Origin: an uncultured Pseudomonadota bacterium
Lineage (GTDB): Bacteria; SAR324; NAC60-12
Length of the DNA stretch: 20,390 nucleotides
Direction: 5' to 3'
NCBI GenBank assembly: GCA_913020725.1
Contig: CAJWCD010000064.1
Span: forward strand, 1-20,390
Part shown: piece by piece, positions 1 through 20,390 of the stretch
How the letters are laid out: each line of letters opens with the position of its first letter
Position numbering within the stretch: position 1 is the first letter of the stretch
Program-made: the position numbers and the translations under genes
The notes under the pieces: generated by a model
The model's database searches: none
The model's input: the letters and a program-made list of their open reading frames with translations, nothing else
What the model was told of the DNA's origin: nothing

Positions 1-1
1 G

Positions 2-121
2 CTTTGAAAACCGCACCCGTTCAAGGGCATGGCCGGGCATGGCACCAACACCGCCGGAATACTGGAAAACCCCTGGCATGAAGCGATAGCCGCCGGAGGA
101 CATCTCCTTGGTTTCAGTCAT
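2..121 (-). CDS. 5' part of a CnbZ-like (2-amino-5-chloromuconate deaminase family) protein, running off the window start
   Basis: Not in the ORF track. ATG at 121-119 on the minus strand, with GGAG (130-127) just upstream. Translates as MTETKEMSSGGYRFMPGVFQYSGGVGAMPGHALERVRFSK, matching the GGYRFxPGVFQYSxGV...ERVRF N-terminal pattern I recall for CnbZ-family proteins. Confidence 0.7.
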   Translation of the reverse strand, partial: MTETKEMSSGGYRFMPGVFQYSGGVGAMPGHALERVRFSK

Positions 122-386
122 GGGAACTCCGTCTTTCTTCTTGTCTGTCGTCCACCTGTGGAGGACATTGCTGTTGTGAATCAGTCGCAGCGGCAGAGAC
201 GGTTGGTGTCTAATGCCGACAAAATCTATCTCCGCCTGTTGCTGTGCCGGGCCGCGATACGGTCAGTGCCTGTGAGACTGACTGCGGCTGCTTGGGTTTG
301 ACATTGTGACAAGCTCCTGAAAAGGAGCAAGGCTGGTCCACAATGCCTGGCGAGGAAAAACTCGACCGTGGGGTTACCGAAAAGTG

Positions 387-535
387 TGGTGCTGCCCACA
401 TTTTTGAGACAATGAGTTAAGGTGTTTTTTCCTTTATGAAGAGGAGACACCATGACTCAGAAACAAATCCGTCGCAGTTACAGCAACGAAACAGAGAAGG
501 ATTCAGAGAGGGGAGAGAGTGATTTGGGGAAGTGA
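387..535 (+). mobile_element. Remnant of an IS3-family left end with truncated orfA
   Basis: TGGTGCTGCCCACATTTTTGAGACA (387-411) has the TG...CTGCCC...AGACA form of IS3-family inverted repeats. A strong RBS (GAGGAG, 441-446) precedes ATG 452, which reads MTQKQIRRSYSNE (like the RRxYSxEFK start of OrfA) and then runs into AG-rich sequence and stops at 535. Confidence 0.5.
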
Positions 536-876
536 AGTTGGATTACCGATTGGGAGAAAGGGATGATTGATAGGGAGAGGAGAGTCTAACAGTTGTCTTG
601 AGCAGGTCACCACATTGTGGGAGAATTAAATTTAGAGTGGACGATGCAGTCACACTTTTCACCGACCTTGGGTTCTAACCCACGAAAAGGGATTGAAAAT
701 TGTTTTTGAATATCAGTTAGATGGATAAGATCAAAAGAGTTCTAACTAAAAAATGCTCATCTCCTCTCACCCCGACCATCACTGTTCCTGTGAATCCTGT
801 GGACTCCTCCAGTTTTTGTGATGAAACCCATGAGCATCTTTTTGATTTTCGGCAACTCCAAGCAAAGTGAGCTGTA

Positions 877-1737
877 ATGGCAGGCGTTTATTTTTACGAC
901 AACCAGTGGTTTGAGGAATGCCCCAAACTCATCGGCCCCACCGATCATTCCTTTTGGTTAGGCTCCTCTGTCTTTGACGGCGCACGGGTGTTTCAGGGGC
1001 TTGCTCCGGACCTAGGCCTGCATGTCGCCCGGCTCTTCAAATCAGCCTGCAGCATGGGCTTGGCACCCAAGGAAACTGAAACGGAGGTGGAACGCTTGTG
1101 CGTGGAAGGCATCCGGAAGCTGCCCAAAACCACCGAGTTGTACATCCGCCCCATGTTCTTCGCCCGTGGCGGGTTCGTGGTTCCAGAACCTGAGAGCACC
1201 GAATTTTGCTTGTCGGTTTACGATGCTCCACTTCCAGAATTTGACGGAATCAAGATACGTTTCTCTGCATGGCGACGCCCTGCGCAGGACATGGCCTTGA
1301 CCAACGCCAAGGCCGGAGCGCTTTATCCAAACTCGTCACGGGCACTGCGGGAAGCGCTTGAGTTGGGCTTTGACAACGCGGTTGTCAAGGACGCCAACGG
1401 CAACATCGCCGAGCTTGCTACCGCCAACCTGTGGATGGTGAAGGACAATGTGGCAAGCACTCCGGCGCTCACCGGCACCTTTCTCGCGGGTGTGACGCGC
1501 TACCGCGTGGCGTGTTTGCTCCGGGAAAACGGGATTGCTGTTGAGGAAACCACCCTGACCGAAAGTGATTTGTGCAACGCCGATGAGATTTTCTCCACTG
1601 GAAATTTTGCGAAAGTGCAGCCCGTGGTGCAACTGGAGGATCGCACATTGGAAATCGGTCCCATCTGCAAACTGGCCTACCAACTCTACTTTGAGTACGC
1701 CAAGGGTTTTGATGTGTTTGCGACTCAGAGCGAATGA
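877..1737 (+). CDS. PLP-dependent class IV aminotransferase (branched-chain amino acid aminotransferase-like)
   Basis: 286 aa. Shows SSVFDGAR, LHVARL, LYIRP, the likely PLP lysine in AKAGALY, ELATANLW, LAGVTR and ADEIFSTGN, all typical of fold type IV enzymes. Confidence 0.92.
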   Translation: MAGVYFYDNQWFEECPKLIGPTDHSFWLGSSVFDGARVFQGLAPDLGLHVARLFKSACSMGLAPKETETEVERLCVEGIRKLPKTTELYIRPMFFARGGFVVPEPESTEFCLSVYDAPLPEFDGIKIRFSAWRRPAQDMALTNAKAGALYPNSSRALREALELGFDNAVVKDANGNIAELATANLWMVKDNVASTPALTGTFLAGVTRYRVACLLRENGIAVEETTLTESDLCNADEIFSTGNFAKVQPVVQLEDRTLEIGPICKLAYQLYFEYAKGFDVFATQSE

Positions 1738-1775
1738 GTGCGGATTTAGCGCAATTGGGCTGACCCCATGACGGA

Positions 1776-2657
1776 TCAGGAATGGGTTGCGTATTCAAAA
1801 TACGCATGGGAGATCACCACCCGCTCGCCCACACTGGCTCGGAAGACGGCACGTCCGGGCGTGGTGTTCCATGCCTCTACCCGCAAGGTTTCCCCCGGAA
1901 ACACCGGAGCCGAAAAGCGCACTCGCAGTTTTTTGAAGCAGACGACTTCGTTTTTGCACAAGGCGTTCAGCAGTAGTTGCCCGCAGAACCCGTAGGTGCA
2001 GAGTCCGTGCAGGATCGGGGCGTCAAAGCCTCCGGAGCGGGCCGCGTCCGGGGCGATGTGGAGGGGGTTATAGTCTCCAGAAAGTCGGTAAAGCATCGCC
2101 TGATTGCCGGGGATGTCCATTTCCTGCACCACATCTGGTGCGCGTTCGGGCGGCATGGTTTTTTCGGATGCGGAGGTTCCGGAGCCTACAAAGGCTTCGA
2201 TGTCCCCCAAAGCGTTCACGCCTCGGCGAAAGGCTCCGTTGATCATGCGGGCGCACACCTGCCCTTCCGGGTCGGAAACCAGCGACTCGAACTCGACGAG
2301 CGCGTTTCCAGTGCCTCGCGGATGCGCGGCCAGCAGTCGGGATTTCACGGAAACTGTGCCCTCGGTGGGCAAGAACTGCAGGATTTCGAGGGAGCGTTCG
2401 GCATCCAAATCCATGGGGCCTGAAGAGTCCGGAATCAATTCAGGATTTACGGGCACCCCCTTTCCACCCCAGCGAATCGGGAAAGTCGGAAACACTGCGA
2501 ACTGCGGATGGTCCTCGTGGACAAAGCGCAAATCGGTGCTGCCGATTCCAATGGCGTAGAGCAACACATCACGCTGAGTGTAGGTGATCGGAACGGGAGT
2601 TCCCCACGGGCCGGGTTCCCCTCCGGGCAGTGCGGCAAGTGCGTTGTAGGTTGGCAT
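1776..2657 (-). CDS. MaoC-family double-hotdog (R)-specific enoyl-CoA hydratase 2-like protein
   Basis: 293 aa. Hydratase-2 motif YRLSGDYNPLHI, plus PILHGLCTYG, RFSAPVFPGETL and N-terminal DVLLYAIGIG. Confidence 0.92.
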   Translation of the reverse strand: MPTYNALAALPGGEPGPWGTPVPITYTQRDVLLYAIGIGSTDLRFVHEDHPQFAVFPTFPIRWGGKGVPVNPELIPDSSGPMDLDAERSLEILQFLPTEGTVSVKSRLLAAHPRGTGNALVEFESLVSDPEGQVCARMINGAFRRGVNALGDIEAFVGSGTSASEKTMPPERAPDVVQEMDIPGNQAMLYRLSGDYNPLHIAPDAARSGGFDAPILHGLCTYGFCGQLLLNALCKNEVVCFKKLRVRFSAPVFPGETLRVEAWNTTPGRAVFRASVGERVVISHAYFEYATHS

Positions 2658-2724
2658 TCAAAAACATCCGGATTGCTTCAATATCCTTCAGTTTGTAGTG
2701 GCTTCAGCAAAACACAAGCTCGCA

Positions 2725-3990
2725 TCATGCGGTGTCCTCCAACGCAGGAGGTTTGAGAAACAACGCAGCTATCGCACAGATTGCCGGAAACACCGCGAGG
2801 ACACGCAAGGCGGGGTCATAGTTGCCAAGATAATCCAGTGACATGGCCAAAGGCAGTGGTCCTAGCGACGCTCCTACAACGCCAATCATCTGCCCTATCC
2901 CCTGAATACTGCCCAAGTGCTTGCGTCCAAAGTAGCGCGGCCAGAAAAACGCGAAGTAGGTCATAGTCACACCATTGTTGAGACCAAAAATCAACGCGTA
3001 CACGATGGCGCCAGCAAGGTCGCTCACAAAGGTCACAGAGAGCAGCGACATGCTCATCACCAGCAAGCCTCCAGAAAACATCAAGTGGGTTGGGAAGCGG
3101 TCAAGCATGCGCCCGATGATCGGCATTGTGAGTGCCGCCATAATTCCAGAAACCGTGAACATCAAAGTTGCGGTTTGCGGTTCCAGACCATGCTGGCTGA
3201 GGATGCCCTTGTTTTCGACATGCAACGAAGTCACCAGCCCTGCGAGAAAAAACAGGCCTGTGCAAATGATGTAAAACGCTGGAGTCCGCAGAGCTTGAGA
3301 GAGCGTCAATCCGGTGATCCCCGCTGATGCAGATGGATCATCTTCCAGAAGCAATCCATCCGGACGCAGGTTGATTTCCTCCGGTTTGCTGTAGAGCAGC
3401 ATCAGGGCGGGAGGAACAATCAGCACCCATGTGATGAGGCCAAACCAAATCCAAGCTTGCCGCCAGCCGACTTGTCCGATCAACCACTGCGCCAACGGCG
3501 GGTGCACCGCCATTGAAATCGGAAATCCCAGTGACATCAAACCCAAGGCAAAACCACGTTTGCGGTCGAACCACTGCGAGACCATGTTTACACAGGTGAG
3601 CATCATTGCTCCTTGTCCCAAAAACCGCAGACAACCAAAAGCCACCGCCAAAAGCACCCAGTTCGAAACCAGACTGAAGACCATTGCCATCAATCCTAAT
3701 CCGGTAGCCAGCACCCACAGCAAACTCGCTGGACCCCAGCGGTCGATCAACTTGCCCACCTGAGGCAACAGCAACGCAGCCATCAGGGTTGCACTTCCAT
3801 AAGCTGCAGCGATGGAGGTCCGTGGCAGGCCGAGTTCCAACGAAATGGGGTCGAAAAATATCCCGATCAGGTGGGATTGCGCAGGGCCTGTTCCGAACAT
3901 CCCCAACATGGCCACGCAGAGGATGACCCAACCGTAGAAAAATTTGTGGCCCAAACGCTGAACGGCAGCACTGCGGATTGATTCCAACAT
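2725..3990 (-). CDS. MFS transporter (OFA/MCT-like)
   Basis: About 12 hydrophobic segments. MFS motif A-like GKLIDRWG and GRMLDRFP, plus FFYGWVI, QWFDRKRGFALG and YFGRKHLGSIQG. I chose the ATG at 3990 over the track's TTG at 4092. Confidence 0.9.
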   Translation of the reverse strand: MLESIRSAAVQRLGHKFFYGWVILCVAMLGMFGTGPAQSHLIGIFFDPISLELGLPRTSIAAAYGSATLMAALLLPQVGKLIDRWGPASLLWVLATGLGLMAMVFSLVSNWVLLAVAFGCLRFLGQGAMMLTCVNMVSQWFDRKRGFALGLMSLGFPISMAVHPPLAQWLIGQVGWRQAWIWFGLITWVLIVPPALMLLYSKPEEINLRPDGLLLEDDPSASAGITGLTLSQALRTPAFYIICTGLFFLAGLVTSLHVENKGILSQHGLEPQTATLMFTVSGIMAALTMPIIGRMLDRFPTHLMFSGGLLVMSMSLLSVTFVSDLAGAIVYALIFGLNNGVTMTYFAFFWPRYFGRKHLGSIQGIGQMIGVVGASLGPLPLAMSLDYLGNYDPALRVLAVFPAICAIAALFLKPPALEDTA

Positions 3991-4140
3991 TAATATATGA
4001 TCGTGCAATGTTCGATGACAAAGGAGTGCGGCAGGATGTGCACCTGCTGCTGACGAGCCGAAACTCTGATCTACTGGCTGGTCTAAACTCAACAGCCTAC
4101 CAGAATTCAGGGAATCAGAAAGGTTTGTGAACGATGTGGG

Positions 4141-4905
4141 TCAACTCATCACTGCGGATGCCACCATGCGGATGCCCGCGACAAAGAAAGCCGCCAGCAC
4201 GACATTCCGGAAAAGTGGACCCGAGAGGTGTTTCCGCAAGCGAGCGCCCACCCAGAAGCCAAGCATCGTGGGCAACACCATTGCCAACGACTGCGTGGCC
4301 ACCTCTAGTGTCAGCAGTCCGTTGAGCGTAAAGCCCAACGCCAAGGGCAGGCACCCGGAGAAGAGCAGGATTCCGGTCGCAGTGATGAACTCATCTTTCT
4401 TCACACGCTTGGAGATCAAGTACACCAGCATCGGCGGAGACCAGATCGAGGTGAGTCCGCCCAAAATTCCAGAGACCGATCCGGCAAGGAGTTGGGCAAC
4501 GCCGTCCCAGCGTTGTGGAATGTTGGGATTGGGCATCGTGTAAGTGGTGACACAGAAGGTGCAGATGCTGAGTCCAATCACTAGCTGGATTTGGTTGGAA
4601 TCCAGCTGTGTAGTGAACAGGGTGGTCACGAAAAGGGTGGTTGGCAAGGTGAGGGCAACCCGCCAGTAACGGCGCAGAACCTGCCCCCACTCCGGCATCG
4701 ACAGGAACTGCTGGAGATTGGTGATCACGAGGGGCAACACAACGAGGGGCAGCGCCAGTTTTGGATCGAGGAAGAGGGTCATCAGCGTGATCGCTGCCGT
4801 CGGCAGCCCAATGCCCAATGTGCCCTTGACGGTGCCCGCCAGAAAAAAAATTCCTGACAGCAACAGGAGCAGAGGCCAAGCGGCAAGCAAAGTTTCAAGA
4901 CTCAT
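4141..4905 (-). CDS. TauE/SafE family membrane protein (sulfite exporter-like)
   Basis: 254 aa and hydrophobic, with the internally repeated motifs AGTVKGTLGIG and GSVSGILGGLTSIWSPP. Confidence 0.88.
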   Translation of the reverse strand: MSLETLLAAWPLLLLLSGIFFLAGTVKGTLGIGLPTAAITLMTLFLDPKLALPLVVLPLVITNLQQFLSMPEWGQVLRRYWRVALTLPTTLFVTTLFTTQLDSNQIQLVIGLSICTFCVTTYTMPNPNIPQRWDGVAQLLAGSVSGILGGLTSIWSPPMLVYLISKRVKKDEFITATGILLFSGCLPLALGFTLNGLLTLEVATQSLAMVLPTMLGFWVGARLRKHLSGPLFRNVVLAAFFVAGIRMVASAVMS

Positions 4906-5073
4906 GAAATTCGAAGCGTAGTGTTAAGCAGTCAACAAAACAGAATTATCCGAACCCATCCGGAAGTCCAGTCCTTCAACTCAAGCACTTTTTCTTTTTC
5001 GTTCGTCGAAGATGAAATACACTGCCTGTATGAAACCGAATTCATCCATTTCCAACCACAACCAAATAAACCC

Positions 5074-5102
5074 TTGCCCTGCCTTGCGGAGGGTGCTAGA
5101 GT
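5074..5102 (+). promoter_or_regulatory. Putative sigma70 promoter for potC-potA
   Basis: TTGCCC (5074-5079), 17-bp spacer, TAGAGT (5097-5102), with an extended -10 TG at 5094-5095. Confidence 0.4.
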
Positions 5103-5128
5103 CGCCCGAACTGAGTCACGCTCTCGTT

Positions 5129-5965
5129 ATGAAGAATCCCATCGCTCCACTCGATTACGCCCGCCGTTGGTGGATGCGACTCACGCTGCTGGGCGTGTTT
5201 GTCTTCCTCTACGCTCCCATCGTCACACTCGTCGCCTTCAGCTTCAACAACAGCCGCCGCAACATCGTCTGGCGCGGCTTCACCTTCAAGTACTACGAGA
5301 AGGCGTGGAACAACGACTCGCTCTTTGAGGCGTTCACGAACTCGCTCACCATCGCCTTCGTCAGCACACTCATCAGCACCGTGTTGGGGGCACTGGTTGC
5401 GGTGTTGCTCTGGCGTTTTCGGTTTCCGCTCAAGAGCGTCTACGAGGGGGTGGCGTCGCTGCCGATTGTGATTCCGGAAATCTGCATGGGGGTGGCGATG
5501 CTGGCGTTTTTCGCCCGCAGCGGTTGGCCTTCCGGATTGCCGTGGCCGCTCAACCTTGGGGCCATCACCATCGCGCACATCTCCTTCAGTTTCCCCTTCG
5601 TGGCAGTCGTGGTGCGGGCGCGGCTGGCGAGTTTCAACCGAGAACTTGAAGAAGCTGCCCGTGACCTTGGAGCCAGCGAGTGGCAGACTTTCCGGGATGT
5701 GCTGATCCCGCACATGCGTCCGGGGCTGGTTGCCGGGGCGCTGTTGGCGTTCACGCTTTCGCTTGATGATTTCGTCATCACCTTCTTCACCTCGGGGCCG
5801 GACACCGTGACCTTCCCGGTCAAGGTTTATTCGATGGTGCGTTTCTCCGTGACCCCGGAAGTCAACGCCGCCTCGACCGCCCTTATCGTCATCACTTTGC
5901 TCCTCACCACCCTCGCCCTCTGGATGCAGAACCGCAGTCAAAGCGGCACCCCAGAACCCGCATGA
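5129..5965 (+). CDS. potC: Polyamine ABC transporter permease (PotC/PotI-like)
   Basis: FLYAPIVTLVAFSFN, EAA loop LEEAARDLGAS, AFTLSLDDFVITFF and PEVNA. The ATG at 5129 is more likely than 5012. Confidence 0.9.
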   Translation: MKNPIAPLDYARRWWMRLTLLGVFVFLYAPIVTLVAFSFNNSRRNIVWRGFTFKYYEKAWNNDSLFEAFTNSLTIAFVSTLISTVLGALVAVLLWRFRFPLKSVYEGVASLPIVIPEICMGVAMLAFFARSGWPSGLPWPLNLGAITIAHISFSFPFVAVVVRARLASFNRELEEAARDLGASEWQTFRDVLIPHMRPGLVAGALLAFTLSLDDFVITFFTSGPDTVTFPVKVYSMVRFSVTPEVNAASTALIVITLLLTTLALWMQNRSQSGTPEPA

Positions 5966-7050
5966 GCGCAGCACCGTCAATCATCCAAATCCGCAACATC
6001 GTGAAACGCTTTGGAGCGCAGGTCACAGCGGTGGACGACGTTTCGCTGGAAATCCGTGAGGGCGAGTTTTTCGCGCTGCTCGGCCCGTCCGGATGCGGAA
6101 AGACCACGCTGCTGCGGATGCTCGCGGGTTTCGAGATTCCAACCTCCGGAAACCTGCTGATTGACGGACAGGAGATGGGCGGGGTGGCACCGAACAAGCG
6201 TCCGGTCAACATGGTCTTCCAGTCCTACGCGGTCTTCCCGCACATGTCTGTGTTCGACAATGCCGGCTACGGACTCAAGGTCACAGGTACGCCAAAAGCG
6301 GAAATCCGGAAGCGGGTACGTGAGGTGCTGGCCCTCGTGCATCTGGAGGGCTACGAAACTCGCAAGCCCGACCAACTCTCCGGCGGACAACGCCAGCGCG
6401 TCGCCTTGGCTCGTGCGCTTGTCAAACGACCCCGTGTGCTGCTGCTCGACGAACCGCTTTCCGCGCTTGATGCGAAACTCAGGGAGGCGATGCAGCTTGA
6501 ACTCGTCAAGCTTCAGCAGATGGTGGGCATCACCTTCGTGATCGTCACCCACGATCAGAACGAAGCCCTCTCGATGGCCGACCGCATTGCTGTGATGGAA
6601 GACGGAAAAGTCCGGCAGATCGCCACGCCGACCGAGCTTTATGAAGACCCCAACTGTTACTTTGTCGCCGACTTCATCGGCAAGATGAACCTGCTCTCCG
6701 GAACCGTGCAAGCGTCCGGAAAGGGCACTGTCACGGTCGCAGTCGAAAAATTGGGGACATTGACGGTCCCTTGCTCCACCGAAACTTCCGGAAACCTGCA
6801 CCTCGCCATCCGGCCCGAAAAGTTGCTGGTCTCAGAAACTCCACTGCCCGACCATTTGCTCGCTTTCTCAGGGAGGGTAGCAACCTTCGCTTACCACGGC
6901 AGCGAAAGCCATGTCTTCGTCACGACCGACTCCGGAGTCACGCTCTCGGCCACCCTTCCCAATCGCCACCGCCACAGCGCCGCCTTCGAGTCCGGGCAAA
7001 AACTCTGGATCGGCTGGGAGCCGGAAGATACGCTGGTGCTGACGGAGTGA
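5962..7050 (+). CDS. potA: Polyamine ABC transporter ATP-binding protein (PotA/PotG-like)
   Basis: Walker A GPSGCGKT, VNMVFQSYAVFPHM, signature LSGGQRQR, Walker B LLLDEP and a C-terminal TOBE-like region. ATGA overlap with the permease. Confidence 0.93.
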   Translation: MSAAPSIIQIRNIVKRFGAQVTAVDDVSLEIREGEFFALLGPSGCGKTTLLRMLAGFEIPTSGNLLIDGQEMGGVAPNKRPVNMVFQSYAVFPHMSVFDNAGYGLKVTGTPKAEIRKRVREVLALVHLEGYETRKPDQLSGGQRQRVALARALVKRPRVLLLDEPLSALDAKLREAMQLELVKLQQMVGITFVIVTHDQNEALSMADRIAVMEDGKVRQIATPTELYEDPNCYFVADFIGKMNLLSGTVQASGKGTVTVAVEKLGTLTVPCSTETSGNLHLAIRPEKLLVSETPLPDHLLAFSGRVATFAYHGSESHVFVTTDSGVTLSATLPNRHRHSAAFESGQKLWIGWEPEDTLVLTE

Positions 7051-7129
7051 TTCCGCAACAATCCTTGAGGAGCCGTCCAAGGAGAGCGCAGACTGGGATT
7101 CCCGGCGCTTCTCCGCAGACAATCGGGTG

Positions 7130-7412
7130 TTGGTGGTGGAGGATCCCGCTCTCCAGTTCACGGAGAGACTCCACCGTGTGGGCTTCCGCTGCGTCCGCCG
7201 TGCGGCAGTTCCCGTCCACCTGCTCGACGACATCAAGAATCTCACTGAATCTCGAGAGCAACTCCGGGTGCTTGTGCAATCTCAGGGCGAAGCCCCTCGG
7301 CTTGTGATGAATCCATCTGCTTCCTTTCTGCTTGTGGGCGGACAATTCAAACCGCTCACTCAACACAAATGATAGGCCGTTGTCCAGCCGCTTCAACAAA
7401 AAGTCTCACTTT
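7130..7412 (-). pseudogene. Truncated, frameshifted transposase remnant with terminal sequence, probably ISKra4 family
   Basis: The minus-strand peptide LHKHPELLSRFSEILDVVEQVDGNCRTADAAEAHTVESLRELESGIL resembles the HPEL..RF..IL.......ADEAE...E..R.LG..L N-terminus I recall for ISKra4-family transposases. AGGAAG-ATG at 7316 is one base out of frame (GGGG run). A candidate end, AAGTGAGACTTTTTGTTGAAG, lies at 7411-7391. Confidence 0.5.
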
Positions 7413-7529
7413 TACTTGCACCTAGCGACTGCTACAGCCCGCTGGGGCTGGTCTTCGTCACAAAGTGGGGCAAAATTCCGAGCCCAGAGGCAGAGAGGCT
7501 TGCACTTTGCCTCGTAGCCCCCATGATGG

Positions 7530-8474
7530 ATGTCCATGAAGATCAATGATATTCTACTGCTGATGCTGCCCGACGATATGCAGCCGCTTGCGTTTCGGGA
7601 GGAGTTGTGCGTGCTGGACAGTACGCTGCGTGTGGTGCTGGATCATGAACCGCATGACCCTGCGGAAGTGGGGTTCATTGTGGGCTGGAAGCGTCCCGAA
7701 GACGGCTGGGACAAGTACCCCAACTTGCGAGCCGTGCATTCCTTTGGGGCCGGAGTTGATCAATTGCTCAAGGGCGGGGGATGGCCGGAAGCACTTCCGC
7801 TCGCCAGAGTGGTTGATGAGAAAATGGCCGTGCAAATGTCCGAATACATCCTCACGGCGGTTCTCTTGTTCAAACGCCATTTTCTGGAATACGCCCATGC
7901 GCGGGGTGGCTGGAACTGGGGAGATGAATGGCCACTGACCGGAAACCGGGTGGGTATCCTCGGCATGGGACATTTGGGGCAGGCGACTGCGGCCTTGCTG
8001 CAAAAAGTCGGGTTTGAGGTCCACGGTTGGGGACGTTCCGAAAAAGTCCGAGGTGGTTTTCCGTGTTTTTGCGGCAGGGACGGCTTGGGAGATTTTCTGC
8101 GGCAAAGCGACTACCTTGTTGCGATTCTGCCCAACACCCCGGACACCATTGGCCTGTTGAACCGCGACCGTCTACAACAACTGCCCTCCGGCGCCGTGTT
8201 GATCAACGTCGGTCGGGGAGCGGTGCTGGTGGAGGACGATTTACTCACCCTGCTGGACGAAGGGCACCTCGTTGGAGCGTGCCTTGATGTCTTCCAAACC
8301 GAACCGCTGCCGAGCGAGCATCCCTTTGTGAATCATCCCAAGGTGTTGGTCACACCCCACGTTGCCAGCTTGACCCCAACGGGTTCGGTGGCCCCCACGA
8401 TTCTTGAGAACTACCAGCGTGCTTTACAAGGACGCCCTTTGCTCAATCAGGTGGATCCGGCAGTCGGGTACTGA
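7530..8474 (+). CDS. ghrA: Glyoxylate/hydroxypyruvate reductase A-like D-2-hydroxyacid dehydrogenase
   Basis: GAGVD, Rossmann motif GILGMGHLG, LINVGRG, LDVFQTEPLP and VTPHVAS. The start could be 7530 or 7536. Confidence 0.9.
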   Translation: MSMKINDILLLMLPDDMQPLAFREELCVLDSTLRVVLDHEPHDPAEVGFIVGWKRPEDGWDKYPNLRAVHSFGAGVDQLLKGGGWPEALPLARVVDEKMAVQMSEYILTAVLLFKRHFLEYAHARGGWNWGDEWPLTGNRVGILGMGHLGQATAALLQKVGFEVHGWGRSEKVRGGFPCFCGRDGLGDFLRQSDYLVAILPNTPDTIGLLNRDRLQQLPSGAVLINVGRGAVLVEDDLLTLLDEGHLVGACLDVFQTEPLPSEHPFVNHPKVLVTPHVASLTPTGSVAPTILENYQRALQGRPLLNQVDPAVGY

Positions 8475-9393
8475 CCGGCCCCTGTGGCTGACGTGGGTTC
8501 TCGTGAGCCTGCTGCTGAGTGCCTGTGGGCTGAAAACACCACCACAGCCACAGATGGCCCCACCAGAACTGAAGTGGGTGAACACGCTCTCGGTGCGGCA
8601 ACGTGGCGAGGCCATCCGCTTTGCTTGGAGTTTGGGAGAGCAACTCCCCCTTCCCGTCAACTCTAACCAGCCCCTCCGTTTCCGGATTCTGCCCTACCGC
8701 CTGACCTACCCCTGCCTGGACTGCGAACCTGTCCCGGAGCCCGCCCTTGAGCTTTCGCCGGAACATGCGGCGCAGCTTAAATCCGGACGTGAATGGCGCT
8801 TGGATTTCCTCATTGAACCGGGTGATCTCCACACCCCAGCCTACGCCTTGGAAATCTGGCATCCGCAGGAGGGGCTGGTGGAGCGCACACCCAGCGTGGC
8901 TCTACAAGCACGGGCACTTTTCCCACAACCCGCCCCACCGCTCTTGCAGCGGCTGGCTTCCGGGGCCGTGCGGATTTCGTGGCAAAGCCCCGGCAATCCA
9001 AGGCAATTCACAACAAGCCAGAAAAGCCTCACTGCACAGGGGTATGCCGCCAATGTTTACGGATCCTCAGAACGTGAGGCATTCAACGAAAGTTTGCTCA
9101 ACACCAAACCGGTTTTGACCGCAGGCTGGCTGTTTTTCCCTTCCAGAGGAAGTGGTGCAATCGAGAAAAACAAACAGAAAATGACCTCATTGTCGGGAAC
9201 TCAACGACTCGCCCGTTCCACATTTTGGATTGCTTTACCTCCGCCTCCAGAGGATACTTGGTACTTTTCACTTCGCTGGGTTGATCGTTTTGGAAATGAG
9301 AGTTTGGCTTCCGAAGCGGTAACCATTTCCCTACCCGCGACCGTCCCACCGCAGTCATGGCGGATGTTTTGGCCCTTACCACTTGTTCACTGA
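8404..9393 (+). CDS. Putative lipoprotein with CxxC motif and FN3-like beta-sandwich character; start uncertain
   Basis: Hydrophobic stretch and lipobox LSA-C, followed by GLKTPPQP. Also CLDC and a C-terminal WVDRFGNESLASE motif. Fills the gap between ghrA and the TPR gene. No in-frame ATG precedes the signal peptide. Confidence 0.7.
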   Translation: MRTTSVLYKDALCSIRWIRQSGTDRPLWLTWVLVSLLLSACGLKTPPQPQMAPPELKWVNTLSVRQRGEAIRFAWSLGEQLPLPVNSNQPLRFRILPYRLTYPCLDCEPVPEPALELSPEHAAQLKSGREWRLDFLIEPGDLHTPAYALEIWHPQEGLVERTPSVALQARALFPQPAPPLLQRLASGAVRISWQSPGNPRQFTTSQKSLTAQGYAANVYGSSEREAFNESLLNTKPVLTAGWLFFPSRGSGAIEKNKQKMTSLSGTQRLARSTFWIALPPPPEDTWYFSLRWVDRFGNESLASEAVTISLPATVPPQSWRMFWPLPLVH

Positions 9394-11282
9394 AAACCCG
9401 ACACAGGGTTATTCTGATCGGCATATTGGTCGGAGTGCTGGCGGCTTGCACGTCAACGCCCCCACCCCTCCCTCCGCTTCCAGAAACCCCTGCGCAGTTG
9501 CAGCAAGTGGTGGTGAAAACCCAGCAGCAACTGCTCGAAAACCCAGAGGGCATCCGGCTTCACCAGCGGGTGGCCCAAGCGCATCTCATGCTTGGAGAGT
9601 TTGAACACGCAGATCGGCAGGCACGTGAAGCATTGCGACTGGCTCCTCTGGATCCGGACTTGATCGAGTTGCAGGGAACCATTGCAATGGCACTGGGAAA
9701 GAACAGCCGTGCGCTCAAATTCTTCCAGTCTGCCCTGCGGATCAAACCGGATCGCCCCTCGCTGCACCGCAAGACCGGACAGGTGCATGAACGCCTGAAC
9801 GAACTTCCGCAGGCGGTTTCTGCCCTAGAGGAAGCCTTGCAGCACGACCGCAACGATCGGGTGGCTCTTCATCTGCTCGCGCAGATTCAACTGCGTCAGC
9901 GGCTTTTCGAGGATGCTTTGGAAACCGTCCAACTCTTGCTGATTCAAGAACCGGGAGCGGCGGCGGCACGACAACTGCGCATCCGGATTTACTTGGAGCA
10001 AGGCAATCTCTACTACGCAAAAACGTTGATTGAGCAAGGCTTGCAGGACACTCCAGAATCGATTGACCTGCAACTGAATCTACTGCGGGTGCATTATCTT
10101 CAGGAAGAGTGGGATACCGTGCTGTCCTTAGCCAGCACACTGGAGGCGAGTCAACCGTTGCCGTCCGAAGCACAGGTGATCCGGGCACTGACCTATGTGC
10201 AGCGGCGCGAGTACGAGACGGGCCGTCAACAGTTGGAACCCTTGGTTCAGAAAACCCCGCTGGATGCTGAACTGCTGCTGGCAATGGGCTTTCTGGAATT
10301 GGGGGAAGGGAACCTCCGTGAAGCCACCGTCTGGCTTGAACGTGCGGTGCAGGTGAACCCAAAGTCTGCACTGGCGCATTACCTGCGGGCTTCGGTTCAC
10401 TTGCGGCAAGGAGATACCCTGCAAGGCAACCTCGCCTTACAACGGGCATTGGAACTGGACCCGCACAATCCCAAGTACCGACAGTTGCACCTGCAAGCCC
10501 TGCTGTTGGATGGGCAGTTGCTGCAAGTGGAGCGCACGCTGAAATCTTGGCGCAAGTCCGAACCCCTCAATCCGGACCTGATGTTTCTGGAGAGCCAGCA
10601 CCTCTTGCTGAAGCGCCAGTATAGCGAAGCCGAAACCCTCGTGCGGCAGGCGTTGGCCATTCAGGGGAGCGAACCGCTGAATTTGTTGCTGGTGCAGGCG
10701 CTTTATCTCCAAGGCAAGTACGCCAGTGCCCTAGAAGGCTCGGAAGCCCTCTTTCTGCAGCAACCGTGGCACTGGGAGATTGTTCACCTGCATGCTCGAA
10801 TCTTGGCGCGAGTGGGGCGGATGGAGTCTGCGAAAAAGCTTGGAGAACGCTTTATTTTTCGGCAGGATTCCCAAGGGCAGGCCCATCTCTTGTTGGGGGA
10901 TTTACACCGCGAGCAAAACGATCCGGCTCGTGCCATTAAGCACTACCAAACCGGGCTGGAACGTTATCCGGAACACACCGCCTTGTTGGATGCCCTCAGT
11001 TCTGCTCATGCCGAAGCCGGGCAGTGGACTGAACTTCGGGACTTGTTGGAAATCCGGGTCCGACGGGATGCGGTACAGGATTCTGCCCTCGTTTTGCGCT
11101 TGCTCGAACGATTGATTCTCGCCTACCGGAACCTTGGAGAAAACGAGCGGGCGCGGGAAACCTGGGTCCGATATCAAGAACTCAACACCGGACGCAACGG
11201 GCAGCAACCACTCTTGTTGCCCGATCCTTTCATTCTGCCCTCGCGGATCCGGAGTCGACTGGGTGCCGAACTTTCCGGCTAA
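9357..11282 (+). CDS. TPR-repeat lipoprotein
   Basis: 641 aa. Lipobox LAA-C, a Pro-rich linker and many TPR-like units ending in ALRLAP, ALRIKP, AVQVNP, ALELDP and GLERYP. Confidence 0.88.
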   Translation: MADVLALTTCSLKTRHRVILIGILVGVLAACTSTPPPLPPLPETPAQLQQVVVKTQQQLLENPEGIRLHQRVAQAHLMLGEFEHADRQAREALRLAPLDPDLIELQGTIAMALGKNSRALKFFQSALRIKPDRPSLHRKTGQVHERLNELPQAVSALEEALQHDRNDRVALHLLAQIQLRQRLFEDALETVQLLLIQEPGAAAARQLRIRIYLEQGNLYYAKTLIEQGLQDTPESIDLQLNLLRVHYLQEEWDTVLSLASTLEASQPLPSEAQVIRALTYVQRREYETGRQQLEPLVQKTPLDAELLLAMGFLELGEGNLREATVWLERAVQVNPKSALAHYLRASVHLRQGDTLQGNLALQRALELDPHNPKYRQLHLQALLLDGQLLQVERTLKSWRKSEPLNPDLMFLESQHLLLKRQYSEAETLVRQALAIQGSEPLNLLLVQALYLQGKYASALEGSEALFLQQPWHWEIVHLHARILARVGRMESAKKLGERFIFRQDSQGQAHLLLGDLHREQNDPARAIKHYQTGLERYPEHTALLDALSSAHAEAGQWTELRDLLEIRVRRDAVQDSALVLRLLERLILAYRNLGENERARETWVRYQELNTGRNGQQPLLLPDPFILPSRIRSRLGAELSG

Positions 11283-11373
11283 ACCATTGTGCTGCCCGTG
11301 TGCAGGATAACGTATTGCCTGATGACCCGAGCTTCAATGTTTGTTAGAAGCTGTTGACCGACATGACTTATTT

Positions 11374-14300
11374 ATGACCAACAAAACCAAACCGTCTTCA
11401 AAGAGAACCCGCAACGCTTTCCGAATGGCGGAGGCGATGTCGCATGACCTCGCCCTGAAATCCCGACGCCCCAGCACGGGAACGGATTCCGGCATTCTCG
11501 GTCTGCTGCCGAACAAGATGATCCGCGAGCAAATCCGGGAACTGCGGCGTTTGGATGTGGATGCCTACATCCAGCGTGTGGTGCTACCTTCTGAGAACCA
11601 GAAACGCCTCAGCACCCAAGAGGTGATCCAAAAACTGGGGGGCAAGCTGATCTCCGAGGATTCCGATGGCCCGTTGTACACGGCAGAACTTGAATTCCTG
11701 ATGAGCGGGCGACTGCGTCGCATTGGGGTGCTGGCGCAGAATCACAAAGTCCAAAACGGCATCTGGTACCCCCATCACCACCGACGGGCGGCAGAGAAAA
11801 TCCGCTTCTTCGCGTCTCACTCCATGCCGCTCGTGACCTTCATGGACACCCCCGGAGCGGCTGCAGATTCTGATGCCAACCTGCAAAACCAGGCACACAG
11901 CATCTCGTTTCTAATCGCCGAGATGGCTAACCTCCAGCTTCCGGTGGTTGGCGTTGTTTTCGGATGCGGCTACAGCGGAGGCGCGATTCCGTTGGCAACA
12001 GCGAACGTGCTGCTCTCCATCCGGGAGGGGGTCTTCAACACCATCCACCCTCGCGGTTTAAGCAACATCGCCCGCAAGTACAACCTCTCGTGGCAGGAAT
12101 CCGCCAAGTACATTGGCGTGTCCTCGTATGAGTTGTGGGATCAGGGCTATTTCGATGGCATTGTGGATTTCAGCCTCTCGGATTCGAAGCGGGTCTTGCC
12201 GCTCAAGACCGCGATCCTCAGTGCGATTGAGCATGTGGAGGAGAACGCACGGGACTTCCTGAAAGAAAACCCCTTCTTTTTTGAGCACTACCGCGACAGC
12301 ATTCAGCGCTACCTCAACCCCTCCGAACTGCTGATCGAGAACAACCGCAAGACCGACCGCACTCCGACCGGCACCCTCAACATTTTCGGGGTGGTCTATC
12401 GTTACACACGCTATCTGGGGTTGCGGCAACGTATCACCAGCCGCTCCGTTCACCAATACTCCCGGCTCAGCCATCGCAAGACGCCCAGTGGGATGCTGCT
12501 GGAACGGCAAGCCCGAGAGCGGGAGGAGAAGTTCACGCGCTGGCTGGAGGCTCCGCTGGAACTGCGCTACCACGATGGGCTCAACAAACGCTTCCAGCAG
12601 TATCAAAACGCACAGGACAACCGCAGCAAGGAGCGCGGACGCTTCGCAGCTTTTTTCATGGGCGACCCTCGCGAGAACTACGACAAGGCGCTGGATGACC
12701 TCGTTTTTGATGCGTTGTTTTATCTCTACAATTTTTGGAAGGACAGCATCCACGAGAACCTCCTGAACCTCAATCAGCACCTCGGCACCCTCGCTGTGTT
12801 GGAAACGCTTCCTGAGCAGCCGGACTTGCTGACCCTCCTGCGCCTTCCGGAAGTCCGGGCACGCTTCGAGGAGAACTTTCCGAACCTCCTGCTCTTCGAC
12901 CTGCTCTACAATCAAGTGATTGACGGCCTGCCTTCGATTGCCGGAGAACTCAAGGGCAGCAACCGTATTTCGGAAGAGTCGGTGGCCAAGCTCTTTGACG
13001 AAGCGCTGGAGCGGGCGCTTGCCCAGCTTGAGCAATCCGAACTTCCCGTGGACCGTGAGCAAACCCGCAAGCGCTTTTTCGACTGGCTCAGCGCCTTCAT
13101 CTCGCAGAAAACCTGTGACGAGGTGATGGGAACGATCAGCGCGTGGAAGCGGGTGGTGTTTCCGCGCATGAGTCCTCCGCTCTTTGGGCTGGTGCGCTAC
13201 TACTTCTCCGGACTGCTGCCCTCGTTGCACACCGCCCAGCAGGGCAGTGGCAAGTTCGACGGCAAGATCACCCCCAAGAACATTGGCATCAAGGATTTCT
13301 GGAACCGACTGGACCAAGCTTACAAGGACCTCCTCATCCAAAACCTGCTGCGCTCCTGCAAGCGCAAAACCATCGCCCCCAACGACATCATTGACCGCTT
13401 CTTCGCGGGCTTCCAGGAGTTTTACGCCGACCGCATCACCGCGAACCCCCTCCAGTTTCCGGGCTTCCGGGAGGCCATCGAAAGAGCTTTGGCCCAAGGC
13501 GTGGTGCCCTGCGGGGTGGTGACCGGGCTGGCGCAATTCACTCCGGACTCGCAGGCGGAAGGCCGTGCTGCCGAAAAAGCAGCGGCGCCCTTCCGGGTGG
13601 GGCTGGTGGTGAGCAACAGCGCATTTCAGGCCGGAGCCTTCGACATGGCGAGTTGCGAGAAAGTTTGTCGCTTGCTCGACGAATGTGCCCGCCTCAAGCT
13701 TCCCGTCATCTTCTTCATCTCCTCGGCAGGAATGCAAACCAAGGAAGGCGCAGGCGCTCTGTTCTCGATGGCGATCATCAACGACCGCATCACGCGCTTT
13801 GTGAAGGAACTCGACCTGCCCGTGGTTTGCTTCGGCTACCGCGATTGCACAGGTGGGGCGCAGGCGAGCTTTGTCACGCATCCGCTGGTGCGGACCTACT
13901 ACCTCTCCGGAGCGCAGATTCCCTTTGCCGGACAACTTGTTGTCGAAAGTCATTTGCCTGCGCATTCCACGCTCGCCAACTACCTCTCCCGGACTCCGGA
14001 GACGATGGATGGACTCGTGATCAATCCCTTTGACGAGGGGCTTGACGAGCATCTCCGGGAGATTGACCCCGACTTGCCGGTTCCGCAAAACACGGTGAGT
14101 GAGGTGATGGGGCGGGTCTTGTCCGGAGAGTATCAGTTGCAGGTCGGCGTGGAGGCCGAGGGGGGCAGCCTCAGTCAGGAGCAGCTCAACACTGATCCGA
14201 TCCGTCGGGTGCTGATCCACGCCCGAGGCTGCACGGCGACCCGTCTGATCCGGGCCTCCCAGTCGGCGGGCATGGAGGTCGTGCTGGTCGCCTCTGATCC

Positions 14301-15945
14301 GGACATGGAAAGCTACCCGGCCTCGCTGATCCGCAAGCAGGACCGCCTCGTCTGCATTGGCGGCAGCACCCCGCAGGACAGCTACCTCAACGCGATGAGC
14401 GTGATCCGCATTGCGGAGCAGGAGGAGGCGGATGCGATTCACCCAGGAATCGGCTTCCTCTCCGAATCGCCTCGCTACGCCCGCATTTGCCGCGAACACG
14501 GTTTCAATTTCATTGGGCCGCGTGCGCACAGCATGGACCTGATGGGCAACAAATCCAATGCGATCGCTACCGCCCGCAGTCTCAAAATTCCGGTAGTTCC
14601 GGGTAGCGAGGGAGCCTTGGTGGACCCCGTCCACGCAGCGGGGGTGGCGGAGGAAATCGGCTTTCCAGTCTTGATCAAGGCGACGCATGGCGGTGGTGGC
14701 AAGGGCATCCACATCGTGGATGCCCCGGAAGAATTCCCGGCCATCTTCTCCCGGATGTCCCAAGAGGCGTTGAGTGCCTTTGGAAACGGCGATCTCTATC
14801 TGGAGAAGTTCATCGGCTCGATGCGTCACTTAGAAGTGCAGGTGATCCGGGATTTGCAGGGCAACTCGAAGCTGCTGCACATCCGGGATTGCTCAGTTCA
14901 GCGCAGCTATCAGAAGCTCATCGAGGAATCCGCATTCGCCCTGCCTCAGGAAATCCGCCACGAAGTTTTCGACCACTCACTCCGACTCATTGATGAGATG
15001 GACTATGTGGGCGCAGGCACGGTTGAGTTCATTTACGATCTCAAGGACCGCTGCGTGTATTTCATGGAAATGAACACACGCTTGCAGGTTGAACATCCGG
15101 TGTCGGAGATGGTCACAGGGGTGGACCTCGTGAAGCAGCAATTCGGCATCGCCTCCGGCGAGAGCATCGCTCAGCTCAAGCCCCGCAACGATGGACACGC
15201 CATCGAAGTCAGGATCAACGCAGAGCGTGTGGAAATCACCGATTCAGGTGAGTTGCGCTTTGTGCCGGCTCCGGGAGAAGTCACCGATTTCGACTTTCCG
15301 GAAGAGTCCCATGTGCGCGTGATCCCTGCTGTGCAACCCAACTCGGTGGTTTCCCCGCACTACGACAGCCTCATCGCGCAGGTCATCGTTTGGGGCAGAT
15401 CCCGCAAAGAAGCCGTCTCCCGACTCAGCGATTACTTGGGCCGAGTGCGCATCCACGGAGTGCCGACCAATCTGGAACTACAACGCATGATCCTTGACGA
15501 TGCCGGCTTCCGACGCGGACGCTTTGACACAGCCTTCCTCAAGGGATTCTTTGCACGAATTGAGGTGGAAGAACTCATCCGCCGGACGCAGGAGGCCACC
15601 GGAAAGGCGGCGGATTCCATGGATCGCAGTGCCATCGAATTGGAAGGCGGCAACGAGTTGAAGGTGCTGTCTCCACAGATGGGCGGGTTCTATCGCTCTA
15701 TTTCCCCGGAAGAGGAGGTGCTGGTGGCGGAAGGCAGTGTGGTGGATGTCAACCAGCCGCTCTGCTTGCTGGAATCTATGAAGGTGTTCTCTGAATTGAA
15801 ACTGCGCTCCTTCCGCAGTGCGGCGGGGGAGGGGCTTTACCCGGAAACCAGCCACTACCGCATCACACGCATCCTCGCTGAAGACAAGCAGACCGTGAGT
15901 GCCGGAGATTTGCTCTTTGTCGTGCAGCCGGTTGAAACCCGTTAG
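11374..15945 (+). CDS. Single-chain biotin-dependent acyl-CoA carboxylase: CT-alpha, large insert, CT-beta, biotin carboxylase, BCCP
   Basis: AccA-like FMDTPGA and GYSGGA. AccD-like GVVTG, CTGGAQASF and IPFAGQLVVE. BC motifs DAIHPGIGFLSE, MGNKSNA, GGGGKG, RDCSVQR, FMEMNTRLQVEHPV and AIEVRINAE. Biotinyl motif ESMK at 15772-15783. ATG 11374 preferred over TTG 11341. Confidence 0.93.
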   Translation: MTNKTKPSSKRTRNAFRMAEAMSHDLALKSRRPSTGTDSGILGLLPNKMIREQIRELRRLDVDAYIQRVVLPSENQKRLSTQEVIQKLGGKLISEDSDGPLYTAELEFLMSGRLRRIGVLAQNHKVQNGIWYPHHHRRAAEKIRFFASHSMPLVTFMDTPGAAADSDANLQNQAHSISFLIAEMANLQLPVVGVVFGCGYSGGAIPLATANVLLSIREGVFNTIHPRGLSNIARKYNLSWQESAKYIGVSSYELWDQGYFDGIVDFSLSDSKRVLPLKTAILSAIEHVEENARDFLKENPFFFEHYRDSIQRYLNPSELLIENNRKTDRTPTGTLNIFGVVYRYTRYLGLRQRITSRSVHQYSRLSHRKTPSGMLLERQAREREEKFTRWLEAPLELRYHDGLNKRFQQYQNAQDNRSKERGRFAAFFMGDPRENYDKALDDLVFDALFYLYNFWKDSIHENLLNLNQHLGTLAVLETLPEQPDLLTLLRLPEVRARFEENFPNLLLFDLLYNQVIDGLPSIAGELKGSNRISEESVAKLFDEALERALAQLEQSELPVDREQTRKRFFDWLSAFISQKTCDEVMGTISAWKRVVFPRMSPPLFGLVRYYFSGLLPSLHTAQQGSGKFDGKITPKNIGIKDFWNRLDQAYKDLLIQNLLRSCKRKTIAPNDIIDRFFAGFQEFYADRITANPLQFPGFREAIERALAQGVVPCGVVTGLAQFTPDSQAEGRAAEKAAAPFRVGLVVSNSAFQAGAFDMASCEKVCRLLDECARLKLPVIFFISSAGMQTKEGAGALFSMAIINDRITRFVKELDLPVVCFGYRDCTGGAQASFVTHPLVRTYYLSGAQIPFAGQLVVESHLPAHSTLANYLSRTPETMDGLVINPFDEGLDEHLREIDPDLPVPQNTVSEVMGRVLSGEYQLQVGVEAEGGSLSQEQLNTDPIRRVLIHARGCTATRLIRASQSAGMEVVLVASDPDMESYPASLIRKQDRLVCIGGSTPQDSYLNAMSVIRIAEQEEADAIHPGIGFLSESPRYARICREHGFNFIGPRAHSMDLMGNKSNAIATARSLKIPVVPGSEGALVDPVHAAGVAEEIGFPVLIKATHGGGGKGIHIVDAPEEFPAIFSRMSQEALSAFGNGDLYLEKFIGSMRHLEVQVIRDLQGNSKLLHIRDCSVQRSYQKLIEESAFALPQEIRHEVFDHSLRLIDEMDYVGAGTVEFIYDLKDRCVYFMEMNTRLQVEHPVSEMVTGVDLVKQQFGIASGESIAQLKPRNDGHAIEVRINAERVEITDSGELRFVPAPGEVTDFDFPEESHVRVIPAVQPNSVVSPHYDSLIAQVIVWGRSRKEAVSRLSDYLGRVRIHGVPTNLELQRMILDDAGFRRGRFDTAFLKGFFARIEVEELIRRTQEATGKAADSMDRSAIELEGGNELKVLSPQMGGFYRSISPEEEVLVAEGSVVDVNQPLCLLESMKVFSELKLRSFRSAAGEGLYPETSHYRITRILAEDKQTVSAGDLLFVVQPVETR

Positions 15946-15963
15946 ATTTGCCCGAAAAACCGT

Positions 15964-16302
15964 TTATTGGCTGGGTGTGATACGGGGTTGTGCGGGGTCA
16001 GGTGGCATGAGATTCGCGAGGTTGCCGTACTTGACCATGCTCTGAAGCAGACGGTAGTCGATCTTGCCCGAAGTTGTCCCCTTGCTGCCCTTCCGAGTCA
16101 TCAGCCATGCCAGCCGCCACACGCTGCGCGTGATTGCTTCTTCGGTCATGGGACGCAGCACAGCGGCCTGTGGATTTTCCCCGGCCTGCGCCGCTGCTTC
16201 TTGACCCACGACGGGAGCAGCACCCACTAGCAGCAAGACAAGGGCAAGCAGCAGTCCGTAAGTTTTTGTTACCTGAGTCATCCAACTTCCATGTTTGATC
16301 AT
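15964..16302 (-). CDS. Small hypothetical exported protein
   Basis: 112 aa with a signal-peptide-like segment KTYGLLLALVLLLVGAAPVVG-QE. Co-oriented with rarA. The start may be the second Met. Confidence 0.6.
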   Translation of the reverse strand: MIKHGSWMTQVTKTYGLLLALVLLLVGAAPVVGQEAAAQAGENPQAAVLRPMTEEAITRSVWRLAWLMTRKGSKGTTSGKIDYRLLQSMVKYGNLANLMPPDPAQPRITPSQ

Positions 16303-16348
16303 TCGTCAGGATCGGTTTGTGCCAAGAGATCCTGCATTGCAAAGGATC

Positions 16349-16561
16349 TCAGCGTCCGGGCTTGCAGACGAGTAGTGCCCGCTCGTACTTGCCAAAACGC
16401 TGGGTGCTGAGTACTTCAAAATCGCCGTGACAGCGCTGCACCGCCTTGGCCTGAAACTCGCTGAGATCCCCTTCCTTGTAAAACACCTCATCCACTTTCG
16501 GGGCACACCCGAACAGCAACAACACCGCCAGCAGCACCCCACTCGCATCTCTCCCCGTCAC
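16349..16561 (-). CDS. Small hypothetical lipoprotein (70 aa)
   Basis: GTG at 16561 overlaps the rarA stop (GTGA). Lipobox LFG-C follows a hydrophobic stretch, and two more Cys could form a disulfide. Confidence 0.7.
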   Translation of the reverse strand: MTGRDASGVLLAVLLLFGCAPKVDEVFYKEGDLSEFQAKAVQRCHGDFEVLSTQRFGKYERALLVCKPGR

Positions 16562-18750
16562 TGACGCACAACCACGAGTTGAAGAACCGTCCGGGACCAT
16601 GGGTGCGTTTTATGGGGCACGTGTTGTTTGAAGGCTTGGGCAATCTCCTGAAAGGTGGCTGGGGCCAGCAACGACCGGAGTTTCCCAAAATACCCCGTGT
16701 TGTTGCGAGGCTCAAGCCATTCTTGAATTCGGTGCGCTGCAAGCCGCAGTTCGGTCGTGTAAGATTTTTCGCTGCAAACCACTATGGAATACCCCACTTG
16801 CAGGCGTTCGCCAAAAGCTTTCTTCGTCAGAGTGCCGTCTTTGTTCTGAAGGGGCTGATAGATTTCCTGCTCCGCGTCCAATAATGCCTGTTTTGTTGAT
16901 GCATCCAATAAATTCGCCGCCAGCAGACTAGAAAGCCGAGGAGCCTTGCTGGGTAAAGAGAGGGCGAAGAGCAATCGTCCTGCGGGGGCAAGTAAGTCAG
17001 AAAGTGCGGCCAACTGCCCGGAAATCGGAGGCTCCTGCTCAGTAGGAAACCAACCCAAGATGCGCTCAAAGCGGATATTCGAGGAGGCCAGTTGCTCGGT
17101 GATATTTTCCAGAGTCCCCTCATGCCAAACGCAGGCCGGATGTTCAGATTCGGCATCGGGTCCGGTCCAAAGTGCGCGCTTGCCCCCTGTGGGTAGCCAG
17201 ACGTGGACCCCCTCGTCCGGAGTTTGCCGACGCAGTTCAGGGGTGAGCAATCCGGAGGCGGGTTCTAGCGCAAGTGTGAGGGAATTGCGTTGCAGTTGGG
17301 CGTGCACAAAAAGATCCGTGCGGATTTGCGACAACACCTCCGTGCTGGTGTCGTAGGTTCGTTCTTCCCAATCCGGACCCTGCGATTTGGCCTCGCTTTC
17401 CAGCAGGGCCGCGATCATGGCTTCGCGCCGGCGTAGCACTTCTACTCGCAGGTGCTGTTCGTAGCCTTGGTCCGACGGCTGGTAGAATACCCGCCCTTGC
17501 AAGGCATCCGGGAGGTACTGCTGCGCCACCCAATGATCCCGGTAAGCGTGGGGATAAAGATAGCCTTCGCCATGCCCGAAACTTTCCTTGTCCCGATTGG
17601 CGTCCTTGATAGGATCAGGCACCTCGTCCTTAGATTCGGACTCCACTGTCCGCAGCGCGTCAAAGAACGCAAACGCGCTGTTGCTCTTGTGGGCGGTGCT
17701 GAGGTACAAGCAGGCTTCTGCGAGAAGAAAGCGACCCTCCGGCATCCCCACATAGTTAAAGGCCTGCGCGGCGGACGTGACCACCGAGAGGGCTTGCGGA
17801 TCGGCCAAACCCACGTCTTCCGCTGCAAAGATCGTCATCCTCCGAAACAGAAAACGGGGTTCCTCACCACCGAGGATCATCTTCGCCATCCAGTAGAGTG
17901 CTGCATCCGGATCAGAGCCGCGCATGGCCTTGATGAACGCCGAGGCGGTATCGAAATGCACATCACCATCCTTGTCATACAAGACCGCCCGCCGCTGGAT
18001 GGAGTCCTCAGCGACCTCCAGTGTGACTGGCACCACACCGTTTGCGTCCGGAGGAGTGGTCTGCACCGCGAGTTCCAGCGCGTTGAGGGCCGAGCGGGCA
18101 TCACCGGACGCCACCTGTGCGAGATGCGCGCGGGCTTCCGGAGCAAACGCCACCTGATGTTGTCCAAGCCCGCGTTCGGAATCCGCCAGTGCCTGATCCA
18201 AAAGGCGTGCGATATGCTCAGCCTCCAGCGCATGCAATTGAAAAATCCGGGAGCGGCTCAGCAGAGCCTTGTTGACCTCGAAGTGCGGATTCTCAGTCGT
18301 TGCACCGATCAGCACGAGGGTACCGTTCTCAACATGCGGGAGCAGTGCGTCCTGTTGCGCCTTATTGAAGCGGTGGACTTCGTCAATGAACAACAGGGTG
18401 CGAATCTGACGGGTGCGCCACGCCTCCTGCGCTTGCTCCACGCACTGCCGGATGTCACTGATCCCGGCAAGGACTGCGTTGATCGAAAGAAAGTCGGAGC
18501 GTGTGGTCTGCGCGATGATGTGGGCAAGGGTCGTTTTGCCACTTCCGGGAGGGCCAGAAAAGATGACACTGGAGAGTTGATCCGCCTCGATCGCCCGACG
18601 CAACAGCCGTCCGGGAGCCAAGACATGAGCTTGCCCCACGAATTCCACCAACGTCCGGGGGCGCATGCGCTCAGCCAGCGGGGCCAACTGTTGACGCACC
18701 TTGTCGGCAGCGTGATCCAAGAGTGGAGCGTTTGGGTTGCGTTTGGGCAT
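16558..18750 (-). CDS. rarA: Replication-associated recombination protein A (RarA/MgsA) with a long C-terminal extension
   Basis: APLAERMRP, Walker A GPPGSGKT, FIDEVHRFNKAQQDALLP, IGATTENP, SAFIKAMRGSDPDAALYW and YLYPH...QQYLP. About 280 extra residues follow the usual end. Confidence 0.95.
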   Translation of the reverse strand: MPKRNPNAPLLDHAADKVRQQLAPLAERMRPRTLVEFVGQAHVLAPGRLLRRAIEADQLSSVIFSGPPGSGKTTLAHIIAQTTRSDFLSINAVLAGISDIRQCVEQAQEAWRTRQIRTLLFIDEVHRFNKAQQDALLPHVENGTLVLIGATTENPHFEVNKALLSRSRIFQLHALEAEHIARLLDQALADSERGLGQHQVAFAPEARAHLAQVASGDARSALNALELAVQTTPPDANGVVPVTLEVAEDSIQRRAVLYDKDGDVHFDTASAFIKAMRGSDPDAALYWMAKMILGGEEPRFLFRRMTIFAAEDVGLADPQALSVVTSAAQAFNYVGMPEGRFLLAEACLYLSTAHKSNSAFAFFDALRTVESESKDEVPDPIKDANRDKESFGHGEGYLYPHAYRDHWVAQQYLPDALQGRVFYQPSDQGYEQHLRVEVLRRREAMIAALLESEAKSQGPDWEERTYDTSTEVLSQIRTDLFVHAQLQRNSLTLALEPASGLLTPELRRQTPDEGVHVWLPTGGKRALWTGPDAESEHPACVWHEGTLENITEQLASSNIRFERILGWFPTEQEPPISGQLAALSDLLAPAGRLLFALSLPSKAPRLSSLLAANLLDASTKQALLDAEQEIYQPLQNKDGTLTKKAFGERLQVGYSIVVCSEKSYTTELRLAAHRIQEWLEPRNNTGYFGKLRSLLAPATFQEIAQAFKQHVPHKTHPWSRTVLQLVVVRQ

Positions 18751-18827
18751 AAAGTCACGGTCTCCCGACCAGATTACGCAACTGAGAGGCTCACGGCAAG
18801 TCCGGGATCATTTCTGAGAAAAGCTGG

Positions 18828-18856
18828 TTGACTTTCCAAGAAAGATTTTCTAGACT
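18828..18856 (+). promoter_or_regulatory. Sigma70 promoter of the tRNA operon
   Basis: TTGACT (18828-18833), 17-bp spacer, TAGACT (18851-18856), ending 11 bp before tRNA-Gly. Confidence 0.8.
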
Positions 18857-18867
18857 AATAAGTTGGC

Positions 18868-18943
18868 GCGGGAGTAGCTCAGTTGGTAGAGCATCAGCCT
18901 TCCAAGCTGAGGGTCGCCGGTTCGAACCCGGTCTCCCGCTCCA
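18868..18943 (+). tRNA. tRNA-Gly (TCC)
   Basis: 76-nt cloverleaf. Acceptor stem GCGGGAG/CTCCCGC, anticodon arm TCAGC-CTTCCAA-GCTGA, TTCGAA T-loop and encoded CCA. Confidence 0.97.
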
Positions 18944-18974
18944 AGCCAAGCTTATCTCATCAGTCCCTTCTGAT

Positions 18975-19051
<77 letters not shown>

Positions 19052-19117
19052 AATAAATCCAATAAAATCATTAGATTAAAGAGATATTTTTTAACCTCTT
19101 GATTTGGTATAAATCTG

Positions 19118-19164
19118 TACCCCACACTATACCCCACATACTTTAACTCTTTTGGATATACCCC
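19118..19164 (+). repeat. Tandem direct repeats resembling tyrosine-integrase arm-type binding sites
   Basis: TACCCCACA at 19118-19126 and 19130-19138 (12-bp period), with a partial copy TATACCCC at 19157-19164. Confidence 0.65.
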
Positions 19165-19388
19165 TCGCATTTGAGTAAAAGATACCTTGAGCACACTATC
19201 GCCAAGTCAGGTCAGAGCAAGCGCAGTCAAGCCAGAATGATCCTCTCATTGAGTTGATACCCTCTATCACCTGAAACCTTCTGGTGTTGAAATCATTCCT
19301 CAAGCACCTCAGTTCGGTCTGATGGCACCGATCGTGGGATGGAAGCGATCCCTACAGTTTCATCCTTCCAACAGTCCTTCCGCAATAG

Positions 19389-19394
19389 TATAAT
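19389..19394 (+). promoter_or_regulatory. Possible -10 box upstream of the terS-like gene
   Basis: Perfect TATAAT, but only a weak -35 (TTCCAA at 19366-19371, 17-bp spacer). Confidence 0.3.
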
Positions 19395-19541
19395 TAAAGC
19401 TCCAGCTTGGCTCCATGCCTGACTGCCCAAAAGAAGGGCAGGGGGGAACAAAACAGCCCCCAATGCTACATAGTACATTCCCTCCCTCTATTCGGGGGGA
19501 GGATTTTGGTGTTCAGCCCATTAACATTTTTGAGACTTGAA

Positions 19542-20015
19542 ATGCGGCGCTTTGGAGAACTCTCAGAACAGCGGCAGGTGTTTGTTCAGGAATACTGCAG
19601 GCTGGGAGATCATGTGGAGGCAGCCCGTCGAGCGGGGTATTCGGAAAAGACCCTCAACAATCAGGCATGCAAGCTCAAGCGCGAGCTCTCAGGAGAAATT
19701 GAAAGCGAGTTAAGGTTTAATTTCGTCAGCCATGCCCCGAACGCCTTGAGAATACTGACAGAGCTGGCAGAACACTCCAATTCGGACAGTGTAAGGCTGC
19801 AGGCCGCAAGAGATCTTCTGGACCGTGCCGGATACAAGGCAGTTGAACGAAGAGAGGAGATCACCCAGCGGCCGTCCACTCAAGAAATTGAATCCGAGAT
19901 TGTCAGGCTGGTCGGCAGGGAAGGAGCAGATCTGCTGCTTCAGAAGAAGTCCCTTGCAGACTTGATGCAAGAGAATAGAAAAGATTCTGGGGTGGTCTCT
20001 GAGTTGGTGAACTGA
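19542..20015 (+). CDS. Phage terminase small subunit-like protein (157 aa)
   Basis: LSEQRQVFVQEY...EAARRAGYSEKT matches the N-terminal HTH pattern of the TerS (Terminase_2-type) family. The helical segment SDSVRLQAARDLLDRAGY is typical of related phage proteins. ATG 19542 preferred over TTG 19407. Confidence 0.78.
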   Translation: MRRFGELSEQRQVFVQEYCRLGDHVEAARRAGYSEKTLNNQACKLKRELSGEIESELRFNFVSHAPNALRILTELAEHSNSDSVRLQAARDLLDRAGYKAVERREEITQRPSTQEIESEIVRLVGREGADLLLQKKSLADLMQENRKDSGVVSELVN

Positions 20016-20058
20016 ACCTCTAGGACGGACCAAAACTTCTGAAACACTTCTTGATCTG

Positions 20059-20170
20059 TGTAACTGGGATTAACCAGAACCACGGTCAATGCCCCTCTCC
20101 ACATACCCTCAAGAGAAGACTGGCTATGCCTTCTTGGGGGCAAACCACTTCGGAGAGAATTCAGCTCCGC
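20059..20170 (+). ncRNA. Speculative tracrRNA-like RNA (imperfect anti-repeat plus hairpins)
   Basis: 20059-20086 is partly complementary to the putative repeat and is followed by stem-loops at 20106-20140 and 20151-20169. Confidence 0.25.
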
Positions 20171-20313
20171 CAGATAATATCTGCCAGCATGTGATCCTCC
20201 CTGAGAATCTAGGGAAAATTAATAAAGGTTTGCAATGAACCGGGTGGGGTGGTAAAAAGCCCTTGGTTCGTTCAGTACTTGAATGAGCTAATGCGTTACA
20301 AACTGGGTTTTCC

Positions 20314-20390
20314 GCTGTGATTTACAGTCAATCCTCTAGGTGTTACAATTGTCATTCGACTGCACCAAGTTTGGGGCAGGCTGTGATTTA
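20314..20390 (+). CRISPR. Start of a putative type II-C-like CRISPR array: one repeat, one spacer and a partial second repeat
   Basis: GCTGTGATTTA occurs at 20314 and at 20380, a 66-bp period, and the second copy is cut by the window end. This parses as the 36-nt GCTGTGATTTACAGTCAATCCTCTAGGTGTTACAAT (20314-20349) plus a 30-nt spacer (20350-20379). The unit ends in TGTTACAAT, like the TGCTACAAT end of Neisseria II-C repeats. Only 11 nt are seen twice, so the 3' boundary is inferred. Confidence 0.6.

Follow-up and report, generated by a model that had tools for sequence, protein, structure and literature searches.

The tRNA-side end of what looks like a PICI-like, tycheposon-type SAR324 element or relic, with a type II-C CRISPR array in its cargo slot

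The stretch of DNA analyzed here (the window) is an entire SAR324 contig of 20,390 nt, and its right part looks like the tRNA-side border of a PICI-like, tycheposon-type element, or of the relic of one, with a type II-C CRISPR array in the cargo slot. For this array, a role as exchangeable cargo of an element that parasitizes phages seems more likely than a new coupled system. More specifically, we regard it as an even call that the window holds the attL end of such an element in SAR324 and that the II-C cassette is mobile-satellite cargo carried behind terS. The window ends 11 bases into the second CRISPR repeat, and since the contig stops inside the array, the DNA to the right is missing. 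A second att, an integrase, and cas9 are all absent from the 20,390-nt contig, and the assembly to which it belongs (3.45 Mb, 204 contigs, 93% complete) yielded no second copy of the arm, no attR of tRNA-Met, no cas9 or cas1, and no matching replication gene; no single sequence joins terS to cas9, an integrase, or attR. An earlier note, made from the letters alone, had read the region as one end, at the tRNA, of an integrative element of the satellite kind that combines a lone terS with a II-C array, and this reading is borne out by the plan of a complete element in G004, by the lack of TerL, and by the linkage of the repeat to a Cas9.

The element begins at a pair of tRNA genes on the forward strand, both called by ARAGORN and by Rfam, which found nothing further in the window: a tRNA-Gly(TCC) at 18868–18943, part of the host core, and an initiator tRNA-Met(CAT) at 18975–19051, whose 3' half serves as the site of integration (attL core). 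In the tRNA-Met, C1 and A72 are mismatched and the anticodon stem contains three G-C pairs, features which we take to be the marks of an initiator. The Gly-Met pair is kept across the family, and the content downstream of it varies genome by genome. Comparison within the family pointed to a tandem repeat with a 12-nt period at 19118–19138 (+ strand) as a putative arm-type integrase site. Indeed, an arm-type pair of at least 8 nt is present 30–130 nt past tRNA-Met at 13 of 23 loci of the family, compared with 24 of 2000 stretches of 100 nt drawn at random from the window's own genome; these loci are kin and hence non-independent, yet their repeat units differ in sequence. The same kind of arm motif occurs at both ends of the complete G004 element described below, and the att-like arm that had been placed at tRNA-fMet is thereby confirmed. 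Furthermore, duplicated 3' fragments of tRNA-Met are frequent (12 matches in G031 and 5 in G037), and two of them, one in each of these genomes, directly precede tyrosine integrase genes. In G037, the fragment is followed by the integrase, 34% identical to that of G004, and then by a VapE-type gene. The tRNA-Met site is an integration hotspot, with integration at the 3' end of the tRNA beside an att arm, and the window holds its left end.

Three further observations were made around these sites. An AT-rich motif of 23–29 nt, like the one right after tRNA-Met, recurs in the window's own genome (C116:11422–11444, C77:2272–2294, and C6:1943–1971), where the C6 copy sits after a tRNA-Ser and adjoins an integrase gene. 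Three partly palindromic 186-nt repeats lie 5' of the tRNA-Gly/tRNA-Met pair in another genome (L006:782–1311; G008:C32). Finally, an Sf6-type TerS-like ORF is located 700 nt from a tRNA-Met att fragment (L096:758–1051; G031:C573) and may, from weak matches, be a further TerS family at the tRNA-Met hotspot.

The plan of a complete element, of about 8.6 kb, is given by G004 (C78; L306:4387–13094), in the order tRNA-Gly, arm repeat, TerS-like ORF 185 nt past the tRNA, cargo made of small genes including cytochrome c, family-A polymerase, integrase, arm repeat, and a 27-nt attR. The TerS call in G004 is weak when taken alone (PHROG 641, E 3e-4; 29% identity to the window protein) and reaches E 2e-18 with a profile that includes distant rows. 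In six hand-picked cases, namely the window, G043, G004, G009, G001, and G016, a TerS-like gene lies on the same strand 174–491 nt past a tRNA, and in G043, which belongs to the same genus as the window, a distant TerS lineage occupies the same tRNA-Met. Alternative layouts exist, with an integrase adjoining tRNA-Met in G004 and with terS pointing back to the att in G033 and G037. Apart from these, a tmRNA-linked element in G016 (C4; L311:4556–14585) contains integrase and primase remnants, a TerS-like gene at its far end, and a 160-nt unit repeated in tandem about six times.

The ORF at 19542–20015 (+ strand, ATG to TGA, 157 aa) is predicted to be a true small terminase subunit. It matches solved structures (PDB 6W7T, E 1.1e-8; 7JOQ, E 2.2e-7) as well as PHROG 51 (E 6e-11) and PHROG 2538, and its match to Pfam PF03592 (E 1.9e-5, 25.7 bits) falls marginally below the 26.1 cut-off; the terS-like gene proposed beforehand holds on these grounds. 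Among the best 80 of 526 confirmed loci of viral TerS relatives, 63 have TerL within 3 kb downstream, as Pfam confirmed in three of the five viral neighbors scanned, and the closest viral loci share 35–43% identity with the window TerS. No match to PF03237 (TerL) was found in the window's own genome, and 22 SAR324 terS loci gave no TerL match apart from a single one of 42 aa with an E of 0.006, leaving terS without TerL in both sets.

A further property of this gene is its mosaic structure. P0004 and P0006 are identical to the window TerS over residues 2–92 (91/91) and share only 25 and 22 of the 59 positions beyond, P0002 is identical over residues 93–157 (65/65) with 65/91 before them, and P0007, P0008, and P0012 have the other form in both halves. 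With two alleles of the N-terminal half and two of the C-terminal half, each of the four possible combinations is present, a pattern in these proteins indicating that the terS alleles recombine mid-gene. The N-terminal part of TerS binds DNA and the C-terminal part binds TerL, according to the available text of a review (PMC7617512); from these domain roles we infer that a crossover in mid-terS would swap the TerL-facing half together with the downstream cargo. In the TerS tree, the window groups with the copies of genus g2, with no starred branch there, and the long branches make the count of independent captures unsure.

As for the CRISPR array, the window contains, on the forward strand, one 36-nt type II-C repeat (20314–20349), a 30-nt spacer (20350–20379), and the first 11 nt of the next repeat (20380–20390), which runs to the contig end. 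An automated repeat search missed the array because the second copy has just 11 nt. The identical repeat is present on another contig, L021, with a different 30-nt spacer, and in a contig of sequencing run X1, two repeat copies enclose a third insert of equal size. The array is real, with 36-nt repeats and three different 30-nt spacers, and the 36+30 unit first noticed in the window alone is upheld. A predicted sigma-70 promoter is embedded in the repeat, with a –35 box at 20321, a spacing of 17 nt, and a TG-extended –10 box ending at 20349 (10/12 with the TG). It is the only promoter-like site in 19040–20390, and since 1.1 such sites are expected by chance in that region, the evidence for it is its place in the repeat. 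The repeat has 0 matches in IMG/VR and 0 in GTDB genome contigs.

The nature of the effector comes from L021, where the order is array, short leader, a 74-aa cas1N-cas2C remnant, and cas9. There, the identical repeat is found 265 nt after cas9, and both cas9 and the remnant are encoded on the other strand when the repeat is read as in the window. The L021 Cas9 scores 552 bits with TIGR01865 (cut-off 100), its alignment retains the RuvC and HNH motifs, in which the aligned positions are presumably the catalytic ones, and the 90% cluster of its best relative contains NCBI proteins labelled SAR324. The remnant (L021:2886–3110) is 89% identical to full-length Cas1 over its first 37 residues and ends in a weak Cas2 match (E 0.003). 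This in-frame fusion, probably a deletion scar, forms a four-member cluster, and 302-aa Cas1 relatives exist in other alleles, from which it follows that the adaptation genes were lost in some alleles only. A cas9 accompanied by cas1/cas2 only, with neither csn2 nor cas4, is found on L021 and not in the window. Alignment scans for Cas9 loci returned only distant relatives (27–40%); arrays are present at 65 of the 98 loci of related Cas9s, and at those with the most similar repeats the array faces cas9 in the same way. The part of the array contained in the window is its trailer end; cas9 and the tracrRNA would be located past the end of the contig. We infer the link from terS to cas9 from one identical repeat on another contig. 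The earlier note had left the effector as the element's own or a host Cas9-like protein. The first half stands in that the repeat belongs to a Cas9 system on L021, and, as the identical repeat has its own cas9 there, no host effector has to be borrowed for the array; borrowing from the host found no support.

Another Cas9 of this group was encountered in G031 (C359; L316:298–1152), where a broken Cas9 start with one internal stop continues in frame into a C-terminal integrase remnant. This fragment is 80% identical to P0066 and 52–55% identical to the L021 Cas9, of which it represents a sister clade, and it adjoins a tRNA-Ala(GGC) with a duplicated 3' att fragment. A tracrRNA-like stretch lies upstream of it (1/200 shuffles as good against the tracr region of L199). 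This Cas9 clade rode a tRNA-integrating element at least one more time.

In the non-coding stretches around terS, a structured leader and a candidate anti-repeat had been proposed from the letters. A terminator-like hairpin is located at 19478–19502 (+ strand), 40 nt 5' of terS, three such sites being found against 1.4 expected. Of nine stretches folded, 19400–19544 gave a z of –2.13 (6/200 shuffles), which lends the structured leader weak support, while 19200–19349 and 19300–19449 were at chance level, and the regions upstream of the genus-g2 terS copies fail to align with the window leader. The best of the nine is the hairpin-rich stretch at 20170–20313 (+ strand; z –2.88, 1/200 shuffles), at the trailer end of the array, where five small hairpins stand in a run immediately 5' of the repeats; its complementarity to the repeat is no better than chance, and it is not an anti-repeat. 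More generally, the best wobble-tolerant match to the repeat in 19052–20313 scores 24.5, a value reached by 253 of 300 shuffles (mean 26.5 ± 2.3), whereas at related II-C loci an anti-repeat scoring 42.5–60.5 is present within 140 nt upstream of cas9 in 21 of 22 cases, these loci having been hand-picked, mostly by repeat likeness. The anti-repeat proposed in the window is not supported on this basis. Other searches for it ended likewise, with 453/500 shuffles as good by plain alignment, chance level in a duplex scan, and 119/200 and 58/200 shuffles as good in comparison with the tracrRNA-like stretches of relatives. Candidates at 20056–20092 and in the L021 leader were dropped as well.

Public sequencing runs give a view of the population. 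At least 20 runs from 15 studies hold 60–80% of the sampled words, one of them being possibly the source, and four (X1, X2, X6, and X7) were compared with the window, with coordinates on run contigs taken in their own orientation, as judged by unitigs that start 30 nt ahead of variants. Three of these four runs have cover over the repeat sequence; that of X7 ends near 19860, and positions 19860–20039 are missing from X2. The main contigs of X1 and X6 match the window up to 20320, that is, 7 nt into the repeat, and then diverge over tails of 47 and 102 letters, respectively. This departure fits a degenerate terminal repeat or other cargo. One X2 contig departs at 20295 and continues with 755 different bases, and it is an allele without the array at that spot. 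From the chromosome to terS, depth drops from 45 to 21 to 10 in X1 and from 78 to 19 to 11 in X6, a drop to which we gave no weight, contig depth being no share of cells.

Taken as cargo of a mobile satellite, the array would continue rightward into a leader, cas2-cas1 (whole or deleted), cas9, and the tracrRNA, beyond which replication and integrase genes and then attR would follow. The promoter in each repeat would yield a short crRNA, as in Neisseria II-C systems, and this crRNA, with a tracrRNA from upstream of cas9, would load Cas9, leading to the cutting of invading DNA. When a phage whose terminase is related infects the cell, the element would excise and replicate, and its TerS would steer the phage TerL onto the element's DNA. 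CRISPR would here be ordinary defence cargo for which no contact with TerS is required, and cargo would be exchanged through recombination in the conserved middle of terS, the TerL-facing half swapping too. The strongest form of this proposal, a SAR324 satellite with a complete self-priming Cas9 inside its att ends, which spreads in helper particles and changes helper choice and payload together by crossover in terS, is put forward as a tentative and rather unlikely extension.

Alternatively, the window may show an immobile relic, in which the terS element lost its other end and the II-C cassette, brought in by recombination or by a separate insertion, is chromosomal and defends the cell without being packaged. 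We consider this quite possible, although short of an even chance. Decay at this tRNA is documented in the long-read genome G016, where 12 window-type terS pieces, most of them partial and with unrelated cargo, are piled within 80 kb amid metabolic genes. Eleven of the 12 lie 3–33 kb below the same tRNA-Met in the orientation of the tRNA, and no integrase was seen by eye in the ORF list around them, which makes terS often a relic at such sites. This pile is the product of serial integration and decay, as in the tRNA-seeded island model that, in the available text of Hackl et al. (bioRxiv 10.1101/2020.12.28.424599), predicts such remnants. Similarly, terS follows a tRNA in G009, G001, and G016:C1 with no integrase among the nearby ORFs listed, and the Cas9 of G031 is likewise a broken relic. 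Against these cases stands the state of the gene in the window, which is whole and whose 90% cluster has 44 members. Furthermore, among the listed variants inside the ORF in the four runs, 14 of 16 are synonymous against 23% expected, a bias whose p-value of 1e-7 is overstated by linkage between the sites and whose direction is clear. The terS gene is intact and under purifying selection, at least in the active copies feeding the pool. The G016 island below tRNA-Met (L040–L042; C4:285000–318000), with its 11 terS pieces in one orientation, also has several repeated non-coding segments of 100–300 nt scattered among metabolic genes.

The earlier note had gone further than cargo and coupled the two parts in one module, in which TerS and Cas9 would act together and satellite crRNAs would be aimed at helper or competitor phages with a related terminase. 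We hold such a dedicated system to be improbable. It is true that terS and the array are less than 300 nt apart, that phages with a related terS-terL pair are common, as the viral loci mentioned before indicate (63 of the best 80), and that some alleles have deletions of the adaptation genes, a loss shared by many CRISPR systems on mobile elements according to the available text of a review (PMC11656645). Nonetheless, neither the window spacer nor that of L021 has a full-length match in IMG/VR, in the window's own genome, or in 189 loci, which include the 80 terS-bearing phage loci. The 3' 20 nt of the window spacer have 0 matches in IMG/VR; those of the L021 spacer have one (L189), where the remaining 10 bases all differ, and this match was attributed to chance. 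Moreover, the repeat occurs in 1 of 88 genomes of the phylum, the window's own, against terS-like matches in 15 of 45 family genomes, the X2 allele lacks the array at its spot, and the terS family adjoins many other cargos. TerS does not need CRISPR.

Very improbable, finally, is a viral mini-array or orphan array borrowing a host Cas9, or an assembly misjoin: one spacer on the contig, the lack of a cas gene in the assembly, the departure of the X1 and X6 main contigs after 7 nt of the repeat, and the fact that none of the 32 pieces listed from the compared runs bridges the flank and the whole repeat would speak for it, but the identical repeat stands beside its own cas9 with a leader on L021, neither the own assembly nor 87 other genomes yielded a host array with the same repeat, the 7 shared bases, identically placed in X1 and X6, are compatible with a degenerate terminal repeat, the repeat is covered in three of four runs, and the Cas9 query found no Cas9 in 43 of 44 other family genomes, in which no general host effector is thus seen.

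Returning to the cargo reading, we compared the window with known systems as described in the accessible parts of the cited texts. PICI-like tycheposons (Hackl et al., bioRxiv 10.1101/2020.12.28.424599) are marine and integrate at tRNA 3' ends as does the element of the window. They have a tyrosine integrase, a replication gene, and terS as the sole packaging gene; their serial integration leaves relics and builds islands, and elements akin to them are reported from Deltaproteobacteria. In Prochlorococcus tycheposons bearing terS or capsid genes, extra cargo was never observed, whereas the window has cargo behind terS, which in this allele is a II-C array. The available text of that preprint contains 0 occurrences of CRISPR or SAR324. 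In PICIs (de Sousa et al. 2023, PMC10085698), TerS redirects helper packaging and accessory genes often come after terS; PICIs are, however, defined by several core genes, of which the window contig carries only terS. In VEIMEs (Eppley et al. 2022, PMC9618062), TerS is similar to that of co-occurring phages; the window TerS likewise has 35–43% identity to its closest viral loci, and the reported cargo of PICIs and VEIMEs (PMC10085698, PMC9618062) comprises restriction and abortive infection and not a Cas9 system. For the window element, packaging in virions is a prediction: IMG/VR yielded no close relative of the TerS, of the L021 Cas9, or of the repeat, and a single-sequence scan of it with the window TerS returned none.

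On the CRISPR side, the II-C systems of Neisseria meningitidis and Campylobacter jejuni (PMC5965381) have a cas9-cas1-cas2 order and a promoter in each repeat, and share with the window and L021 the 36-nt repeat, the 30-nt spacers, and an array opposite to cas9. The predicted mechanism is the same, with the difference that some SAR324-type alleles lost most of cas1 and cas2. Type II systems at tRNA islands are known from Vibrionaceae (McDonald et al. 2019, PMC6360697), with an integrase island at tRNA-Met; the 30-kb island of V. natriegens carries a II-B system, and neither terS nor a satellite plan is described in the available text. A 2024 review of CRISPR in mobile elements (PMC11656645) mentions neither "satellite" nor "PICI" in its accessible part, and the Cas9-loaded PICIs encountered among titles (PMC10530653, PMC13013576) are engineered. 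Titles and abstract openings, with little of the subscription literature, yielded no natural terS satellite with Cas9 and no account of the SAR324 locus; SAR324 elements or CRISPR cargo could be listed in the supplements to the papers by Hackl et al. and Eppley et al. Each part alone is already known.

If the link from terS to cas9 is real, an abundant open-ocean lineage, in which this CRISPR is rare (1 of 88 genomes), gains adaptive immunity as an optional virion-borne cassette, whose spacers would identify phages that infect an uncultured host. SAR324 elements with terS plus cargo contradict the split, published in the available text of Hackl et al., between tycheposons that carry cargo and cargo-free satellite ones. 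With its four allele combinations, terS offers a natural experiment on the half that determines helper specificity. Elsewhere in the window, two genes deserve mention: positions 11341–15945 encode a 1534-aa single-chain carboxylase with ACCA, carboxyl transferase, biotin carboxylase, and biotin carrier domains, and positions 16558–18750 encode a RarA/MgsA protein with about 290 additional C-terminal residues.

Follow-up and report, generated by a model that had tools for sequence, protein, structure and literature searches.

Type II-C CRISPR systems include arrays whose repeats are themselves promoters. According to the accessible text of PMC7038990, the terminal nine bases of II-C repeats hold an extended -10 element, and transcription of the arrays runs opposite to that of the cas genes. 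Available parts of that paper and of PMC8092290 describe the opposite-strand layout together with repeat promoters, the Neisseria and Campylobacter cases are reviewed in the part of PMC5965381 at hand, and an excerpt of PMC12477760 places the transcript start at the 6th base of each spacer. A promoter within the repeat is an already described property of II-C arrays according to these extracts (PMC7038990, PMC5965381, PMC8092290, PMC12477760), and because of this its presence at a further locus has less novelty. For the EH CRISPR-Cas9 system, repeat promoters are named by the authors as one option in the available portion of PMC10281378.

The accessible part of PMC11876622 reports a PICI-like element in the marine lineage SAR324, and also marine particle DNA that carries Cas9-like genes, some of them accompanied by integrases. 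In the available part of PMC9944714, the SAR324 genome is not among the six genomes with arrays; the accessible part of PMC12379486 makes no mention of CRISPR, which also goes unmentioned in the main text, as available, of the work on tycheposons (bioRxiv 10.1101/2020.12.28.424599). The titles and abstract openings listed in a literature search, in which subscription journals were largely uncovered, contained no SAR324 CRISPR-Cas9 system of the kind described below.

Here we analyze a stretch of 20,390 nucleotides, referred to as the window, which is the entire contig C64 of the SAR324 genome G000 and ends, cut off at position 20390, inside a CRISPR array (Table 1). Taken as a whole, the locus is probably the oldest end of a type II-C system with predicted promoters in its repeats. 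Elsewhere in the window, positions 11341-15945 encode a 1534-aa protein with carboxyltransferase, biotin carboxylase and biotin-carrier domains in one chain, and positions 16558-18750 encode a RarA/MgsA ATPase with about 290 extra C-terminal residues matching no Pfam family; its length of 730 aa is usual in its 105-member cluster.

Table 1. Features at the right-hand end of the window.
Feature	Position	Strand	Evidence or remark
tRNA-Gly(TCC), host core	18868..18943	+	
tRNA-Met(CAT), initiator-type by sequence; integration hotspot	18975..19051	+	Host synteny ends here
Direct repeat of 12-nt period, 64 nt behind tRNA-Met; likely integrase arm-type site	19115..19138	+	
Terminase small subunit-like (terS-like) gene, 157 aa from ATG	19542..20015	+	PHROGs phrog_51, E 5.8e-11
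CRISPR repeat 1, 36 nt, likely leader-distal	20314..20349	+	0 mismatches to L032 repeat, 2-4 to six other loci
Predicted repeat-internal promoter	20321..20349	+	TTTACA 20321-20326, 17 nt, TG-n-TACAAT 20341-20349; consensus match
Spacer 1, 30 nt, likely oldest of array	20350..20379	+	No target found
Repeat 2, first 11 nt, cut by contig end	20380..20390	+	Matches start of repeat 1

The array at the contig end

The first-pass annotation of this DNA had proposed a CRISPR array at the window edge from a single exact 11-mer, GCTGTGATTTA, which lies at 20314-20324 and again, 66 nt on, at 20380-20390. These are its only two copies in the 3.45-Mb genome. Taken alone, the pair is modest evidence for an array: as genome background, 88 of 3,431,037 positions begin an exact 11-mer that is repeated at a distance of 66 nt, and the last 11 nt of a contig recur 55-80 nt earlier at 2 of 408 contig ends, namely the window and a run of N. 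The inferred 36-mer was therefore tested in other sequence sets, using its two ends as a search pattern against genome_contigs, viral_contigs and metagenome_contigs. The pattern had no match in the first two sets and 15 in the metagenome contigs. Eight of these, with 12-16 mismatches over 36 nt, were discarded as chance, and the other seven (L023, L024, L026, L030, L031, L032 and L033) differ from the 36-mer at 0-4 positions and are true relatives. Among 88 genomes of the phylum, the repeat occurs only in the window's own; a match of 21 nt with 2 mismatches in G019 has 12 mismatches over the full 36 nt and no second repeat, and was set aside as chance.

Two of the relatives are decisive. L032 carries the 36-mer with 0 mismatches, the only other exact copy of the window repeat, and 5' of it a further repeat ends, followed by a 30-nt spacer; this unchanged copy bears out the exact repeat boundaries that had been proposed. 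L031 holds an array of 10 repeats that differ from the window 36-mer by three changes, spaced 65-66 nt apart. In addition, a contig from metagenome run X1 consists of the repeat, another 30-nt spacer and the repeat again. No two of the 15 spacers collected are alike, and 13 are 30 nt long and two 29 nt, which, with the spacing in L031, agrees with the predicted geometry of 36+30. That the 11-mer pair reflects chance or paired protein-binding sites gains something from the 88 genomic positions with the same periodicity, but this reading is already refuted by the external copies: L032 has the full predicted 36-mer as an array repeat without a single change (blastn E 2e-12 among the collected loci), and run X1 carries it around a different spacer. 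We give it next to no weight. These results confirm a real CRISPR array in the last 77 bases of the window, where one repeat and one spacer are followed by the first part of a second repeat.

Immediately to the left, GTTACAA at 20295-20301 is unsupported as a decayed extra repeat, as 13% of 3000 random windows align equally well, and hairpins in 20010-20320 are unconvincing (z -0.2 to -1.7). A search of the window spacer against phage and plasmid databases, the check suggested with the annotation, yielded only matches with E values of 2-8. One 18-nt viral match stops at base 18 and was rejected, and the 3' seed of the spacer has 0 matches. The L032 spacer has six viral seed matches that reach only 18-20 of 30 positions and have no common flank, and were likewise rejected. 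Compared with the window's own genome and 723 kb of loci, the 15 spacers show nothing beyond 17/18 or 19/21. Spacers of an assembled array could link this uncultured SAR324 lineage to its phages.

Cas genes beside the repeat family

Beyond the array of L032, on the opposite strand, lies the gene for a 963-aa Cas9, cut at its 5' end (TIGR01865 552 bits, cut-off 100), the order being cas9, a fused cas1/cas2 remnant, leader, array. In L031, the array is followed, again on the opposite strand, by cas2 and cas1 (cas1_NMENI 277 bits, cut-off 120), in the order cas1_NMENI, cas2, a leader of about 50 nt, array. Because only about 50 nt separate the end of cas2 from the last repeat in both loci, there is no room for csn2 or cas4, and the relatives L031 and L032 have cas1 and cas2, in L032 as the fused remnant, without either. 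This supports assignment of the repeat family to type II-C rather than VI-B, and the proposals that the array is II-C and that its cas genes lie to its right both hold in these two loci. Type VI-B (Cas13b) has the 36+30 geometry in its favor and nothing else; the repeat family adjoins Cas9, cas1_NMENI and cas2, and the 36-nt repeat folds no better than shuffles (z 0.33), with no stable hairpin, which makes VI-B vanishingly improbable, in keeping with its earlier rejection. Type II-D (Cas9d) was rejected as well, the L032 Cas9 scoring 164 bits against NF049971, below the cut-off of 375.

A tracrRNA was sought on the window side and in the relatives. In 19053-20313 the best anti-repeat duplex has -22.8 kcal/mol, compared with -21.9 to -28.6 in 20 shuffles, and an Rfam search of three loci, with the DNA upstream of cas9 outside the searched sequence, found tRNAs and no tracrRNA. 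A 79% match between L031 and G000:C83:16541-16879 was considered as a tracrRNA and rejected: it is an insertion-sequence end ahead of a transposase-like frame, a label given by eye. In L031 this insertion-sequence end, at 1925-2050, interrupts the start of cas1, and its 79% relative sits at the terminus of the window genome's own contig C83.

The L032 Cas9 is 93% identical to full-length proteins of 1024 aa in which the RuvC-I, RuvC-II, HNH and RuvC-III motifs are intact. Four named members of its cluster are labelled "SAR324 cluster bacterium", two of them as Cas9, and the same taxon name is borne by proteins whose genomes belong to the window's family; on these grounds the host is taken to be SAR324. 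The accession numbers of a partial Cas9 of the cluster and of a 92% relative of the window RarA are 1,545 apart, which is compatible with one shared assembly. Beyond the nearest ten or so clusters, identity falls to about 44% and below. The best matches of the full-length Cas9 among solved structures are Cas9 chains of 1082-1092 aa such as 8ja0, 6kc8 and 6jdq (E about 2e-74), presumably Neisseria Cas9. Relatives of the protein are limited to one 29% match in genome_contigs, with none in viral_contigs. A Cas9 match was found in 5 of the 88 phylum genomes; the 44 other genomes of the family have one, a fragment with a stop in G056. That fragment (L097, G056:C359) is a Cas9 5' end, 55% identical, beside tRNA-Ala and tRNA-Glu. 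The 1024-aa Cas9 is small, divergent and apparently uncharacterised, and could be taken into PAM screens.

Between cas9 and the leader of L032, positions 2868-3110 hold an in-frame cas1/cas2 deletion fusion of 74 aa counted from the first Met, made of the first 34 or so residues of Cas1 and the last 41 of Cas2, with nearly all of both proteins gone. The junction is bridged by contigs of three of four runs (X3, X5 and X6) with 0-2 differences, and an X1 piece there reaches only about 30 nt on one side. In X1, loose ends of at least 255 nt at the junction read, when translated by eye, as Cas1 continuing past the break and as the Cas2 portion that the fusion lacks; more loose ends occur in X6, at 3055 and 3102 of L032. 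The population seems to hold both deleted and intact cas1-cas2 alleles. With the deletion and an apparently intact form together, it offers a natural example of how adaptation is lost in a single population.

Probable linkage to cas9 and setting at tRNA-Met

To the right of the repeat, cas genes are present in two of the seven relatives, no cas homologue in four (L023, L024, L030 and L033, which are lone repeats or short arrays), and the contig ends in one. Cas-less remnants of this repeat family are common. In L023 (minus strand, 64-230), the last repeat directly joins the 3' part of an endolysin/peptidase-like gene, a junction that may be a deletion that took out the cas genes; L030 has a longer copy of the same gene at 304-1197, about 570 nt upstream of its lone repeat. 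At L026:1093-1747, a 517-nt insert lies between a repeat lacking its last bases and a repeat lacking its first bases; it contains one complete ORF (about 150 aa), for which PHROGs has no match.

The window's array could accordingly be an orphan or decaying II-C mini-array on an island that has lost its cas genes, transcribed from its repeats and guiding nothing. Neither cas1 nor a Cas9 over the cut-off occurs in the G000 bin (93% complete), four of the seven relatives, at 2-4 mismatches, lack cas genes on the right flank, the hotspot is rich in decayed pieces (G053 has six terS matches, several with stops), and the sole Cas9 match among the 44 other family genomes is the G056 fragment. Yet the only other exact copy of the repeat adjoins cas9 (1/1), and repeat 1 and the beginning of repeat 2 in the window are undecayed. 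CRISPR arrays break assemblies, and low-GC island contigs are easily dropped from bins. The flank and the Cas9 locus were compared across metagenome runs.

Runs chosen for containing the window's flank, all marine, seawater or hydrothermal-vent metagenomes, were aligned to the window end (X1, X2, X3 and X5) and to L032 (X1, X3, X5 and X6), out of 24 listed. L032 was covered in 4/4 runs, in 25-29 of 30 bins, mostly 95-100% alike and with a per-bin depth of up to 19 where covered. Depth over terS and flank was about 4-24 in the three runs aligned to both, the same order as over L032. The flank and the Cas9 locus thus occur in the same runs, which is co-occurrence and not linkage; no contig joining the flank to cas9 was found. 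Among the pieces listed from X1, X2, X3 and X5, no contig bridges the flank and a full repeat, and none of the four runs gave depth over 20353-20390. An X3 contig stops at 20320, after the first seven bases of the repeat; X1 and X5 extend past this position by 47 and 50 letters that disagree with the window, whereas X2 departs at 20295. Because run contigs branch or leave at 20320 or 20295, the left array edge differs between strains. Weighing these observations, we regard the orphan reading as unlikely, and cas9 is probably joined to the array in this genome.

The array lies in a hotspot of integration. Similarity to relatives mostly ends at tRNA-Met, and GC is 0.573 to its left versus 0.477 to its right. 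An identical 21-22-mer of the 12-nt-period repeat stands behind tRNA-Met in G013, and other repeats of that period were read by eye at the same place in G001, G002, G019, G022, G023 and G053; the repeat is likely an integrase arm site marking the left end of an integrated element. The only sizeable gene between tRNA-Met and the array is terS-like. It matches phrog_51 and phrog_2538, with PF03592 below the cut-off, and a longer frame of 202 aa opens at 19407. Matches to it occur in 8 of the 88 phylum genomes, its own included, with five in G043 and two in G019, and in viral contigs at 30 loci with 27-48% identity; one 90% cluster of terS has 5292 members. Behind the tRNA-Gly/tRNA-Met pair of G053 (C4:293021-317914; L085, L086), six terS matches, several with stops or frameshifts, are stacked within about 25 kb together with a partial tRNA-Met copy and metabolic cargo genes; no integrase was noticed by eye among the ORFs listed there.

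This arrangement raises the question of whether terS and CRISPR-Cas9 form one phage-satellite-like element at tRNA-Met that hijacks packaging and carries Cas9 as an anti-phage weapon. The order tRNA-Met, arm-type repeat, terS, array fits such an element, as do the GC and GC3 of terS (0.53, 0.58), close to those of the L032 cas9 (0.52, 0.61) and, like them, below those of rarA (0.59, 0.65). A terS or capsid gene, the mark of PICI-like satellites and tycheposons, is present here through the phrog_51 and phrog_2538 matches. PICI-like tycheposons carry terS at tRNAs in the available text of bioRxiv 10.1101/2020.12.28.424599, and the PICI-like element in SAR324 and the Cas9-like genes with integrases on marine particle DNA (PMC11876622, in part) point the same way. 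On the other hand, no integrase or replication gene lies between tRNA-Met and the contig end, where the contig stops in the array; the eight integrase matches of G000 are all on other contigs, and no attR or other second att copy was found in the bin. Moreover, 12 relatives' loci (terS loci, flanks of the G053 stack and the G056 Cas9 remnant) lack the repeat at up to 10 mismatches, the repeat, flank and Cas9 are all absent from the viral contigs searched, and PICI-like tycheposons never carried extra cargo in the part of bioRxiv 10.1101/2020.12.28.424599 available. We judge this single-satellite reading rather improbable: terS and CRISPR are neighbors in a hotspot, and that they form a single mobile unit is possible. 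More doubtful still is a terS-bearing satellite with a compact Cas9 at initiator tRNA-Met that exists as full, spacer-collecting alleles and stripped, Cas9-only alleles, the self-promoting array of the latter being refreshed only by recombination with the full form. If true, this would mean that a satellite carries a type II system and that the cells of a wild population share its adaptation.

Polarity, predicted mechanism and comparison with known systems

Returning to our preferred reading of a II-C locus with repeat promoters, we examined the orientation of the array. In L031 and L032 a short leader and then cas2 lie to the right of the last repeat. Because cas genes and leader are to the right of the array in these loci, the window likely holds its leader-distal, and oldest, end. 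The plus-strand orientation given to the repeat stands with this layout; the label "array start" holds in the sense of transcription only, as the leader end, by the L031/L032 order, is the other one. The leftmost repeats are decayed on their 5' side in all three loci where a decayed repeat is visible (L024, L026 and L033), which therefore also places the leader on the right. These decayed repeats keep the 9-nt tail TGTTACAAT; because such decay is expected from array polarity alone, retention of the tail is no proof of promoter function.

The same nine bases end the window repeat, as TG-n-TACAAT, with TTTACA 17 nt before the hexamer. A promoter scan found one site, versus 1.3 expected by chance, and so is no evidence alone. 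Six listed RNA runs have shares of 0.05-0.14 and give no evidence of expression. The extended -10 box does occupy the terminal nine bases of the repeat, and the arrays of L031 and L032 run opposite to their cas genes; promoter function within the repeat is predicted by analogy with the systems described in the accessible parts of PMC7038990 and PMC12477760.

From these features we propose how the locus would work. On its right the array would be followed by a short leader and then by cas2, cas1 and cas9 on the opposite strand, and transcription of each guide RNA would be driven by the repeat before it. RNA polymerase would recognize the TGnTACAAT box at the repeat end and start a few bases into the spacer, which by analogy to Neisseria puts the start of the first guide at about 20355. 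The transcript would comprise about 25 nt of guide and the 5' part of the next repeat. This crRNA would anneal to a tracrRNA, whose gene is expected upstream of cas9, and be loaded into the 1024-aa Cas9, which, judging from its intact RuvC and HNH motifs, would cut matching DNA next to a PAM. New spacers would enter at the right-hand, leader end, and cells with the cas1-cas2 deletion would presumably keep interference and acquire none. The locus as a whole would be cargo in the tRNA-Met integration hotspot, behind the terS gene.

This mechanism is textbook type II-C, and since the system is of a known kind its value is modest. What it adds is a Cas9 system in SAR324; its interest lies also in a small, divergent Cas9 and in the cas1-cas2 polymorphism.

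Among described systems, the locus resembles the II-C system of Neisseria meningitidis, in which, according to the available parts of PMC5965381, PMC7038990 and PMC12477760, cas9-cas1-cas2 stand without csn2 or cas4 and the array and the cas genes lie on opposite strands. An extended -10 box in the final nine repeat bases and a leader at the 3' end are shared as well, as far as those extracts describe them, and the L031 Cas1 matches the cas1_NMENI model. Unlike the Neisseria system, it has a Cas9 of a divergent 1024-aa clade, an uncultured marine SAR324 host and a common allele with cas1-cas2 deleted. The EH CRISPR-Cas9 system is, in the excerpted text of PMC10281378, likewise a metagenomic II-C system with a 36-nt repeat, a spacer of about 30 nt and an array truncated by the contig end; unlike the system here, it comes from a natural-park water sample in Spain and is laboratory-tested, a comparison made by description and not by sequence. 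With PICI-like tycheposons, as presented in the accessible part of bioRxiv 10.1101/2020.12.28.424599, the locus shares a terS gene next to a tRNA hotspot, and the serial integration, partial tRNA copies and decayed remnants described there for tycheposons recur in G053. It differs from PICI-like tycheposons in that no integrase or replication module is seen and in having SAR324 as its host.
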